Virus record (IMG/VR): IMGVR_UViG_3300042010_000106
Span: 62,001 to 126,000 of that record
DNA: 64,000 bases
Direction: 5' to 3' (one strand)
Part shown: one piece after another, positions 1 through 64,000 of the stretch
Layout of the letters: every line of letters starts with the position of its first letter
Position numbering within the stretch: the stretch's first letter is position 1
Position numbers and translations under genes: made by a program
Notes under the pieces: generated by a model
Told to the model about the DNA's origin: nothing
The model's input: the letters and a program-made list of their open reading frames with translations, nothing else
Databases searched by the model: none

Positions 1-74
1 GGCGCCGACCAAGTTACCGAGTGGGAACTTGAAGGCAAAGATTTGAACGACATTCAGTATTGAGGGAAATCGAA

Positions 75-422
75 ATGAGCAATGACGCTTATTTTCAAAA
101 GAAGTGGGAAGAGTGCCAAAGCAATTTGTGCACCGGCTGCGAATTCTGCAACAACTGCAAGCACGGCACCGACCACAATACGTGCGAAGAGTGCAACCCG
201 CCTGTGGTGCATTTGTGCAAGCACGGCAACGGCGACGATTGCGAAACCTGCGAAGAAATCCAGCAGGCAAAAGACGACGCCGACGCGTACGAAGAATCGG
301 AATGCGAACACGGTGTTTCCGGTAGCTGTTGGGATTGCGCGGCAGAAGACGACCGACTGGCGCAGCACGCTCGCGACCGTGACGATTGGAATCACTTTCA
401 CCCTGTAGGAGATTCGGAATAA
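75..422 (+). CDS. Cys/His-rich putative metal-binding protein with three CxHG-x4/5-CxxC units
   Basis: CKHGTDHNTCEEC, CKHGNGDDCETC, CEHGVSGSCWDC; ATG 75 after GAGGG. Confidence 0.7.
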   Translation: MSNDAYFQKKWEECQSNLCTGCEFCNNCKHGTDHNTCEECNPPVVHLCKHGNGDDCETCEEIQQAKDDADAYEESECEHGVSGSCWDCAAEDDRLAQHARDRDDWNHFHPVGDSE

Positions 423-616
423 TGATTTTTCTGGTCAACGATAAAACGCTGTGCAAAGCAGTGATTCACGGAACGGATGCCAGCGAAGAAATTGCAGCGG
501 GCTACCGTGTGGTAACGACCGAGGAATGGGACGCGTTCAAAACCGGATCGCAACTGAAACGCGAAAAGGTGCAGAAGCCTATTTACAAGCAACGCGCCAA
601 GAAAGAAAAGTCCTGA
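422..616 (+). CDS. hypothetical protein
   Basis: TAATG coupling to upstream gene. Confidence 0.6.
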   Translation: MIFLVNDKTLCKAVIHGTDASEEIAAGYRVVTTEEWDAFKTGSQLKREKVQKPIYKQRAKKEKS

Positions 617-627
617 GCCGAACTTCG

Positions 628-651
628 TTGTGCATTCTTGCGAGTGCACAG
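628..651 (+). promoter_or_regulatory. intergenic stem-loop upstream of ACP-fusion RBS
   Basis: TTGTGCATTC-TTGC-GAGTGCACAG inverted repeat, no U-tract. Confidence 0.45.
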
Positions 652-679
652 CCGAGACAAAACACAGGAGCAACAAAAC

Positions 680-1411
680 GTGTCTGCAAAAACTAGCCTG
701 CAAAAAGAAGCAGAGAAAACGCACAAACGCATTCTGACAATTCTGTCTGAACAGTTGGGCGTTAAGGAAACCGAGTTGTCGCTAGAAAGCACCATGGCAG
801 ACCACGGCGGTGATTCCCTCGACGCTGTTGAAATCATCATGGCGCTTGAGGAAGAATTCGAAGTCGAAATCACCGACTGCGAAATGGACAAGATCAAAAC
901 GCCGCGCCAAGTAGTCGCGTTGATTCTGCCAAAGATTCACCTGCCAAGTCTTTCGTTCGATGACGCGTATATAGCTGCCTCCGAGCTGGAAGACATAAAG
1001 CCAACGAAGAAAAAACCGGCAGATAAAAAACCAGCACTGAAGAAAGTGGTACTCGCTGACGGTGCAACGTTGGTTCCCGGCGAGTCACGCAAACGGCACC
1101 TCGACGATTTGTTCGAATACACCATGAGCGATTCCGCCATGATGGAATTCGTGAAAGCCTTCAACACGGTTTTCAGCAATTCGGAATCTGCTTACCTGTA
1201 CGCTAGCAGAACGCCGAACGACAGCGATGCGTGGCGGATTCAAATGACAACCCGTCTGTCTGGTGAAGCCGTGGACGCAATTGCGCGCTTTGTAGAAGAC
1301 GCCGGTTTCTCTTTCGTCAAATCCACCGAACACACGGTGCGATTGCACGGCAGTAACCACGTCGGCATTGTCACAGCGATTCACCTGTCACTGACAACGT
1401 ACGGCCTCTAA
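680..1411 (+). CDS. acpP: acyl carrier protein (AcpP-like) domain fused to unknown C-terminal domain
   Basis: ILSEQLGV...GGDSLDAVEIIMALEEEFEVEITD matches type II ACP with phosphopantetheine Ser (codon 815-817); GTG 680 after AGGAG. Confidence 0.85.
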   Translation: MSAKTSLQKEAEKTHKRILTILSEQLGVKETELSLESTMADHGGDSLDAVEIIMALEEEFEVEITDCEMDKIKTPRQVVALILPKIHLPSLSFDDAYIAASELEDIKPTKKKPADKKPALKKVVLADGATLVPGESRKRHLDDLFEYTMSDSAMMEFVKAFNTVFSNSESAYLYASRTPNDSDAWRIQMTTRLSGEAVDAIARFVEDAGFSFVKSTEHTVRLHGSNHVGIVTAIHLSLTTYGL

Positions 1412-1422
1412 GGAAAGAAATC

Positions 1423-1758
1423 ATGGTTCGCGAAAAACTTTACATCGGCTCCAAAGTTATCGTCTGGAAAAACAAAAACACGTGGGACGACGACGCTGTA
1501 CAGTTCATGGTTCCTCAAACTGCAATTCTGTTTGAGCGCGACCGGGACACATTGTCTGACGACGGGTACGGCGAACACTACGGCGTACTGTTTTTGAACG
1601 ACGACGGCAGCGCCTCACATTTCGAATGGTGGGTTGAGGGTGACGAATGCGTGTTGGTCGATAACGAGCTGATCGCGAACCAAGATTTCATTTACGCAAA
1701 TCGCGGTTTGCTGGAAACGTGCGACGGCGAAGACGAACCGGACGAAGACGAATTGTAA
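1423..1758 (+). CDS. acidic hypothetical protein
   Basis: AAGGA RBS, phage-like codon usage. Confidence 0.7.
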   Translation: MVREKLYIGSKVIVWKNKNTWDDDAVQFMVPQTAILFERDRDTLSDDGYGEHYGVLFLNDDGSASHFEWWVEGDECVLVDNELIANQDFIYANRGLLETCDGEDEPDEDEL

Positions 1759-1787
1759 TCCACGAATTTTGCTAAGGACACATTGAC

Positions 1788-2735
1788 ATGACTATCAAAC
1801 TGAAAGATTTGCGCGCTCGCTTTCCGCAGTACCACGTAAACAAATCGGCCATCGGCGACGATTTCTGTTTCAGCATGAAAGGCATTCGCGCAGACGAAGC
1901 CGACTACGCGTACCTGTCGATTCGCAACAACGAATACAAAAGCGCAGCACGGCTTTTCCTGTTCCCAACGAAAAACAAACCGTGTGTTCCGTTCGCCGAA
2001 CAGGCCAGCTACAAATCGTACCACGCACTGAAAAAAGAATTGGTGCGCAACGGTGCGAAGTCGAAAGACATCACGAAAGACGACCTGCGCAAAAAGATGG
2101 ATGACGTTCTGGAAGAGGACGCCATGGAAATGCTCGACGTTCTGGAAGCGCATATGGCTGACGTGCTTTACAAACAGGATTGGTTGCACGTTTTCCTGTT
2201 GCCGAAACACAAAGCGCGGTTCGGTTATGACGACGGCACCATTGCAACCCGACGCGCCGCAGAGTTCGGTAACGATGTCGAAGCCAAAGCCCCTGTAAGC
2301 GTGTGTGAGACGGAATCGGCAGAAACCTGTGTCGGCGTTGATCCTGCCCGCGCTCGCTTCGTGGCTGACTTCACACGCGGTCTGGCGAAGGTTGATACGG
2401 TCGGGCCTACTGCCTACGATACAGCGCGTTGCATTCTGGAAGCGGTACGCGTTTACGAATCGTCTTACGATCACGAAGGCGCCGACGCCGAAACAAAACG
2501 TGTGTCCGACGCAAACGTCGCACTGCGCGCCGAAGCTGCACTGACTGGTCGTGAATTGAAACTGAGTGAAATGCAGTGGGGCTTTTACGAAAAGTATCAG
2601 CGCCTCACAATTCGCGAAGCGGTTGAAGCTGTCGTTCCTGAAAACTTTGTGCAGCCGGTTTACCTGCTGATCAAATACACGTGGAACGAATCGCTCGATT
2701 GGGCAAAAGAAATCATTTCTCACGAAGGGGAATAA
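1788..2735 (+). CDS. hypothetical protein (315 aa)
   Basis: long ORF, TAAGGA RBS. Confidence 0.75.
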   Translation: MTIKLKDLRARFPQYHVNKSAIGDDFCFSMKGIRADEADYAYLSIRNNEYKSAARLFLFPTKNKPCVPFAEQASYKSYHALKKELVRNGAKSKDITKDDLRKKMDDVLEEDAMEMLDVLEAHMADVLYKQDWLHVFLLPKHKARFGYDDGTIATRRAAEFGNDVEAKAPVSVCETESAETCVGVDPARARFVADFTRGLAKVDTVGPTAYDTARCILEAVRVYESSYDHEGADAETKRVSDANVALRAEAALTGRELKLSEMQWGFYEKYQRLTIREAVEAVVPENFVQPVYLLIKYTWNESLDWAKEIISHEGE

Positions 2736-2736
2736 A

Positions 2737-3081
2737 ATGCAACGTCCACCGGAACAAATCGCTTTCGAAACGATGGCAAAGAATGGCGGGTTTCTTCTGA
2801 ATCAACACCCGCTGCATTATTTGTTCAGCGACGAAAAAACCGCAGCGCTGCGCACCGGCTGGAACAAAGGCCGTGCGTACGAACAGCGTAGTGAAGAGCG
2901 CAATTTCCTGTTCACCATTCGTTGGAACGAATACGACGAACGCGGCCAAGTATCGCGCCCGCACGAAACCGAATACCAAGTGACTGCATTGACCGAAGGC
3001 AAAGCGTGGTTCATGGTCGGACAAGTGTTCAACAATATCGGCATCGACTACGAAATTTCGCTGGCGCTGAATCTCGGTTAG
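2737..3081 (+). CDS. hypothetical protein
   Basis: abuts upstream gene, GGGG RBS. Confidence 0.7.
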   Translation: MQRPPEQIAFETMAKNGGFLLNQHPLHYLFSDEKTAALRTGWNKGRAYEQRSEERNFLFTIRWNEYDERGQVSRPHETEYQVTALTEGKAWFMVGQVFNNIGIDYEISLALNLG

Positions 3082-3092
3082 ATAAGCTGCTG

Positions 3093-3118
3093 ATGCACAT
3101 TCGAAACTGAGTGTGCAT
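3093..3118 (+). promoter_or_regulatory. intergenic stem-loop
   Basis: ATGCACATTC-GAAACT-GAGTGTGCAT inverted repeat, no U-tract. Confidence 0.45.
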
Positions 3119-3146
3119 TGGAGTAAAATCAAATCGGAGAATTATC

Positions 3147-3428
3147 ATGGCTTCTGCAACAGTAAAAAGTAGTGCTGCACTGGAAGACGAAACCGAAATT
3201 CGTTTTTCGCTCGACGACGAAGGCCGACCGGTTACGCACCTGTCTACGCAAATGAGCATCGACGCGCAATTGCAGGAATTGTTTCGCACGCACATGTACG
3301 GTTATCGTCGCCAGTTCGACGGAATGAAACTTGTGCATAAATTCACGATTCAGCGCGAAGATCCTTGTTCGCCTGTGCTGCTGGAAGGTGCATATTTGGT
3401 AATCGAGACTACATTCTCGCCGTCCTAG
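3147..3428 (+). CDS. hypothetical protein
   Basis: GGAG RBS before ATG 3147. Confidence 0.65.
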   Translation: MASATVKSSAALEDETEIRFSLDDEGRPVTHLSTQMSIDAQLQELFRTHMYGYRRQFDGMKLVHKFTIQREDPCSPVLLEGAYLVIETTFSPS

Positions 3429-3508
3429 AACGTCCACGCTGCACGCAAACGCTTGTATGAGCAAGTTTTCAACGGCCCAATAGGTTGTATTTGAAAAGGA
3501 GTTTTGTT

Positions 3509-3883
3509 GTGTCTTACGGAATTTATTTGAATCAAATCCCCGGCATCATGTACACGACTGGAAGCGACAGTTTGCAATTCCAGTACGTGAAAGACGGGCG
3601 CACCTACAACATTCAAACCGGTCACACCACAATCGACAAACTGAGTGCGCTGGAAAGCTGGCGCAGCGCGGTGTGGATGTACAAGGGTGAAACACCGGAA
3701 GGCGTTTTGGTATTTGAGTACAACGCACCGAATCCAGAAAATCTGGTAGACGTTGAACCGATGCTGCATACGCTCTACCCTGAAAGCTTTATGTGGATCA
3801 CTCCGAAAGGTCTGCCACGTCCACAACCCACGCTGTGGGCGCCGCTGACCGCACCAGCGAAGCGCTACGCGGCTGAACTGTAA
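3509..3883 (+). CDS. hypothetical protein
   Basis: AAGGAG RBS before GTG 3509. Confidence 0.65.
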   Translation: MSYGIYLNQIPGIMYTTGSDSLQFQYVKDGRTYNIQTGHTTIDKLSALESWRSAVWMYKGETPEGVLVFEYNAPNPENLVDVEPMLHTLYPESFMWITPKGLPRPQPTLWAPLTAPAKRYAAEL

Positions 3884-3905
3884 ACTACAACGAAAGGGAT
3901 AACGT

Positions 3906-4109
3906 ATGCAGAGCATTGAACAGTTCGAAAACATCATTGGCATGGATTTGTGCGCGGCCATTGCCGAAGTGACGCACACGGCGATTTGCACCAAGCGTTT
4001 GCCGCACAACGTGCCCGACTACAGCAAGCACGACAAAACCGTTTTGCTCGACGCGCTGATTGCCCGTCTGGAAAACGTGAAGACCCGCATCAATTTGGAG
4101 ATTGCATAA
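3906..4109 (+). CDS. hypothetical protein
   Basis: fills gap, RBS AAGGG. Confidence 0.6.
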   Translation: MQSIEQFENIIGMDLCAAIAEVTHTAICTKRLPHNVPDYSKHDKTVLLDALIARLENVKTRINLEIA

Positions 4110-4694
4110 ATGTACGTTGATTTGTCCACGTCGCAATATATTCCGTTCGGCAAAATGCTCGGCCATCTGTATTACCAAAACCAAGCGCTGCTTGCGCTGG
4201 CACCGGGCCGCAACGGTTATCCACACAACGGCGGTGAACACACGCTGAGCCTGTGCGGCACCAAAGAAGACATCAATGCGTTTCTGGATTTGGTTACTGA
4301 AAAATATCCGTACGTGTTGTGCGAAGCTACCAAGATTCAAATGGCTGTGCGTGAATGGAAAGAAGGCGACCCCATTCTGAAAGCGAAGAAACTTTTCTCG
4401 CAACACATTTACGACTACCACAAAACGTATCAGTACAAAGTGCTTGAAGACATCGTGCACTTTTACCCACGGCCCGGTTTCACACATCAAGAATTCGCGC
4501 TTGAAGCGATTTGCCATCTGGAATTGATCACGGGTTGGGCCATCGACGATTTGCAAATCGACACCGCTGGCATCGTGCACTTCGACGATTTCATGACCGT
4601 TGAAATTTTCCGCCGTGACACAACGGAAAGTTATCGCGCTCGCATTCAAAAGGAACACGCGGGCATCGCTGCGCTTTATGGTGACAGTGAATGA
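4110..4694 (+). CDS. hypothetical protein
   Basis: abuts upstream stop, GGAG RBS. Confidence 0.7.
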   Translation: MYVDLSTSQYIPFGKMLGHLYYQNQALLALAPGRNGYPHNGGEHTLSLCGTKEDINAFLDLVTEKYPYVLCEATKIQMAVREWKEGDPILKAKKLFSQHIYDYHKTYQYKVLEDIVHFYPRPGFTHQEFALEAICHLELITGWAIDDLQIDTAGIVHFDDFMTVEIFRRDTTESYRARIQKEHAGIAALYGDSE

Positions 4695-5062
4695 GTTTTG
4701 AACTGACCCGCATAACCCACTGGAAAGATCGCGGCTACGGTTATTGCGGCGTAATCACTTGTGTTGGCCTTACCGTTCCTGAATCGCTCGACATGGAATT
4801 GCCTGTACTGCCTGAAGGTTGGGAGTGGGGCCAGTTCATGCGAATGCGTAACGCGAAAGAAGGCCCGCCACGCAAAGTGATTTTCTGGCGCAGTGACACA
4901 ATCATTCATTTCGATTGTCATTGCAGCAAAGAGGTTTGGGAAACCCGTGAAGAAAATTGCCCGATCAAAATCATTAAAGCAGCCGCTGAAGAACATGCAA
5001 AGAATGGCAAGCTCAAAGGTAATGACTGGCTTGAGCAGTGGATCAATTTACTCGACCGTTAA
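4691..5062 (+). CDS. hypothetical protein
   Basis: ATGA overlap. Confidence 0.7.
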   Translation: MSFELTRITHWKDRGYGYCGVITCVGLTVPESLDMELPVLPEGWEWGQFMRMRNAKEGPPRKVIFWRSDTIIHFDCHCSKEVWETREENCPIKIIKAAAEEHAKNGKLKGNDWLEQWINLLDR

Positions 5063-5071
5063 GGGGAATGT

Positions 5072-5926
5072 ATGAAAACTGAAGAAAAGAAAATCAAATT
5101 CGGCCCCGGCCATTTTCCAATCGGCACCATCGCCCGCGTTCAAGTGATGGAAGAACCTTACGACTTTCGCGTGGATCGAATTTTCGAACAAAGCGCGCAG
5201 GGTTGGATTCTGGAATCGGATCTAAACCCGAGTGAAGTCACAGGCAAACGCTGCATCAACGTCGGTTGGGTTATCGGTATCGTTTCGCGTGGCACCGGTC
5301 ATTGCAATGTCGTGCCGTATCACGAACCTGTGAAGTTCACGCAGAAGCGTTTCGAAAAACAGGAACCGTATGCAGAACGTTGTGCAGCGTACGGCGTAGG
5401 TAAAAACGAATATCTGTTCGATGACGTCATTAGCGACATTCGTTCAATCGTTTACCACTACCCGCAGTACGCGCACCTCGGCCAGCAGCACCTGTACGAC
5501 TTCAATGCAATTGCTGGCGAAGTCTTGCGGCATGCGCGCCAGCAAACGTGGTACGCCGTAATCATCAACAAAAAGAAATTCCATCGCGTGCTGAAAGCTG
5601 CGCTGGCTCGCTTCAAAGAATCCCGCGCCAAATGCGAAAAGCTGTATCGTGAAGAACAGCAGCGTTGGGGCGATGAACTGATGCGCGACATGTACGATCA
5701 CGACGACGATATGTTGGACGACGAAGAACGAAAAGTTCTGGCCGAACAACACGAACAAGAAGAAAACATTTTTCAGAATGACGGTCTGGACGACGCGCAT
5801 TTTGAGTGTATGTTGGGTGGCGAAGAGCCGTTGCATGACACACCTGAAGATTTGGCGGAATCGTACAACCCGCACGGTGAATCGAACACCATCGTTATGG
5901 ACAACACTTACATGGTACGCAAATGA
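5072..5926 (+). CDS. hypothetical protein with acidic C-terminus (284 aa)
   Basis: AAGGGG RBS, long ORF. Confidence 0.75.
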   Translation: MKTEEKKIKFGPGHFPIGTIARVQVMEEPYDFRVDRIFEQSAQGWILESDLNPSEVTGKRCINVGWVIGIVSRGTGHCNVVPYHEPVKFTQKRFEKQEPYAERCAAYGVGKNEYLFDDVISDIRSIVYHYPQYAHLGQQHLYDFNAIAGEVLRHARQQTWYAVIINKKKFHRVLKAALARFKESRAKCEKLYREEQQRWGDELMRDMYDHDDDMLDDEERKVLAEQHEQEENIFQNDGLDDAHFECMLGGEEPLHDTPEDLAESYNPHGESNTIVMDNTYMVRK

Positions 5927-6411
5927 CAATTCAACGTTCCGAAACATTTAACGCATTCATTGAAACCCTAGTTGGCATTTACCAAAGCAACGAAACGTCT
6001 CGATGTATCTGTAGTGTGCGTATGTTCGAAACGCTTTTCTATCAGCACACGAAAGAAAAGATGGAACGTCACACCCGGCAAATCATCCGCAACGAAATGA
6101 AACGTCGCGGGTACAAAGTCGTTATCGGCCTCGACGTGAGCATTACAAAATTGCCCGTCGTCGAAGTGCCGGTTAAACAATGGCCGATGTTGATTGAAAC
6201 TCTGGTCAACCGGCTGCAAATAAAAGCCAAAGCATCGCCGACACACCGCATGCGTTTCACCCTCAAGCAGTTTCAGGACTTCGCCACCATCTGGCCGACT
6301 GCAAAAGAGTTTGAAGCAAAAGTGGTTGCGGAACTGCGCAAGGTTCGATTGATCGTTTACTTCCATTCGAACCATGTAATCGTTGTGAAGGAAACCCCAT
6401 GTACCCCGTGA
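5923..6411 (+). CDS. hypothetical protein, apparent internal two-domain duplication
   Basis: FIETLV...EMKRRGYKVV vs LIETLV...ELRKVRLIV. Confidence 0.65.
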   Translation: MTIQRSETFNAFIETLVGIYQSNETSRCICSVRMFETLFYQHTKEKMERHTRQIIRNEMKRRGYKVVIGLDVSITKLPVVEVPVKQWPMLIETLVNRLQIKAKASPTHRMRFTLKQFQDFATIWPTAKEFEAKVVAELRKVRLIVYFHSNHVIVVKETPCTP

Positions 6412-6884
6412 TGATTTTAACCATCGTGTTCGGCGCTCTGGCGCACGTACACGGCGCGTTCTGGTTCGCACTGGTGCCGTGCCTTGTCTTGCTGGCGTTC
6501 TACGCTCACACGTACGTATACGGCGACTGGACGCACGAAGGTTGGTACGACCGGTTGTATGTGCGGGCAAAGATTACCGATAGTGATTATTTCGTCATTG
6601 ATCGCAAAGGCAGCAAGCGCGTTCAGTGGGTTGAAATCGGTACGGTACATCAAAAAGAAAAATCGCTGTTCACATTCACGCTTGGCTGCTTCACGTTTCA
6701 AGTGGGTATGCAGCCTGCGTGGATGACTCACGATTTCATGAACGAGAAAAAAGAAAAAGTTTTCCGTACAGAAACCAAACGGGAAATGAACCCGGAGGAA
6801 CTGGCGGCGTTTCACGAAGGCTTCAGTCATTTCGATAAAGCCTTTAAAAGCTTCGGCAAGATTTGGGGAAGGGACGGAAAATGA
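6399..6884 (+). CDS. membrane protein
   Basis: two N-terminal hydrophobic segments. Confidence 0.7.
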   Translation: MYPVMILTIVFGALAHVHGAFWFALVPCLVLLAFYAHTYVYGDWTHEGWYDRLYVRAKITDSDYFVIDRKGSKRVQWVEIGTVHQKEKSLFTFTLGCFTFQVGMQPAWMTHDFMNEKKEKVFRTETKREMNPEELAAFHEGFSHFDKAFKSFGKIWGRDGK

Positions 6885-7279
6885 AACTTTCGTACGAAGA
6901 AATAATTGAGCTGGACAAAAACCTGCTGCACATTGACGACGAAACTTTCAGCGAATCTTTACGTGCTGAAGTGCGCCGCCATCTGAACGAGCTGTTCACC
7001 GATCACGGCAATTTCAAGCAGCGCAATTTCGACTCGCACCGCAACTATCGCCATGGTTACAACGAAGCTGTTCTGCCATGGCAAATGGAGTGCAGACGTT
7101 TGCACGAATTCCTGTTCGACGACGTTGGCAATCTGCGTGAAATCATTGCGCACCAACTGCCTAGCGTAATTGACGAACGCGGTTTCAGTTGGAAGAGCAA
7201 AGCGGTGCATCTGCATTACGCCGACATGCACGGCCAGCAAACCAGCGGTTCCTATCCGGCAACGTGGATGGATAAATAA
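6881..7279 (+). CDS. hypothetical protein
   Basis: ATGA overlap. Confidence 0.65.
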   Translation: MKLSYEEIIELDKNLLHIDDETFSESLRAEVRRHLNELFTDHGNFKQRNFDSHRNYRHGYNEAVLPWQMECRRLHEFLFDDVGNLREIIAHQLPSVIDERGFSWKSKAVHLHYADMHGQQTSGSYPATWMDK

Positions 7280-7280
7280 A

Positions 7281-7556
7281 ATGGCAATGTTAAATATTGA
7301 AGTGAGTGGCCCCGAACAATATCTGCTGAATGTGTACGGCAACGAGATTTCGGAAATTCGTGAAGCTATCGAAGCACGAATCAAAAGCAGTCGTTTTTCT
7401 ACCGAAGACGACGGCGACCGTTATCTGGAATTGGGCGTGTACATCCCAAGCTATCTGGAAAAAATGTTTGAGCGTCTGTACGTGACTGAGGCCGGTTGGT
7501 CGCACCTGCATACGGGTTACGAAACGGCGCGATTGTATCCGCCTGCGTTGCGCTAA
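7281..7556 (+). CDS. hypothetical protein
   Basis: abuts upstream stop. Confidence 0.6.
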   Translation: MAMLNIEVSGPEQYLLNVYGNEISEIREAIEARIKSSRFSTEDDGDRYLELGVYIPSYLEKMFERLYVTEAGWSHLHTGYETARLYPPALR

Positions 7557-7777
7557 TGCGTAAGGTCATAAAGCCCGCAGACGATCCTAGCGGCCTGTTA
7601 GAAGTTGATTCGACTACGGGCCAGCATTATTGGATGGGGAGCCGTATAAGCGCGTGTGAGGCTTGCGGCGTTGTCGTAACGAACGTTGATGATTGCGGCC
7701 ACTTCGGCGACCCGACTTGTCCTGTGTTCGGGCGCGGTGTTGATCCAGACGAAGAGCCGCGCAAATTGAAAGGATAG
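7556..7777 (+). CDS. small Cys-containing protein (CEAC...CGH...C)
   Basis: TAATG coupling; putative Zn ligands. Confidence 0.55.
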   Translation: MRKVIKPADDPSGLLEVDSTTGQHYWMGSRISACEACGVVVTNVDDCGHFGDPTCPVFGRGVDPDEEPRKLKG

Positions 7778-7785
7778 GAGGCTGT

Positions 7786-8439
7786 ATGTTGTCTAATATC
7801 GAAATCAGTGATTTTAAACTTCAGCAAAAGATCGAAGCTTTGCTGGAAGAACTCAACATGGAAGCCCGTCACCACTCCTACAACGGTTACTGTAAATACC
7901 GGGAAGTGGCCGAGGTTCAAAAGGAACTGCATACAGTCATTATGCAGAGCCTGCTTGATCGTGATTTGGAAATCGAGCGTCTGCAAAAAGAACTCGTTCC
8001 ATACCACCGGCGCGATAGTGTGGAAGCACACAACGCAAAACAAAAAGCAAAAGTCGAATTCGTTTTGGATTTGCTTTTCCCGCATGACAGTTACGACAAA
8101 GGCGGTGTGCCGCGTGAGCTTCGCCATCCTGAAAAATACTGGTGGTGGAATGGCTGGTCGCTTCTTGAAGAAAGTGACCCGAACGAAGTAACCGGCAATA
8201 TCAGTGTGGAAGTTGAAAGCTACATTGGTGGCGGTGAAAACGAAAAATTCTCTTTCGATATTCTCGGCGAATGGATCGAACCGGACGACCACGAAGAAAT
8301 CAAAGCGCGTGTGCATGCGTGGTGTCGTACAAGCTACGCAGAAAGGCAGCAAGCCGATCAGGCTAAGCAGCGCAAAGATGCACAGCGCCAAATCGAAGAA
8401 GCCCAACGCACCATCGACCGCCTGAGTGGGAAAGCGTAA
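7786..8439 (+). CDS. hypothetical coiled-coil protein
   Basis: AGGAGG RBS. Confidence 0.75.
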   Translation: MLSNIEISDFKLQQKIEALLEELNMEARHHSYNGYCKYREVAEVQKELHTVIMQSLLDRDLEIERLQKELVPYHRRDSVEAHNAKQKAKVEFVLDLLFPHDSYDKGGVPRELRHPEKYWWWNGWSLLEESDPNEVTGNISVEVESYIGGGENEKFSFDILGEWIEPDDHEEIKARVHAWCRTSYAERQQADQAKQRKDAQRQIEEAQRTIDRLSGKA

Positions 8440-8691
8440 ATGCCCCGCGTAGCAAACTACCTGATTCATGCGTCCGGCTCGCTGACTAAGCTGGCTCAAG
8501 AATTGGAAACACGTAAACGTTTCTTGAGTGACGACGAAGTAAAAAGTCTGGCGTTGCTCGCGTATGAGGTTTCGCAATTGCGTGATAACTGCATACGGCG
8601 TTTACGTGCCGAGGGTAAGACCCACGAAGAAATCGCAAAGCTGTTCAAAATTAGCGCAAGCCGCGTATGTCAAATCAACGCAAGTAAATAA
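8440..8691 (+). CDS. small HTH DNA-binding protein (sigma region-4-like)
   Basis: RDNCIRRLRAEGKTHEEIAKLFKISASRVCQI. Confidence 0.7.
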   Translation: MPRVANYLIHASGSLTKLAQELETRKRFLSDDEVKSLALLAYEVSQLRDNCIRRLRAEGKTHEEIAKLFKISASRVCQINASK

Positions 8692-8705
8692 CTAGGAAGC
8701 AACAA

Positions 8706-10709
8706 ATGAAAAACTTTTCTGTTTTCGGTAAAGCAGTTCACAGCGCCTACGCCACCATTCTGCAAAACGACGCAGGCCGTAAGGATTCCGTTTTCGTGGT
8801 GGACATTACCGGCGACGAATTGTGGGCGCACTATCTCGCATCTTTCCCGGAAGGCACCAACCCGATTTTCCGCACGCGCACTGAATACGATTGTTCGTGC
8901 TGCCGCAACTTCATCAAAAACATCGGCGCGGTTGTCAGTATCAAAGACGGCAAGTTGCAATCGGTTTGGGATATCGAAATCGACGACGAACTTTTCCAGA
9001 CCATCGCCGATTCCATGTCGAAGCTCGTAAAGTCGCTGAACATTGCTGCACCTTTCATGGTGAGCGAACCGGCGTACGGCGCTGAAGTGACCCACCACAA
9101 AGACGAAACGTGGCACCACTTCCACGCAAAAGTGCCAACCATTTTCATGTGGAAGCACAACGAAAGCAATTACATTGGCGAGCGCAAAAACGACTTCGAA
9201 GGTTTGAAGCGTTCGATCAAAGAAATCGACAACGATGCAATTGAACAAGTGGCCGATTTGATCGACCAAGATTCGCTGCACAAAGGCCCGGAATACAAAG
9301 GCAAAGTTGACCTGCTGCGTAAGCTGAAAGCGGCGTACGAGAAACTGAAAACCAAACGCGCACGTGAACTGTTTCTGTGGGCGAACGCCAAGCCGGGTAC
9401 GCGTATTCACAGCACCGTTATCGGTACGCTGTTGGTTGATCTTTCGACCGGTGAAGACCTCGAAATCGCCGTGAAGAAATTCGAAGACAAAGTGAGCGGC
9501 ACCAACTTCAAACGTTCGAAAGCGCTGGTCACTCAAAAGATGATCGACGAAGCGCAAAAGCTCGTTGAAAAGTTGGGCATCGAAGATTCGCTCGCACGTC
9601 GTTTTGCAGTGCGCGAAGATATCAGCGTTAACGACGTTCTGTTCGTTGATGGTTCGGTGAAAAAGAAACTGCTGGGCGGTGCGTTCGACTCGATCAAACC
9701 AACCAAGAAAAACGTTCCTGTTCTGACGGACTTGATCGAAGATATCAGCATCAAAGATTTCCTGAGCAAAGTTCTGCCGAAAGCGGATACGGTCGAAGTG
9801 TTTGTGCAGAATGAACATCAACCAACTTTCGTTTCGCTGATTGCCCCGGTGAATGCCGATTCGAAACCGCTGTTCAAATGGGATAACGGTTTTTCGTGGG
9901 CGTACACTGGTGACGCTACTGAATCCATCCGTGAGCGTGTGAAGAAAGCAGGCGGCAAAGTTGACGGCGATATTCGTATTTCGCTGTCGTGGCACAACGC
10001 AACCGACCTCGATCTGAGCCTGCACAAAAACGGCGCGCACATTTACTACCACAACCGTAATGAGTTCGGCGCTACGCTCGACCTCGACATGAACGGTATC
10101 GACAAGAAAGATTCCGTTGCACCGGTAGAAAACATTGTGTGGCCGCGTCTGGCAAATGCACAACCGGGTACGTACTCGATTGTTGTGCACAACTATGCCA
10201 CACGTGCGACCGCCAACGTCGGCTTTGAAGTTGAAGTCGAAGTGATGGGCAAGCTGTACAGCTACGAAAATGCGAAAGGTTTGCGCGACAACGAGAAAGT
10301 GAAAATCGGCGAAGTAATTATCGCGAAAGGTGGCGAAGTTACTGTCGTTGGTTTGACCGAAGGTGGAGCGTCCAATGAGAAATGGGGCGTGCACACCGAG
10401 ACTTGGACGCCGGTTGATTTGATCACCCGTTCGCCAAACTTCTGGAACGATCAGAAGATCGGTCACGAACACATTTTCTTCATGCTGAAAAATTGCGTAC
10501 GTGATGATAGCGCACGCGGTTTCTACAACGAATACCTGCGTGATGATTTGAATACGCATCGCAAAGTGTTCGAAGTAGTTGGTGCGCAAATGCGTGTGGC
10601 TCCGAACGACCAGCAACTGAGCGGCCTTGGTTTCTCGATCACCAAGCGTGACGAAATCAAAGTGCGCGTGAAGGGTGCGACTAACCGCGTTCTGAACGTG
10701 AAGTTTTAA
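8706..10709 (+). CDS. large conserved phage protein with N-terminal CSCC motif and C-terminal YfaP/DUF2135-like domain
   Basis: YDCSCCRNF; DIRISLSWHNATDLDL...IYY...LDLDMN...VENIVW...GTYSIVVHNY. Confidence 0.75.
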   Translation: MKNFSVFGKAVHSAYATILQNDAGRKDSVFVVDITGDELWAHYLASFPEGTNPIFRTRTEYDCSCCRNFIKNIGAVVSIKDGKLQSVWDIEIDDELFQTIADSMSKLVKSLNIAAPFMVSEPAYGAEVTHHKDETWHHFHAKVPTIFMWKHNESNYIGERKNDFEGLKRSIKEIDNDAIEQVADLIDQDSLHKGPEYKGKVDLLRKLKAAYEKLKTKRARELFLWANAKPGTRIHSTVIGTLLVDLSTGEDLEIAVKKFEDKVSGTNFKRSKALVTQKMIDEAQKLVEKLGIEDSLARRFAVREDISVNDVLFVDGSVKKKLLGGAFDSIKPTKKNVPVLTDLIEDISIKDFLSKVLPKADTVEVFVQNEHQPTFVSLIAPVNADSKPLFKWDNGFSWAYTGDATESIRERVKKAGGKVDGDIRISLSWHNATDLDLSLHKNGAHIYYHNRNEFGATLDLDMNGIDKKDSVAPVENIVWPRLANAQPGTYSIVVHNYATRATANVGFEVEVEVMGKLYSYENAKGLRDNEKVKIGEVIIAKGGEVTVVGLTEGGASNEKWGVHTETWTPVDLITRSPNFWNDQKIGHEHIFFMLKNCVRDDSARGFYNEYLRDDLNTHRKVFEVVGAQMRVAPNDQQLSGLGFSITKRDEIKVRVKGATNRVLNVKF

Positions 10710-10760
10710 CTGTAAAGATCAACCGCAACACAAACACTCTCTTAAATAAATAGGTGCTTT

Positions 10761-11165
10761 ATGACTACCGTAACTACCAACATTTTCGAACAAGCTTCGC
10801 GTACCAAACTGCGTATCAATACCACTATCGGCAACCTGAGCGTTGAAGACCTGTGGGAACTGCCACTGACCAGCGCGAACAAAGTAAACCTCGATGCAAT
10901 CGCGGTTGACCTGAATCGCCAAATCAAGGCCACCGCAGAAGAAAGCTTCGTGAAGTCGGCGAAGAAAGACGAAGTGCTGCAACTGCGTTTCGACATCGTG
11001 AAGCACATCATCGAAACCCGCGTTGAAGAAAACAAAGCGAAGACCGAACTGAAACAACGCGAATCGCAACTGAGCAAAATCGACGATATCATCGCCAAGA
11101 AGAAAGACGCGGCGCTGGAAAATCTGTCGCTGGAAGAGCTGGAAAAACTGCGCGCTGGTGTTTAA
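10761..11165 (+). CDS. conserved phage coiled-coil protein, usual partner of the upstream gene
   Basis: IFEQASRTKLR...GNLSVEDLWELPL motif that I recall from large phages. Confidence 0.75.
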   Translation: MTTVTTNIFEQASRTKLRINTTIGNLSVEDLWELPLTSANKVNLDAIAVDLNRQIKATAEESFVKSAKKDEVLQLRFDIVKHIIETRVEENKAKTELKQRESQLSKIDDIIAKKKDAALENLSLEELEKLRAGV

Positions 11166-11179
11166 CGCGTAAAACAGTT

Positions 11180-11214
11180 TGCACGTTCTGTTCAAAGACG
11201 TGCACCTTTATTTT
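11180..11214 (+). terminator. probable intrinsic terminator
   Basis: TGCACGT...ACGTGCA stem followed by CCTTTATTTT. Confidence 0.5.
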
Positions 11215-11245
11215 CTGTACCCTCCCTTTTATTTTGAGGCGCATC

Positions 11246-11485
11246 ATGGAATTACCAAATGCTTACGGCCCTAATGTGTTCATGCACGATGGTGAAGAAC
11301 ATACGATGGAACGCACGCCGGGTTCGTTCAAAATCTGGACGAACAAAGACGGCGACGATACGTTTCACATGGTTGATTTTTCCGATGGCTGCTATCGCGC
11401 AGACATGCCTGTAAGTCTGGAAACGCTGAAAGCCATGCGAGCTGAAATTGACCGCTACGTTACCGAGGCAGAAAAGAATGGCTGA
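11246..11485 (+). CDS. hypothetical protein
   Basis: GAGG RBS. Confidence 0.65.
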   Translation: MELPNAYGPNVFMHDGEEHTMERTPGSFKIWTNKDGDDTFHMVDFSDGCYRADMPVSLETLKAMRAEIDRYVTEAEKNG

Positions 11486-11960
11486 GTTCATTCACAAGAT
11501 TGACGAAATGAAACTGAAGTTCATGCGCCAGAAATTGGGTGACGTGACTTTGGAAGATTGTGTAGCGTTGGCACAACAAGCTGAAGGTTATTTAGAATTC
11601 ATGCCTGTCACTGACCCGGCTTGGCAGCACTTCACCGCCGAGCGCTATCAGTGGTGGCGTTATGCGTGGTTGATTTCCAGCGAGACGGGATTAGTAGACC
11701 TCACGTCTCCGCACGTAAAGTTTCGCACTTTCCTTGTGGGGTTTCCGAAGAAGCAACCAAATCTCGATGATTGCATTTACCGCGATTGGTTGAGGGCGAA
11801 AGAGGAAACAGAAATCACGGTGGAGTTCGCGGTTTATATGCCGGTGTATCTGCGTGACAATGAAATTGTTAGCTACGCCATCGACATGTACCACAAGTGC
11901 TGCAACATTAACGGTCGCCTGCAAAATATCGAAATGCTGGAAACCGAAACTGAAAACTAA
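11478..11960 (+). CDS. hypothetical protein
   Basis: overlaps upstream stop. Confidence 0.65.
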   Translation: MAEFIHKIDEMKLKFMRQKLGDVTLEDCVALAQQAEGYLEFMPVTDPAWQHFTAERYQWWRYAWLISSETGLVDLTSPHVKFRTFLVGFPKKQPNLDDCIYRDWLRAKEETEITVEFAVYMPVYLRDNEIVSYAIDMYHKCCNINGRLQNIEMLETETEN

Positions 11961-11970
11961 GGACAATGAT

Positions 11971-12249
11971 ATGTATCGCGACGAAGTAGGTGAACACGAA
12001 GAATTTTTCATCAACGTGTTTTGCAGCCGTGGGCAAATTCGCACTGACAATGGAACACAGGGCATCGACGATTTCAAATCGTTGTTCGACGCAGAAGGCG
12101 CGTTGAAACCTGAATACATGGAATGTATCGGGCGTTACATGATTCGCATGACCCCGGCCTGTTACACGGACGCATGCCGTTTGTTTTACGGTAGCGAAAT
12201 GCAACGCATCACCGGCACACCTGCCACCAAAATGTGGAGCAGCAAATGA
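11971..12249 (+). CDS. hypothetical protein
   Basis: TAAGGA RBS. Confidence 0.6.
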   Translation: MYRDEVGEHEEFFINVFCSRGQIRTDNGTQGIDDFKSLFDAEGALKPEYMECIGRYMIRMTPACYTDACRLFYGSEMQRITGTPATKMWSSK

Positions 12250-13019
12250 GCGCGCATTGTGTTGAACGTCACGGCAACGTTTTCTATTACGAAGGCACTC
12301 CCGGCGACCACGTTAGCAATAACATCAAGCAAGTGATTGCAGACCTGCAAGAAAAGCACGCTGCAATGCTTTTGAAATTCGTGATGGTCAAAGGTTCTGC
12401 TGAGCCTGTCGATTTGACCGGCATTCTGAAGTTCAACGGTAAAGAAATTCCCATGACGCGTATGTCGAATTGGGAACACGTGGAACAAGAATGGCACCGC
12501 CTGTGTGATGAAGAATCGGAACGCTGGCGCGCAAGCCCCGAGGGCATCGCCTACGCCGCCGAACGCGAAGCAGCGCGGGTAGCACGTCAAGAAGAAATGA
12601 ACGTGCTGTGGCCGAAGCTACAGGCGGTGCTACAGGAATATATCGACCTGAAGCCCGACGAAGGTGTGCAGCCGACCGGCACCGTCGCCGTTGCCCTGTT
12701 CGATTTGCTGGCCCCGTACATTCTGCTTTCCGATTGGAGCAACATCGAAACGTACCGGAAAGAATGCGTGGAATTGCTGAAGCAGTGCAATTACAAATCC
12801 GGTGAATATATCGGCCCTGCTGAATTGATCGACAGCGGTTACAAACAACGCGCTTTCATTGCCGGTCGATTGATCAGCGATTTCGAACAAGCGGGTTGCT
12901 TCCAACCGATTCTGGAACACATGATCATCAAAGCGCAGTTGAATACGCACAATCCAATTCCGTACAAACCTGCTGTTCGACCACCGCGTGGCAAAAGCCC
13001 TTTCGACACGGAACAATAA
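12246..13019 (+). CDS. hypothetical protein
   Basis: ATGA overlap, long ORF. Confidence 0.7.
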   Translation: MSAHCVERHGNVFYYEGTPGDHVSNNIKQVIADLQEKHAAMLLKFVMVKGSAEPVDLTGILKFNGKEIPMTRMSNWEHVEQEWHRLCDEESERWRASPEGIAYAAEREAARVARQEEMNVLWPKLQAVLQEYIDLKPDEGVQPTGTVAVALFDLLAPYILLSDWSNIETYRKECVELLKQCNYKSGEYIGPAELIDSGYKQRAFIAGRLISDFEQAGCFQPILEHMIIKAQLNTHNPIPYKPAVRPPRGKSPFDTEQ

Positions 13020-13020
13020 A

Positions 13021-13308
13021 ATGATTCACTCTAGCCTGAAACGCGCAAGCATTGCCGACGCCTTGCAAGCGATCAAGACCGCAATTAACGGTCGCATTAT
13101 TTCGCACATGTCCGAGGCTGATTTGCGACCGAGCGAAATGGCGCAAACAATGATGACGGATTTGATTACGATCCAACGTCTGACTGCTTATCAGCTCGAC
13201 GGCTACACCGTTGACGATATGGTTGCTTACGTAATGCGTCTCGGCTACGTTGCGCAAACCGCCTGTGACCAAGACGGAAAATTGACCTTCACTTTCTCCA
13301 AGGCGTAA
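13021..13308 (+). CDS. XRE/HigA2-like (HTH_37-type) helix-turn-helix protein
   Basis: KTAINGRIISHMSEADLRPSEMAQTM...IQRL...LDGYTVDDMVAYVMRLG pattern. Confidence 0.55.
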   Translation: MIHSSLKRASIADALQAIKTAINGRIISHMSEADLRPSEMAQTMMTDLITIQRLTAYQLDGYTVDDMVAYVMRLGYVAQTACDQDGKLTFTFSKA

Positions 13309-13310
13309 TC

Positions 13311-13652
13311 ATGAAATTCAATATGGATGCAGCACGCGCCAAATTCGGCCAGTGGCTGATTGTTTCGATTATCTCCGGCAATACCAAAGCAGACCCGGAA
13401 GCAGAACAACGCTTTGACCAGTTGATCAACGCGCCGGGTTACGACAGCTCCAAGCTCGACCTGAAGTTGATGGTCAACGGTCTGCCATTCGATTTGATGG
13501 ACGACACCCTTGAGGCAGTCGAAAAACATATCGACGACGAAATTGAAGAGCGTTCGCGGGCTTCGGCGTTAGCCATCAAGAAAATGGAAGCGCTGAAAAT
13601 TCTGCTGGACATGGGCGAAGAGGATATCGAGGAATTCCTCAATGGCGCTTGA
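13311..13652 (+). CDS. hypothetical protein
   Basis: packed ORF. Confidence 0.65.
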   Translation: MKFNMDAARAKFGQWLIVSIISGNTKADPEAEQRFDQLINAPGYDSSKLDLKLMVNGLPFDLMDDTLEAVEKHIDDEIEERSRASALAIKKMEALKILLDMGEEDIEEFLNGA

Positions 13653-13872
13653 TGAACTGTCGCGAAAACGGAACGCTAACATTGTTAGAACCGTTCGCGA
13701 AGAATTGAAAATCACACAGCAACAAGCAACGGCAATTTTCGGTGGTGGGCCTAACGCATTCTACCGGTATGAGAAAGGGCAAGAAGCCGTACCGCAACCC
13801 CTGTTAATTCTCATGCAGCTTTTGCAAAAACATCCTGAGCTTTTCTATCAAATAAAACTCCAACGTGTGTAG
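13642..13872 (+). CDS. mqsA: orphan MqsA-like antitoxin, C-terminal HTH domain only
   Basis: IVRTVREELKITQQQATAIFGGGPNAFYRYEKG...LLQKHPELF vs MqsA IVKVRKKLSLTQKEASEIFGGGVNAFSRYEKG...VLDKHPELL; no Zn-ribbon domain, no toxin nearby. Confidence 0.85.
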   Translation: MALDELSRKRNANIVRTVREELKITQQQATAIFGGGPNAFYRYEKGQEAVPQPLLILMQLLQKHPELFYQIKLQRV

Positions 13873-13875
13873 GTG

Positions 13876-14187
13876 ATGACCATGGCAATCAGTATGGTGG
13901 CGACCGACGCGGAAGGGAACGAAATTGATTACGGCCTGCTGTTCGAACGGACTGGCGGTGAAATCAAATACGATCCTTGGTACACCGATGTAAACAACGA
14001 AGAGGTTCAGAATATTCTGCGCCAGTTCTTCGACGGTAGCGGCAGTGTGACTCCGATTGTTTCTGCAACTCTGAAAGCTTTCATTGAGCGTCACGATTTC
14101 AAATTCGATGACGACATTGTGAAGCTGTACTACGGCATCATTGCCCGTGGTGCCGGTGGTGAACCTGTCGAAGCAATGTGGCGATGA
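13876..14187 (+). CDS. hypothetical protein
   Basis: packed ORF. Confidence 0.65.
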   Translation: MTMAISMVATDAEGNEIDYGLLFERTGGEIKYDPWYTDVNNEEVQNILRQFFDGSGSVTPIVSATLKAFIERHDFKFDDDIVKLYYGIIARGAGGEPVEAMWR

Positions 14188-14881
14188 TGCGTGACGTGGT
14201 TGTCTTGGATTCTGTTAGCGGGGAGCTGAAAGAAACCAAAGTTTGTGTCAACCCTTCTACGCAACTCTCAAACATTTGCAATCCGATTATCATCCGTGCC
14301 GACGTGCACGGCTTAGCAATGCCTCAACTGCTTTTGAAAAAACCGAAAACGAATTTTCATGCAGGCACGCGGAACGGCATGCCGCTGAAACGTCGGAAAT
14401 AAAAGGTCATTCAATCCTGTCAGCGAATTATTTGGACTGACAACGTACATGGGGTACACAACCAAAACACTAACCTGTTTAACGAGCCTACGGGCTTAAA
14501 GAGAAAAGTATGATTCTTCTACTCGACAAAGAAATGGAAGACTACCTAAAAGCTGCATACGATGCGGGAGTCACGGCTGGTCTGTATGATGATGCGTATG
14601 ACATCGGCACACGGGACAAGTCAATTGCACCGCTCATGGAAACCATCAAGTCTAGATCGGTAATTATTGATGTTCACGTATCTACTCAACACAAAAAGAA
14701 AAGCTAAATGGTTGATCTTCACGTCAGCCATTTACGTACTGGTTTCGTTCTATTTTGTTTTCTTCGTAGAGAGCGGCTGGTACGACAACAAAGAAATAAT
14801 CCAGATAGTCTGGCTCGCCATCACGTCAACGCCTCTGTGGATTCGTCCGCTTGGCAATTGGGTTTTTGAGAGAGGTGTAAA

Positions 14882-15286
14882 ATGTTCAAATTCGACTACG
14901 AAAAATTAGCGGAGTTTCTACCCGGCTCGTTCATGCCGACTGACGAAACCCTGACCCGCATCGAACAGTACATGAACGAAGCGCACGTGCACACGTTGCC
15001 TGTATACCCGGATGCACCTGAAAAGGTCTACTTCAATCCGCAAAAGTTCCGCAAAATGACGTTCGCGGATTTGGTTGAGTGTGCTGGCAAATACGTGCTG
15101 CAACGTCAAGTGTGGATTCCAATCGACGGCAGCAAGTTTTCCAATTCGTGGTACGCCGCAGAATCCACGTATGCGTTGTCTGAAGAAGTACGCGCTGACC
15201 ACGCAAAGCTAGGCGTAAAACTGGTTCGTTACGAATGCGAAAACGATCCTGCTTTTGAATTCAACAACTGCATGAGGTTGCCATGA
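14882..15286 (+). CDS. hypothetical protein
   Basis: GAGG RBS. Confidence 0.7.
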   Translation: MFKFDYEKLAEFLPGSFMPTDETLTRIEQYMNEAHVHTLPVYPDAPEKVYFNPQKFRKMTFADLVECAGKYVLQRQVWIPIDGSKFSNSWYAAESTYALSEEVRADHAKLGVKLVRYECENDPAFEFNNCMRLP

Positions 15287-15519
15287 CAACTACTGTTGAA
15301 CAAATAGAAGACATGATCGGAAAGCAGATTCAAGAAGTCATTTGGTTCAAAGCGCCGGGTGACACTGTTGTTGACGTGAGCCTGTCGGTTATCACGAAAG
15401 CAATTGAAGCTGCCGAAACGTATCACGATCTAAACGAAATTCTCGACACGCTCGACATTCCATATTGCTATGTGAATGTGCTGGGCGCTGTTGGACATCT
15501 GAACCGCTGGAGTACCTAA
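15283..15519 (+). CDS. hypothetical protein
   Basis: ATGA overlap. Confidence 0.6.
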   Translation: MTTTVEQIEDMIGKQIQEVIWFKAPGDTVVDVSLSVITKAIEAAETYHDLNEILDTLDIPYCYVNVLGAVGHLNRWST

Positions 15520-15520
15520 A

Positions 15521-15787
15521 ATGGCCCGCGCATTTTTCGACAAAGACCCGAACGCTAATCTGGAAAACGGTGTGCTGTATCACGCTGCCGGTTTGGTAGA
15601 TAGCAACCACATGATCAACGATGAACCGTCGATCAGCGGCAAAGACTACGCCGTTACGTTCATTGATCCTTGGGGCCAGTTGCAACACGCTTGGCGCGCC
15701 AAAGGTGACATCGTTACGTACGAACTGTGCGAAGGTGATGCACAGATTCTACAAGCCGCTTTTGACGCACTGGAAACAAAACCATGA
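15521..15787 (+). CDS. hypothetical protein
   Basis: GGAG RBS. Confidence 0.65.
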   Translation: MARAFFDKDPNANLENGVLYHAAGLVDSNHMINDEPSISGKDYAVTFIDPWGQLQHAWRAKGDIVTYELCEGDAQILQAAFDALETKP

Positions 15788-16170
15788 TTGACTTTGAAAG
15801 ACTGCATTCGTTTCTGCCGGTCTATGCGTACGAATACGAAACCATTGGTGAGACGGTAGACGAAATCACCTATTGGTATCCGCACCAACATCCGGTGGGA
15901 ACGAAACCGCCTGAAGGTTGGACGCGCATTGACCGTGCCGACGAATTCACCCCTGCGCAGTATGCAGCGTTGAAAGCGTTCGAAGAATCGCAATGGTTTC
16001 CGGCAACCGTGGAACCAGAAGAGGAAGCCACTTATATCGTGGAGCTGAATGGCGTTGCAACGAGTGCGTATTTCCGCAAACAAATTCTGTTTGATAGTTG
16101 GGATCAAGGTTGGATCAAGCTCGGAAAATCCGTAGCACCAACACGCTGGCGCCATTTCCCGAAACTGTAA
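15784..16170 (+). CDS. hypothetical protein with DUF551-like C-terminus
   Basis: WFPATVEPEE...W...PTRWRHFPKL. Confidence 0.55.
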   Translation: MIDFERLHSFLPVYAYEYETIGETVDEITYWYPHQHPVGTKPPEGWTRIDRADEFTPAQYAALKAFEESQWFPATVEPEEEATYIVELNGVATSAYFRKQILFDSWDQGWIKLGKSVAPTRWRHFPKL

Positions 16171-16182
16171 AGGTTACTCACG

Positions 16183-16383
16183 ATGTCGTACACCAGAATA
16201 CTTTGCATGTTCGTAGTGCCGTTTTTCATTATCCAGATGATGGCAACCGCTTCAACCGTTCCAAGACCGTGGGTGCTGGAATATTTCGGCACTCACACAA
16301 ATTTCGCATTGGTTAGTACCGTGATGTTGCTCGTTTTAGCATTTTCCACGAACTGGCTTTGCCGACGATACAAAAAGCGATAA
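16183..16383 (+). CDS. small 2-TM membrane protein
   Basis: two hydrophobic helices, basic tail. Confidence 0.6.
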   Translation: MSYTRILCMFVVPFFIIQMMATASTVPRPWVLEYFGTHTNFALVSTVMLLVLAFSTNWLCRRYKKR

Positions 16384-16411
16384 CCAAAAATTTAGGACAA
16401 GGAAATATCCC

Positions 16412-17044
16412 ATGCGCACTATCGAAGCAGCACGCCGCGTTACCAAGACCGAAGAAAATTGCGATGACATTCCGCATCTGGATCGCGCTATCGCCCGGCT
16501 GTTTGAAATCGACAGTATCGAATACAATCCGAAGTGGGGTAACTGGTCTGGTGAATATCCAGAACGTGCCCGCCTGAAAGGCTATTGGATTAACAAGTGG
16601 ATGTGCACCGATACGCACGTGGGTGAAATGGCGTATTTCCTTGATGATGAACTGGTGTTTACTTGCGAACAAACCGCACGTAAAGACAATGCGTACCTGT
16701 ACTTCGTTGATCAGGCCGCGTACGACAAAGTAAAAGTTTTCATCGACCAATACCGTCTGCCTGACGAACTGGATGCGCCTGAATTTATCGGCGACCAAGA
16801 AACGAAAGACGAAATCAAACACAAATATGCTGATAGCTGCCTGCATCGTGTTGGCATGTATCAAGATCGCGAAGTTAAAGTCGGTCACATTCCGTACGAC
16901 ATTCGCCGCGATCTGAATCTGCCCGGTTGCGAATCTGATTTTTTCTACAGCCTGTTCCCGTACGTTTATATTTATGACAACGACGTTCGCTCGATTGTAA
17001 ATATCAGCGAACTCACTTTCTGTCTGCACATCGACGGTAAATAA
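16412..17044 (+). CDS. conserved phage hypothetical protein (WxCTDTxVG motif)
   Basis: YWINKWMCTDTHVGEMAYFLDDE. Confidence 0.7.
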   Translation: MRTIEAARRVTKTEENCDDIPHLDRAIARLFEIDSIEYNPKWGNWSGEYPERARLKGYWINKWMCTDTHVGEMAYFLDDELVFTCEQTARKDNAYLYFVDQAAYDKVKVFIDQYRLPDELDAPEFIGDQETKDEIKHKYADSCLHRVGMYQDREVKVGHIPYDIRRDLNLPGCESDFFYSLFPYVYIYDNDVRSIVNISELTFCLHIDGK

Positions 17045-17046
17045 TC

Positions 17047-17442
17047 ATGAAAGGTAAAATCAGTATTTCACGCCGCAACGATGGTGTGATTACGTTAAGC
17101 GTTATTGACAACGCATGCGGGCGCACCATTGTGGCGGTTGAAATGAGTCCGCAAACCCTCGGCGAATGTTTGACCGGGGCCGCACGTCTTGACGTAGATT
17201 TCGAACTGTCGAATCTCGAATTCATGGGCAAGACAAAAGAACTCAAAACCGTATGGTTGAAAGATCGCGGTAAGAAAGGCCCGCGCCTGTCCAAAGCCGA
17301 CGTGGCTGAAGGATGGGAAGCGTGGAGCGGTTACGGTAATCACCATTACAGCGAAGAGCGCAACGGCGTTGCAGGCTACAAGGTTTCGCTTGCACGTTAC
17401 GTTGAAACTCCCGATGTTTTCGAAATGGAAGAAGAGCAATGA
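17047..17442 (+). CDS. hypothetical protein
   Basis: packed ORF. Confidence 0.7.
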   Translation: MKGKISISRRNDGVITLSVIDNACGRTIVAVEMSPQTLGECLTGAARLDVDFELSNLEFMGKTKELKTVWLKDRGKKGPRLSKADVAEGWEAWSGYGNHHYSEERNGVAGYKVSLARYVETPDVFEMEEEQ

Positions 17443-17924
17443 AACAGCAAGAAGAAAAGAAATCGAAACTTTGCTACGAAGACCAACAGGCCGTTGCATA
17501 TGCTTTGTACGACGCAGGGTTTCCGCCTGAGTGGAGTAGCAACATTGCAGAAATGCTGACCGCTGGTTACACCTGCAACGAATATGGTTCGTTTGTTTAT
17601 CCTCTTTCTCTGTACGATGACGGCACCGTTGTCGAGTGGGAAAAGGTGAAGGCTGCAAACAAACAAATCGCACTTGAAAACGACGCACCGAATTTCTATG
17701 AAGCCGATTTGGAAAACATGGCGTTCGGCGATTACGTGCGCTTCAACAGCACGGTTTTCGAAGCAGTTGCCGTACCGAAAAACAGCCGTGAAAACAACAT
17801 CGGTTTCGTTTCGATGGATCAGCAATACTGCATCGCTACGCCGACCTACTCTTCGTGCAGTCTGGAAATGTGGAAGACTGTGCAAGAATTCAAAAACGCT
17901 ATCGTCAAAGATTTGCGGGGCTAA
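17439..17924 (+). CDS. hypothetical protein
   Basis: ATGA overlap. Confidence 0.7.
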   Translation: MKQQEEKKSKLCYEDQQAVAYALYDAGFPPEWSSNIAEMLTAGYTCNEYGSFVYPLSLYDDGTVVEWEKVKAANKQIALENDAPNFYEADLENMAFGDYVRFNSTVFEAVAVPKNSRENNIGFVSMDQQYCIATPTYSSCSLEMWKTVQEFKNAIVKDLRG

Positions 17925-17930
17925 ATTTCC

Positions 17931-18971
17931 ATGATGGATATTCTGCTGTATTGCTGCGTGGCTTTGTTGGGAGGTTACGCCGCTTACAAATACACTAACC
18001 ATGTGCAGCTCGCATGGATCGTTAGTGCTGCTGGTTCAATCGTTGCCGTTATCTTTTTCTACGTGGCCCTGTGGCTGTCTGCGTCTTCGTACGAAATCAT
18101 TAGCGGCACCGTGACAGACAAAGAAGTTGTTTACGATCCGACAACCGAATCATATTCGTGTGGTACGGATTCCAAAGGCAACAGCAAAACCTGTACGCGA
18201 ACCGTGCCGCGCTGGCGCTTTGACGTAGAAGCCGACGTAGGCAGTTGGTACGATTATTCCTACAGCCGCTGGAACGTGCCAAGCATTTATGAGAATGCAA
18301 AAATTGGCGAACCGTTCGCGAAAGAAAAAATGTTCATGAACTATCAGTACGTGAACGATGAAACGGTTTTGGTGAACAAGCTCGACGCGTACGAAGGCTG
18401 GTTGCCTGAATACCCAAGCGTTTACGAAGGCTACAAAGTTCATCGCGCTTTTTCGAATGTGGTCAACGTATCCGAACTGAATGCTGCGCTGGCGAAAGCC
18501 GAACAAGTGTGGGGCAAGAAATTCGGCGTGAACGTAATCGTCAACGTCGTGCCTGAAAAAGAAGCAGGTTTCGCCAATGCCCTGCGCAACAAATGGGTAG
18601 GCGGCAAAAAGAACGATGTTGTTTTGACTCTCTACGTCAACGCAGAACACCGCGTTACGAAAGCAAACGTTTTCAGCCGGTCTACCTCGACCAAGCGCAC
18701 GGATACGTTCGCCGATTTCAATACAACGCTTCGTGAAAACGCACAACGAATTGACACGCTCGCTACGCAGAAAATCATTGGCGTTATCGACGCAGCTTTG
18801 CCACTGTTCGAACGTGAAGACTTAGCAGAGCATGACTTCGGCGCCACGTCGTATAGCGCTGCGTGGTACATAAACGCATTGGGCATATTCGTTGTTTTGC
18901 TCACCTGTTTCGGAACTGTAAAGTGGTTGGGCGGGCAACGTAGTTTCCGCCGTAGCTCATGGGCACGCTGA
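17931..18971 (+). CDS. conserved phage membrane protein (2 N-terminal TM, large periplasmic domain, C-terminal TM)
   Basis: YSC...KTCTRT motif, W-x-GGKKNDVV motif, TM helices. Confidence 0.75.
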   Translation: MMDILLYCCVALLGGYAAYKYTNHVQLAWIVSAAGSIVAVIFFYVALWLSASSYEIISGTVTDKEVVYDPTTESYSCGTDSKGNSKTCTRTVPRWRFDVEADVGSWYDYSYSRWNVPSIYENAKIGEPFAKEKMFMNYQYVNDETVLVNKLDAYEGWLPEYPSVYEGYKVHRAFSNVVNVSELNAALAKAEQVWGKKFGVNVIVNVVPEKEAGFANALRNKWVGGKKNDVVLTLYVNAEHRVTKANVFSRSTSTKRTDTFADFNTTLRENAQRIDTLATQKIIGVIDAALPLFEREDLAEHDFGATSYSAAWYINALGIFVVLLTCFGTVKWLGGQRSFRRSSWAR

Positions 18972-19066
18972 TGAAAAAGCAAAAAGGTTTTACCCTGATT
19001 GAACTGCTGATTGTGGTCGCCTTCTTGTTGGTTGTTGGCACCTCGATCTACAAAGCAACTCACTAA
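18971..19066 (+). CDS. 31-aa type IV prepilin-like peptide (class III signal plus hydrophobic helix only)
   Basis: my translation MKKQKG/FTLIELLIVVAFLLVVGTSIYKATH*; TGATG coupling; below the ORF-track length cutoff. Confidence 0.8.
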   Translation: MKKQKGFTLIELLIVVAFLLVVGTSIYKATH

Positions 19067-19091
19067 TTACCCACGCAAGGAAAATGAAGTA

Positions 19092-19646
19092 ATGTTCAGC
19101 AAATACAAAGGTTGGATCGCTGCTGGTGTTATCGCCGTTTTGGCACTGATGGCAATCAGCATCAACAACACCGTGGTAACGCAAGAAAGCGGAATCATCG
19201 GAGCCAACAAAGCACGTCAAGCCACGCTTTCGAATATCAGTCAGAAAGTGAAGGAAGTTATCGGCGTCAAAAACATGAACGTCGAGGACATCCAGAAAAC
19301 CGTCAACGAGCAAATCAAATTGCGCGCTGGTGCGGACGGCATGAAAAACATGGTGCTGATGTTGAAAGAACACAACATTGCCCCGTCGCAAGAAGCCGTG
19401 ATCAAGATCATGAACATCATCGACACAGGGCGTGAAACTTTCCTGAAGCAAGAAAACATGATGACTGATCGTAAGACTGCTGCCTGTATGTTCCGCAGCC
19501 GTTTCCCGAACAATTTCATCATCAACATTATGGGCAGTGCCAAACTGAACATTGGTTGCTTCGACGGCCAAGACGATTACGCGCCTTTGATGAACGACAA
19601 GGCAACAGAATCGTTCAAGTCCGGCGTTGATGGCGGTCTGTACTAA
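19092..19646 (+). CDS. LemA-like membrane-anchored helical protein
   Basis: N-terminal TM then NNTVVTQESGI...; C-terminal RFPNNFII; AAGGA RBS before ATG 19092. Confidence 0.65.
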   Translation: MFSKYKGWIAAGVIAVLALMAISINNTVVTQESGIIGANKARQATLSNISQKVKEVIGVKNMNVEDIQKTVNEQIKLRAGADGMKNMVLMLKEHNIAPSQEAVIKIMNIIDTGRETFLKQENMMTDRKTAACMFRSRFPNNFIINIMGSAKLNIGCFDGQDDYAPLMNDKATESFKSGVDGGLY

Positions 19647-19654
19647 TCGGTAAA

Positions 19655-19682
19655 AAGTGGGGAGACTTTGGTTTCCCCACTT
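19655..19682 (+). terminator. stem-loop / probable terminator closing the membrane-protein unit
   Basis: AAGTGGGGAGAC-TTTG-GTTTCCCCACTT. Confidence 0.55.
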
Positions 19683-19701
19683 CCCGTTTGAGGGCAAGAA
19701 A

Positions 19702-19929
19702 ATGAACGTGAAAGAAGAGCTGCAAAAACGTGGCATCGTAATGACGGAATTGGAAACGTACCGTTGGGGTGATGGGCCATCCGGTTGTTCGAAAGAAGAG
19801 GGCTATAGCATCGCTCTTTCGGAATGCACGAAACAAGTAATTCTTCCATTGCTGGAACAAATCAAGGCGCTGGAAACTGGCCTGAATCGTTTGGCCGATG
19901 CTGCCCGTGTTGCGGGTGACAGACTATGA
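19702..19929 (+). CDS. hypothetical protein
   Basis: GAGG RBS. Confidence 0.6.
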   Translation: MNVKEELQKRGIVMTELETYRWGDGPSGCSKEEGYSIALSECTKQVILPLLEQIKALETGLNRLADAARVAGDRL

Positions 19930-20369
19930 CGATTTACGCCGCTGCATTTTCCATGAAAGAATTGTCCTACGATGATTTCTTTTTCGTGATGGCCCACTAT
20001 CCTGACAGCGGTGTGAAAAGTTTCAGCGGTTCGATTGATTTCATCCGCATGCGTAGTGCTGACGGTACGTTCGCCTACGTGTTCCGTGCGCTGGACGATA
20101 CAAACGATTTGAAAAACATGCCGATTGTTTTGATGCTCGCGAACGATATGGAAGAACGCGAAGCCGATGCAAACGTGCACCTGATGAACAAGTACGAAGA
20201 AGCGATTTCGATTTTCATCACCACGCTCGCCGTACTGGCTGAGCCTAACGATTTGGAAACCTACACGACCCGAAACGGTAATGGGGTTTCGTTGCTGAAA
20301 GATATCAACGTTAAAAACGTCGCAAACCTTTTCATCAACAGTGCAAGATCGGAAATACGTTCGGTCTAA
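19926..20369 (+). CDS. hypothetical protein
   Basis: ATGA overlap. Confidence 0.7.
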   Translation: MTIYAAAFSMKELSYDDFFFVMAHYPDSGVKSFSGSIDFIRMRSADGTFAYVFRALDDTNDLKNMPIVLMLANDMEEREADANVHLMNKYEEAISIFITTLAVLAEPNDLETYTTRNGNGVSLLKDINVKNVANLFINSARSEIRSV

Positions 20370-20381
20370 TTGGAGAAATTT

Positions 20382-21011
20382 ATGAGCATTGGTTCCGTTT
20401 ATTATTTCGATTACAAGCTTACTTCAGCTATGGCCGAAATGGTGGAAGCATGGGAAAACTCACTCGAAGCAAATCACGATGAATTCGTTGTAGTTGACAA
20501 CGAAGAAGGTGACTACGGAATCATTCGCTACATGGATACGAACGGCGTTGAAATGCTGACCAAGGTTGTGCAGGGCGGCGACATCGAAAATACGTATTTC
20601 ACTGACGCTGGTGTGATCGCCATGCGCAAATTGATGCAGGACAATTTCACCAATATGTTGGAAGAGGCTTTGATCGCAGGCCAGCCAACCGCAGGCGATT
20701 TGAAAGCGCACATCAAACCCGAAGTCGTTATCATTGATTTGAACAAACGTGAACTGCCTGACGTATTTGGTCGCTTCGATTTGGTTCTGTTCGACAACAA
20801 CTACTACATGCCGTTTCCTGACCCTGATAACGCGGGCCACTATCTGCTGTGGTGTAACGAAGAAAACGAATACATGCGTGCCGGTACAGATTTGTACGCC
20901 ACCATTGAAACGTGGAATGCGTGCTTGCGTGCGGGCATCGTGACTGCCGGTGTGCATAACAAAGGTCTGTACGATTTGATCCAGTGTTTCAAACGGCGTG
21001 GTGAAGAATGA
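20382..21011 (+). CDS. hypothetical protein
   Basis: GGAG RBS. Confidence 0.7.
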   Translation: MSIGSVYYFDYKLTSAMAEMVEAWENSLEANHDEFVVVDNEEGDYGIIRYMDTNGVEMLTKVVQGGDIENTYFTDAGVIAMRKLMQDNFTNMLEEALIAGQPTAGDLKAHIKPEVVIIDLNKRELPDVFGRFDLVLFDNNYYMPFPDPDNAGHYLLWCNEENEYMRAGTDLYATIETWNACLRAGIVTAGVHNKGLYDLIQCFKRRGEE

Positions 21012-21211
21012 GCATTACGTTCACGCAAGAATTTTTAGTGTGGGTCAGCTTCTTTGTGGTGCTGCTGATTCACGCCGGGATTGCAGGAGTGTGCCGTCTG
21101 TGCAAAAACCGTAACGACGCGGTATACGCAGGCGCTGTCATGCACGCAATCGTCACCCTGCTTTACGCGGCCTTCTATCCAATTTGGTTTCCACAAGGAA
21201 TTGCGTCATGA
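21008..21211 (+). CDS. small 2-TM membrane protein
   Basis: hydrophobic helices, ATGA overlap. Confidence 0.6.
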   Translation: MSITFTQEFLVWVSFFVVLLIHAGIAGVCRLCKNRNDAVYAGAVMHAIVTLLYAAFYPIWFPQGIAS

Positions 21212-22068
21212 AATATTTAGTCTTTCGTATCCTGACTGTCGGTGATCTGTACGTTCATTCGCACATGAGCTTTCACGACCATCTGTGTCATATCGACGTT
21301 GCCGAAGGCAACAAACAAGTGATGGCGACCGCGTTCGGTTCTACGCCAAACAATGTCGAAGTTATCGGCGCAGGTTTTATCGAATTCGACGCGATTGGTC
21401 AGCCAGTTTGCTACGGTTATTCCGACAGTCTGAACATTAACAGCCGGGGCAAACTGGATAGCGAAATCATCCGTGCGAGCATGCTGCAACTGAGTGAATA
21501 CAATCCAAACAAACTGGATGAATTGTTTGGGCAGTTCGATCAATGCCGCCGCGCCAACGAAGAAATTTTGACTGCGTTGAAAGACAAAGAATTCGTGCTG
21601 ACCCAACGCGCTGGCGTACTGGTGCCAAGCAACAGTATCGAAATGGATATGCGCGCCGATTGCATCAAGCCTTTCAATATCGTGAAATTCCGTAACATCG
21701 TTGCAGTGAACGGTCAGACGTACTTTGTTTTCGACGTGAACGGTGACGACTACCTGTTCAAATACGGTGTGCTGTCTACGCTGATCAAGCACGATCAAAT
21801 GACCGCCGTTCTGGTACGTAATGATGATCCGTACGACATTGCAAAATTCAACGGCATCACGTTCACATGCAACGTTCCAGATTACGATATCCCGAAAGGC
21901 GCGTTCTGTTTTGTACGTGAAATCGTGTTCGAAGAATTCCACGACCCTGACTTCGTAAGCGCCGCCGTGGGCACAGTGAAATTAACTGTAAATGACGAAG
22001 AGCGCACAATCGAAATGAAGCTGATCGACTTGTGCCATATGGTTCACACAGGACAGGAAGAAGAATGA
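21208..22068 (+). CDS. hypothetical protein with conserved phage N-domain (GAGF...CYGxSxSL)
   Basis: MKYLV...H...VIGAGF...CYGYSDSLNINSR; weak paralogy to 59492-59728. Confidence 0.7.
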   Translation: MKYLVFRILTVGDLYVHSHMSFHDHLCHIDVAEGNKQVMATAFGSTPNNVEVIGAGFIEFDAIGQPVCYGYSDSLNINSRGKLDSEIIRASMLQLSEYNPNKLDELFGQFDQCRRANEEILTALKDKEFVLTQRAGVLVPSNSIEMDMRADCIKPFNIVKFRNIVAVNGQTYFVFDVNGDDYLFKYGVLSTLIKHDQMTAVLVRNDDPYDIAKFNGITFTCNVPDYDIPKGAFCFVREIVFEEFHDPDFVSAAVGTVKLTVNDEERTIEMKLIDLCHMVHTGQEEE

Positions 22069-22415
22069 ACGTAATTGCAATTTTCACCAACCCGCGTGCG
22101 CTCGCTTACATCGCTACCGACTTCGCCAACAAGGCCAGCGGCAAAGCGATTGTGACGCAAGAAAAAATCACACAGCTTTCGCAAATTCTGGCGAACCACA
22201 CTTACCGCATTCAAGGTGTGTTCGTGCTGAAGCTGCAATGTGAAAGCGTGCCTGCATCTGTGAAGACCAGCGCCGTCGCAATCTACCGTGACGAACTGCC
22301 TGAACTGGTTGCAATCGAAGAACCAAACGCAATCTATCGCGCAATCGCGGTCGAAGCACAAATGCCAATCTACGATTATCTGGTCATGTACCGGAAAGAG
22401 GCTTTGAAGAAATGA
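22065..22415 (+). CDS. hypothetical protein
   Basis: ATGA overlap. Confidence 0.65.
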   Translation: MNVIAIFTNPRALAYIATDFANKASGKAIVTQEKITQLSQILANHTYRIQGVFVLKLQCESVPASVKTSAVAIYRDELPELVAIEEPNAIYRAIAVEAQMPIYDYLVMYRKEALKK

Positions 22416-22759
22416 AATATTTGGTAGGCGCAACCGGCAACATGATTTCCACAATGGCAAAAGCCAGTGTGAACGCCGAGAACCGTGGCAGCGATGCAGC
22501 CGCATACAATCGTGCTGACGAATTCCTGTCGTGCAGCATGCAGCAGGCGGAACTGCGTTGGATGAAATTCGACGTACCAAGTTTGCCGCGTTTCATTCGT
22601 GAATTTGCTGACGTGGTTTACGAACAACACGAAGATGGCACCATGCACAAAACGAAAGATCGCGAAGCTGTTTTGGTGACTGCTGCCGACGCGCAAATCG
22701 TTTCGATTTCTGACGTGCCTTGGTACACCCGCAAATTCACTTACCACGAAGGAAACTGA
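22412..22759 (+). CDS. hypothetical protein
   Basis: ATGA overlap. Confidence 0.65.
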   Translation: MKYLVGATGNMISTMAKASVNAENRGSDAAAYNRADEFLSCSMQQAELRWMKFDVPSLPRFIREFADVVYEQHEDGTMHKTKDREAVLVTAADAQIVSISDVPWYTRKFTYHEGN

Positions 22760-22761
22760 TC

Positions 22762-23529
22762 ATGGAACAACGTCGCGAAATCTTTGAAGCAATCAGCCAA
22801 CAACTGAATGTGCGTACTCTGTTTGTGTCGGACACTGGCCCAACTGCATTCGGCACCCTCGGCGAAGAAAAACCTGCGTACGCCGTTGTCGGTTTCGACC
22901 TGAAGCCAGACGTGTACAAATTCCCGCGCAATTCGCACGTGGATACTGTGCTGATCGACGGCAAACACATTCACACTCGTTTCTATTCGCCAGAAAAATT
23001 CCTGCGTATGGCAATGAACAGCGCGGTCGGTGCACTGGAAATCGTTTCGAGTCCAAAGCAGTTTTCTGTTAGCGAATATGGCAAGTATTTGCAGGAAGCG
23101 GTTGCGCACTATTTCAACCCTTCGCTGATGTGGGAATCCGTAACCGGTACGATCCTGAGCATGACCCATCGTCGCGGTGGTGAAATGGCAGACATTACCG
23201 CTACCCGTGCGGTTCACATTGCACGCCTGTACATGATTCGCGCAATGCTGGAAGACGGTATGTTGCCAACGACATTTTCCATGGCACATTACATGGGCAA
23301 TCGCCTCGACGCGCCATCATTCGAAAAAGTTCGTAGTGTTTACGAATGGGCAATCATCGACTCCGAGTTTGATACCAATCCACAAGCAACCACGCTCTGT
23401 GCAGAACTGACGTTCGAAGCGCTGCGCACTGCAAACCCGGTAGCGAATGTACATCCGCTGCAAAAGAACAAACCGGGTTTCTCCGACTTCGCAAACGAAA
23501 CCCTCGCAAAATTCATGGCGGCTCTCTAA
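22762..23529 (+). CDS. RlaP/YcgL-like nucleotidyltransferase-fold protein, degenerate active site
   Basis: FYSPEKFLRMAMNSAVGALEIVSSP and RAVHIARL resemble the family; GS-x-AxG...SDxD appears as GPTAFG...KPAYA. Confidence 0.5.
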   Translation: MEQRREIFEAISQQLNVRTLFVSDTGPTAFGTLGEEKPAYAVVGFDLKPDVYKFPRNSHVDTVLIDGKHIHTRFYSPEKFLRMAMNSAVGALEIVSSPKQFSVSEYGKYLQEAVAHYFNPSLMWESVTGTILSMTHRRGGEMADITATRAVHIARLYMIRAMLEDGMLPTTFSMAHYMGNRLDAPSFEKVRSVYEWAIIDSEFDTNPQATTLCAELTFEALRTANPVANVHPLQKNKPGFSDFANETLAKFMAAL

Positions 23530-24096
23530 ATGTTTTCGTACAAATACAGAAACTACGCGCTGCGTATGCTCCTCGACATTCCGCTCGACGCCGAAATTCC
23601 ACCAGCGGCGATTGAAGTGTGGGAACGTTTCAATGACCGTCGGCTGGCGCAAAACGCTTTGCACAATCGCCGTATGGCAAAAACCCGTGCACACGTTGTG
23701 AAGCTGGAAGCAAAGCTCGCCGAACGTCGCGATGAATTCGTACAGACCTTCGTTATCGGCCTGATTATCTCGCATGACAAACGTTTCATCATGGCGCAGG
23801 AACGTGAAGGGCAATTGTTCTTCCCCGGCACCAAAGCAGAAGAACACGAAACTGCCGGTGAAGCATTTGCGTTGATCCTGAATGCTGTCGGTGTTATCAC
23901 CGCTGCACCACGTGAACTGGCTGTTCAACGTGAAGAACAACACGGTGTGAATCTGCGCACGGTTTTCATGGGCGGTTTTCAGCAGAAGGGCGGCAAACTT
24001 GCTGATTACCCAAATGCTGTAGGCTGGTTCAACATTGGCGACACTCGTTTCTCCGAAGTGGAACGCCGTCTCATTCAATCTCTTCAGGAATCCTGA
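23530..24096 (+). CDS. coiled-coil plus degenerate Nudix-fold protein
   Basis: VIGLIISHDKRFIMAQEREGQLFFPGTKAEEHETAGEAFAL lacks the RExxEE part of the Nudix box. Confidence 0.5.
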   Translation: MFSYKYRNYALRMLLDIPLDAEIPPAAIEVWERFNDRRLAQNALHNRRMAKTRAHVVKLEAKLAERRDEFVQTFVIGLIISHDKRFIMAQEREGQLFFPGTKAEEHETAGEAFALILNAVGVITAAPRELAVQREEQHGVNLRTVFMGGFQQKGGKLADYPNAVGWFNIGDTRFSEVERRLIQSLQES

Positions 24097-24097
24097 C

Positions 24098-24358
24098 ATG
24101 CGTAAATTTTCCGCAAGCAATCTCCCCGATCCAAAAGATCAAACCCCGAATACCCCTGCAATCATTTTGAGCGCAGACGAAGCTGTTTCGATTTACAACG
24201 ACACGGCAGGCGTTGATGTCCTGTCTTACAAATCGCGTGTAGACGAAATCGTCGCAAAGCATATTGCTGAATTCATGCTGACGTTGGGTTGGTCTAGCGT
24301 GAAACAATACGGCACCACCTTTTTGCTGGTGGCTGATGTCACACTGACGCAATTGTAA
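24098..24358 (+). CDS. hypothetical protein
   Basis: AGGA RBS. Confidence 0.6.
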   Translation: MRKFSASNLPDPKDQTPNTPAIILSADEAVSIYNDTAGVDVLSYKSRVDEIVAKHIAEFMLTLGWSSVKQYGTTFLLVADVTLTQL

Positions 24359-24372
24359 AAAACGAGGTTCGT

Positions 24373-24648
24373 ATGCGACAGAACAAACTTGAACGCAATC
24401 TGGTTTTCAACGTAATGCGGAAAGCTGAATTGCTGGCAACGCAACGGGGTTTCATTGCATCCGTTACAGACGCGGGCAACTCAATGACCTTACACGTTTG
24501 GAATCGTGGTTCGCTTGTTCTGTCGTGCGAACTTCAAAAGGATGGTTCCTGCTTTAGCCGTATGCACGACGGCGACACAATCACCCGTACCCTGACGGGC
24601 GGGCCAGATAGCGCCGTAGACCTTCTAGGCTGGGCCTACACGGCTTGA
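24373..24648 (+). CDS. hypothetical protein
   Basis: GAGG RBS. Confidence 0.6.
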   Translation: MRQNKLERNLVFNVMRKAELLATQRGFIASVTDAGNSMTLHVWNRGSLVLSCELQKDGSCFSRMHDGDTITRTLTGGPDSAVDLLGWAYTA

Positions 24649-24673
24649 CACGGTATGCCCGGTTCTGTAGCCT
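24645..24673 (+). promoter_or_regulatory. candidate sigma70 promoter
   Basis: TTGACA-17 nt-TAGCCT in an intergenic gap; overlaps a GCCCGG...CCGGGC inverted repeat. Confidence 0.45.
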
Positions 24674-24734
24674 TGGAGTCCGGGCTTTACTGTGCCCGCT
24701 ATTTAGACCATCACGCATCTAAGGAAGTTTGACC

Positions 24735-25334
24735 ATGGGTACAAAAGCTAACCGTATCGTTTACGCAGCGCTCGTTTCTGCATTGGACGAAATCGGTATC
24801 GTAAAGGTGGCTGAGCTGTTCGCTGAAGCTGTTGACGATAACGGTTCGTTGGAAGACGGTTTGGACGACGTTAGTGCCAAACGCGAAAAGCAATTCCGTG
24901 ATGGCATTGCGAAAGTTATCAAGGCCCGTAAAGGTGCCGAACGCGACGAACGCGACGAACGCGAAGACAGCGACGAATGCGATTGCGTCATTAATGAATG
25001 CTGCCGTCGTTGCAGTTCGTACGTTGACCACTTTCCGGCTGAAGAAAAACGTATCAGCGAGTCGGTGAAAGATTTTCTGATCCGCATGCAACACTGGACT
25101 GGTTTGCATTTCAGCGTAAACATGGCGCTGGCTGAAATCATGCACGTCGATTACAGCGTTAAAAAGCTGAAGAAGAAAATGCGCAAGTGCCAATGCGTCG
25201 AAGAACTGGCAACCCTGCTTTCCAAAAAGGCCGGTGCGCGTGTAATTGTTCGCGAATCGGTACGCGGCAAAATTCTTCCCGGTGCAATCCGTCTGACTGC
25301 ATCGTCCTCCGCCTACGTTATTTGCCTCGCGTAA
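24735..25334 (+). CDS. hypothetical protein with Cys clusters and (ERD)n repeat
   Basis: TAAGGA RBS; ECDCVINECCRRC, CQC. Confidence 0.7.
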   Translation: MGTKANRIVYAALVSALDEIGIVKVAELFAEAVDDNGSLEDGLDDVSAKREKQFRDGIAKVIKARKGAERDERDEREDSDECDCVINECCRRCSSYVDHFPAEEKRISESVKDFLIRMQHWTGLHFSVNMALAEIMHVDYSVKKLKKKMRKCQCVEELATLLSKKAGARVIVRESVRGKILPGAIRLTASSSAYVICLA

Positions 25335-25346
25335 TAAGGGTTTCAA

Positions 25347-25622
25347 ATGTCCGAAGAAAAAATGTCCACACTCGGCGAAGTTGAAGAAGCCGTTTTCAAG
25401 CAGGAAGGTATTCGTATTGTTTTCCGTGCACCGCCTTCAATGGAGTGCAAAGAGTACAAACACGAATACGGCCTGAACACGCAAGCGAAGGTTGAACACC
25501 TGATGTATCGCGTGGGCCTGAGTACCAAAATGCCGTTCGTAATTGTGGATGGCACCGCCAACACCGTGCACGCAAAAGATCGCACCCTACAAAATCTTGT
25601 TCGTACCTATCAGCGGTTCTAA
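25347..25622 (+). CDS. hypothetical protein
   Basis: EGIRIVFRA...VIVDG...H...TLQNLVRTY, a pattern I recall from small bacterial proteins. Confidence 0.65.
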   Translation: MSEEKMSTLGEVEEAVFKQEGIRIVFRAPPSMECKEYKHEYGLNTQAKVEHLMYRVGLSTKMPFVIVDGTANTVHAKDRTLQNLVRTYQRF

Positions 25623-25647
25623 ATCCGCTGTTTGTACAGGACAATGA

Positions 25648-25684
25648 AAAGCGGCCTCAAATAGAACGGGCCGCTTTCACTTTT
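25648..25684 (+). terminator. intrinsic terminator
   Basis: AAAGCGGCC...GGCCGCTTT stem then CACTTTT. Confidence 0.6.
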
Positions 25685-25703
25685 AATCAGGAGCAACACC
25701 CGC

Positions 25704-26165
25704 ATGAACACCCATATCGTCCTCAAAGTAGGCCATCAAGCTGCATTGGCAATTATCCCGATGGATAAAGTAATCATTGCCGATTTGACGTTGGCGCTCA
25801 TTGGCCCTATCCGTCGTTTGCATTTGATGGTGAAGGGCGGCGCACAACATTTCGACATGACCATTCTCGGTCACAAGCTGGACGCAGACAAAGCAGAAAC
25901 CCAAGACGCGTTTCTCGTTACCACAATTATTTCTCGCGTGCTGGATTACGCAGAATTCATCGGCCACGATCATATCGGCGTTTACGCGGTATCGAATCTG
26001 ATGGGCTACGTGGAATCGCATGAAAACCGTTTGGCCCTGACCTACAGCAAAGCGGATTCGTACGGTGTCGGCATGATCGCGGCATTCTCCAATGAAATGG
26101 CACGTATCCAGCGCGTGAAGGATGCGATTGTCGAAGGCATCAATCAGCCAGACATTTTCTGGTGA
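25704..26165 (+). CDS. hypothetical protein
   Basis: AGGAG RBS. Confidence 0.7.
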   Translation: MNTHIVLKVGHQAALAIIPMDKVIIADLTLALIGPIRRLHLMVKGGAQHFDMTILGHKLDADKAETQDAFLVTTIISRVLDYAEFIGHDHIGVYAVSNLMGYVESHENRLALTYSKADSYGVGMIAAFSNEMARIQRVKDAIVEGINQPDIFW

Positions 26166-26168
26166 CGT

Positions 26169-26459
26169 ATGGGAACCAAATTCGCACCAGACCAAAAAAT
26201 CATCCTGTGCACGATTGCCGGGGTGATTGCTTTCGCATTGATTGCCCTTGCCCTGCTGGGCGGTTTCGAAAAGCGCCTGACTGAAGAGCGCGTGAAAGAA
26301 CTTGCGCGGCCCTATGTTGAAATGGCAGTGGCCCGCAAAGTGGAAGAACTGAAACCGAAAGTTAACGCAATCGCTGACGCAATGATCTACAACGATTTTG
26401 TCAGCGCCGAAAGTTTAACGTGGGAATTATCTTCCTACCTTGATTCAGAGGAACAATGA
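26169..26459 (+). CDS. single-TM membrane protein
   Basis: N-terminal hydrophobic helix. Confidence 0.65.
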   Translation: MGTKFAPDQKIILCTIAGVIAFALIALALLGGFEKRLTEERVKELARPYVEMAVARKVEELKPKVNAIADAMIYNDFVSAESLTWELSSYLDSEEQ

Positions 26460-26926
26460 AAATGCTCGATACCAATCTTTTACCCTACCCGTGGCACATA
26501 ATCATTCTGTCTTTGGTCGGTCTGGTTGTTGTGTGCGCAGTTGCCTACTACGTTTTGCAAATCGTGTGGGCGTTCGTGAAGGCCACCATTCAGGCTTTCA
26601 TCTACCAACTGTTTTCCTACAAGAAAGCCAAGATCAACGGACGCCCGTTGAAATGGAATCTCTTTTGGGAGTCCTACCGGGAAATGTGGTTCTTCTTGCT
26701 CGGTTCCGATTACAGTAAAGATCCTATCCGCCGTGGCAATTCGTATTTCTACGGCTGGACGTTCACCGTTCGTAAGGATTCACAATTCGTTCCGACTGAC
26801 GAAGTGCCTGACCCGAACGATTACGATCCGAATGATCCCGACGACGAAGACGACGATTTAGCGTTCACCGACGCTGAATATTCCGAAGTCCAAACCCCTG
26901 TTCAAATCGAACACGACAAAAAGTAA
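26456..26926 (+). CDS. membrane protein with acidic tail
   Basis: long hydrophobic segment; DPND repeats. Confidence 0.65.
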   Translation: MKMLDTNLLPYPWHIIILSLVGLVVVCAVAYYVLQIVWAFVKATIQAFIYQLFSYKKAKINGRPLKWNLFWESYREMWFFLLGSDYSKDPIRRGNSYFYGWTFTVRKDSQFVPTDEVPDPNDYDPNDPDDEDDDLAFTDAEYSEVQTPVQIEHDKK

Positions 26927-26935
26927 GGCGTCACC

Positions 26936-27607
26936 ATGAAAACCAAATATTCGCCGTATCTCCTTTCTCGTATCGCCGTGCGCTGGGCAGGAAATCTTAG
27001 CGGCATTAGTGAAGTCTGCTATTACGATTACATGGGCGCGGCTGAATACGAATTCGGTAGCGTGCCTACCAGCCTTGCGCGCATGCGCCGTACCTGTGCC
27101 GAAGACATCATGGTCATTTGGGAACTGGACGTGGCGCCCCGTGGTGGCTGGAAGCAGGGAGACGACAAACTTTATGCACTGGTGGCGCCGTCCTACGTTA
27201 AATCGCTGGAGAAAGGCGCACAGAGCCTCACAGACGGTATCAGGCGCGTCATGAATGCAGGCGGTTGCAAAATGGCGCCGATGTTCGACGCTGACTTTGC
27301 AGGCTGGCACGATATCGAAAACGATATTTTCTTCACGCCGAACGAAACGTTTGCCCAACTGCTTTATTCCGTATTGAGCCGTGACGTGGAATACACGAAA
27401 ACGATTGATAAGGAATTGAAGATTCGCGACCGCGTTGGATTGGCGACAGTGCTGAATGGCAAAAGTCTTTCCAGCGTGAAAAAGATGGGCCTGAAAGAAG
27501 GCGTGGTAACTTCGATTCTGGAAGACACGCTGAGCATCAAGGATTACAAAACCTACCGGATGCCTTTCGCATTCATTATCAGCCGTACTGCCGAGGTGGT
27601 GAAATGA
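26936..27607 (+). CDS. conserved phage hypothetical protein (DYMGxAEyEFG motif)
   Basis: YDYMGAAEYEFGSVPTSL. Confidence 0.7.
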   Translation: MKTKYSPYLLSRIAVRWAGNLSGISEVCYYDYMGAAEYEFGSVPTSLARMRRTCAEDIMVIWELDVAPRGGWKQGDDKLYALVAPSYVKSLEKGAQSLTDGIRRVMNAGGCKMAPMFDADFAGWHDIENDIFFTPNETFAQLLYSVLSRDVEYTKTIDKELKIRDRVGLATVLNGKSLSSVKKMGLKEGVVTSILEDTLSIKDYKTYRMPFAFIISRTAEVVK

Positions 27608-28206
27608 AAAAGCTTGATCGTCGTGAAGAGTTCGAAAAAGATTTCTTGTACGTGCACGAAAATACGTTGTCCTACAGCAAAAACGATTTGCTGCATTTCC
27701 GTTCTGACGACTACGACCTCAATTCGTACAGCGATGTCCGGTTGGCCGCTACGTACGACGGTTGGTGTCTGGCGAAAGATGCAGACAACAAACGCCACGA
27801 AGAATACGCCGCTTCGTTGATCGTGAAAGCTGATAAAAATCCTGTTGTGCAGACGTACAAAGAAATTCGTACACAAACCGGTGAATACATTCCTGCGCCA
27901 ACCGGTTTCTCATGGGGTGTGAATTTCGTTACGTCGAGGCAGTGGCCTGAAAGCGTTAAAATGATTCCCGGCGTGACCTACACGCTGAATGATGGCTGCG
28001 CAGTTGAATACGTGGACGTGATTCTGTTTCAAGTGCTGCACACTGCTGAACCTGAAGACAAGGCGCGTGCGAAAAATACGTACAAACAATTGTCCGATGG
28101 TTTCCACGTCAAAACGCATTTCGATTACGAAGACGGCGAGCTGCGTCATGAGCTGACCCGTCTCACTATCTACCACAAAGATTTCGTGGAGCTGCAAAAT
28201 GTATAA
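27604..28206 (+). CDS. hypothetical protein
   Basis: ATGA overlap, GAGG RBS. Confidence 0.7.
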   Translation: MKKLDRREEFEKDFLYVHENTLSYSKNDLLHFRSDDYDLNSYSDVRLAATYDGWCLAKDADNKRHEEYAASLIVKADKNPVVQTYKEIRTQTGEYIPAPTGFSWGVNFVTSRQWPESVKMIPGVTYTLNDGCAVEYVDVILFQVLHTAEPEDKARAKNTYKQLSDGFHVKTHFDYEDGELRHELTRLTIYHKDFVELQNV

Positions 28207-28552
28207 GACAGTTCGTGAAATGTTTATGGCGGTGTACAAAGCAAAGTACGCCAACACCGAAACCAAAGTCGCAAACATCTTTGCGTATGCCGACGACAAA
28301 TTCACTAACCCGAGTGTGCAGGTTGAGTGGGTTGCTTTCCAGAAAGTTTTGCACGCCGATTACATTTCCATCAAAGACGTGTGGGAAGCAGCAGGCGGCA
28401 ATCCCGGCATTAAAGCGTGCCGCGAAGAAGTGTTGTCCGTGTTGAAACAGCTCGACGAAATTTGCGACGATCATGAAGCGTTGCAGACTTCGCTGACCAG
28501 TTCCGAAAAACACATTGCTGTACACGGGGTGAATTATGCAGTCGGTTCCTGA
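28199..28552 (+). CDS. hypothetical protein
   Basis: GGAG RBS. Confidence 0.65.
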   Translation: MYKTVREMFMAVYKAKYANTETKVANIFAYADDKFTNPSVQVEWVAFQKVLHADYISIKDVWEAAGGNPGIKACREEVLSVLKQLDEICDDHEALQTSLTSSEKHIAVHGVNYAVGS

Positions 28553-28985
28553 ATCCGAAGAAAAAATTCAAATTCTGTACACGGGTGATTTCGTCGATGG
28601 CACTGGCGTAAAGCTGGATGAAATCAGCAAACAGCTTTGCGAGAAATTGGGCCTGTCTGTTGAATTCCTGACTGGCGATGTTCATTACGCTGCGTACGCC
28701 GATAAACTGTACGAAGAAAACCAAAAGTTCAAAGACTGGATTGGTGGTTTGCAAAAACAAATCGGCGACCGTATGTGCACTACCATCAAACGCGCCGATA
28801 ATGGTTTGCTTGGTGTAGAACGTCACAATTCAATTAAAGCCATGCGAAAAGGAAAGTACACGTGCATACGCAAAAACCCGCGCATGAGAGGATTATTATC
28901 GTCGGCGGGGATTACATGGGGGAACTTGGCCGACGGTGGGCACGGGAACAAATCGCAAGAATGGTTGCTCAACAAATACGTATGA
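28536..28985 (+). CDS. hypothetical protein
   Basis: shares GLL..ERH..IKAMRKGK with the next ORF. Confidence 0.6.
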   Translation: MQSVPESEEKIQILYTGDFVDGTGVKLDEISKQLCEKLGLSVEFLTGDVHYAAYADKLYEENQKFKDWIGGLQKQIGDRMCTTIKRADNGLLGVERHNSIKAMRKGKYTCIRKNPRMRGLLSSAGITWGNLADGGHGNKSQEWLLNKYV

Positions 28986-29113
28986 AACGTTTGCACGCGG
29001 GTCTGCTTTATCCTAAAGAGCGACACGCATTGATCAAAGCCATGAGGAAAGGAAAACCATGTCGGTTCGAACCAATTCCGAGATTGTGCCGCGAAGAACT
29101 GGTAATCTGGTAA
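28982..29113 (+). CDS. 43-aa peptide, partial duplicate of upstream C-terminal region
   Basis: MKRLHAGLLYPKERHALIKAMRKGK; ATGA overlap. Confidence 0.5.
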   Translation: MKRLHAGLLYPKERHALIKAMRKGKPCRFEPIPRLCREELVIW

Positions 29114-29272
29114 AACGTTTTCAACGTGTGCCGGGTGTGCCTATGTTGTTCGATTGGAACCTGTTGTGTTTCTATCGTGGCGTAGTTATCAACTCGCCTA
29201 AATCTGAATATCTGTACATGACATTTCGCAGTCTGCGCACGGCCCGCGTGTACATCAAAAAGGAACGCCGAA

Positions 29273-29953
29273 ATGACCGTCAGCAAAATTGAAGAACGGG
29301 AACGCGACCTGTTTAGCACACCGCTTTGGTTCAGTCGTCCGAACATCCGTTTCGCATTCAACGCCAAGGCATATCAGAACGGCACGTTTGGAACGCGTGT
29401 GGGGCCGTCTGACAGTCTTTTGGAAGCGGGCCTACACGAACTGGCGCACTGCATTGATTTCGAGCTGACAGGCAAGCCTACGCGCCTTCAGTACGAAGCG
29501 TTAGAATTCAAACGGCCTTATGCACACGCGTTGTTTGCGTACGGACGCTGGCACGATGATTTCCCGCTGACCACGCGGGGCAGTTGGGCAGAGATTCGCA
29601 CGAATGCAATTCAAGCGCTTTTGATGATGAAAGCGTTCGGCACCTGCTACCGCTATTCGTATGATGCGATGATTGATGACATCGTAGAATGCAGCGTTGA
29701 AGAAATGTTGCTGAAGAGTGCAAAGTCATTGTGGGTTCTCGACGACGCAATCAATTTCAAAACTGAAGTGCTGGGCAGCAATCCAATCGGTGCGCCCGTC
29801 GAAGAATTGTATTTGAACGCGATGATGAAATACTACAATCAGATTGATACGCCTTTCGGCACACAGAGAATTGTGCGGGCGTTGGATCGTGTAAACCTTC
29901 GTTTGGGGAAGTTGCATGCAGCGCATGAATCTGTCAACGGTGCAAAAAGCTGA
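29273..29953 (+). CDS. HExxH zincin-like protein
   Basis: GLHELAH plus downstream E (WAEIRTNA). Confidence 0.55.
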   Translation: MTVSKIEERERDLFSTPLWFSRPNIRFAFNAKAYQNGTFGTRVGPSDSLLEAGLHELAHCIDFELTGKPTRLQYEALEFKRPYAHALFAYGRWHDDFPLTTRGSWAEIRTNAIQALLMMKAFGTCYRYSYDAMIDDIVECSVEEMLLKSAKSLWVLDDAINFKTEVLGSNPIGAPVEELYLNAMMKYYNQIDTPFGTQRIVRALDRVNLRLGKLHAAHESVNGAKS

Positions 29954-30497
29954 AATCGCTTTAGACAATTATTTGTACAAATCTGGATGGGCCATGTACG
30001 TCATGTACAGGCATGCAATTCGGTTTCCACAAATGTACAGAATTGAATTGCACGAAGAAAATGGACGCTACGTAGCGGCGATGGCCGTTAAGGTGCGCAG
30101 CAGTCCCACGCGCAAATCGAACAAGTACACCGTTGCCGTTTTTGTAGACCTTACTTATCGTCGCAAAGGCATAGGCACAAAACTGCTGGCCCTTTTGGGC
30201 GACGACATCCGTAAATGCAAAGCAGGCAGCGGCGTTTCAGGTTCGCTAGATTTCTGGCGAGCCAACAACGTTACGTGTTTCACCGATCAGGATCATGCAG
30301 ATTGGGAAACCACTCTGACCGACATTGAAATAGACCAAAGGGAATTGGAAAAATGTTCCACAAACCAAAAGCCAAACTTGCTATCGAACGTTTCCTGCAT
30401 CGCTACGAAGTCCGCCACACGGTTGAAAGAAACCCTAGTGAAGTCGTGCACACGTACACGTTCCTCGCCAAAGGAAAACAGTTACCAATCCATGTAA
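29925..30497 (+). CDS. GNAT-family acetyltransferase
   Basis: motif A VFVDLTYRRKGIGTKLL; motif B-like SLDFW; C-terminal tail overlaps the next gene. Confidence 0.65.
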   Translation: MNLSTVQKAEIALDNYLYKSGWAMYVMYRHAIRFPQMYRIELHEENGRYVAAMAVKVRSSPTRKSNKYTVAVFVDLTYRRKGIGTKLLALLGDDIRKCKAGSGVSGSLDFWRANNVTCFTDQDHADWETTLTDIEIDQRELEKCSTNQKPNLLSNVSCIATKSATRLKETLVKSCTRTRSSPKENSYQSM

Positions 30498-30661
30498 CTG
30501 TAAAGGAAAGACAGGAACGCGGTTTCTTCTTTCCTCGCAATACCCGCTACGAATGCAAAAGCAACAACACGCTGCACACGCGCCATTTCAGCACACTAGA
30601 AAAACTGGTGTGTCATTTGGTTGTCCTTCAAGAAAAGAAAGATAGGATGGGCATAAAATGA
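30353..30661 (+). CDS. hypothetical protein
   Basis: ATGA-coupled to next gene. Confidence 0.55.
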   Translation: MFHKPKAKLAIERFLHRYEVRHTVERNPSEVVHTYTFLAKGKQLPIHVTVKERQERGFFFPRNTRYECKSNNTLHTRHFSTLEKLVCHLVVLQEKKDRMGIK

Positions 30662-30984
30662 TTGGTTTCTATTCTTCGTACATGGCTGGTTTCCTACGCC
30701 TGAATATCAAGAATCGGCGCGTGGTGCACACAGTTCTAAAACGTCCGTTCGCGCCAGACTATCGCGGGCACATGTACGAATTGTTCGACGGCGATGTGAT
30801 GACCAGCATTGTCACGGAACACGTACGTGGGCCTCGCTGGGGTTTGAAGACGCGGACGTATGTTGTCGATGTCATTTCGCACAACCACATTGCCAGTCGC
30901 AAAGAATTCAACGACAGCCAAATTGAAGACGCTGTTATGGTTCTCAAAATCCACAACGAACCTCAAGTCGTTTATCACGCATAA
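30658..30984 (+). CDS. hypothetical protein
   Basis: ATGA overlap. Confidence 0.6.
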   Translation: MIGFYSSYMAGFLRLNIKNRRVVHTVLKRPFAPDYRGHMYELFDGDVMTSIVTEHVRGPRWGLKTRTYVVDVISHNHIASRKEFNDSQIEDAVMVLKIHNEPQVVYHA

Positions 30985-30993
30985 GGTGTTGCC

Positions 30994-31575
30994 ATGATTA
31001 CCGTCACTTACATTGTTGAAGCGTCAACGTTCGGCTGTAATCTTGCGCTGAATGATTCGCAGGCCATTCGGATTTTTAACCAACTGGAAGGCAAGACCGA
31101 AGGCAACATAACTATTGCCAACGAATTCGCCTTCGACGTTTTGCGCACGTTGATTGGTGAAGACAAAATCAGTTTTGAACACGTCGAATTGGTTTTGCAC
31201 CTCAAGGACAAAATCACGCGCCATCGTTTCAACACGTTCGGCAATCTGCTGACCGAAGACGGCACCGGGCCTTTCCACTTCGAAACGCCTAGCGACATGA
31301 TCATGCACCGCCGCTGGCACGCAATCGCCGCCAAACAGCGTGTACGGCGTTTAGAGCGCGATAAGCGATTGCAGGCAGAGAAGGAGGCGCGTTTAGGGCT
31401 AACGATCCCTGAGCCTATACTACAGGCCGTTCTGGCTGAAGACGCGGAGTGTCGTAAACGCTTGGGCCTAACTGAATGCACAGAACAGCTCATGACGCCC
31501 GGTGCCGATGTTGACGCCGCGTTAGCGCATGCGTCTACGGTTTTGGGATTGCCCACCACCGAATCAAAACTGTAA
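30994..31575 (+). CDS. hypothetical protein with DUF3696-like (ATPase C-terminal) segment
   Basis: NEFAFDVLRTLIGEDKISFEHVELV...RFNTFGNL. Confidence 0.45.
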   Translation: MITVTYIVEASTFGCNLALNDSQAIRIFNQLEGKTEGNITIANEFAFDVLRTLIGEDKISFEHVELVLHLKDKITRHRFNTFGNLLTEDGTGPFHFETPSDMIMHRRWHAIAAKQRVRRLERDKRLQAEKEARLGLTIPEPILQAVLAEDAECRKRLGLTECTEQLMTPGADVDAALAHASTVLGLPTTESKL

Positions 31576-31583
31576 AGGGGTAC

Positions 31584-31886
31584 ATGAAAATGTTCCATCC
31601 TATCCTTGAAGAAATGTTGAAAAACGATTTGGAATTCACCGTACGTAAAAAGGACGATGAATACTACTACGACATCAACGCAGGTACACGCGGCGGGCCG
31701 TTGGTTGCAGTTGTGCGCAACGATAGTTCGCTGACCGTCACGATGCGTTACGACACGAAAACGGTTGTGTCGAATTTCGATCAGCTTTGCTACATGGTCA
31801 ACGAATCGCGCTTCGGTGGCCCCAACCTGAATTTTGATTGGCGCCGCGTTCTGGTTGAGCGTGACATTATGAGTGAACACGAATGA
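31584..31886 (+). CDS. hypothetical protein
   Basis: AGGGG RBS. Confidence 0.65.
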   Translation: MKMFHPILEEMLKNDLEFTVRKKDDEYYYDINAGTRGGPLVAVVRNDSSLTVTMRYDTKTVVSNFDQLCYMVNESRFGGPNLNFDWRRVLVERDIMSEHE

Positions 31887-32476
31887 GCCAGTACGAAAAG
31901 AAACCACGCTGGATCGAAGTTGACCTGAGCATGTACGTTGCGCACTGGACAACGAAAAGCGTAATCGAAAACGAAGACATGGCAATTCTGTACATGCTGC
32001 TGAAAGGCGTGCTGGATCGCTGCACTGTGCGCGTAGCAGAATGCGAAAAACAGTTGCTGGAATTGGGCGAGCAATTCGACAAGCCTATGCGTGTAATTGA
32101 TTCGCGCAATCCTGAAGCACGCATGCAATATGTTCTCGCCAAGCGTCACCAAATCCTGTTGCGGCATGCGTTTGAAAATCTGCGCCGCACTGCACAAGAC
32201 AACGGGTTAGTGCATTACCGTTTCAGCGTTTATCTTTCGGTTCCGCTCAAAGATGCAGAGTGGTCTATTCGTCACACGATGCTTTCTGACATTTTCGAAT
32301 TGGTTGGGTACTACGCCGACAACCTGCTGGACAAAAAGCAGATTGAAGAGGAAGAAAACGGCCCGCTGAATCACGAACGTGAAATGTATTACATGCACCT
32401 ACATGGTGTTCGTAGTTCCATGGAACGTTTGGTGCGCGGGCACGATCAGTGGAACAACTTCAAAGTTCACATTTAA
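31883..32476 (+). CDS. hypothetical protein
   Basis: ATGA overlap. Confidence 0.7.
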   Translation: MSQYEKKPRWIEVDLSMYVAHWTTKSVIENEDMAILYMLLKGVLDRCTVRVAECEKQLLELGEQFDKPMRVIDSRNPEARMQYVLAKRHQILLRHAFENLRRTAQDNGLVHYRFSVYLSVPLKDAEWSIRHTMLSDIFELVGYYADNLLDKKQIEEEENGPLNHEREMYYMHLHGVRSSMERLVRGHDQWNNFKVHI

Positions 32477-32487
32477 GGAATTCGGTC

Positions 32488-32874
32488 ATGACTGAAGACA
32501 GAGCGTTGTTTCGGGATTTCACCTACACGCAATTTCGCGACGATTCCGCTTTCCGCGATATGAACGGTTTGATCGCCATTCACAATCCGCCTAAAAATCT
32601 GGTTCATTCGTGGCGCTATCGTGTGCGCACTGAAGACAAGCCGGATGAAATTGCGTACGACATCTGGATTTACGTTTATGATATGTCAGTTTATCCGACG
32701 TTCATTGCAGATAGCGGCGTGCCTCGTTTTATTTACGAAGCCGAAGTGCACATTCAACGCGATTCTGACGAAGGCCCTTCTGTTAATTTAAAGTATGCGG
32801 TTAAATCCCCGATGGAAGCACGGGAAACCGCGTTCGCAGTTTGGCAAGCACTGGACTGCCCTACCCACACATAA
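32488..32874 (+). CDS. hypothetical protein
   Basis: TAAGGA RBS. Confidence 0.65.
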   Translation: MTEDRALFRDFTYTQFRDDSAFRDMNGLIAIHNPPKNLVHSWRYRVRTEDKPDEIAYDIWIYVYDMSVYPTFIADSGVPRFIYEAEVHIQRDSDEGPSVNLKYAVKSPMEARETAFAVWQALDCPTHT

Positions 32875-32888
32875 AGGGCTAGAAACAA

Positions 32889-34079
32889 ATGAAAGTCAAT
32901 TTTGACATTGCACAAGGAACATACAAAAAGAAAACAGAAGCGAAGTGGATTGTTGACCCAAGCGTTGCGTGGGTTTCCTACACAATCAACGGGCGGGCGC
33001 CGACGCTCGCTCAATACATTGCTTATGATCAGTTGCAGCCGCCGAATCCGTTTCTGGCAGTGACACAAGATGGTCGCGGCAATGCTGTTTTCGATGGTGG
33101 TTTTCCAAAGTTTTACAACGTGTATGCGCCGCCAGCCGGTTCAGGTTTTGCTCAACTGAATGGCAGTTTCAAGTTCCTGTTTAACGCGCTCAATTTCTGC
33201 GCGAAGCCGGGTAAAGCTCGAAACGTTTTGTTCCTCGGCGATGCGCCGGACGATGCAGCAAACTACACGCTGAAAGGTTCACGCGGTACAGACTTCGCAA
33301 TCAGTATGCAGCGCGTTTGTGCGGCTGCTGGTTTCAACGCTTCGTTCCTTTCGGTTACGGACTACGGCGGCGTTCTGAATCCAAGCATGGCAACGCTTGA
33401 TCAGTTCTGCTGTGTGGTTCTGATGTCTTCGAATTATCCGGGTGTTCCACTGATTACGAAAGAAGCTGTGCAAGCATTTGTGCAGTATCGTGAAGCTGGC
33501 AACGGTGTAATAATTATCACTGACCACGGCGTTCCTGATATCGACGATATTGACGAAGCCGTTGACGGTTCTTATTCCGCTTTCTACCGAACGGCTAACA
33601 TGGTCGCGGCAGAATTCGGTGTGTTCTTCACAGGACTTTACGACCGGCAACCTGTGAACGTTGGTTTCATTCGTGCGAACTACGGCGACCATCCGTTGTA
33701 CGCAGGTATCACCAACGAAGAATCAATTCAGGCGGGCGCATCCGAATCGAAGGTTGTAGTTTTCGACTTCCGAAAATATGCACCGGGGGATTTGCCGCCA
33801 CTCGCATTCGTTGACGGATGTTATTTCGTGCAAGTCATGGCGTATTCGCACGACGGCACGGTCGAGTTCAGCCGGTTCATGTTTTGCATTGATCAAAACG
33901 CCGTTGTACACGTTCGTCGTTTGTACGTTCGTGAAAACAGCAACGCGCCGTGGGTGGTCAACTTCGACAAAGGCGGCTGGCGCGTTTACGACGCTCCAAG
34001 CAGTCAGTTCATCCAAATGAAAAGTTCCAATACTTTGTTGTGGGATAAGGACAACAAGGAATGGGTAAACGTAAAATAA
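32889..34079 (+). CDS. putative virion-associated protein with GATase-like alpha/beta core
   Basis: GNAVFDGGFPKFYN, FVQYREAGNGVIIITDH, Trp-rich C-terminal tail resembling jumbo-phage virion proteins (from recall). Confidence 0.45.
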   Translation: MKVNFDIAQGTYKKKTEAKWIVDPSVAWVSYTINGRAPTLAQYIAYDQLQPPNPFLAVTQDGRGNAVFDGGFPKFYNVYAPPAGSGFAQLNGSFKFLFNALNFCAKPGKARNVLFLGDAPDDAANYTLKGSRGTDFAISMQRVCAAAGFNASFLSVTDYGGVLNPSMATLDQFCCVVLMSSNYPGVPLITKEAVQAFVQYREAGNGVIIITDHGVPDIDDIDEAVDGSYSAFYRTANMVAAEFGVFFTGLYDRQPVNVGFIRANYGDHPLYAGITNEESIQAGASESKVVVFDFRKYAPGDLPPLAFVDGCYFVQVMAYSHDGTVEFSRFMFCIDQNAVVHVRRLYVRENSNAPWVVNFDKGGWRVYDAPSSQFIQMKSSNTLLWDKDNKEWVNVK

Positions 34080-34092
34080 ACGGAAAGAAATA

Positions 34093-34332
34093 ATGAGCCG
34101 GGGCATAACAAAAGGGCAAGTGTTGATCGACGATATCAGCACAACACTCAAAGAAAAAATTGGCGCCGAAATTGTGCGCCGTGGTTTGACCCAAGTAGAC
34201 GTGACGAAGAAATTCGGCATTTCGAAAATCGACCTGTACAATTTGATTTCGGGTAAGGGCAGCGTCCCACTGGCGCGGGTGATCATGCTCGCCGCCGACC
34301 TCGACATCAAAATGGATTTCAAAATCGGCTAA
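34093..34332 (+). CDS. XRE-family HTH regulator
   Basis: IVRRGLTQVDVTKKFGISKIDLYNLISGKGSVPLARVIMLAADLD. Confidence 0.75.
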   Translation: MSRGITKGQVLIDDISTTLKEKIGAEIVRRGLTQVDVTKKFGISKIDLYNLISGKGSVPLARVIMLAADLDIKMDFKIG

Positions 34333-34342
34333 CTGGAGACAA

Positions 34343-35053
34343 ATGATTAATCTCGATTTGTTGAATCTCACAACACCAGAACCAAAGTATCCGGGTAGTA
34401 CGGTAAGCATCATTTACCCGCCCGGTTCTTTCCCACAAAACGAATTCTTTTCGGTGTTGCCGAACGGTGATTTGAAATTGTGGGCACCGACTAAAGGCGT
34501 GTCGTCAAAGTCTACCAGCCGTACGCGTACTGAGCTGCGCGAGTGCATCGAAAACGGTATCGTCTACAACTGGCGCTATCCTGTCTTTGCACACCACTGG
34601 CTGCGAGTGGCAATGACCGTGCTGCAAGTTCCGAAAAAAGGTGAAACGGTTATCGGGCAAATCCACGTACACGGAAATACCCGACCGCCTGTAAAACTTT
34701 CGTTCGATAAAGCTGCTGACGGCATCGGCCAATTGACTGTGGGTTTCCGCACAACATTCGATCAGGTAAATCCTGTCGATTACGTGCTGATGCGTGACAT
34801 TCCAGTCGGTACGCGGTTCACGTTCAACATTCACGTGACTGCATCTGGAGCTGTTTTGTTTTCGTCGAGTTTCACCGACGCGAACGGACAGAAACAAACT
34901 GGAAATATCACGCTGCCTTTTGACGAAAGTTGGAAGGCGCAAGGTTTGTACTTCAAGGCTGGTGTTTACAACCAAGAAGATCCAACCGAATTTACCCTCG
35001 ACACTGAAGGTAGCGCAGCACTGATTCACAAGCTGGAAATAACACACGATTAA
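34343..35053 (+). CDS. polysaccharide lyase family 7 alginate lyase
   Basis: all three PL7 motifs: RTELRE, IGQIH, YFKAGVYNQ; no signal peptide. Confidence 0.9.
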   Translation: MINLDLLNLTTPEPKYPGSTVSIIYPPGSFPQNEFFSVLPNGDLKLWAPTKGVSSKSTSRTRTELRECIENGIVYNWRYPVFAHHWLRVAMTVLQVPKKGETVIGQIHVHGNTRPPVKLSFDKAADGIGQLTVGFRTTFDQVNPVDYVLMRDIPVGTRFTFNIHVTASGAVLFSSSFTDANGQKQTGNITLPFDESWKAQGLYFKAGVYNQEDPTEFTLDTEGSAALIHKLEITHD

Positions 35054-35063
35054 CAGAAATAAA

Positions 35064-35094
35064 GGTGGCGGACTTCGGTTCGCCATTTCTCTTT
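35064..35094 (+). terminator. intrinsic terminator after alginate lyase
   Basis: GGTGGCGGA-CTTCGG-TTCGCCATT with UUCG loop, then TCTCTTT. Confidence 0.7.
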
Positions 35095-35107
35095 GTGGGC
35101 GCAGAAA

Positions 35108-35272
35108 ATGCACAAGAAAGAACCAAAACAAAGTAAACAGATTGTGACCTGCGTTCGTGGACACACCGGGCGTTTTGTTGAAACGTGGAACAGCAAATAC
35201 AAACTCTGGTACATGGCCTGCGCAGAATGCAAATGCGCCGTGTATTGGTCTGGAGGAAGCAATGTTTCGTAG
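35108..35272 (+). CDS. 54-aa putative Zn-ribbon peptide
   Basis: my translation ...CVRGH...CAECKC...; overlaps next start; not in ORF track. Confidence 0.45.
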   Translation: MHKKEPKQSKQIVTCVRGHTGRFVETWNSKYKLWYMACAECKCAVYWSGGSNVS

Positions 35273-35684
35273 TGTGAAATTCATCAACACTTTGACGCAA
35301 GAACAGTGGGCCGAACTTGGGGAACTTCGTAGGGCCTGTGGCCGATTCAACCAACGTCGCATACACGGCTATAGCCTCACTAACGAAGATCGCGAAAAGT
35401 TTGCAGAAGACAAACCCAAGCTCGCTGCGATGAACGAAGCATTCGGCATCACGGGTGTGTCGATCTACGTCACTATGAAAAATGTAAACGATGAATATCT
35501 TTACGACATCGTAGAGGCGCCGCCGTTCCTGCACAAAGACTGCATGCTGCCCGCGTTGATTGAATTCATCATTAGCACAATCGACGACCGACACAACGCG
35601 CCTTCGGCTTTCAACGCAGAACGCCCGTGGGAATTCTGGAATATTCAAATGCCTGCAAATAAAGGCATTCTTCGGAGACTGTAA
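35262..35684 (+). CDS. hypothetical protein
   Basis: GGAGG RBS before ATG 35262. Confidence 0.65.
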   Translation: MFRSVKFINTLTQEQWAELGELRRACGRFNQRRIHGYSLTNEDREKFAEDKPKLAAMNEAFGITGVSIYVTMKNVNDEYLYDIVEAPPFLHKDCMLPALIEFIISTIDDRHNAPSAFNAERPWEFWNIQMPANKGILRRL

Positions 35685-35685
35685 A

Positions 35686-36018
35686 GTGGTTGAGCATCCA
35701 ATTCTGAAAGGTAACGTCTTTGGCATAAGTGCAGAAGACGCGCTGGAATATTTGTTGGCGGGCAAGCCGTTACCGCACGGATATTCGTGGATTCTTCGCA
35801 CGGCAAATAAAACGCTTGGCGAATACGTTTTGCATCCGCTGAAATGCGGCCAGCGTGACGCACACGTGGCGTACACTGACGGCAAGACACGTCTGCAAGG
35901 CATGGCGTATTTGCACTGCACCGCGCATCAAGCTTTGTTGCTCGACGACGATGCAATGGAAGCACTAAAAATGTGGGGGCCGCAGCGCCTCGACCAATGG
36001 GACATTCGGAGAATTTAA
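35686..36018 (+). CDS. hypothetical protein
   Basis: GTG after GGAG. Confidence 0.55.
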   Translation: MVEHPILKGNVFGISAEDALEYLLAGKPLPHGYSWILRTANKTLGEYVLHPLKCGQRDAHVAYTDGKTRLQGMAYLHCTAHQALLLDDDAMEALKMWGPQRLDQWDIRRI

Positions 36019-36020
36019 CA

Positions 36021-36374
36021 ATGATTCCTTTGGGTCAAGGCCAGAATCCGCTGAGCATTATGAAATCCGTAAAACTCGGCCCACCAATGAATCAGACGAC
36101 GTATGATCTGATTCGCAATTTCAATAACGGTTGGGTTAAAGAAGACCAGCCGGAATACGCGGAACAGGAAAAAATTGTTGCGCAGCACGAAGCCGCTCTC
36201 GGTCATGTTTTTGTGCAGGTTAAAATACATGATAGCGATTTCATTTACTACGCTGCTGACGTTTATCCGGCTTGTCGTTGTATGAGTGTGCGAAGAGAAT
36301 TACTGCACACACTTGATCGTCTTGTATCACAGCAGGACGTCACCTACGCCATTTATGCAATCCATTTGATTTAA
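36021..36374 (+). CDS. hypothetical protein
   Basis: GGAG RBS. Confidence 0.6.
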   Translation: MIPLGQGQNPLSIMKSVKLGPPMNQTTYDLIRNFNNGWVKEDQPEYAEQEKIVAQHEAALGHVFVQVKIHDSDFIYYAADVYPACRCMSVRRELLHTLDRLVSQQDVTYAIYAIHLI

Positions 36375-36383
36375 GGAATTACC

Positions 36384-36887
36384 ATGTCGATTACTTCTGA
36401 AACTTTGCTGACTATCGAAGAACGTACCCTTGTCGGTATGTCGCTGCTGCACGACATCGTGAACGCACGCGAATACGTAACCGATATTGCGCACGGTGTT
36501 TTCGACAAAGAATTGCGACTCGGTTTGTTCTACGCAATTCACGACCGCTATGCCACCAATGCCGAAGAATGCAGCACGCCATTGATCGACAATCAGATGG
36601 ATGTTTTCAAACTCAAGGCCGCTGGCATTTCGCACGACCAACAACGCACGGAATCCCTGTTCGCTGCACTGGACGCATACGACCGTCGTATGGTGGGCCG
36701 TAACGGCAAAGGTGGTGCACCGGATCAACAGGCCCGCGTGATGGAAATGCGCCGCAAAGAATTCGTTGCACAAACGCAGCCGCACGCCGAAGGCACAGTG
36801 AAAGAAATTGCTGCGAAATACAACCTGTCGCTTTCCGAAGTTCGTCGCCGTAAAGCTGCTGGTATTCCGTTCAATCAGGAAGCGTAA
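36384..36887 (+). CDS. protein with C-terminal HTH
   Basis: GTVKEIAAKYNLSLSEVRRRKAAG. Confidence 0.65.
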   Translation: MSITSETLLTIEERTLVGMSLLHDIVNAREYVTDIAHGVFDKELRLGLFYAIHDRYATNAEECSTPLIDNQMDVFKLKAAGISHDQQRTESLFAALDAYDRRMVGRNGKGGAPDQQARVMEMRRKEFVAQTQPHAEGTVKEIAAKYNLSLSEVRRRKAAGIPFNQEA

Positions 36888-36888
36888 A

Positions 36889-37170
36889 ATGGAACAGTAC
36901 GCCATTGCATTTGCTGTGACATTTACGTCTGTGTTTCTCAAAGGGATTCAGCACAAAAATGTTCAGCACGATATGATTTGGTCTATCGGCGCCACAAGCT
37001 TTTGCATGGCGGCACTGGACTTTGCAATCATCAAATTCATTGCAGGCACCACAACGTGGACAATGGTTTTCGCGTGTGGTGCAGGCGGGGCTTTCGGTAT
37101 GATGTCTGCCGTGGTCGCCCATAAACGTTGGATCATGAGGAAAAAGAAAAGTGTTGTCATTTCTGGTTAA
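36889..37170 (+). CDS. 3-TM membrane protein, paralog of 42123-42509
   Basis: VFLKGIQHKNV...GGAFGMMSAVVAHKR. Confidence 0.7.
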   Translation: MEQYAIAFAVTFTSVFLKGIQHKNVQHDMIWSIGATSFCMAALDFAIIKFIAGTTTWTMVFACGAGGAFGMMSAVVAHKRWIMRKKKSVVISG

Positions 37171-37483
37171 AGCTTATGTGGTTCTAGGTTTTTCGTGGGC
37201 GCTGCTGAAGATTTATTTCGAATGCTGCAACATGCGTGACGCCATACACGGAAAGCGGGTGGTTCTGTACGGTATGACGCAAGCGCACGCAGAAGCCCGT
37301 GTGCAAATGTTCAAACGTTTTGTGGTGACTGTACAGCGCAACTATCTGCCTGCACCTGTCGTGTGCATGGTCATTGCGGTGACGGTTGTTTGTTTCTCGT
37401 TGTGGCAAGGCGTTATCTGGCCGCGTTCGGTGTGGCGCCTGTATCATTACAAAGGCCGTGCAATTGTGGAGGCTACAAAATGA
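37151..37483 (+). CDS. membrane protein
   Basis: two hydrophobic segments, IWP motif. Confidence 0.6.
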   Translation: MLSFLVKAYVVLGFSWALLKIYFECCNMRDAIHGKRVVLYGMTQAHAEARVQMFKRFVVTVQRNYLPAPVVCMVIAVTVVCFSLWQGVIWPRSVWRLYHYKGRAIVEATK

Positions 37484-38001
37484 ACGTCGATTATCAAGAT
37501 AGCGATAGCATTTCCCGTGCGCTGGAAGACGCAAACGCACTGGTAAATAATCTTTCCGTAATTGCACAGGCAGGTATCGGTTTAACGCCGAAGCAATATC
37601 GCCTGCTTTCCGAAATGGTTCCGTCGCTGAATCGTCTGCGTTCTGTTCACGTGAAAGACTGCGTGATCAACAATCGCAAAACGTCTGTAGAACTGGAAAC
37701 GATGTGGAACGTACCGAAAGATTGGGTAAGCACGTTCAAGGCGATTCACGTTCCGCATAAACGCTATCGCTACATCGGTATAGATTTAAATATTTACGCT
37801 GGCACCAATTACATAGCGTTCGACAGCGAAGGCACCATTTGGGCGTTTGGTATCAAGCCAGAAATCATCGACGGCATTTGGCAAAGTCGCGGTGACAGTT
37901 ACGAACTTACACGAATCCAAGCCGTGCCGCGTGAGGATTGGGCAAGCTCATTGCGTGCGGTCGCTGACTTGGAAGAGGTTGTGCACCATGACTACCCATA
38001 A
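37480..38001 (+). CDS. hypothetical protein; C-domain duplicated in next gene
   Basis: GTNYIAFDSEG...FGIKPEI...W..SLRAVADLEEV. Confidence 0.7.
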   Translation: MNVDYQDSDSISRALEDANALVNNLSVIAQAGIGLTPKQYRLLSEMVPSLNRLRSVHVKDCVINNRKTSVELETMWNVPKDWVSTFKAIHVPHKRYRYIGIDLNIYAGTNYIAFDSEGTIWAFGIKPEIIDGIWQSRGDSYELTRIQAVPREDWASSLRAVADLEEVVHHDYP

Positions 38002-38236
38002 GCGTGTGGTTTACATGAACGCAATTATCACGATTCCGCCCGGTACAAAATATCTGGCGCATGACAAAAACCGAATCGTAAAAGCGTTCGGCACTGAACC
38101 TAAAATCGGTGCGCACGGTTGGGTTGTTCGTGAAGGCTTCAGTCAGGAGGTTGCGAAAATCCTGATTGACGATCCGCAATACTGGCTGCACTCGAAACGT
38201 GCTGTAGCAGATTTGCAGGAAGTGAAAGATGCCTGA
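37988..38236 (+). CDS. hypothetical protein, tandem paralog of upstream C-domain
   Basis: GTKYLAHDKNR...FGTEPKI...W..SKRAVADLQEV. Confidence 0.7.
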   Translation: MTTHKRVVYMNAIITIPPGTKYLAHDKNRIVKAFGTEPKIGAHGWVVREGFSQEVAKILIDDPQYWLHSKRAVADLQEVKDA

Positions 38237-38489
38237 ATATGACGCACGTTTGTTGAAGCGCAGAAACCGCACACAGCGCCGCGTAGACGAAGATCGCAAC
38301 CACGTGCGTGCAATGGTCAAAGCGTTGAATGAAAAGACGCGGTTAGAAATCGCGTTGATCAAGTACCTTGAGAAAAAGGGTGTGAGTGTCGAGGAAACTA
38401 GGGCCGCGCTGGAAAGTGTAAAGACAGCTCAAGCCGATGAACACTTTCACCTTTTGTGGAACCTGTTGGAGAAACCGTATGTCACCTGA
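38229..38489 (+). CDS. basic hypothetical protein
   Basis: packed ORF. Confidence 0.6.
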   Translation: MPEYDARLLKRRNRTQRRVDEDRNHVRAMVKALNEKTRLEIALIKYLEKKGVSVEETRAALESVKTAQADEHFHLLWNLLEKPYVT

Positions 38490-38718
38490 TGAACTGAAAG
38501 ATTTCGACAAGAAGCGCGCAATCACATGGCCGGACGATTGCATTAGCCTGTGTAAGCAAGCCTCGGAGTTGTACGCAACGCGTGGCCGTCCAATCCGTTT
38601 TGATGTTCTGAACGATGTAGAAAAACAGGACATTGAAAATACCATGAAACGTTTGTACCCAGCCGTACCGTTTCACTTCACGCTGTCGGATGAAATGCCA
38701 GAAGAGGCGTATTGAGTC

Positions 38719-39243
38719 ATGGACATCCTGAACAGTTTGGTAAGTTTTGAACGCCTACGCGATTTCGTAGAAAAATACGAAGGGCAAAAAGGCGTGGCGC
38801 GTATCGTACAGAAACTCGGTATGTGTGACGACATGTGTTTGGTCTTTCTGAAAAACGAACACCGCTACCATCATTTGGAAATCAGCAGTAGCCAAATCTT
38901 GGAACTGTCACACACGGTGCCCGGTCTTCAGTATCGTGCGCCGGGTTTCGAAAACGAACCGCTGCATTATCACAGTGACCGCGTGAAAGCATACGTTATG
39001 ACACACGGTTATTACGTGTGGGGATCAGGCAACGATTTTGCTGAATGGGTTTGTTTTGTTCGTGCCGATGAACTGGACGATACCGCTACTCATTACAGCG
39101 TGCCTCAAGATACCATTGACATGTTTTTGCGAAAGCCGCGCTGCATGACGCACGGATATAAAGGTGCGAGAACGGGAAGAACAAGTGCAAAAATGCCGTT
39201 TGTTCCTCCCGGTAGTGAAGCGAACAAGGATTCTGACCAATGA
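38719..39243 (+). CDS. hypothetical protein
   Basis: GAGG RBS. Confidence 0.65.
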   Translation: MDILNSLVSFERLRDFVEKYEGQKGVARIVQKLGMCDDMCLVFLKNEHRYHHLEISSSQILELSHTVPGLQYRAPGFENEPLHYHSDRVKAYVMTHGYYVWGSGNDFAEWVCFVRADELDDTATHYSVPQDTIDMFLRKPRCMTHGYKGARTGRTSAKMPFVPPGSEANKDSDQ

Positions 39244-39509
39244 TTCGTGTTGACCCACCAAAAGTAGAAGCAGCCGATACGTCTGAGTGGACTGACGCAG
39301 ATTGGAATCGTGCAATGCTTGAAACGGCAATGCAGATTGAAGCGGAAAAACAATCTGGTTTCATCAAAGATCCAGACTACGTACCAAACACCAATGGATG
39401 TACACACCCTGCGCATAACATTCGTGGGATCGTAGTCATTCCGCGTGGTAAGTTGTACCGCCACGTTTGCCCCGGCTGCAAAGAAACCTCTTACTGGAAG
39501 CCCTACTAA
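39240..39509 (+). CDS. small Zn-binding protein (CxHPxH...HxCPGC)
   Basis: CTHPAHN...YRHVCPGC. Confidence 0.6.
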   Translation: MIRVDPPKVEAADTSEWTDADWNRAMLETAMQIEAEKQSGFIKDPDYVPNTNGCTHPAHNIRGIVVIPRGKLYRHVCPGCKETSYWKPY

Positions 39510-39874
39510 TGGAACAGGAATTGCAACGCCCGCAAATTCTGCGCGTGAATAAAGAAGATTATATTCACGGAACTTTGGCCGGTACGTTCGACCTCAACAA
39601 GCTTGCGAAATACACGCACGTTGTGTGCCGGTCTACTGACTACTACGGCCAGACGTACAGGCAGTTGGATCATCACGAAACGTTTGAAACCATTTACATG
39701 GAATACGAAAATCCCAACGGCACGCTGGAACTGTCGATTTCGTTTGAACTGACTGACGAATTCATTTTGTTTTTCTCGCACGAAGCGTACGTGGAAATTC
39801 AAAAGGCTGATGGTTGGTTCGACATTTCGCAGCACTGCCGTTTCAAGGAGAATCCATGCTATCGCCCGCAATGA
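39509..39874 (+). CDS. hypothetical protein
   Basis: TAATG coupling. Confidence 0.6.
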   Translation: MEQELQRPQILRVNKEDYIHGTLAGTFDLNKLAKYTHVVCRSTDYYGQTYRQLDHHETFETIYMEYENPNGTLELSISFELTDEFILFFSHEAYVEIQKADGWFDISQHCRFKENPCYRPQ

Positions 39875-40107
39875 AAATTCCAGCAATCGCGTGGAAATGT
39901 GTTTCTGAAAACTCCACGTTGTTTGCGAGCATTATTTTGCTGAGCCACAACCTGCTTTGGTGTTTCCATAAGCCTACCGTTTTCACGACGGTGACATACT
40001 GCGCCGCAGCTACTTTGTTGGCACACCTTGCAACGCGCAAGTGTCTTATGTGGGCATGGCTCTTACTGATGCTGGTTGTTGGCTCAATTCATTCTGCATA
40101 TATCTGA
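39856..40107 (+). CDS. small 3-TM membrane protein
   Basis: AAGGAG RBS; hydrophobic; resembles 40120, 43803, 44018. Confidence 0.6.
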   Translation: MLSPAMKIPAIAWKCVSENSTLFASIILLSHNLLWCFHKPTVFTTVTYCAAATLLAHLATRKCLMWAWLLLMLVVGSIHSAYI

Positions 40108-40119
40108 TAGGGAAATCCC

Positions 40120-40383
40120 ATGGCTTTCGTAAAACGTAATTGGTTTTTGTTCTGCGTCATTTCCGGCCTCGCTATCACCACCGCGAAGATTATTGTTGGC
40201 CCGAGCGTGTTCCTGCAAGTTTGCTACCTCGCCACGTTGGTTCTGGCACCTGCTTTTATCGCCAATCGTTGGTTGGTGACTGTGTGCATCGCGTGTGCAC
40301 TTTTGTCAGCGGCTGTTCACATGCACATGGATTTAGAAAATCGTGTCGTTGTCGTGACTGTCAAAACAATTTCTGGAGAATGA
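40120..40383 (+). CDS. small 3-TM membrane protein
   Basis: hydrophobic; ANRWLVTVCIAC. Confidence 0.65.
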   Translation: MAFVKRNWFLFCVISGLAITTAKIIVGPSVFLQVCYLATLVLAPAFIANRWLVTVCIACALLSAAVHMHMDLENRVVVVTVKTISGE

Positions 40384-40384
40384 A

Positions 40385-41368
40385 ATGAAAATCGTGACTT
40401 CTGCTGATTCGTTGAACGCTGTTGAATCCATGGTGCGGATGCTGGAAGAACGCGAATGGGCAGAGCATGCAGGCGTGTGTCCTTTGACGCAGCGTCTGGA
40501 AACTTGCATCACCACAATGCACAACGAAATTGCTACAAAGAATGTCGAGTGCGAAAACTACGAACGTGACAACGCACAGGCCGTTGATTTCCTCGGCGGT
40601 CAACGTGATGGCCTTGGCGATTTGTGCAGCCAGTACCGCGACGAAATCTGGCGTTTGCGCGACGGTATCAATTCCCTGTTGAATGGCATTACGCTTGGCT
40701 CAACGGAAACCACGTTGGTTGCACTGCGTGATTTAGCAACGTCGAATATTCAGTGCTGCCCGCCGTTGCCCGGTCAAGTGGTTGTTGGTATGAACGTCCG
40801 TTCGTTTGTGGAGCGCTACGCAAATGCGTTCGACGCGCTGATTGACGATCCGGCAGAACGTGAAGACTTGAAAGAGCGTTCGCGTATCATGCGAGTTATC
40901 CGTAACGCAGTCACCGAACGTTACGGCAAGAAAGAATATACGTGGCTCACTAACACCCTCGGTTTTTCGCAAACTATTTGGCAAGCGTTGTACGAAGGAC
41001 ACATCGACGAATTGGAGCTGGACACCCTGACAAGAATTGCAGAACTGTTGGGCATTCCGACCGATGAAAGTTTGAAGCCGATTCATCCTCACGAATTGAT
41101 TGAAGACGAAAACGATCTGGCCCGCATCGCGCACGAATGGGCACGGGCAATTGTTGTGCATGCACGTGCCATGAATCAAACTGGTGTGGCTGAGCGTTAC
41201 ATGGTTCCGCAATTTCGTGAGCGTTTCAAAATCACCACGGAAGAATGGTTGATTCTGGAAGTGATGCACAGACAATCGTGGGCAACTGACGCGTTGTCGA
41301 TTTCGCGCCTGATTCAAATTGCAAACGATGGTGGTGTGAACCTTCCTGTAATTGATCTGGACAAATAA
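40385..41368 (+). CDS. multi-domain protein with one or two C-terminal XRE/HigA2-like HTH domains
   Basis: RSRIMRVIRNAV...LGFSQTIWQALYEGHIDELELDTLTRIAELLG; a second, weaker unit ending LSISRLIQIANDGG. Confidence 0.6.
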   Translation: MKIVTSADSLNAVESMVRMLEEREWAEHAGVCPLTQRLETCITTMHNEIATKNVECENYERDNAQAVDFLGGQRDGLGDLCSQYRDEIWRLRDGINSLLNGITLGSTETTLVALRDLATSNIQCCPPLPGQVVVGMNVRSFVERYANAFDALIDDPAEREDLKERSRIMRVIRNAVTERYGKKEYTWLTNTLGFSQTIWQALYEGHIDELELDTLTRIAELLGIPTDESLKPIHPHELIEDENDLARIAHEWARAIVVHARAMNQTGVAERYMVPQFRERFKITTEEWLILEVMHRQSWATDALSISRLIQIANDGGVNLPVIDLDK

Positions 41369-41370
41369 CC

Positions 41371-41700
41371 ATGAAGCCTAGCAAATACGTAATCGCGTGC
41401 GGTGGTGTGCTGGCTGTATTTGCGGCCCTAGCTTTGTGGGGCCTTTCCGCCAGTATCGGGCGACTCAACGCAGCATCGAACGCAACGAACCTTGCACAGA
41501 ATGAAGCGGTGCCTGAAGTCGTGGTTATTTCAACGTTCTTTTCTGGCGAGATTCGCGGCCAGTCGTTCTACGTGAAAAGCACCGACAAGCTTTGTCACCT
41601 GACCACAACAAACGTTTTGATTTCCGGCGCGCTCGACTGCAAACAACCTTCGATGACTGACTATCGCAAGATCGCTGCTGTCGTCGGTATCAAACTGTAA
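41371..41700 (+). CDS. membrane-anchored/secreted protein
   Basis: N-terminal TM, two Cys. Confidence 0.65.
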   Translation: MKPSKYVIACGGVLAVFAALALWGLSASIGRLNAASNATNLAQNEAVPEVVVISTFFSGEIRGQSFYVKSTDKLCHLTTTNVLISGALDCKQPSMTDYRKIAAVVGIKL

Positions 41701-41709
41701 AGGTGATAC

Positions 41710-42114
41710 ATGTTCCGTGATAAAGAACTCGACGCACACCACAAACGTCGGTTGAATGCGTTTGTCGGTGACTTCGAAAACACAATCAAAAATGAAGCCG
41801 TGCATCCTGCCACACGTTTGAAAGAACTCGACCGTATCTATCGTGAATTGGAAAAGGTTCGCGATGAACGTGTTTCGGTTCTCGACAAACTACAAGGTAA
41901 CGGCGACCGTGGCCCGCGTGGAGAATATTACTTCCCCACTGTGCAGCATGCAGTGAACGGCATTCGTAATATGCGAAACAAGATCATCGACATCAACCAA
42001 GAAATTGCGTTGGAAGAAATCAGAGTCAAACGTCGTACGTACAACCAGTTTGTGGAAGACGAAATAAACGACATCTGCTCTAGCTACAAAATTGAGGGCT
42101 TGAAAACTCTCTAG
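41710..42114 (+). CDS. hypothetical coiled-coil protein
   Basis: AGGTGA RBS. Confidence 0.65.
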   Translation: MFRDKELDAHHKRRLNAFVGDFENTIKNEAVHPATRLKELDRIYRELEKVRDERVSVLDKLQGNGDRGPRGEYYFPTVQHAVNGIRNMRNKIIDINQEIALEEIRVKRRTYNQFVEDEINDICSSYKIEGLKTL

Positions 42115-42122
42115 GAGACTCA

Positions 42123-42509
42123 ATGGAAATATTCGCGCCATACACACATTTGCTGTACGTGGTCGGCACTGTGCTGGCGCTATTCACCACAACATTTTTG
42201 CGTGGGTTTCAAAGTCGTAACGTTGCAGGCGGGCACAAACGTCTAGCCTTCGTTTTCGGTACGGCGATGAACCTGTGCGACCTTTCGATCATCGTTATGG
42301 TTGCCGCAAATCCAAGCGTTTATGTTTTGCTGTTCGGTAGCGTTTCCAGTGGCCTCGGTTGGGTTGCTGGTATGATTGCTCACGAACGCTTGATGCGTGC
42401 ACGCACAGAACGCGAGCGCATCGAAAAGAAACAGAAGCGCAAAAAACAAATTCGCAGTTTGGCTAAAGACGAAATCGACGCTCGCCTAAAGGAACATGGA
42501 CTTTTATGA
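42123..42509 (+). CDS. 3-TM membrane protein with basic tail, paralog of 36889-37170
   Basis: TFLRGFQSRNV...SSGLGWVAGMIAHER. Confidence 0.7.
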   Translation: MEIFAPYTHLLYVVGTVLALFTTTFLRGFQSRNVAGGHKRLAFVFGTAMNLCDLSIIVMVAANPSVYVLLFGSVSSGLGWVAGMIAHERLMRARTERERIEKKQKRKKQIRSLAKDEIDARLKEHGLL

Positions 42510-43216
42510 CTGACGTAAAAATTCAATACCCCACGCTGTTTCGTGTGGTCACGTCTGCTGACGATTTACTCGACGACAATGAAAGCTCCAAACTTCAGTA
42601 TGTAATGAATGCTGAATTCCGGGGCCAGATGGTTACGAAACAGCGCGTACTGAAAGCTTTCATTTCCAGCATGCACGAAGCGGTGATCAGCAACAATCGT
42701 CACCACGGCAGTTTTGGTTTCGGCAGTAGCTTTAGTTGGCTACGTGGTTTGAGCCGTGCCGCCCGTGACGAACTGTACGAACGTAACGTAAATGTTGTGA
42801 GCCTGCATCCCGGTTTAGGCCCGATGTGTAGCAGCCACGTTGTGCGCGAAGACATCCATTTGATCAACCTTGTTTCCATGGTTACGGTTGTGGAACATTT
42901 GGTAGGCATTTTAGACAGCCAACATTTCCGTGACGGTATGCTTAATGGGCATCCGTACGATTGGGTACTAGCTGTCGTTGATGATGCTTTGCTTCGTGCG
43001 CTGTATTTCTTGCAAAGCCACCATTTGGTTTCACCTACGGGCGTGATCAACAAGTTTGAATTTGTACGCAACGAAGACAACCATATGGCTTTGACCATTG
43101 GCGGTCTGTACGTACTGATTCAAGTGGACAAATATTTGCAAGTGCACATTACGTACGATCAACGCACACGCGGAATGGTGTGGGATAACTACGGCGCCGA
43201 TTTCGTTTACGCTTGA
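42506..43216 (+). CDS. hypothetical protein
   Basis: ATGA overlap. Confidence 0.7.
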   Translation: MTDVKIQYPTLFRVVTSADDLLDDNESSKLQYVMNAEFRGQMVTKQRVLKAFISSMHEAVISNNRHHGSFGFGSSFSWLRGLSRAARDELYERNVNVVSLHPGLGPMCSSHVVREDIHLINLVSMVTVVEHLVGILDSQHFRDGMLNGHPYDWVLAVVDDALLRALYFLQSHHLVSPTGVINKFEFVRNEDNHMALTIGGLYVLIQVDKYLQVHITYDQRTRGMVWDNYGADFVYA

Positions 43217-43253
43217 TCGCAGTTCACAATTCAAATTCAGTAAGGGCTAAAAT

Positions 43254-43703
43254 ATGACTCTCCAAGTTCGCGAATGCAGTGGTTGTGTAATCCTCAACGA
43301 AGCAGCCACCGAAGTTTATTTGGTCACGTCTTCGAAAGATCGCACCAAGTGGGTTTTTCCAAAGGGCGGAATCGAAGCCGGTTTGACCGCTGAAGAAAAT
43401 GCGCAAAAGGAAACCCGCGAAGAAGCAGGCGTAGCCGTTACGATTGTGCAGAAGCTGGATACGCAAGATTCCGAACGCGACCACCACGACGACAATGCAG
43501 AACCCGGCCCATACATTTCCCGCGATACGTATTTCCTCGCTCACTTCCTTTCGTTCGTGGATTGGGAAGAGTACACAAAGCGCAATCGCGGTTGGATCAA
43601 GGTAAGCGAAGCGCAAGCCTTGCTTAATGGGCGTGGCGGTAACGTTTTGGAACTCGCCATTGCTGCGCAGAAGGCTATCACCGCAGGGGCTAACCCCTTG
43701 TAA
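43254..43703 (+). CDS. Nudix hydrolase (DIPP/Aps1-like subfamily pattern)
   Basis: LVTSSK...WVFPKGGIEAGLTAEENAQKETREEAGV; DWEE...RxRxW. Confidence 0.85.
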   Translation: MTLQVRECSGCVILNEAATEVYLVTSSKDRTKWVFPKGGIEAGLTAEENAQKETREEAGVAVTIVQKLDTQDSERDHHDDNAEPGPYISRDTYFLAHFLSFVDWEEYTKRNRGWIKVSEAQALLNGRGGNVLELAIAAQKAITAGANPL

Positions 43704-43712
43704 GCCAAGGAC

Positions 43713-43749
43713 TTGACGCGCTGGGGTGATGCTGGCACTATGTATCACC
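43713..43749 (+). promoter_or_regulatory. candidate sigma70 promoter with overlapping palindromic operator
   Basis: TTGACG-17 nt-CACTAT; GGTGAT(43725)...ATCACC(43744) inverted repeat. Confidence 0.45.
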
Positions 43750-43802
43750 TCGGCACTCGGCTGCCTGTAATTCAGTCCCTCACGGATCTAAGGAAGTTTC
43801 CC

Positions 43803-44021
43803 ATGACGGCTACAACCCGTAACTACATGATCGCGCTGCTAACCTTGCTAGGCACTGCTGTACTGGTGCTGCAATCGTTTGGCGGTGAACACGTTTACCG
43901 TCTGACTATCGGCGGCTGCATCCTTATGGGTTGCGCTTACCGTATCGTCGATAATCGCGGGATGAAAATTGCCTGCGCCATTTGCATTGTCGTTCTAATC
44001 GTTCGGGGTGTACTCCAATGA
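43803..44021 (+). CDS. small 3-TM membrane protein
   Basis: TAAGGA RBS; VDNRGMKIACAIC. Confidence 0.65.
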   Translation: MTATTRNYMIALLTLLGTAVLVLQSFGGEHVYRLTIGGCILMGCAYRIVDNRGMKIACAICIVVLIVRGVLQ

Positions 44022-44275
44022 ACATAGGGACAATGAAAATTGATACGACGTTTCTAACCCGGCCCCATGCGTTTGTGGTGTACGGTCTGATTGTGCTGGC
44101 GTGTATCGTCGTGTTTGAACCTTCCTTACGTAATGCGTGTGTAGCGATTGCGTTGGTATTCGTCATTACCATGCTGACCCGCGTGGGGCAGAATTGCGAC
44201 AGGGCCACACGCACAATTGAGTTTTTGAATTGTGGGTTGTGCATCCTGCTGCTTATAGGGGTAATCCTGAAATGA
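44018..44275 (+). CDS. small 3-TM membrane protein
   Basis: ATGA overlap; hydrophobic. Confidence 0.6.
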   Translation: MNIGTMKIDTTFLTRPHAFVVYGLIVLACIVVFEPSLRNACVAIALVFVITMLTRVGQNCDRATRTIEFLNCGLCILLLIGVILK

Positions 44276-44519
44276 CTTTACGTGCGCTGTGGATGGCGTT
44301 TCTTTTCATGCTCATTGGTTATCGTGTTCGGCTGGCCTTTGATCGTCGGTTGAATTACGGGCCAATGAAAATTTATATCCACCTTGGCTTTATGGGCATC
44401 GAGCCTGTTAGCGTCATTGTGAAGAAAAACAGCTACACCGTTGTTAGCGAGAAAGAAACCGATTTCGTTAGCCGTCGTGCTACGTTTGTTAAAGCCCTTG
44501 TTGAACTGGAGAAATACTG

Positions 44520-44888
44520 ATGGAAATTATCTACAATGAAGAAATGGAATCTGCGATCAGTTTCGTACAATCGCAATTGCCGCGTCTCGGAAATTTCCGT
44601 GCGCTTGACGATTTCCTTGATGACCGTGAGGAAGGCGAAGAATACGAACCTACCGAAGTCACCCTGACCATTCAGGACATGGACAGCGCCGTTATCATCC
44701 TAGGCAAACAAATCGGCAAGCGTTCCAAATTGCTGAAAGATCCAACGCTGTACGAAAGCGTGTTGCCTCGCCTGCATTCGTACAACCTGCTTTTCAGTGT
44801 GATGATTGAAGCACTGGCGAAAGGCGAATCGCTGACGTTCATTGAAGAGCCAAGCGACATCGACCCGTCCGGCCCTTTGACCGTTTAA
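44520..44888 (+). CDS. acidic hypothetical protein
   Basis: TGATG coupling, GGAG RBS. Confidence 0.65.
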   Translation: MEIIYNEEMESAISFVQSQLPRLGNFRALDDFLDDREEGEEYEPTEVTLTIQDMDSAVIILGKQIGKRSKLLKDPTLYESVLPRLHSYNLLFSVMIEALAKGESLTFIEEPSDIDPSGPLTV

Positions 44889-44931
44889 TTCCCCGCTGTA
44901 AAAACCCAACTCCTAAAAAGGAAAGCATCAA

Positions 44932-45411
44932 ATGACTAACGCCGCCGTTCCACAAATCGCCGTCAAGCCTCTGAACAAATACGCGACCTCGCTGATGTCC
45001 GATCATCAAAGCGAAACTCTGTTGGGTTGCATGATGGCTGACCCGGAAAAGCTGGAAGCGCTGGATAAAGACATGCAGGAAAAACGCAATTTCCTGTGGA
45101 TGGTTTTCACCACGCGTGCAAAGTCTGTCGGTTTGAATCTGGAATTGAATCTGGTCGCGTTCGTGGTTTTCGGTCTGCTGAAAAACCCGGCACAGAGTAC
45201 GCAAGTCGTGCACGCCATTTATCACGATGCAAAACGCCGTGATACGCTTGGCACCGTCTACACGCTGAACGATTTCGTTATGATGTTCCCCAACGGTTTC
45301 CCAACCGAAGCGGCGTATGAATCGGCGTGGAACGAACAGAAGCGTGACAACACAGACGGTGGCCCTGACAACAAATTGGACACCGACCTTTTCGCCGCAG
45401 TTTGGCAATAA
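44932..45411 (+). CDS. conserved phage hypothetical protein
   Basis: FPNGFPTE...WNEQK...NKLD. Confidence 0.7.
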   Translation: MTNAAVPQIAVKPLNKYATSLMSDHQSETLLGCMMADPEKLEALDKDMQEKRNFLWMVFTTRAKSVGLNLELNLVAFVVFGLLKNPAQSTQVVHAIYHDAKRRDTLGTVYTLNDFVMMFPNGFPTEAAYESAWNEQKRDNTDGGPDNKLDTDLFAAVWQ

Positions 45412-45430
45412 TTGAAGTAAGGGAATACGC

Positions 45431-45733
45431 ATGGCACTCAAGTATCGCGATGGCGGCAAAGGCACACCGTTAGAAAGGACGCTCGGCAATAATTCTGCAA
45501 TGCGTTACGACTACCGTTTTGTTTTCAGTACCCGGAATGACAGCACGTTCACGAAATTAGAAGTGTTCGTGAAAGCACTGACCTTGGAAGAAGCTTTGTA
45601 TCTGGTGAAAACCAATCACAAAGATTTTTGGGTCATGCTGGAACAGGAATGTTTGGGGAAGAACCGCGATTGGCTTACTGGTGGCCGTGCGTATAAACCA
45701 AAATCACAAATTAAATCGGTAAGGGTGTGCTGA
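45431..45733 (+). CDS. hypothetical protein
   Basis: AAGGG RBS. Confidence 0.6.
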   Translation: MALKYRDGGKGTPLERTLGNNSAMRYDYRFVFSTRNDSTFTKLEVFVKALTLEEALYLVKTNHKDFWVMLEQECLGKNRDWLTGGRAYKPKSQIKSVRVC

Positions 45734-46184
45734 CCTAAACAATCGAGGTGCAAATGAGTTTGTTTGGTAAAGCAGAACTCCGCGTGCGCATTAAGGAAGA
45801 GGTTAGCTTTGCTGGCCCATTCATTTTCTGCGTGCAGGTTAAAGGTGGTGACTACGGTTGCCTTTTCTGGCGAACGTTGCCGGGTATGAATTCGATGGAA
45901 CACAACGACGCCTACAAGGTCGCCATAGACTTCGCCCTAAAACATAAATGCCGTTTTGTGCCGCGTTAAATGCGCTGCGCAATATGAGGGTTATAAAATG
46001 TACAGGTTCGGTCGTTTCAATACATTGATCAAATACAAGGGTGCCAGCCTGTTACGTTTTGGCGACCACATTACCAACAAAGCAAATTTCGTGTGGTGGT
46101 GGCCGGTGAATTGGGTTGTTCTGCCCATCGCTCAAATCGTGATTGACTACCGCCACACAATCCAAGAATTGGAGGATCAAAGAA

Positions 46185-46592
46185 ATGGACTTTAATGCGT
46201 TGATGGCGCTACACGGTGACAAGCTTTCGCTATTGCCGTTCCCCGAATTGAATCGCAGCCTGCGCGACACGTTCACAACGATTCCCGAGGCGGAACACTT
46301 GTGGATCATTTCGCACGTGACGCAGACGGTCATTACGGTGTGGTCTGAGGCGTTTATTAACGCTTCCCGCATCAATGCCATTGCCGTTGTGAAAGAATCG
46401 CTTGGCGGTGCCGTAGAGAGCGCCCTAGACGAAAAGGAACGTGCTGACATAGCACAGGGCTACGTATCGTTCCGAACGCACGAATGGTTGCGTGCCTGTT
46501 TCACCGAATACCGCAACATCACGAACGGGCGTTGGGCACTGACTGCCGACGAAAAAGCTTTTTACAAAACTCTACCAATCCATTTAGGTTAA
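46185..46592 (+). CDS. hypothetical protein
   Basis: GGAGG RBS. Confidence 0.6.
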   Translation: MDFNALMALHGDKLSLLPFPELNRSLRDTFTTIPEAEHLWIISHVTQTVITVWSEAFINASRINAIAVVKESLGGAVESALDEKERADIAQGYVSFRTHEWLRACFTEYRNITNGRWALTADEKAFYKTLPIHLG

Positions 46593-46601
46593 GGAATCAT
46601 C

Positions 46602-48080
46602 ATGGCTATCAAACGCAAACGCAGTTTCGTCAGCTACGTCAAAGGCGATCTGCCAAATCACAACGCGCAGCAGTACGCAAAGAAAATCAATCTGACCAAA
46701 GCTGAAAAAGATTTGCTGGTCGAGTATCTGAATGGTTACGTGGCAATCACTGCACTGACCGCGCCGTTGCTGGCAAAAATGCGCGTGTACACGAACCACA
46801 AATATCAGTTCGACCGTACGTACGCGTTGGAACTGGTTGCACTCAATTTGTCGGAGCGTAATCAGGAAACGCTGGCAAAGATGTACAAAGAAAGCACGTT
46901 GAAAGGTTGGCTGACTGAATTCAGTTTGATCAGCAACGATATGCAGCACGTGTACGCGGATGAATTCGGCGTTTCGATTTTCGAAAACAGCCAACTGCCA
47001 ACCGTGACCGGGATTGTACAACGCAACAAAGGCAAAGGCCGCAAAGCTGCCGAAGTTGTGAAAGAAGTTCAAGGTGCAAAAGAATTGAAGATGCTGCGTG
47101 AACACGTCGCACCGGTAATGGCACCACCGGGTTTGTCACACGAAGAAATGGAAGAAGGCGACGAAGAAACCGGCACCTCTTTACTCCCGTACCAAAAGAA
47201 AGAGCCGCCACTGGACGAAGCCGACGTTGCATCGTATTTCAGCAAACACGCGATGAAACGCACGGGCAAGAAATTGACCGAGTGCTTCGACGAAATGCTG
47301 GCGTACCACAACGACAACGTTCCGTATCTGTTCAAGGAATTCGCCAAATCGCCGCTGGCCGGAATCATGGCTGACTTCTGGTCGCAGTCGTTCGAATTCG
47401 ATTGCATCGAACACAAAGGCAACGACAATGTTTTGCGTGTGTCGTGCCGTCACTTCGACGTTATCATTTCCCGCAATGAAATGACGTTCGTTGATAAGTG
47501 GGATTTGGGCGAAGTCGCTTACACGATTCCAGTGTCGGAAGATCAACCATCCCGTATGGAACAGGCCGAATACTTTTTCCAGACGTGGGATATTCGCCGT
47601 GCAAAATCCGTGCTGCAAGCAATCGGTTTCCGCTACGAAGATGAACTGATGTTGGCGGGCAAACCACTGTATTTGAAATCCGTTGCAAGTGGCCCTCAAG
47701 CGATTTTGTGCATGGACATCAAAGCGCGTCCGTGTTCGTGGGATGGTGCCGAATACACGATCTACAGCACGTTGTGTCATATGCTGGACGGCGTACGCGG
47801 CTGCTTGATGAACACTGATTCATCTGGCGAAATGATTCTGGACATTAACGGCGTGTCTTACGAAACCGTGCGTGTTTCCAATGGTGGCGTAATTCGTTAC
47901 GTAATGCGTGGTGATGACGCTGTAAGTTTTATGGAAGAGTACACAGACCATATGGGATGGCATGACAGCGCCGACGAATTGCGCGAACGTGGTTTTGCAC
48001 TCGACCTGAACAAAGAGCGCGCCGTTCTAACCTTCAACAACGATCAAGAAAGGCCGTGCGAGATTATCGTCTACTGCTGA
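46602..48080 (+). CDS. hypothetical protein (492 aa)
   Basis: TAAGGA RBS, long ORF. Confidence 0.8.
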   Translation: MAIKRKRSFVSYVKGDLPNHNAQQYAKKINLTKAEKDLLVEYLNGYVAITALTAPLLAKMRVYTNHKYQFDRTYALELVALNLSERNQETLAKMYKESTLKGWLTEFSLISNDMQHVYADEFGVSIFENSQLPTVTGIVQRNKGKGRKAAEVVKEVQGAKELKMLREHVAPVMAPPGLSHEEMEEGDEETGTSLLPYQKKEPPLDEADVASYFSKHAMKRTGKKLTECFDEMLAYHNDNVPYLFKEFAKSPLAGIMADFWSQSFEFDCIEHKGNDNVLRVSCRHFDVIISRNEMTFVDKWDLGEVAYTIPVSEDQPSRMEQAEYFFQTWDIRRAKSVLQAIGFRYEDELMLAGKPLYLKSVASGPQAILCMDIKARPCSWDGAEYTIYSTLCHMLDGVRGCLMNTDSSGEMILDINGVSYETVRVSNGGVIRYVMRGDDAVSFMEEYTDHMGWHDSADELRERGFALDLNKERAVLTFNNDQERPCEIIVYC

Positions 48081-48104
48081 CGCCAAACCAAACACGGAAT
48101 TTTA

Positions 48105-48140
48105 AACTGTAAAGAATGAGGGACAGTTTCATTGTCCCTC
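48105..48140 (+). promoter_or_regulatory. AACTGTAAAG motif followed by leader stem-loop
   Basis: intergenic motif, then GAGGGACAG-TTTCA-TTGTCCCTC, then TAAGGAG RBS. Confidence 0.5.
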
Positions 48141-48154
48141 GTTTAAGGAGCTTT

Positions 48155-48796
48155 ATGATATTCAAACATTCGATGCGCAAGGCAGCGGGTCAGTATTTTT
48201 CGATCCGCGATTACGCAAGCACCCGCAAGATTTCAGAAGAACAAGCAAAGGCCGAATTGTTGGCATTCGCAACAGGGAAATATTTTCCTGATTACAACGT
48301 CATGCTGATGGCGTTCGTGGGGCAGAAAGATTTGCACAACGAATGGAAACGGGCGTTGGTTGCCTACTACGCCACCACCCGCAAGAAAGAACTGCGCGCA
48401 GCCGGTTTCACGCTGAGTAAGATTGCCCGGTGGTCGCAAGAAATGGTTATGCCGAATAAGGAGAGCAACGCTATCCTGAAGGCCGCAGGATTCGATTTCA
48501 GCGTCGTTCCTGAAGAAGCGCGCTATGTGTACGTCGAAACGCCTAAACAGCTTGTGAGCTTCGACAGCCGCCGTAACAAGCTGGTGCTGTGTGGGCGTTC
48601 GTACGTGCTGACACAGCTTTGGCATGGTGTGCACATTCTGACGTTTGACAGCACGTGCCCCGGTATCGGGTTTCACTTGCAAGACGACATCAAAGAAAGC
48701 GGCCTGCAATTTGTAAATGAAGGCCAGTTCCTACGCGCTGTAATTCCAGCAACAGAGGTGATTATTTATATGTACAACCATGAGCATAAAACGTAA
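48155..48796 (+). CDS. hypothetical protein
   Basis: TAAGGAG RBS before ATG 48155. Confidence 0.7.
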   Translation: MIFKHSMRKAAGQYFSIRDYASTRKISEEQAKAELLAFATGKYFPDYNVMLMAFVGQKDLHNEWKRALVAYYATTRKKELRAAGFTLSKIARWSQEMVMPNKESNAILKAAGFDFSVVPEEARYVYVETPKQLVSFDSRRNKLVLCGRSYVLTQLWHGVHILTFDSTCPGIGFHLQDDIKESGLQFVNEGQFLRAVIPATEVIIYMYNHEHKT

Positions 48797-49160
48797 CGAC
48801 TCCGATAACGGCTGGTGCGCAACCTACGACGTTGAGGCGGTTTATCTTGATGAAGATTTCGGCGACTCTGTGAAAGCTTTTCGAGCAATCAAAGAAGACG
48901 CCGACAAACGCCCGCGAAGAAAAACGGAAACCGCACCACGCAGCAACAAACAAAGTCCTACACCGGTAGGCATCACGCATTACACCGTGAAAGACAAGCG
49001 AGAGATTAAGCACCGTTTCGCTGTCTGCAATCCAAACACTGGCCGTCCTCAAATGGTTCACATAGGAAACGACAATACCTATGAAGCCAATTGGGAACGT
49101 AAATTAGCCGAAGCCATAGAACTACGAAATCGTTTCCTACAGGAATATAACGAATCATGA
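48780..49160 (+). CDS. possible AP2-like DNA-binding protein
   Basis: RSNKQSPTPVGITH...VHIG...LAEAIELRN. Confidence 0.45.
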   Translation: MSIKRNDSDNGWCATYDVEAVYLDEDFGDSVKAFRAIKEDADKRPRRKTETAPRSNKQSPTPVGITHYTVKDKREIKHRFAVCNPNTGRPQMVHIGNDNTYEANWERKLAEAIELRNRFLQEYNES

Positions 49161-49592
49161 TGTCCGCCGTAATTGTTTTTGTTGTGTGCTTAATTATCAC
49201 TGTTATTCGCTGGTTCCAAATTCATCGCGACATTAACAAGCGCGGCGCTTCGGCACACGTGGTGTGTGGCTGGTATTTTTGGGGCGCTATCATAAGTGCC
49301 CTGTACTTTTTTCAAGGGCCGGTCGCATGAGTGACTTTCGCGAAATGGCCGACGTTGTATTCATGTGGCAGCATTCCAAATCTAACGAGGATCGCATGAT
49401 AACCATGAACATTCCAAAAGGCCGTGAGAAGACGCACAGCTTCAATGCAAAAGCGTTTTACGATTCTGCTTCCATGTCGTTTAGCGTAGAGCCGACCGAC
49501 ACGCACAAACCGCAACTGAACCCGGTGTTCGAACTGCCGTACGTCGGCAACCCTCCTGCCATCGTCAAAGAAAGCAAATAAGGAATTCGGAA

Positions 49593-49940
49593 ATGCAACG
49601 CGAAATCAAAAAACACATGACCTACGATGAACAGATGCAAATTCTGAACATGGTAGAAGTGCTGGTGACGCAGTACCCGGAAATGCAGACGCGTGTGATT
49701 GAGCGTTGCACCCGAGGCATGCAGAACCGTTACGAAAGCGTGAACGAAATGCGCACCGATGCGGAAACCGCTGTGGTGATGCTGCTGGATTTGGTGCCGA
49801 AGTCGAAGCAGACGCAGGAAAAACATCAATACGCTTTGACGCTGGCAAAACGCGCTGTCGTTCGTTCCGGTATGTTCGCCGGTTCTGTGATGGCGAATAA
49901 TCTGGAAGCTGAATTGAAGGCAGAACCTCATGGAGCATAA
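49593..49940 (+). CDS. hypothetical protein
   Basis: TAAGGA RBS. Confidence 0.65.
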   Translation: MQREIKKHMTYDEQMQILNMVEVLVTQYPEMQTRVIERCTRGMQNRYESVNEMRTDAETAVVMLLDLVPKSKQTQEKHQYALTLAKRAVVRSGMFAGSVMANNLEAELKAEPHGA

Positions 49941-50370
49941 TTGCCCATACTGCAACGAAGAAATTCCACCGGCTGCTATGGCTGAACCGTGGTTTGCTTC
50001 GCCTTGCTGTCAAAAGGTTGTGATGTGTCGTGATTTCTCTGAGCTGGAATACGCGCTGCGTCCGGCTACTGACAATGAAATGGTTAAGCTCGAAATCAGC
50101 GGATTCACTAACACCGATCCTGACGCGCTACACACGCACAAACGCAAAACCGAACCGCGTTGGGCACACGTTTATAGCAATGGCGCTCATTGGTTCGTGC
50201 GTATTATCCCGCCTACTGATTTGCAGGAACACGGGCGCGGTCACGGTGTATCGCTCGGCAACAAATACACCACGAAGGCCGAAGCGAACAAATTCGCTGA
50301 CAGCATGGAATCGTATTTCGGTGATGCCGAAAAACAATTGGTTGAGGAAAGCAAAGATGCAAGCCTTTGA
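49930..50370 (+). CDS. protein with N-terminal Zn ribbon
   Basis: CPYC...SPCC. Confidence 0.6.
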   Translation: MEHNCPYCNEEIPPAAMAEPWFASPCCQKVVMCRDFSELEYALRPATDNEMVKLEISGFTNTDPDALHTHKRKTEPRWAHVYSNGAHWFVRIIPPTDLQEHGRGHGVSLGNKYTTKAEANKFADSMESYFGDAEKQLVEESKDASL

Positions 50371-51418
50371 AGAGTTTTACGACATTCGTTTGAACGTTCC
50401 TGAAAACGAACTGCCGTCTTTCGCTTACACCCGTGTTGATGCGTACGCACGAATTTACCCGCGTGAATACGGCACCATCGTTCCGCGTGAAGTTGATTCG
50501 GTCGAAACCTACGATCCTGATACGCTGGCATATATGCTGGCTGATTATCTGGCAGAGGTTCGCAACGAATACAAAATCGTTGACGTTGTGGTGATCATGA
50601 AACCCGATGCGCAATTCCGGGAACAATCGTTGCTCGCTTTCTTCGAAAAACGAATTTCCATGCTCTGCGTTCGTGGCGGTCTGGCAATCAACGTGGATGG
50701 TGAACCGCAAACGGTTTGTGATCCGTTCCCGTCGAGTAGTCTTTCCGATTGGGATTGCGAAATTCTCGGCGAACTGGAAAACGGCCTGAACATGGAAGAC
50801 CCGGAACGTGCGTTGTACGATTTCAAAACGCGTTTCCCTTCGGCCATGGTTGGTTACGTTGCGCCGGACGTAAACGACGAACCGCCACCGCCTGTAAAAA
50901 GTTTCCGTGAACAGGCAAACGAACAAGTGCGTGAAGTGATTAACTACTTCAGCAAAAGACCGTATAGCGAAATCCACGGGCCTAAAGCGACCGTGTACGA
51001 TTTCCACAACGGTTCCAAAATCACGGTTAACGCAACTCGCCTCACTGTGCGAAACAGCAAAGGCGAAAGCAACTGGCGAACCAAACTCGACAGCACGAAA
51101 GACCTTGTGATTGATTTGCTGCGCGACGTACGCCCGGTGCAAGGCCCGTTTGTTGGCGAGCGTATGTTCCGTTCGATTGCACAGCAACTTGATTCGTCCG
51201 TGCATGACATCGAAATTGAAGGTGACGTGCTTGTTGCATTCAAACTCGACAGCAAAATCAGCGTGCACTTCGTAGAACGCAGCGTCGTTGCCAACTTTGA
51301 TTTGGGCGGCAAACTTGTCACCGCAACGCTTCAGGCTGTGCGTGATTTTGATGCGTTCGTTGTGTATCTCGAAAAAATGCTTAACGCAACCAAAGCCACT
51401 GTCTGGAAGCCGGAGTAA
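50357..51418 (+). CDS. hypothetical protein (353 aa)
   Basis: GAGG RBS before ATG 50357. Confidence 0.75.
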   Translation: MQAFEEFYDIRLNVPENELPSFAYTRVDAYARIYPREYGTIVPREVDSVETYDPDTLAYMLADYLAEVRNEYKIVDVVVIMKPDAQFREQSLLAFFEKRISMLCVRGGLAINVDGEPQTVCDPFPSSSLSDWDCEILGELENGLNMEDPERALYDFKTRFPSAMVGYVAPDVNDEPPPPVKSFREQANEQVREVINYFSKRPYSEIHGPKATVYDFHNGSKITVNATRLTVRNSKGESNWRTKLDSTKDLVIDLLRDVRPVQGPFVGERMFRSIAQQLDSSVHDIEIEGDVLVAFKLDSKISVHFVERSVVANFDLGGKLVTATLQAVRDFDAFVVYLEKMLNATKATVWKPE

Positions 51419-51423
51419 AAACC

Positions 51424-52821
51424 ATGAACCTCAATATTCAGAAAGCAAAAATCTTTGTCGAAGAACGTCTGGCAATCGTTCAATACGCAGGCATGTGGTC
51501 GGAAGTGAAAACCCGCTACGGCACTTCGTTGGTCTACAACAATGAACGCTGGCCCGACACTAAAGTCGTGCGCCGTGATTTCAAAGTTTCGTTCAACACC
51601 AAATCCATTACGATTGCCGAAGAGTTTGCAGGCAAATGGAAAGTGCTTCACGAAATCAACGAAAAACAGTGTGCCGACTGGCTGCACGTGAAAGACATCC
51701 TGACCAACTTCACCCCGGCGCTGTCGCCTGACGAAACCAACCGCGCCGACCGTCGTTTCTCCGAAGCTGTACGCGGCCTGACAGGCTCACAGGGCAGCGA
51801 TGTCGCTGTGACCGTTAGCGCGGGTGCGGCAAAGGCCCCTAGCGGCATTGTGCAACGTGTAGCGGCTCCAAAGCGTGGGAAGAAGTTCAACCCGAAAGAC
51901 GCACCGGTTGAGCTGAAAGAAACCGTGATCGAAAGCGCAGGCACTGCCGTTGTCGAAGGGCAAGAAATCCCGGTGGTTAAATTCACCGAAAACGAATTGC
52001 TGGAAAGTGGCGATATGAGTTTCACGCCACCGAGTTACGAACAAAGTGTTGCCCGTTCGAAACGTGAAAACCCACACAAAGTCACCATGGAAAAAATGTT
52101 GATCGAAAGCGGCCTCGCTTTTGAAAAGACTCCGACCAAACATGGCGTGGCGTATTCGTTCGAAGGCATCACCATTACTTTCAGCGGCACCATGTTGAAA
52201 GTGTCGGCGCTGGTTGAATGGCTTCAAGGCAAGGATGACAAACCGGTTCCATTCTACGCCACGTGGGTTTCCGGCAAATACGAACACGATCAATGCGGCG
52301 TGATTGCTGACGTGTTGGCAATCTGCAAAGAGGTGGCGCGACTGCGTACGATGGCGTGTTTCAACATTCCTGAAATTGCGTTCTCTCATTCGGAATGCAA
52401 TTTCATCACCGACAGAAAAGAGTTGCCGCATTACCGGTCGAGTACCCACTACATTTCGATCAATTATCGCGTGGAAGGTTTCAACCACGACAAAGACGAC
52501 ATGCAGCAAGTCCGTTCCATTCGGTACAGTCGTAACGATCTGATTACGCAGGAAGGTCAAAAACTGCCGAAGAATGTGAACATGTCGGAAAAGCAGTTGA
52601 CCGCCAGCGTAACGTGCCACAAATTGAACGACATCTGGAACAGTCGTTACTGGAACCCGAAAACCCCGACGAAGAGAATGTCGATTGAGTGTGAAGAGGT
52701 TTCGTACACAACCAATCGCGATTTGCTGAATTCGTTCGGCCTGAAAATCGGTGCGGAAACTCGCGAAAAAGAATACCACACCGTCAACGTCCCACTTGAT
52801 CGAGTTCCGGTGAAGTCATGA
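51424..52821 (+). CDS. hypothetical protein (465 aa)
   Basis: GGAG RBS, long ORF. Confidence 0.8.
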   Translation: MNLNIQKAKIFVEERLAIVQYAGMWSEVKTRYGTSLVYNNERWPDTKVVRRDFKVSFNTKSITIAEEFAGKWKVLHEINEKQCADWLHVKDILTNFTPALSPDETNRADRRFSEAVRGLTGSQGSDVAVTVSAGAAKAPSGIVQRVAAPKRGKKFNPKDAPVELKETVIESAGTAVVEGQEIPVVKFTENELLESGDMSFTPPSYEQSVARSKRENPHKVTMEKMLIESGLAFEKTPTKHGVAYSFEGITITFSGTMLKVSALVEWLQGKDDKPVPFYATWVSGKYEHDQCGVIADVLAICKEVARLRTMACFNIPEIAFSHSECNFITDRKELPHYRSSTHYISINYRVEGFNHDKDDMQQVRSIRYSRNDLITQEGQKLPKNVNMSEKQLTASVTCHKLNDIWNSRYWNPKTPTKRMSIECEEVSYTTNRDLLNSFGLKIGAETREKEYHTVNVPLDRVPVKS

Positions 52822-53351
52822 AAGATTTCCTGAAAAGCATCGAAACGTATTTGAGTTTTGCAGAAGGCGAAGGTGAGCCAGCAAACCGTGCTGCATTGCA
52901 CGCACGCGCCAAAGAGCTTTTGGAACAGTTGGAAAGTGGGCGCGCTGAATTCAACGAACTGCGCACCTACTGGTTTTTCTGGAACGGTTCCGGTGACATG
53001 ACAATCAGCACCGGTTCCAGTCCTGAAGACGCTTTTACCAAAGCTGGATACGGCGGCGGGGCTATGCGTGCACTCGACTACTATACAGTTGTGTATTACG
53101 GTCGCGCATTGTTGGACTGCAATTTGGCGTGGCCTGATAAAGCGGGTGATCAACGCAAAGTGTTGGAACACGTCATTGCTGAAATCCCTAAAGCGTTTGC
53201 GGGATTGTCCAAAGAGGAAATGCTGGAACCACTCGACGATTTGTCGTACATGGTGATCAAGGCAGAAGAACGTTTCGGCGCCGAGCATTTCGTTCACGCT
53301 GAGTTGCATACGGCTTACGTGGCCGCGTGGGACAACTACAAAAAACTGTAA
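52818..53351 (+). CDS. hypothetical protein
   Basis: ATGA overlap; DAFTKAGYGGGAMRALDYY motif. Confidence 0.7.
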   Translation: MKDFLKSIETYLSFAEGEGEPANRAALHARAKELLEQLESGRAEFNELRTYWFFWNGSGDMTISTGSSPEDAFTKAGYGGGAMRALDYYTVVYYGRALLDCNLAWPDKAGDQRKVLEHVIAEIPKAFAGLSKEEMLEPLDDLSYMVIKAEERFGAEHFVHAELHTAYVAAWDNYKKL

Positions 53352-53363
53352 AGTGAGTGTGTT

Positions 53364-53660
53364 ATGTCTGGAAATGAAAAGCCGTGCATGGGTGTGTACA
53401 TTCACGGCGTCGAGTACGTAAAAGCGCCTGAGCAACCTGCTGTATCGGTTGATTGGGATGTCTATTCAGCACGCCGCATGGCGAGTCAAATCAGCCTGCA
53501 TTACGCCGTCGTCGATTTCTCAAGTTGGGACGGTAGCAGTTCCGCGACAATCGTAGATCCACGTTTCCACCAATTGCGTAAACGTTACCTTGAAGCGTTT
53601 GCTGAATTGACGGAATACGTAGACGGCCAACTAACAAAACACGATTTGGAGTTTTCATGA
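53364..53660 (+). CDS. hypothetical protein
   Basis: packed ORF. Confidence 0.6.
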   Translation: MSGNEKPCMGVYIHGVEYVKAPEQPAVSVDWDVYSARRMASQISLHYAVVDFSSWDGSSSATIVDPRFHQLRKRYLEAFAELTEYVDGQLTKHDLEFS

Positions 53661-54139
53661 TTCGCTATCCAGAATTGATCGTTAACGGGCATACGCACAG
53701 CGGTAAAACTGCTTCGATTCTTGCGGCAGCGATGGCGCACAAAGAGAAGACCGGACACGAAACAATTTTCGTGAACGACGAAGACAATCTGCTGCAAATT
53801 GCACAGCGTGTTTTGATTGCGAAAGGCATCGACGTTAGCGACGAAAACCTCGACAAAGAAAAAGCAGAAGCTGCGTTGCGTGCTGGCCCGCATCTGACTA
53901 CACCACGTGCTTTGCCACGGCTGCTGGAAAAGCTGAACCCTACCGGTGAAGCTGGAACGAACATCGCAATCTTTCTGGATGCGCCGCTGATGTGTGCCGT
54001 TGAAATGAACACCTTCGGCGCCGGGAATAACGGTAAGCGTTTCCGTATGGGTGTGAACATCAATGACCCACTCGGCGAGACTGTAAAGAACTACAGCATT
54101 CACGCTGTATCCATTCAAAACTACATCATGCCCCAATAA
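53657..54139 (+). CDS. truncated RecA/DnaB-like P-loop protein
   Basis: LIVNGHTHSGKT Walker A; IFVNDE..LLQIAQRVL; IFLD Walker B-like; only 160 aa. Confidence 0.5.
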   Translation: MIRYPELIVNGHTHSGKTASILAAAMAHKEKTGHETIFVNDEDNLLQIAQRVLIAKGIDVSDENLDKEKAEAALRAGPHLTTPRALPRLLEKLNPTGEAGTNIAIFLDAPLMCAVEMNTFGAGNNGKRFRMGVNINDPLGETVKNYSIHAVSIQNYIMPQ

Positions 54140-54154
54140 GGAAACCTGACGCAC

Positions 54155-54937
54155 ATGTCTCAATACAAATACCCGGAATTCATCTTGGCTCTGAGCCGTG
54201 AAACTTTTCTGCAAATCGGAATTCGCGAAGGCTTCAATCCGCAATTCAATTTCGAAGAGTTTCTGACACTGGTTCAAAGCGGTGTGGTTATTCGCCAGCG
54301 TAACCACCTCGACGAATACCGTCCGTGGGGCGAAAGCCACAAAGGCGACCGCGACTATTCGCAGTGGTTGAATTATTTCGTTGTGGAAAACTACGACGAC
54401 ACGATCAACCCTTACATGCGTTCTCGCGAAGGCAATGGCGAAAGCGATTTGCAAGGCCGTGGCAGCATCGGCGTTGGTGGGCACACCGACTTCGTTGATA
54501 TCGTCGCACACAAAAGCGTAATTGATTTGCGCCAAACCGTTCTGCATAACGTGGTGCGCGAATTCTTCGAAGAATGCGCCGTTTACGTGAATGGCATTCG
54601 TGTCGGCCTGAGCGGCGACGTGGCGACTGATTTGCAGATTTTTGCAAATATTGCCACGCTGCATTTCGAAGGTATCATTTTCGACAACAGCGATCCGGTT
54701 GGCCGTCTGCATTTTGCAATGGCCCTGCGCATCAAGTTGAAAGAAGGCGTGACCGTTTCCAGCGGCGAAGAAGTTATCGACTTCGTTCCGCCTGTACGCA
54801 TTCAAGACATCGGCGCAACTTACCCGAACGTGACTTTCGAAAGCTGGTCGCTGCTGTTTGCTTTCCATCTGTGTAATGCTGATGCTCCAAACCCGAAATA
54901 CGATCTGCTGCGTTACCTGCCCGGTCACGTGGTGTAA
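54155..54937 (+). CDS. predicted Nudix-family phosphoesterase (COG4112/YmaB-like)
   Basis: Q..NY, GESDL, SIGVGGH, REFFEE, DNSDPVGRLHFA. Confidence 0.8.
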   Translation: MSQYKYPEFILALSRETFLQIGIREGFNPQFNFEEFLTLVQSGVVIRQRNHLDEYRPWGESHKGDRDYSQWLNYFVVENYDDTINPYMRSREGNGESDLQGRGSIGVGGHTDFVDIVAHKSVIDLRQTVLHNVVREFFEECAVYVNGIRVGLSGDVATDLQIFANIATLHFEGIIFDNSDPVGRLHFAMALRIKLKEGVTVSSGEEVIDFVPPVRIQDIGATYPNVTFESWSLLFAFHLCNADAPNPKYDLLRYLPGHVV

Positions 54938-54944
54938 AAACGCG

Positions 54945-54974
54945 GGCGCTTATCAATTTTGGTAGGCGCCTTTT
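54945..54974 (+). terminator. intrinsic terminator
   Basis: GGCGCTTATCA...TGGTAGGCGCC then TTTT. Confidence 0.65.
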
Positions 54975-55000
54975 CTCACATGGGTACATGGAAATAAAAC

Positions 55001-55717
55001 ATGTCTGAATACCACGGTGAAAGTATCATGAGCGGACACAAACACGGTGTACGTTACACGGCTTCTTTTTGGGATCGTTTGTTCGGTCGCGCTCACTGGA
55101 TCGAAGAAGTAAACATCCGCAATGCGTACCTCGAAAGCAAAGAAGAAGATTTGGATCTTCTGCGCCAAGCGGTAAATGATTTGCAACCGGAGAAAGTTCT
55201 GGAGCAAGAAGGAAAGCACCTCGACGAAATCGGTTTGTTGAAAGTTCGTATTCGCGATCTGGAAAGCGAATTGGCTGCTTACAGCATTCAAGAAAATGCG
55301 CGTGAGGATCGACGTAATGCACGCGCAGCGCATTTCACACCGGAACCGGTTCTGATTAAACCGGAACGCGCTCAACAATTGGGCCGTGACGTACAGGGTC
55401 GTGGTCGTGGTTACGTGGCACCGAACAGCGGCGCGCATGCCACTAGCGGGCAAGTCGGCAGTACCCCACAAGACGGCGGTAGCGGCCTTTTGATGCAGGC
55501 GGCAGTTCTGCACACGGTATTGGCGTCTGATAGCGCCCCTACGCGCTCTGAGGCGGCTTGCCATACCTACCGTGAGACGTACAGCACGCCGGAACAACGC
55601 TCTGAGCCTGCATATTGCGCCCCTGAGCCTACCCGGTCGGAGCCGTCCTATAGTTCCCCGGATAGCGGCAGTTACGGCGGTGATTCGGGCGGCGGTGGCG
55701 GCGGTGGTTGTGACTAA
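55001..55717 (+). CDS. coiled-coil protein with Ser/Gly low-complexity tail
   Basis: RSE/EP repeats; ends SYGGDSGGGGGGGCD. Confidence 0.7.
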   Translation: MSEYHGESIMSGHKHGVRYTASFWDRLFGRAHWIEEVNIRNAYLESKEEDLDLLRQAVNDLQPEKVLEQEGKHLDEIGLLKVRIRDLESELAAYSIQENAREDRRNARAAHFTPEPVLIKPERAQQLGRDVQGRGRGYVAPNSGAHATSGQVGSTPQDGGSGLLMQAAVLHTVLASDSAPTRSEAACHTYRETYSTPEQRSEPAYCAPEPTRSEPSYSSPDSGSYGGDSGGGGGGGCD

Positions 55718-56223
55718 TGAGTAAACAGGTAATTCTGTTTAATTCATACGAGAATGAAATTTTCTCGGCGATGTGGCCTGCGCCTTTTATGTATAAAGGC
55801 ACGGTGTACAAAAGCATCGAAGCGTATTATCAATTCCGAAAGCTGGATAAAACGGAAACAGAATTGCGCGGGAAAATTCTCGCAGCGTTCGATCCGTACA
55901 AAGCCAAGCATTTTGGTAGCAAGAAAGCTGGTGGCAAACCTTCAAGCAAACATGACGTTGAACGTTTCGACATCATGCGTATCGGCATTCGCGAATCGTA
56001 CATGCAAAACCCGTGGCGTTTGATTGCGCTGATGAATACGGGAAAAGCAAAACTTTCGCACCTTGCTGAGTGGGATGATTTTTGGGGCGTGAACGCAGCA
56101 GGTAAAGGCGGTGATCAGTACGGCATTCTGACAACGGAATTTCGTGACAGCATGATTGGCGTAGATATTTGGAAAGCTTGTAAAGCACACAAGCTGACTG
56201 AAAAGAAAAAGAAGAAAAAGTGA
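55717..56223 (+). CDS. NADAR (YbiA-like) hydrolase
   Basis: FS...PF..KGTVYKSIEAYYQFRK, DPYKAKHFG, LMNTG, DDFWG...GG. Confidence 0.85.
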   Translation: MSKQVILFNSYENEIFSAMWPAPFMYKGTVYKSIEAYYQFRKLDKTETELRGKILAAFDPYKAKHFGSKKAGGKPSSKHDVERFDIMRIGIRESYMQNPWRLIALMNTGKAKLSHLAEWDDFWGVNAAGKGGDQYGILTTEFRDSMIGVDIWKACKAHKLTEKKKKKK

Positions 56224-56229
56224 AATAGT

Positions 56230-56259
56230 GCGGTTGGGTGTTCCAGCCGCATTTACTTT
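56230..56259 (+). terminator. probable terminator after NADAR
   Basis: GCGGTTGG-GTGTT-CCAGCCGC then ATTTACTTT. Confidence 0.5.
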
Positions 56260-56269
56260 GGAGAATTGT

Positions 56270-56653
56270 ATGGCCCCGGAAAAAGAATTCGCGTTGCAAG
56301 TCCTCGATCTTGGCGCACTGGTTATGACGGCCATGCAGCCGACCGACGCAGGCGCACTGGCTCGCCAAGTGTACGCGTTCGAAGTGAAAGAAAAACTGGT
56401 AGTGTTCAACGCGGGTGACGACGGCACGTTTCAATCTGACAGCATCGTGGAACTGGCCGAGGAAATCGTTCGCCTCACTGAATCCAAAGTCAATGTCAAA
56501 CGGAAAGCGCGTGGCGTGGCTTATATCAACATCATGTTACCTGAGTCGCAGTTCGACAAATACTTCAGGAAAAATCCAAACGGTTCTGTGTCACTGTACG
56601 CCGATACATTCCGTCGTGTGGTCGCGCAACTGCGTAAGGAATTCAAGGTATGA
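56270..56653 (+). CDS. hypothetical protein
   Basis: GGAG RBS. Confidence 0.65.
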   Translation: MAPEKEFALQVLDLGALVMTAMQPTDAGALARQVYAFEVKEKLVVFNAGDDGTFQSDSIVELAEEIVRLTESKVNVKRKARGVAYINIMLPESQFDKYFRKNPNGSVSLYADTFRRVVAQLRKEFKV

Positions 56654-56867
56654 AAGGCGTAATCAAGGTTACGGTTCTCGACGTGCAAAAATCCATGGTC
56701 ATGTTGGCGAAGAGCGGTAAGACCGCAGCACAAATCATGGCCGCATTGAACATGGAATATGCGAAGGTTGAAATTCGCAAACGCCAAAAGCTTTTCGCTG
56801 ATGCGTCTCGCGCACTGGCAAAGAACGTGGCCCCGGCTGAAGCCAAACTGAAAGCGAAGGCAGCAAA

Positions 56868-57686
56868 ATGACTTACAAAAGCCGCACCAGAGGTAACGCT
56901 GTTTTGCTGGATAGCGAAGTGCTGGAAGCGAGCAGGAAAGCAACCGGCATTGATCCAATGATCGCCATCCGCGAAAAGTATCCAGACGCAGAACTTGTTT
57001 TCTCCACGCGTGAACAAATCGACCGCGTGCGTGCACCGTTCAACCCATACGAACACCTTGCAGATTTTCGCCGGGGTTTTCATGACGAAATGACGTTTGA
57101 TTATTCGGCTGCTGAAGAGCGTATGCACGCCCTGTTGCCAATTGTTGTAGGCCACGACAACCTGCCGTACATTTTTGAAGGCGAAGTCGCACGCATGCGG
57201 GCAATGAAAGACATGCCACGCTTTGTTCCGCGTCTTTATCCGCATCAAGAAGAAGCGCTGCGTCATGTTCAAACGTTGCCATATGTTGTTATGGAACTCG
57301 ATAGCTGCAAACCGCTCGACCTCGGCATTGGCATTCACGGTGATGTGGCTTTCGACATCGAAGCGCACACTCTGAAAAACTTTCGACCGTTGATTACGAA
57401 TCCGCGTGGCATAAAAATCATGAAGGATAACTATTCTGAAATGATGCGCTCGCATATGGTCATTGACGAAGCGCATGTGTGGGATAGAAACCCTGTACGT
57501 TCTGCGCTGGCTTGGGGCCTCGACATTCGTTACAAGTTTGCACGGGAAGACGGCAAAACCCACGCGCAGATTTGCAAGCAAGAATTGAAGTCGATCAAGA
57601 AGCGCCGTAAGGCAGCAATGAAACAGTTGGATGCGTGCGGTGCCCGGTACGAAGAAGCTCTGAAGGAAAACGAAAATGTACGGTGA
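56868..57686 (+). CDS. hypothetical protein with relic SF2-helicase motifs
   Basis: LYPHQEEAL and MVIDEAH without an intervening Walker A. Confidence 0.5.
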   Translation: MTYKSRTRGNAVLLDSEVLEASRKATGIDPMIAIREKYPDAELVFSTREQIDRVRAPFNPYEHLADFRRGFHDEMTFDYSAAEERMHALLPIVVGHDNLPYIFEGEVARMRAMKDMPRFVPRLYPHQEEALRHVQTLPYVVMELDSCKPLDLGIGIHGDVAFDIEAHTLKNFRPLITNPRGIKIMKDNYSEMMRSHMVIDEAHVWDRNPVRSALAWGLDIRYKFAREDGKTHAQICKQELKSIKKRRKAAMKQLDACGARYEEALKENENVR

Positions 57687-58263
57687 AGACGAACCAAAGG
57701 TTCCACAAAACTATAAATATTTCGGCTACTATGGCGCACCGTTTTACTGGTTCGTTGCTGCGTGCCTTGCTCTAGCGATTTTCTGCATCGCGCAGGAACG
57801 CGTCAGTTTTTACGAAACGGTTAATACCAAGGCTGTTCGTGATGCAACCATCGTTGACGCATGGCCTTATAACACGGGCAAATACGGAACCGGTCGTGAG
57901 CAGTGGGAAGGCACGTTTCGCGATAATGAAACGGGAAAGTTTTACACGTATGAAATGAGCGGCGGTTTGTACCAAAAATTCCTGCGTGAAAAGAGCGGCC
58001 ATGGCATTCAGGTACAGGTCAACATGCTAGCTTCGCGTGCCGGTGTTCCTGAAGCAGAAGGCATGGAAAACTACAAAGTCTTTTTCGATTTGGTGCGAAT
58101 CTTTTTCGCAATCATTACCTGCGTTATCGCCATGATTTGTTTAGTCAGTCTGCACACGTCGTATTCGTACGTCACTGCACGTGATGCAGAAGAAGCACAG
58201 CGGCAGAAATTGAAAGACGAAGAAGATGCCCGTCACAGACGGCGTATGGCAGCGCGGGAGTAA
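57676..58263 (+). CDS. 2-TM membrane protein with periplasmic beta domain
   Basis: two hydrophobic helices. Confidence 0.7.
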   Translation: MYGEDEPKVPQNYKYFGYYGAPFYWFVAACLALAIFCIAQERVSFYETVNTKAVRDATIVDAWPYNTGKYGTGREQWEGTFRDNETGKFYTYEMSGGLYQKFLREKSGHGIQVQVNMLASRAGVPEAEGMENYKVFFDLVRIFFAIITCVIAMICLVSLHTSYSYVTARDAEEAQRQKLKDEEDARHRRRMAARE

Positions 58264-58534
58264 CAGCCATGGCGAACTGTAAATGGTACGTATGCCGTCT
58301 TGCTGGCGGCGAATACATTCACTCACTTGACGAAACACATACAAAGGTAATGTCGTGCAAAAGCAGAATCCGGGCGCAGCAGTTCACACTTCCCGAAGCC
58401 GAGAAAATCAAAGCAAAGATAGCGTGCGAAATCATACCCGCACATTGGGAACGAATCCCATAGTTCCAAACGCTGCGCAGTCAAAAGAACTCGACCGCCT
58501 TTTTGGCATGTGGGACAAGCTATAAGGATTACAT

Positions 58535-58942
58535 ATGAATATTATTATGGATTACGACGACAATCTCGCACGTCGTATTGCAAGCTACGCAGTAAAGAAC
58601 AAGAAAACGTTTGAAGAAGTCGTGTTTGAAACACTGGATAAAGCGCTGCCCGTAGAGCGTACGGTTTGTGTGGCGCTTAAACCGATGACCGACACTGACC
58701 GCGATGAAATGTTTCGCGTCAATTGGGCGTTGAACATTAATCGTTTGTACGAAGCTGTGCAGCGTTTGGAAGTCGGGCAAAAATGTTCCTTCGACTATCT
58801 GCTTACGCCAGAACAACAACGTATGACGAACCGCAAAAAAGCGGCGTGGCGGCGTGCCCTGTATCGCTGGTCAATGGGTAACGAGAATTACACCGTAACA
58901 CTGCTGGTTGATGGCGGTACTACGGTTAAACGCAACAGCTAA
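58535..58942 (+). CDS. ribbon-helix-helix protein with C-terminal domain
   Basis: MNIIMDYDDNLARRIASYAVKNKKTFEEVVFETL. Confidence 0.55.
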   Translation: MNIIMDYDDNLARRIASYAVKNKKTFEEVVFETLDKALPVERTVCVALKPMTDTDRDEMFRVNWALNINRLYEAVQRLEVGQKCSFDYLLTPEQQRMTNRKKAAWRRALYRWSMGNENYTVTLLVDGGTTVKRNS

Positions 58943-58956
58943 AAGGAACTGTAAAC

Positions 58957-59253
58957 ATGAAAGAATGGCACGAAGTATTTTCCGCAGCGTTTTCCGCAGC
59001 GATCAAATTCACGATTGCATTGCAGCCGAAGAACGCGCCGACCGTTGAAATCGTTGACGACCCACACGCCGTGCAAGTGGAGTGGGAAACCGACAAATTC
59101 ACCGCGTCTTTCTGGTTCTACGAAAATCGCACGTACGAATATCGCATTGTTTTTCATCCTGAAGGTTTTCAAATTCAGTTGCCAGACCTTGAAGGCGAAG
59201 ACGTTAGCGTTGACGCACCTATCAACGAAGAATTTATCCGTCTGTTGAGGTAG
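58957..59253 (+). CDS. hypothetical protein
   Basis: AAGGA RBS. Confidence 0.6.
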   Translation: MKEWHEVFSAAFSAAIKFTIALQPKNAPTVEIVDDPHAVQVEWETDKFTASFWFYENRTYEYRIVFHPEGFQIQLPDLEGEDVSVDAPINEEFIRLLR

Positions 59254-59491
59254 TCATGAACGAAACAGGTTTTCCAAAAGGTTCCGCGCTCGACAACGCT
59301 TTGTGGCCGCTGAAATATGCGACCACTAAAAAGACGTTGGTAGATTTCACGCCGCAGGTAATCGAAAACGCTTCAAAACTGCTGGCTGATTTCGACGCGG
59401 CGTTCCCTGCAATAAAAGCGCTGGCGGATCTTGACCGTGAACAGCGCCACAAAGTTTCCCCTCAACTGCAACAAATTCCCCGGAGCAAATA

Positions 59492-59728
59492 ATGAAATAT
59501 CTCGTAGTTTCTATCGACGGTAAAGAAGCGTCTATGATCATCGGCAAAGGCATCGACGTTGACAAGATCGTTGATGCACTCGGCGCCAAAGTGGTCAGCG
59601 GTGGCGATGCAGTTGTTCACCAAATGTTCATCACGTGCCAAGGGACAATAACTGTAAAGGGTAACGAGGTTGGTAGCCGTGGCATGAAAGACGAAGTGCT
59701 GCTGCGCCACGCGGATTTCATCGAGTAA
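59492..59728 (+). CDS. hypothetical protein, weak paralog of 21208 N-domain
   Basis: MKYLVV...VVSGG...CQG...SRG.KD..LL. Confidence 0.55.
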   Translation: MKYLVVSIDGKEASMIIGKGIDVDKIVDALGAKVVSGGDAVVHQMFITCQGTITVKGNEVGSRGMKDEVLLRHADFIE

Positions 59729-59741
59729 AAGGTTTCATAAA

Positions 59742-60107
59742 ATGCTTACACGCAGACAGCAACAGCAGCGCAAACAAGCGAGAGAAAAAGAGGCGGCAGA
59801 AATCGCACGCTTGTCCAAGCAGCTAGGCCGCAATCCTGATGGGAAAGCCGTACGAAAAAAGGCAAAGGACAATGATTTATCTGTCGCTTACCGTTCGGAC
59901 GTGTCACCGTACAAAAGTCTCGCTGGCACAGTGTTAGACAAACCCGATACATTCGCGTTCGAAGTTGATGATTTCGAAATGCGCGAGAAGTTGGCTCAAG
60001 TGGAAATCGAACGTAAGAAAAAACGTATTGCGCCGCTCTACAACAAAGGCGGCTTGCAGTACATTACTGACGATATGGACTTAACGACATTAGGACGCAA
60101 GGTATGA
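59742..60107 (+). CDS. basic conserved phage protein (APxYNKGxxQYI motif)
   Basis: RKKKRIAPLYNKGGLQYITD. Confidence 0.7.
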   Translation: MLTRRQQQQRKQAREKEAAEIARLSKQLGRNPDGKAVRKKAKDNDLSVAYRSDVSPYKSLAGTVLDKPDTFAFEVDDFEMREKLAQVEIERKKKRIAPLYNKGGLQYITDDMDLTTLGRKV

Positions 60108-60709
60108 CGGATTCATTTACACACAGCACAATGCACCAAGTCGGTATGCAGATGATGCCTGTTTCAGAAGTTCGCAAGCTTTTAGAAAGTCGGTGCGAAA
60201 GGCTGACGGTCGATGACATTGCGAAAAAGCGTGTTGCCAATCGCATCATGCAGGCCCGCAAACGTTGCAAATTAACGTGGGATGTTTTGCAGAAGCATTT
60301 CGACGGTGTGCAATATCAGCGCGATTACGATTTGCGCACGTACGCCCGCAGCATTCAGCATTCGATTCTGAACGACAAAGGCCGCTGGTTGCCGAAATAT
60401 ATTTTCCGCGACCGCCCTGCACATTTGTTCTGGATTGAAGGCACCAGCCAAGCAGTTTTGTACAACTTCATTCCGCGCACCGATGCGAATGTGTACCTTG
60501 TAGCGGATACCAGTTTGATCGTTAACTACGACATTCTGTGCAACAAATTGCTGTTCGTGAAAGACATGCCTAATCGTTGTCGTTTCATCTGCGAGAACAC
60601 GGTCGTTTATCCGTGTGACATCGTACAAACCAACGATGCCGCGATTGCAGAACACAACGCCGAAAAAATTGCACACTTCGCCAAGTACAAGGAATTTACC
60701 AATGACTGA
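60104..60709 (+). CDS. hypothetical protein
   Basis: ATGA overlap. Confidence 0.7.
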   Translation: MTDSFTHSTMHQVGMQMMPVSEVRKLLESRCERLTVDDIAKKRVANRIMQARKRCKLTWDVLQKHFDGVQYQRDYDLRTYARSIQHSILNDKGRWLPKYIFRDRPAHLFWIEGTSQAVLYNFIPRTDANVYLVADTSLIVNYDILCNKLLFVKDMPNRCRFICENTVVYPCDIVQTNDAAIAEHNAEKIAHFAKYKEFTND

Positions 60710-61556
60710 TCAAGCCACCCGTGACGCCGACCGTGAATTGGATTTGGCGCTGGACGCAGAACTTCGCGCAGACACACAGGCAAGGAACCGCAAAGCTTTT
60801 ATCGAACAAATTGATCGTTCTATTCCTCCTGTATCTGAAGAGGCAAGGAACAATTTAATTGCCGATTACGACGATATAAATCGCACGTGGCAAGGTGATC
60901 GCATTCAACGCGACCCGGCTGATTTGAAAGACATGGGGCGCGATGGTGTCGTGGGCCGTCTCGGCGACTATTCGCGCATTGATGACCCGGAACACCGCGC
61001 CAAGCTCGACGCTGCTTTTGAGAAGCTGCAAACGTCCCTTGAGAATGGCCGCTCAAACGCCGCTGCTGAAGAGCGGGCAAAGAAACGCATGGAAGCCCGC
61101 CAAGCGTTCACACAACGCCTCAAAACGCGTGTACGGGCCTTCCTGTTCGCCGTGTGGTCGCTGGCGTTCCTGTGCATCGTCGGTGCCGGGGTGTGGGGCT
61201 ACTACAACTTCAAAACGATTGTGCCAGCGTGGGACAAATACACGTCGGCGCAAAAGAACTGCATTTTCAAAGTGGGTGAACGAACCGTCACCGGAACGCG
61301 CACCGTTTCGTATCGCTATTATCAGATTCTGAACTGGCGTGCACACGATGAAAGCACGGTTGAAACTGAAACACGTTTGGACATCAACGGTAACGGTATG
61401 ACGGTTATTCAGTACGTCGATGGCAAGGCTGAAAAGCTGGCAATTTCGGACGGTGAAAAATATCGTCCGTTGCTCAAGCCTGCTGAAAAGTATTCGTTCT
61501 TTATGGACAACGGCAAAAACTTTGCAGAGCTGTCGTTCAACGACATTTGCCGGTGA
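60702..61556 (+). CDS. single-TM membrane protein
   Basis: AAGGA RBS; central TM AFLFAVWSLAFLCIVGAGVWGY. Confidence 0.7.
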   Translation: MTDQATRDADRELDLALDAELRADTQARNRKAFIEQIDRSIPPVSEEARNNLIADYDDINRTWQGDRIQRDPADLKDMGRDGVVGRLGDYSRIDDPEHRAKLDAAFEKLQTSLENGRSNAAAEERAKKRMEARQAFTQRLKTRVRAFLFAVWSLAFLCIVGAGVWGYYNFKTIVPAWDKYTSAQKNCIFKVGERTVTGTRTVSYRYYQILNWRAHDESTVETETRLDINGNGMTVIQYVDGKAEKLAISDGEKYRPLLKPAEKYSFFMDNGKNFAELSFNDICR

Positions 61557-61806
61557 AATCCACACCGGGAACAAACTGGTGCCCTCAACAGCATGACCTT
61601 TCGACGGGCGGAATTACCACTGTCGATTGGTATGCTAGGCAACGCAAATTAAAACTGTCGCTTATTCTCGATTTGTTGAACGGTGTTAAATTTAATGGCT
61701 TGGGTATTGTTATAAACCATTACAAAGGTGGCAGGGTTCCATACGAAGCCAGCACCGTTCTAACAGTCGAAGAAATGCGAAAGTTGAATTCGTTCAGGAA
61801 ACGTAA

Positions 61807-62190
61807 ATGAAATGGAAGCACGGCTCTACCAGAAGTGTTTTGCTGATTGGTAAGTACGCGATCAAGTTTCCCATGATTAAGCACTGGCGGAATTTCCTGC
61901 AAGGTATTTTGTGCAATGACACAGAATATTCGTTCAGCCATTTGGATACGCCGCTGCTGGCTCCTGTGCTGTGGCGTTCGTGGGGATGTATCGTTATCGT
62001 CATGCCGCGTGCTGACGTGAAAAGCTACGACGCCGAAGATCGTTTCGCATATGTTGAAGAATTCTGGAAGCTTGTTGAACAAGTCGAAGGACTCAACAAA
62101 GACACGATCAAAAAGATTGTGGAAAACAAAGTGTGTTCCATTGGCATGATTAACGGCAAGCCTGTCGCCATCGACTACGGGATTATCTAA
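61807..62190 (+). CDS. minimal protein-kinase-like phage protein
   Basis: GSTRSV...YAIKFP, N-x-x-E, terminal G..NGKPVAIDYG. Confidence 0.6.
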   Translation: MKWKHGSTRSVLLIGKYAIKFPMIKHWRNFLQGILCNDTEYSFSHLDTPLLAPVLWRSWGCIVIVMPRADVKSYDAEDRFAYVEEFWKLVEQVEGLNKDTIKKIVENKVCSIGMINGKPVAIDYGII

Positions 62191-62838
62191 ATGAATCGTC
62201 CAACTCCTTACCGCCCACGTGTGCCGGATGACCTGTTTGAAGAGCTGAAAAAATTCAGCGACGGCACATTCAAAGGTTTGCATGAACTGACGCTGCGCTA
62301 CATTCGCGAAGGCATTGAAAAAGATCGCGCTGTGCAGGCTGGCAAAGAACGTAAAGTTCCCGGCAACGGGTATTTCCCATTCAGTGATGTCACGATCAAC
62401 AATTGGGCAAAGTATTACGGCATCGACGTGATGGAAGTTGCAGCCGCTTACCACGCAATGGAACATATCGCGCTCGATAGCGTTGATCGTGTGAACGGTG
62501 AATTCAGTCTGGACGGCCACGACATCAAAGGTTTGAACAAATTCTTTTTCGGCGACAATTGGGAAAAAGACATGCTGTTGCGCCAACTGGCTGCAATCGA
62601 CGCTGCTGCAAATCACGTTGTAGGTGCAGCGACAGAAGAGCGACCGGAAGAAAGATCAGATATTACCGTGGCGATTCTTGCGGAACGTTTGTCTGTTCGT
62701 GCTGCTGAAATCATCAAGTTCATGTTCAAGCGCGGCACACCGGCCACCATGCACCAATTGCTGAGTGATGCAGAAGTCGAACTCGTTACCAACGCAATGC
62801 AGGTCGTTCCAAAACTCGCCAAACGGACAAAGAAATGA
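62191..62838 (+). CDS. RHH DNA-binding protein fused to translation initiation factor IF2 N-terminal domain
   Basis: N-term [15 protein letters not shown]...[10 protein letters not shown]; C-term [34 protein letters not shown] matches pseudomonad InfB [34 protein letters not shown] (recalled). Confidence 0.75.
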   Translation: [215 protein letters not shown]

Positions 62839-63263
62839 AACCAGTTAAACAAGCCTTGTACAACAGCCGCACCGCTGACAAATTCGTTGTTCGTTTGCCG
62901 GACGGCTGGCGTGAAAAGATTGAAGCTTTTGCGCGTGTAAATCACCGTAGCATGAACAGTCATTTGCTGACCTATATCGAAGCGTGCCTGAAGTTGGAAG
63001 AGGCGGAAAACTTCGGTTTGTTGGAAGCGTTGCTGTCTGATGAACCGGGCGGCGCAATCGTGGTTGCACAAGGCCCACGCGTTCCGTACGCAATCAATAT
63101 TCCGGTAATGTTTGAAGGCCACGTTTGGCTGGTGGTAAAACTCAACGTTGAAGACGGCGCTGTGTGGGCGGATTTGGAGCGTACCGATTCGGAATTCGAA
63201 TACGATAACGGACGCCGTTGTATCACTTGCCTGCATAAACATTTGGAGCCGTTCGGTGCGTGA
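62835..63263 (+). CDS. amrZ: AmrZ/AlgZ-like Arc-family regulator with non-homologous C-terminal domain
   Basis: [42 protein letters not shown] vs AmrZ [42 protein letters not shown] (recalled). Confidence 0.85.
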   Translation: [142 protein letters not shown]

Positions 63264-63264
63264 C

Positions 63265-63579
63265 ATGGCGCTGTATGTTATTTGTCCCGGCACCGTGACC
63301 AGTCGCACGGACGGGCAAGAACATTTCGTAGACGAACGTTCGTTGATTTCGTTGTACGGTGTTCACCCTGCACTGTGCGTTGTGTATCCGCGCACAGAAG
63401 CAAATGAACGTGGCTGGCGAAAGCCGCCGCATGCAATGTATTTAGAGCCGCAATACAGCGGTGATTATTCCCTACCAATTTACTACGGGCCAAAATTCCA
63501 ATGGAAACTCAAGTCGCATATACCGGTACTTGCCGCCAAACTGCTTTCGGCATCAACGTTCCTGAGTTTGTTCCAGTAG
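63265..63579 (+). CDS. conserved phage hypothetical protein
   Basis: YVICPG.V.SRTDGQEHFV...LYGV...LEPQYSGDY. Confidence 0.65.
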   Translation: MALYVICPGTVTSRTDGQEHFVDERSLISLYGVHPALCVVYPRTEANERGWRKPPHAMYLEPQYSGDYSLPIYYGPKFQWKLKSHIPVLAAKLLSASTFLSLFQ

Positions 63580-64000
63580 CAGCCGCTCGCGTTTCGATGG
63601 ACGTAATCAATCTGCCGCATAACTGCGTGCCGTTGAAATACGAAGCCGGTAAAGATTTCTGCAAGGTTCTGCCCGAAGAAAGCATCGACACTTTGTGCTT
63701 TGTTTTCAAACTGGCTGGCGATTATCAGGACATCAACCTTGACGCCATTCGCGATTACATTGCGACTGTGGAAATCGACCACAACAAGTTTCACGTTTCG
63801 GAACGGGCGCTGCTGAACGAAGAAACGAAAATGATTCGGACTTTGTACGTTCGTTTCTACCGCAACGAAGATTTCAAATGCAAAGAACACCCGGAAATGC
63901 TGTTGGGTACGCCGTCCGGTATGTACCACTGCCCGTACTGCTGTGAAATGCAGTTGGCCGGTACTACGCACCTCGATCCAATGTTTGAAGCTGTTGTGGA
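63501..64000 (+). CDS. hypothetical protein with GMYHCPxC motif, truncated at window end
   Basis: my translation METQVAY...GMYHCPYCCEMQLAGTTH, open to the end of the window. Confidence 0.6.
   Translation, partial: METQVAYTGTCRQTAFGINVPEFVPVAAARVSMDVINLPHNCVPLKYEAGKDFCKVLPEESIDTLCFVFKLAGDYQDINLDAIRDYIATVEIDHNKFHVSERALLNEETKMIRTLYVRFYRNEDFKCKEHPEMLLGTPSGMYHCPYCCEMQLAGTTHLDPMFEAVV

Follow-up and report, generated by a model that had tools for sequence, protein, structure and literature searches.

The analysis of a 64-kb stretch of DNA (64,000 nucleotides, called the window below) revealed a gene for an AmrZ-like RHH protein of 142 aa (62835..63263, + strand, from the ORF list), in which a DNA reader of the AmrZ type is followed by a linker and a predicted small beta-barrel. 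Our preferred reading, whose chances we put at about even, is that the dimer of this phage protein reads GGC half-sites and acts on promoters of the host AmrZ network, the barrel taking the place of the AmrZ tetramerisation tail. The finding is a solid annotation and not a surprise.

The source contig is present in IMG/VR (UViG_3300042010_000106). Four contigs carry an identical target protein, two of them, of 312,325 and 312,503 bp, coming from two JGI metagenomes. Further metagenomes from rhizosphere and soil also contain this DNA, and the single RNA run contains 6% of the sampled words. The window encodes a virion structural protein (phrog_11065), which shows 52% identity to HRDY3, and a 667-aa protein with best matches in pf16, Lu11 and HRDY3 (55-57% identity). 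Relatives are detectable at the protein level only, and megablast of positions 60000-64000 against 50,697 phage records gave no match. The phage origin proposed in an earlier sequence-only reading of this DNA is supported by the 312-kb IMG/VR contig, by the virion structural protein and by the Pseudomonas jumbo phages that are its closest relatives. The element is an uncultured 312-kb jumbo phage, distantly HRDY3-like.

Pseudomonas is the most probable host. This is suggested by the relatives of the phage (HRDY3, Lu11, pf16 and Noxifer), by bacterial homologues of the target that are confined to the Pseudomonadaceae and by the rhizosphere and soil source. The G+C content of the window is ~49% and it contains zero tRNA genes. 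Pseudomonas chromosomes have a G+C content well above the 49% of the phage, and this difference counts against the explanation through host promoters. A nucleus-forming phage, which would favour a target in host DNA, was considered and dropped. A nuclear shell protein is present in Noxifer, but the chimallin matches listed do not include HRDY3, the cultured phage nearest to this one, and no place for it is left in the counts by host.

The target gene starts with ATG and its stop codon is at 63261-63263. It sits in a long array of small genes on the same strand, and coding in the window is on one strand. The ATG and the stop codon of the preceding gene overlap as ATGA. This upstream neighbour (62191..62838, +) encodes 215 aa; its N-terminal part is kept in close relatives and its C-terminal part is an IF2_N-like helical domain (Pfam IF2_N, E 4.7e-9). 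In the synteny comparison it is conserved and translationally coupled to the Arc-like gene in L169 and L170, and no match to it was found in the phage collection. On the other side, an ORF of 104 aa assigned to phrog_7644 (63265..63579, +; PHROG E 7.7e-17) begins 1 base past the target stop. The gene tables of L169, L170 and HRDY3 contain no called gene at this position. The next gene, of which the window holds the 5' part (63501..64000, +, from the gene table), extends beyond the window and encodes 207 aa in L001. It carries the Cys/His motif HPEMLLG...CPxCxEM and adjoins the Arc-like gene out to HRDY3, with 34-46% identity in L169, L170 and HRDY3 (BLASTP). A second AmrZ-like gene is absent from the window.

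Comparison with an 80%-identical orthologue (P0005) gave a dN/dS of 0.12 for the whole gene. Taken separately, the RHH domain had a value of 0.09, the linker 0.11 and the C-terminal barrel 0.14. The target is a genuine gene under purifying selection and, because dN/dS is low in each, the RHH and barrel halves are both functional.

The arm and RHH domain span residues 1-57 (62835..63005, +), as judged from the Pfam Arc match, AmrZ 3qoq, the mapped contacts and the invariant columns. Pfam Arc (PF03869) matched residues 11-55 with E 1.8e-14 and 53.7 bits, against a cut-off of 20.4. The best sequence match in the PDB was AmrZ (3qoq_A, E 8.6e-14, residues 1-57), the next being Mnt with E 0.04. Identity of the RHH domain to chromosomal AmrZ is ~60% over ~55 residues. 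BLASTP against an AmrZ orthologue with a typical AmrZ tail (P0037) gave 31/52 identities over residues 1-52, and the alignment stops there. P22 Arc and Mnt share the RHH superfamily with the target; the similarity is distant (Mnt E 0.04) and the recognition residues differ. Mnt, like the target, has a C-terminal domain added to the RHH, which in Mnt serves oligomerisation.

In AmrZ, K18, V20 and R22 contact the bases of 5'-GGC half-sites, Y11, S13 and R14 make the contacts of the N-terminal loop, and R28 together with S41, M42, N43 and S44 contacts the backbone (PMC3325190). Between the half-sites lies an A/T-rich linker of 5 bp, as in amrZ1, GGC-AAAAC-GCC (PMC3325190). Allowing for an offset of two residues, Y9, S11, R12, K16, V18, R20, R26 and S39-S42 of the target are identical to these contacts; the base-contact residues K16, V18 and R20, mapped from the AmrZ-DNA structure (PMC3325190), lie at 62880-62894 (+). 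The target thus has the same extended arm, RHH fold, K/V/R strand and arm Y/S/R as AmrZ (AlgZ) of P. aeruginosa (3QOQ), and the helix-2 N-cap S-M-N-S is identical. The sole change of a supporting residue among the DNA-reading positions is E25 of AmrZ to D23. In alignments of the target's family the contact positions are invariant. Since every published DNA contact of AmrZ is kept, the target is expected to read DNA with AmrZ-like specificity. The sequence-only reading had assigned an AmrZ-type arm and strand to about the first 50 aa, quoting the motif string KQA...HRSMNS, and this proved correct in view of the 3qoq match (E 8.6e-14) and the kept contacts.

An AlphaFold2 model was built with a 15-sequence alignment, as a monomer. 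It contains helices at residues 25-35 and 40-56 and leaves the N-terminal strand unstructured with low pLDDT; the ribbon is expected only in the dimer. Comparison of the target clade with chromosomal AmrZ identified eight fixed changes: M25W, V32F, E43H, I45L, R47Y, L48I, Q50A and S51C. All eight fall within the two helices of the dimer core, A and B, and leave the DNA contacts untouched. These changes argue weakly for an insulated homodimer. The RHH appears to have diverged within an old phage clade, and its behaviour may differ from that of AmrZ.

Maximum-likelihood trees were calculated from the 57 columns of the arm and RHH, with 96 rows and with 183 rows. The AmrZ-like subfamily, which includes the target, is split from the temperate-phage Arc-type proteins with support of 98/96. 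Comparison with generic Arc proteins had been proposed in the sequence-only reading as a check, and it places the target inside the AmrZ-like subfamily. The backbone of this subfamily is poorly resolved in the 57-column tree. The target belongs to a starred clade with 100/99 support, whose 15 members come from jumbo phages, HRDY3 among them, and from metagenomes; the Noxifer type neighbours this clade with weak support, and chromosomal AmrZ is found in a different cluster. We conclude from the tree that the target RHH represents an old jumbo-phage lineage of the AmrZ-like subfamily, with no recent capture of host amrZ. The domain is therefore no fresh phage copy of host amrZ, and the protein is not an AmrZ orthologue because the tail is missing, the gene is phage-encoded and helices A and B carry the eight substitutions.

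A search of 185,579 bacterial species genomes (one genome per species) found more than 586 relatives of the target. The best 80 of these are all from the Pseudomonadaceae (Pseudomonas, Stutzerimonas, Azotobacter and others) and are mostly ~61% identical over residues 1-57. Most of the best bacterial matches carry an AmrZ tail.

The C-terminal part of the target is of a different kind. The AmrZ tetramerisation domain (LSLHERELLQRFRQL...) is missing and a linker with a beta-barrel is present instead. The linker, residues 58-83 (63006..63083, +), is helical with low confidence (AF2 pLDDT 40-57); in the family alignment P0007, P0009 and HRDY3 have a ~65-aa coiled-coil-like insert at this position. 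The barrel, residues 84-142 (63084..63260, +), is modelled with pLDDT 84-93 and ends in a conserved L-E-P-F. Its model has four strands of at least three residues and a short helix, the confident core comprising ~residues 85-135. Clustering of the C-termini separated that of the target from the AmrZ-type tails, which are present in 97 of the collected sequences. The earlier statement that the remainder of the protein is unrelated to AmrZ therefore stands, given this separate cluster and the end of the P0037 alignment at residue 52. The description of a 'swapped C-terminus' holds as far as the tail is different; there was no recent swap, and proteins with these two domains form an old family of their own that has been conserved.

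Searches for relatives of the barrel located it in RHH fusions only. A barrel profile run against 1.84 billion representatives gave a near-full-profile match in only six clusters, all of them proteins of 142-209 aa with an AmrZ-like RHH at the N-terminus. Other matches to the profile, consisting of several short stretches in long proteins, were taken as spurious. On these profile searches the barrel is an orphan domain found solely in the RHH fusion. No Pfam family, including PF02559 and PF21196, was found in 14 C-domains of the target family at E up to 1. Sequence searches of the PDB with the barrel (profiles A3 and A4 and single sequences) gave a best E of 0.0054, to designed proteins, and EF-P at E >1. 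Foldseek with the target barrel gave weak generic SH3/Tudor matches, led by the eIF5A N-domain and the 53BP1 Tudor domain (E 0.02-0.1), with RapA further down (E 0.36). Structural neighbours in the ESM-Atlas (TM 0.59-0.68) included RapA-Tudor/SNF2 and UvrD-type proteins.

A similar layout is present in other jumbo phages. PaBG, Noxifer and a metagenomic group of 32 members have proteins built in the same way, in which a linker joins the RHH to a small beta-rich tail with hydrophobic-x-P-hydrophobic at its end. Homology of the target barrel to these other jumbo-phage barrels was considered, and the comparison gave no evidence of it: hhalign against the cluster-1 barrels gave a probability of 0.7%, and the PaBG-type tail falls in a separate BLASTP cluster. 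Jumbo phages have long retained an AmrZ-like reader with its DNA contacts frozen, while the tail was replaced by various small beta-barrels. The repeated joining of such a reader to small beta-barrels in jumbo phages goes slightly beyond the searchable literature.

The PaBG-type relative P0060 gave a confident model (pLDDT 88-96). The top fold matches of its tail were RNA-polymerase-binding Tudor domains of PcrA/UvrD (5dma, 7egs_B, 9dqs, 6yi2), Mfd and CarD/CdnL. Together with 6ac8 and 4xax_B, these matches had E values of 2e-3 to 3e-2 and TM scores by target of up to 0.81. P0060 also had a sub-threshold match to Pfam CarD_TRCF_RID (E 0.026) and weak language-model neighbours in the PcrA_UvrD_tudor family. 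The modelled resemblance of the P0060 tail to RNA-polymerase-binding Tudor domains is a lead that applies to P0060 and bears on the target as a hypothesis only; this possible likeness of the PaBG-type barrel likewise goes slightly beyond the searchable literature. The target barrel may resemble the Tudor-like RNA polymerase binders (CarD/TRCF RID PF02559, the C-terminal Tudor of PcrA/UvrD PF21196 and the N-terminal Tudor of RapA) in being a small five-stranded barrel of similar size; the likeness comes from the model, the target barrel being without a Pfam match and its fold matches generic. It would be a bold and rather improbable extension to regard the jumbo-phage barrels, that of the target included, as RNA-polymerase-binding Tudor-like modules, with a protein that docks at host GGC sites and holds or blocks RNA polymerase. 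If true, the phage would have combined the DNA reader of a host master regulator with a polymerase handle in the style of CarD/UvrD. A search of the accessible literature for the combination of RHH and Tudor in phages found no instance.

Phage-borne AmrZ homologues have direct precedent, and the target adds to them. Borges et al. described AmrZ homologues on 14 Pseudomonas phages and plasmids, with perfectly conserved DNA contacts; complementation of a delta-amrZ mutant succeeded with five of six mobile-element homologues, and type I-F CRISPR-Cas was repressed by the homologues from PaBG, phi3 and JBD68 (bioRxiv 10.1101/673095). The early RHH protein Gp53 of PhiPA1019 binds the promoters of fleQ, pslA, amrZ and ftsZ, with effects on motility, biofilm and cell division, and is not equivalent to AmrZ in function (2026 paper, PMC13650114). 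The published targets repressed by phage homologues are CRISPR-Cas, motility, biofilm and cell-division genes (10.1101/673095; PMC13650114). The GenBank annotation of the PaBG gene reads 'alginate and motility regulator'. The sequence-only reading had treated the idea as new; the homologues of Borges et al., Gp53 and the PaBG annotation precede it. Its proposal of an effect on the AmrZ network agrees with the action of related phage proteins there (10.1101/673095; PMC13650114), and nothing points to alginate specifically.

The target shares with the PaBG, phi3 and JBD68 homologues and with Gp53 its location on a phage and an AmrZ-like RHH with kept contacts; AmrZ itself is encoded at a chromosomal locus controlled by AlgU. 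PaBG is a jumbo phage too, and its protein has the target's layout of RHH, linker and small beta-barrel. The experimentally tested homologues (Borges et al. and Gp53) are all outside the clade of the target, whose RHH groups with HRDY3. Protein XDJ14992 of HRDY3 (313.7 kb) and the metagenomic P0002-P0009 share both the RHH clade (100/99) and the barrel family with the target, and the HRDY3 gene has the same downstream neighbour. XDJ14992 is 205 aa long, has a coiled-coil-like linker insert and is ~39% identical overall to the target; it is annotated solely as an 'Arc-like DNA binding domain protein'. Viral copies of a bacterial master regulator are of interest as a means by which phages take over defence, motility, biofilm and cell-division circuits. 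The target widens the known set, from phages of P. aeruginosa, to an uncultured 312-kb phage lineage of soil and rhizosphere.

Under our preferred reading, two target chains would form an RHH dimer that places its beta-ribbon in the major groove and reads 5'-GGC half-sites like AmrZ, as expected because its backbone contacts and the base-reading K16, V18 and R20 are identical to those of AmrZ. In an infected Pseudomonas cell the protein would occupy promoters of the AmrZ network and shift their expression in favour of the phage. The small beta-barrel, present instead of the AmrZ tetramerisation tail, would link dimers into higher oligomers or bind a partner. Which host is infected, which promoters are targeted, in which direction they are regulated and what the barrel does are inferred; this picture is supported by the fold family, the kept contacts, the purifying selection on both domains, the best bacterial homologues being from the Pseudomonadaceae only, the Pseudomonas-phage relatives and the tested homologues from mobile elements. 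If the barrels are oligomerisation or RNA-polymerase-binding modules, this would explain how the operator code of a host is re-used with a different output. Such compact portable regulators could be a potential source of tools for Pseudomonas.

P22 Arc and Mnt are temperate-phage repressors that control the phage's own immunity region. By analogy the target could control the transcription of its own phage, for example by shutting off or timing early or middle genes, and its likeness to AmrZ would then mean no more than common descent within an RHH subfamily that is widespread on mobile elements of Pseudomonas. We hold this to be the main rival, possible but less likely than action on host promoters. 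The location in a same-strand array of small genes, the translational coupling to the upstream neighbour and a downstream neighbour kept out to HRDY3, as for a core regulatory module, would all fit such a role, as would the old phage-specific clade of the RHH and the many differently tailed paralogues on Pseudomonas elements. However, the window contains neither an enrichment of amrZ1-like sites nor an operator-like repeat near the gene. The motif GGC-N5-GCC occurs 16 times in the 64 kb against 12.95 expected, which is no excess of the amrZ1 type, and with an A/T-rich linker it occurs 0 times against 1.9 expected. Scans for repeats, promoters and terminators around the target gene gave nothing beyond chance. 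There is thus no sign of phage-borne target sites in the 64-kb window; the scan extended over ~20% of the phage's 312 kb, AmrZ sites carry little information, and such sites may exist elsewhere on the genome. In addition, host promoters are where the tested homologues from phages act (10.1101/673095; PMC13650114). Regulation of phage genes and of host promoters may coexist.

A role as a poison subunit had been put forward in the sequence-only reading, in the form of dominant-negative heterodimers. The phage chain would then form mixed RHH dimers with host AmrZ that lack the tetramerisation tail, and the host regulator would be disabled. The ~60% identity of the RHH domains would allow such pairing, and the AmrZ tail is required for tetramerisation and function according to Xu et al. 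2016, as cited in PMC13650114. The eight fixed changes in the dimer core nevertheless look like a repacked, self-specific interface, and a pure poison subunit would not need fully kept DNA contacts. We therefore regard the proposal as unsupported and very improbable, the helix changes arguing, weakly, for an insulated homodimer. Least credible of all would be an antitoxin of the RHH type that forms a pair with the 104-aa ORF, or a ParG-like centromere-binding partition protein. An RHH gene followed directly by a small ORF does have a toxin-antitoxin-like layout, and some of the PHROGs that match the RHH are labelled 'partition protein ATPase'. On the other hand, the 104-aa ORF is not called in L169, L170 and HRDY3 and so is not an obligate partner, the nearby genes include neither a ParA-type ATPase nor a Pfam-recognised toxin, and the partition label belongs to families that match the RHH part alone. 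Both readings were rejected, as conserved partners are lacking.

AmrZ-like RHH domains are also present on many viral contigs of 240-310 kb, and many paralogues with other tails occur on Pseudomonas elements. The more distant family members P0010 and P0015 are surrounded by small genes without annotation, with MvaT-like genes close by; one of the two is on a contig of 1.13 Mb. These settings near MvaT-like genes point to Pseudomonas mobile elements.

The Arc-like gene lies in a long run of small genes on the + strand. Upstream, and translationally coupled to it, is a gene for a 215-aa protein (window 62191-62838, +), whose C-terminal part is a helical domain resembling IF2_N (E 4.7e-9 in Pfam, which passes the threshold). 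A search of 50,697 phage records returned no matches to this protein. Its orthologue in L170, the corresponding locus of a close relative, is only 138 aa long and is devoid of the IF2_N-like domain.

Downstream, a 104-aa ORF assigned to phrog_7644 (window 63265-63579, +) starts one base past the end of the Arc-like gene and overlaps the following gene by about 79 nt. No counterpart was found among the called genes at the same position in the relatives' loci L169 and L170 or in the Pseudomonas phage HRDY3, so this ORF may have been inserted recently, or its gene call may be uncertain. The gene that follows (window 63501-64000, +, continuing at 10667-11290 of L001, a locus that runs past the window end) is a conserved neighbour, adjoining the Arc-like gene in genomes as distant as HRDY3 (34-46% identity). 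Its product carries the motif HPEMLLG...MYHCPxCxEMQxAG, which is possibly metal-binding.

Not all AmrZ-like proteins of viral contigs group with the phage clades. In L093, L118, L123 and L126, viral contigs of 50-270 kb that are mostly of jumbo-phage origin, the RHH domains of some beta-barrel-tailed proteins cluster with chromosomal AmrZ (support 88/75). This grouping is a hint that capture happened more than once, or that there was host-phage exchange. Genes for two more distant members of the Arc-like protein's two-domain family, P0015 and P0010, were located at 8001-8504 in L167 and L168, contigs of 1.13 Mb and 159 kb, respectively. Both are inside long runs of small unannotated genes with MvaT_DBD genes nearby, and the 1.13-Mb contig could represent a chromosome island, or else a Pseudomonas mobile element of very large size.

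The 312,503-bp contig shares its source metagenome with a Noxifer-like phage, IMGVR_UViG_3300042013_000067 (loci L091 and L175; 283,622 bp), whose nuclear shell protein is 86% identical to that of Noxifer. This phage encodes its own AmrZ-like protein, with a tail unlike that of the Arc-like protein. Therefore, two unrelated jumbo phages, each with an AmrZ-like regulator, are present in one sample.

Elsewhere in the window, the contig's precomputed Pfam matches include a 168-aa protein with a NADAR domain (PF08719; 55717-56223, +), and a NUDIX protein is encoded about 7 kb past the window end (L001 17234-17665); both may have nucleotide or ADP-ribose-processing roles. A 667-aa protein (window 8706-10709, +) matches phrog_1735 with E 2.7e-250. 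Its relatives occur in 537 phage records, including phages of Salmonella, Klebsiella, Bacillus, Caulobacter and Pseudomonas, and are annotated as a putative DNA-directed RNA polymerase in one record and as hypothetical in others.

What the first reader, a model, noticed from the sequence alone, without database searches (positions are those of the whole stretch)
62191..62838. RHH protein carrying a captured translation initiation factor IF2 N-terminal domain
Seen: C-terminal segment (about 62659-62806) [42 protein letters not shown] on a protein whose N-terminus looks like an RHH; it is ATGA-coupled to the AmrZ-like gene. Known (recalled): the segment closely matches the IF2_N module just before the G-domain of Pseudomonas InfB. 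Inference: a DNA-binding/IF2-fragment chimera could tether ribosomes or IF2 partners, compete with IF2, or act as a decoy for a defence protein that targets or monitors IF2. I do not know of a described precedent.
Basis: partly seen in the sequence, partly recalled or inferred. Interest (0 to 1): 0.8.

Follow-up and report, generated by a model that had tools for sequence, protein, structure and literature searches.

The report
Phage regulator carrying stolen IF2 ribosome anchor
A soil Pseudomonas jumbo phage encodes a small, probably DNA-binding protein whose tail is a copy of the piece of the host's translation initiation factor IF2 that anchors IF2 to the small ribosomal subunit, so the phage may use it to dock on or compete for ribosomes; this has not been tested.

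Summary
ORF 62191-62838 (+, 215 aa) is a real, conserved phage gene. Residues 156-204 hit Pfam IF2_N above its gathering score (36.3 vs 25.3 bits). An exhaustive scan of 1.84 billion proteins found, outside the phage family, only Pseudomonas-type IF2. The source is IF2's N2 sub-domain, not N1. It is 62-64% identical over 42 residues to fluorescens/putida-group IF2, 48% to P. aeruginosa and about 38% to E. coli. Published cryo-EM shows N2 docks on 16S rRNA helix h16 at the 30S shoulder. The model superposes on that structure (7UIU) at 0.9 A, and the contact motif Ser-Val-Lys is kept as Ser-Val-Arg. The module is an accessory: 6 of 11 family clusters have it, one lineage deleted it, and two copies have drifted. 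It is still under purifying selection (dN/dS 0.22-0.43). The rest of the protein is an RHH-like N-terminus (weak support) and a central winged-helix domain. The gene overlaps (ATGA) a gene whose N-terminus strongly matches Pseudomonas AmrZ. Descent from host IF2 is well supported. Function is inferred: most likely 30S/h16 docking. Its use as one more nucleic-acid-binding winged helix is a serious rival. I found no described precedent.

The parts
62191..62838 (+). Whole gene, 215 aa: RHH-like module, central winged helix, linker, IF2-N2-derived module, basic tail
   Evidence: ORF. 11 homologous clusters, conserved synteny.
62191..62355 (+). Residues 1-55: RHH-like N-terminal module (short extended segment, then helices 13-22 and 27-53). 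The most conserved part of the protein.
   Evidence: AF2 topology. hhalign to the AmrZ-like alignment in the RHH register, P 0.0037. dN/dS 0.02-0.11. No Pfam RHH hit.
62356..62595 (+). Residues 56-135: central domain present in all 11 family members. Predicted winged-helix fold of the IF2_N / MerR / RacA type. No sequence-level relation to IF2.
   Evidence: AF2 model with pLDDT 84.6. Foldseek AFDB top hits are IF2 N-terminal domain proteins, TM 0.45-0.52, E 0.06-0.7. PDB hits 4b3x, RacA, pSK1 Par, MerR family. hhalign against the C-terminal module E 0.26. No Pfam hit.
62596..62655 (+). Residues 136-155: variable acidic linker, predicted disordered
   Evidence: pLDDT below 50 at residues 142-155. 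15-62% identity among homologues, with length variation.
62656..62802 (+). [quoted passage not shown]
   Evidence: Pfam IF2_N 36.3 bits. PDB 7uiu_x residues 265-314. Foldseek 7UIU rmsd 0.9 A over 46 residues, 48% identity. VIA Z 6.7 to 4b3x residues 1-54. The 80 best genome loci are all Pseudomonas infB at 62-64% identity. Exhaustive scan.
62692..62700 (+). Ser168-Val169-Arg170, aligned to Ser277-Val278-Lys279 of P. aeruginosa IF2, the main contact with 16S rRNA h16
   Evidence: Alignment. Contact residues from PMC9192638. Kept in P0001-P0004, changed in P0005 and P0006.
62701..62730 (+). 30-nt stretch (codons for [10 protein letters not shown]) identical to infB of 13 of 81 sampled Pseudomonas species. 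Logan contigs break here.
62803..62835 (+). Residues 205-215: basic tail ending in K-R-T-K-K, kept even in the relative that deleted the module
62835..63263 (+). Downstream gene that overlaps by ATGA, 142 aa: AmrZ-like RHH N-terminus plus a conserved C-terminal domain. Always the next gene in relatives.
   Evidence: Pfam Arc 53.7 bits. AmrZ 3QOQ E 8.6e-14. Synteny. Alignment A2.
61807..62190 (+). Upstream gene, 127 aa, phrog_4301 (function unknown). Its stop codon directly abuts the ATG of the gene. Present upstream in most relatives, though not in L004, L006 or L009.

Best explanation
This is a genuine gene of a roughly 312-kb soil/rhizosphere jumbo phage that most probably infects fluorescens/putida-group Pseudomonas. 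The protein has a conserved core: an RHH-like N-terminus and a central winged helix, probably a dimeric DNA-binding regulator made together with an AmrZ-like partner. In one sub-lineage a flexible linker attaches a module of about 50 residues to this core. The module was copied from the host's infB gene and is the N2 sub-domain of IF2. [quoted passage not shown] I propose that the phage copy still binds h16, so the protein docks on 30S subunits. If the RHH dimerises, the protein would carry two anchors. The consequence would be one of two things: competition with IF2 for its anchoring site, which would damp or bias initiation, or tethering of small subunits to the DNA or transcripts that the core binds, which is the logic of RfaH. 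Shown: the gene is real, the module descends from Pseudomonas IF2 N2, its fold and the Ser-Val-Lys/Arg contact motif are kept, it is under purifying selection, and it is an accessory within the family. Inferred: h16/30S binding, dimerisation, DNA binding by the core, and every downstream effect. The confidence given is for the 30S-docking function. Confidence in descent from IF2 N2 is about 0.9.
For: Pfam IF2_N is above its gathering score. The PDB profile search hits IF2 N2 and not N1. The exhaustive phmmer scan of 1.84 billion representatives finds, outside the family, only Pseudomonas-type IF2, plus one spurious ankyrin repeat. All 80 best genome loci are Pseudomonas infB at 62-64% identity, and host N2 is identical across more than 60 species. 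The model superposes on 7UIU ('N2 sub-domain of IF2 bound to the 30S subunit') at 0.9 A over 46 residues and on Thermus IF2 residues 1-54 at Z 6.7. N2 anchors IF2 on h16 through S277, V278, K279 and R259 (PMC9192638). It does so in 30S pre-initiation complexes and, as that preprint's introduction cites from earlier work, independently of GTP and IF1 (bioRxiv 10.64898/2026.06.26.734871). The phage keeps S-V-R at the aligned positions in 4 of 6 long forms. Around that motif it has Arg where the host has Gln and Leu (read directly from the sequences). dN/dS of the module is 0.22-0.43, and bootstraps rarely reach 1. The disordered linker suits a tethered docking module. Phage proteins that bind host ribosomes exist, for example PhiKZ014 on 5S rRNA (PMC10914614).
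Against: There is no binding data of any kind. The R259 equivalent is not clearly kept. The module is absent from 5 of 11 family clusters and was deleted in frame in P0009. In P0005 (19.6 bits, S-L-H) and P0006 (no Pfam hit, K-T-S) it has drifted away from IF2, so h16 binding cannot be universal in the family. Helix 3 is already diverged: about 3 of 12 residues are identical to the host. At the amino-acid level the module changes about ten times faster than the RHH part. The fold is shared with DNA-binding winged helices such as RacA, pSK1 Par, GlnR and MerR. A global competitor of IF2 would also hurt the phage's own translation.
Confidence: 0.4

Rival explanations
1. The IF2-derived module has been re-used as one more nucleic-acid-binding winged helix. 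It would extend or strengthen DNA (or mRNA) binding by the RHH and central winged-helix core and would have nothing to do with ribosomes.
For: After IF2, the next structural neighbours are DNA-bound MerR-class domains: pSK1 Par, RacA, GlnR/TnrA, CadR, BldC. The central domain of the same protein has the same fold class. A basic tail follows the module. The drift of P0005 and P0006 away from IF2 fits a generic binding role.
Against: In the window's copy and three others, helix 1-2 and the h16 contact motif stay close to IF2: 15 of 16 residues identical to the host over the stretch A171-T186. A module taken from IF2 was already shaped for an RNA minor groove, and plenty of phage winged helices were available if only DNA binding were needed.
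Confidence: 0.3
2. The module mimics IF2 towards a protein partner rather than rRNA. Candidates are uS4 or another neighbour of h16, NusA or RNA polymerase, or a host or rival factor that recognises IF2. This includes the reader's decoy idea.
For: The homologous N1 sub-domain of IF2 binds NusA KH2-AR1 (PMC12297416). N2 docks near uS4.
Against: The module matches N2 and not N1 (N1 scores -2.7 bits). No protein partner of N2 is reported in the papers read. No defence system that monitors IF2 turned up.
Confidence: 0.1
3. The module is a captured passenger with little or no present function, on its way to being lost.
For: It is missing in 5 of 11 clusters, one in-frame deletion keeps the rest of the gene, Pfam scores fall from 36 bits to nothing across the relatives, and the gene is a recombination mosaic.
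Against: dN/dS is 0.22-0.43 with 95% bootstrap upper bounds of pN/pS below 1 in all five pairs tested. The reading frame is intact in six divergent lineages with dS near 1. The hydrophobic core and the fold are kept.
Confidence: 0.12
4. It is an artefact: an assembly chimera between phage DNA and host infB, joined through a shared 31-mer.
For: Logan contigs of two runs end at 62701/62730, where 30 nt are identical to host infB, and host infB contigs are present in the same samples.
Against: On both sides of the 30-mer the sequence continues in frame as a diverged IF2-like module, not as host infB. The two flanking contigs (51.6 kb and 26.5 kb) have the same depth. Five other homologues carry the module without the exact 31-mer.
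Confidence: 0.01

Closest known systems
N2 sub-domain (N/G1 domain) of bacterial IF2, as in P. aeruginosa IF2 residues 266-312 (PDB 7UIU/7UNV) and T. thermophilus IF2 residues 1-54 (4B3X)
   Same: Homologous in sequence: 48% to P. aeruginosa and 62-64% to fluorescens/putida-group IF2. Same fold (rmsd 0.9 A). The Ser-Val-Lys contact motif is kept as Ser-Val-Arg. A flexible segment precedes it.
   Different: It is not part of an IF2: there is no G domain, domain II, C1 or C2. It sits at the C-terminus of a small phage protein behind an RHH-like module and a winged helix. Helix 3 and the R259 position have diverged. It evolves fast, whereas the host copy is invariant across more than 60 species.
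PhiKZ014 (gp014) of Pseudomonas jumbo phage PhiKZ, an early ribosome-binding protein
   Same: It is a jumbo-phage protein of Pseudomonas that binds host ribosomes through rRNA. This is the kind of function proposed here.
   Different: It binds 5S rRNA on the 50S central protuberance. It is not derived from a host translation factor and has no DNA-binding module. Ribosome binding is shown for PhiKZ014 and only inferred here. Sequence relatedness was not tested.
RfaH/NusG-type bridging of transcription to the 30S subunit
   Same: It is a possible working analogy: a DNA-recognising factor that also holds a 30S subunit.
   Different: RfaH binds uS10 through its KOW domain and rides on RNA polymerase. 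Here the contact would be h16 through an IF2 module, and no link to RNA polymerase is known. This is analogy only.
MerR / excisionase-like winged-helix DNA-binding domains (RacA, pSK1 Par, GlnR/TnrA)
   Same: Same fold class as both the central domain and the C-terminal module.
   Different: There is no sequence similarity. The C-terminal module is a specific sequence homologue of IF2.
AmrZ (Arc-family RHH regulator of Pseudomonas, PDB 3QOQ)
   Same: The overlapping downstream gene has an AmrZ-like RHH domain. The N-terminus of the gene studied aligns weakly to it in the RHH register.
   Different: The gene studied has no significant RHH family hit. The downstream protein has a different C-terminal domain from AmrZ.

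Membership tests
IF2_N (PF04760) / IF2 N2 sub-domain | Match to the family HMM above the curated threshold | tested here: met
   36.3 bits against a gathering score of 25.3, residues 156-204. P0002-P0004 score 27-32 bits, P0005 scores 19.6 (below threshold), P0006 has no hit.
IF2_N (PF04760) / IF2 N2 sub-domain | Compact strand-helix-helix-strand-helix fold that superposes on solved N2/N-G1 domains | tested here: met
   AF2 elements E155-159, H160-167, H171-180, E190-192, H193-202 with pLDDT about 85. 7UIU rmsd 0.9 A over 46 residues. 4b3x Z 6.7.
IF2_N (PF04760) / IF2 N2 sub-domain | Nearest sequence relatives outside its own family are bona fide IF2, at the N2 position rather than N1 | tested here: met
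   Exhaustive scan. Genome scan: 80 of 80 best loci are Pseudomonas infB. N1 scores -2.7 bits.
IF2_N (PF04760) / IF2 N2 sub-domain | Residues that contact 16S rRNA h16 (S277, V278, K279, R259 in P. aeruginosa) | tested here: inconclusive
   S-V-K is kept as S-V-R in P0001-P0004. It is S-L-H in P0005 and K-T-S in P0006. The R259 equivalent cannot be aligned with confidence.
IF2_N (PF04760) / IF2 N2 sub-domain | Binds h16 / the 30S shoulder | not testable with these tools
   This needs co-sedimentation, RNA binding or cryo-EM.
Translation initiation factor IF2 (whole protein) | GTPase domain, domain II and the C1/C2 tRNA-binding domains | tested here: not met
   The protein is 215 aa. The only IF2 similarity is in residues 156-205 (21 bits against a cutoff of 424 for TIGR00487). 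It is not an IF2.
Ribbon-helix-helix (Arc/MetJ/CopG) DNA-binding proteins, for residues 1-55 | Significant match to an RHH family model | tested here: not met
   No Pfam hit at E up to 5, on the whole protein or on residues 1-60. None in PDB or NCBIfam.
Ribbon-helix-helix (Arc/MetJ/CopG) DNA-binding proteins, for residues 1-55 | Strand-helix-helix pattern in register with a known RHH | tested here: inconclusive
   hhalign to the AmrZ-like alignment puts residues 7-45 on 17-55, P 0.0037, probability 9%. AF2 shows an extended segment and then two helices. Atlas leads are RHH_5 and RHH_1/UPF0175, at low scores.
Ribbon-helix-helix (Arc/MetJ/CopG) DNA-binding proteins, for residues 1-55 | Dimer with an antiparallel two-stranded sheet that binds operator DNA | not testable with these tools
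   No multimer prediction or binding assay is available. No operator was found.
MerR/excisionase-like winged helix, for the central domain 56-135 | Fold match to solved or predicted members | tested here: inconclusive
   TM 0.40-0.52, Foldseek E 0.06-3, probabilities up to 1.0 for IF2 N-terminal domain models. No sequence signal.
Phage ribosome-targeting proteins (PhiKZ014 type) | Sequence or fold homology to PhiKZ014 | not tested
   It is cited as a functional analogue only. PHROGs gave no significant family for the gene.

The most novel reading that the evidence does not exclude
A sequence-specific DNA-binding dimer that carries two copies of the host IF2's own 30S anchor. It would either park small ribosomal subunits on phage DNA or nascent transcripts, or clamp the h16 site so that IF2 cannot anchor. 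That would be the first case of a phage stealing a ribosome-docking sub-domain of an initiation factor, and a new route for viral control of bacterial translation initiation.
Probability: 0.3. Interest if true: 0.8.

Novelty: new variant of a known kind. Interest (0 to 1): 0.62.

Why it matters
Phages are known to carry whole translation genes and to make ribosome-binding proteins. I did not find a described case of a phage protein built around a single docking sub-domain lifted from an initiation factor. If the module still binds h16, it is a natural, minimal, portable 30S-shoulder binder. That would make a tool for probing what the IF2 N2 anchor contributes to initiation, a way to test whether tethering ribosomes to DNA-bound factors matters in infection, and a lead on how non-nucleus-forming Pseudomonas jumbo phages take over translation. 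The neighbouring AmrZ look-alike suggests this small operon is a place where host regulatory modules are collected.

Tried and rejected
Phage databases. Megablast of 60000-64000 against GenBank phages gave no match. tblastn of the protein gave one hit, 'Pseudomonas phage Y6'. That record turned out to hold host nusA-infB DNA, so the hit is really IF2. PHROGs gave nothing significant for the gene, for its C-terminal module alone, or for IF2 N1 or N2.

RHH support. There was no Pfam, NCBIfam or PDB sequence hit for residues 1-60, and no RHH among the structural matches.

Widening the family. A profile search with A1 and a search restricted to residues 1-56 returned only the same family.

Is the central domain a second IF2 capture? 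hhalign against the C-terminal module gave E 0.26 and Pfam found nothing. I rejected this at sequence level and kept only a fold-class resemblance.

Other checks. There are no paralogues of any of the three modules elsewhere in the window. The promoter/terminator scan found fewer sites than shuffled sequence, and no operator was identified. Ten neighbouring ORFs have no Pfam domain. The window has no tRNA.

Recent DNA transfer. Overall codon identity to host infB is not above expectation (13 of 27 against 10.7 expected, P about 0.22). Only one 30-nt patch stands out.

Assembly chimera. Rejected.

Spurious hit. The 1473-aa ankyrin-repeat protein P0012 was dismissed.

Full report
**1. The gene**

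Its ATG directly follows the TAA of a 127-aa upstream gene. Its TGA overlaps the ATG of the next gene as ATGA at 62835-62838. The window has about 49% G+C, with all genes in this stretch on one strand. The protein's own record comes from a 312,325-bp contig. A 667-aa protein elsewhere in the window is closest, at 55-57% identity, to Pseudomonas putida phages pf16, Lu11 and HRDY3. The same DNA is found in rhizosphere and soil metagenomes from several studies. So this is a soil jumbo phage, probably of Pseudomonas. It has no close relative among deposited phage genomes.

**2. The IF2 similarity is real and specific**

- Pfam IF2_N matches residues 156-204 at E 4.7e-9 and 36.3 bits, above the gathering score of 25.3.
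- A profile of the family against all PDB sequences finds P. aeruginosa IF2 residues 265-314 (E 1.9e-6), then E. coli IF2 residues 304-368 (E 0.0065). The N-terminal (N1) copy of the same fold in these proteins scores below zero.
- An exhaustive phmmer scan of 1.84 billion representative proteins with residues 150-215 returned eleven hits. These were the protein itself, one spurious ankyrin-repeat protein, and nine IF2 proteins or fragments. Those of the Pseudomonas type, carrying K-F-M-F-K, rank on top.
- A scan of 185,579 species genomes kept 80 best loci. All are Pseudomonas or Phytopseudomonas infB, 62-64% identical over 42 residues. This scan is seeded by short patterns from the query, so it is biased towards such matches, but it agrees with the unbiased scan.
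- The host sub-domain is identical in more than 60 of these species. Identity falls to 48% for P. aeruginosa. I count about 38% for E. coli from the residues printed.
- The only 'phage' hit by tblastn, Pseudomonas phage Y6, is an unverified record that contains host nusA and infB.

**3. Which part of IF2 it is**

The AF2 model of the module (strand 155-159, helices 160-167 and 171-180, strand 190-192, helix 193-202, pLDDT about 85) superposes on PDB 7UIU at 0.9 A over 46 residues. 7UIU is titled 'N2 sub-domain of IF2 bound to the 30S subunit'. The model also superposes on Thermus IF2 residues 1-54 at Z 6.7, the top hit of a Foldseek-independent search.

According to Basu et al. 2022 (PMC9192638), residues 266-312 of P. 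aeruginosa IF2 form this sub-domain. It complements helix h16 of 16S rRNA at the 30S shoulder. Ser277, Val278, Lys279 and Arg259 form the main interface, and the preceding segment wraps the minor groove. A 2026 preprint (10.64898/2026.06.26.734871) resolves the same docking in E. coli 30S pre-initiation complexes, near uS4. [quoted passage not shown]

In the alignment, the phage's Ser168-Val169-Arg170 fall on Ser277-Val278-Lys279. The stretch from Ala171 to Thr186 is identical to the fluorescens-type host at 15 of 16 positions. Helix 3 has diverged, and I cannot place an equivalent of Arg259 with confidence.

**4. The rest of the protein**

Residues 1-55 are the most conserved part: 91-98% identity among long forms, dN/dS 0.02-0.11. 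AF2 gives an extended segment followed by two helices. Profile-profile alignment to the AmrZ-like neighbours puts residues 7-45 on their RHH in the right register, but only at P 0.0037. No RHH family model matches, so RHH is likely but not established.

Residues 56-135, modelled alone at pLDDT 84.6, resemble IF2 N-terminal domains and MerR/RacA/Par winged helices at fold level: TM 0.40-0.52, E values not significant. There is no sequence signal. I read this as a winged helix of the same broad class, not a second capture.

Residues 136-155 are a variable, disordered, acidic linker. Residues 205-215 are a basic tail.

**5. Family and history**

Single-sequence and profile searches of 5.8 billion proteins find only 11 clusters. 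Six have the module and five do not. The gene is always followed, with a 4-nt overlap, by an Arc/AmrZ-like gene.

- Long forms go with a 142-aa type of that neighbour. Three short forms go with a type of about 210 aa that carries a 70-residue insertion.
- The 157-aa form P0009 has a neighbour that is sister to the window's. It keeps the start of the linker and the basic tail, so it lost the module by an internal in-frame deletion.
- The short form P0007 is 99% identical to the long form P0005 in the central domain but differs on either side. The gene is therefore a recombination mosaic.
- Without an outgroup I cannot say whether the short forms are ancestral. Since the module comes from a cellular gene, a capture in the phage lineage is the natural reading.
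- Pfam scores fall from 36.3 (this window) through 32, 31 and 27 to 19.6, and to no hit in P0006.
- dN/dS of the module is 0.22-0.43, and at most 1.9% of bootstraps reach 1. The module is therefore maintained by selection, although its amino acids change about ten times faster than those of the RHH part. Its host counterpart is frozen.

**6. A DNA-level trace**

Overall, codons for shared residues are not more alike than codon usage predicts: 13 of 27 against 10.7 expected, P about 0.22. However, the ten codons at 62701-62730 are identical to infB of 13 of 81 species and differ by one base in 49 more. Under the phage's own codon usage this has a probability of about 4e-4 to 7e-4.

Logan contigs of two runs end exactly at this 30-mer. 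Host infB contigs from the same soil samples align to 62701-62750. This supports co-occurrence with such hosts and explains the assembly breaks.

It is not a chimera. Both flanks continue in frame as a diverged module, the flanking contigs have equal depth, and the other homologues lack the exact 31-mer. Whether the patch is a remnant of the capture, a short conversion tract or chance is open.

**7. What it most likely does**

The captured piece is the part of IF2 that anchors it on the small subunit by itself. The phage copy keeps its fold, its core and three of the four named contact residues. Around them it has extra arginines where the host has Gln and Leu.

The best-supported mechanism is that the module docks on h16 and brings the (probably dimeric) DNA-binding core to 30S subunits. 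The effect would be either competition with IF2's anchor or a tether between ribosomes and the DNA or transcripts bound by the core. I put this at about 0.4.

The main rival, at about 0.3, is that the module now serves as one more winged-helix nucleic-acid binder. This fits its fold class, the similar central domain, the basic tail and the drift in P0005 and P0006. Mimicry towards a protein partner (0.1), a decaying passenger (0.12) and an artefact (0.01) are less likely. None of these was tested functionally.

**8. Comparison with what is known**

The protein is not an IF2, because it has no G domain. It is a homologue of one IF2 sub-domain placed in a new architecture. Ribosome-binding phage proteins are known, for example PhiKZ014 on 5S rRNA (PMC10914614). 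From my own knowledge, huge phages also carry whole translation factors.

I found no phage family (PHROGs) and no paper that describes a captured IF2 sub-domain. I class it as a new variant of a known kind: host-derived modules in phage takeover proteins.

The overlapping downstream gene has a strong AmrZ-like RHH (E 8.6e-14 to 3QOQ), and host amrZ-like contigs align to it at DNA level. So two adjacent genes carry Pseudomonas-like regulatory modules.

Noticed in passing
window 62835-63263 (+): The overlapping downstream gene has an N-terminal RHH about 65% identical to P. aeruginosa AmrZ (3QOQ, E 8.6e-14), followed by a conserved C-terminal domain of unknown fold. Host amrZ-like contigs from the same metagenomes align to 62864-62906 at 85% or more. 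It looks like a phage AmrZ mimic.
   Followed up: partly
window 62701-62730: This 30-nt stretch is an exact match to infB of 13 of 81 Pseudomonas species. It is unlikely under phage codon usage (about 5e-4), while the rest of the module shows no excess codon identity. Logan contigs break exactly here.
   Followed up: yes
L001 (OQ572408.1, 'Pseudomonas phage Y6', 8834-14971): This unverified 42.6-kb 'phage' record contains complete host nusA and infB genes. It is host or transduced DNA rather than a phage gene set, and it can produce false 'phage' hits for IF2-like queries.
   Followed up: partly
window 62356-62595 (residues 56-135): The central domain, present in all family members, is predicted with good confidence to have the same fold class as IF2 N-terminal domains and MerR/RacA winged helices, although it has no sequence similarity to them.
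   Followed up: yes
L006 5414-6049, L009 1737-2366, L093 564-1199: In phages with the short form of the gene, the AmrZ-like neighbour carries a helical insertion of about 70 residues between its RHH and its C-terminal domain. Accessory modules seem to move between the two genes of the pair.
   Followed up: no
L008 910-1383 (P0009); L092 1339-1755 (P0007) against L091 1334-1960 (P0005): P0009 lost the IF2-like module by an in-frame internal deletion and kept the linker start and the basic tail. P0007 is 99% identical to the long form P0005 in the central domain only, which shows recombination inside the gene.
   Followed up: yes
window 62191-62355: Synonymous divergence among relatives is lower in the first 55 codons (dS 0.23-0.49) than in the rest of the gene (0.5-1.4). 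This could reflect recombination or a constraint on the DNA or RNA itself.
   Followed up: no
window 57676-63579: Ten neighbouring small genes, all on the + strand and tightly packed or overlapping, have no Pfam domain. The 127-aa gene upstream belongs to phrog_4301 (function unknown). The whole window has no tRNA gene.
   Followed up: partly
window 8706-10709 (+): This 667-aa protein of phrog_1735 (function unknown) is conserved in more than 500 phage records, from Pseudomonas pf16/Lu11 (55-57%) to Klebsiella, Salmonella and Bacillus phages. One record calls it a putative RNA polymerase.
   Followed up: no
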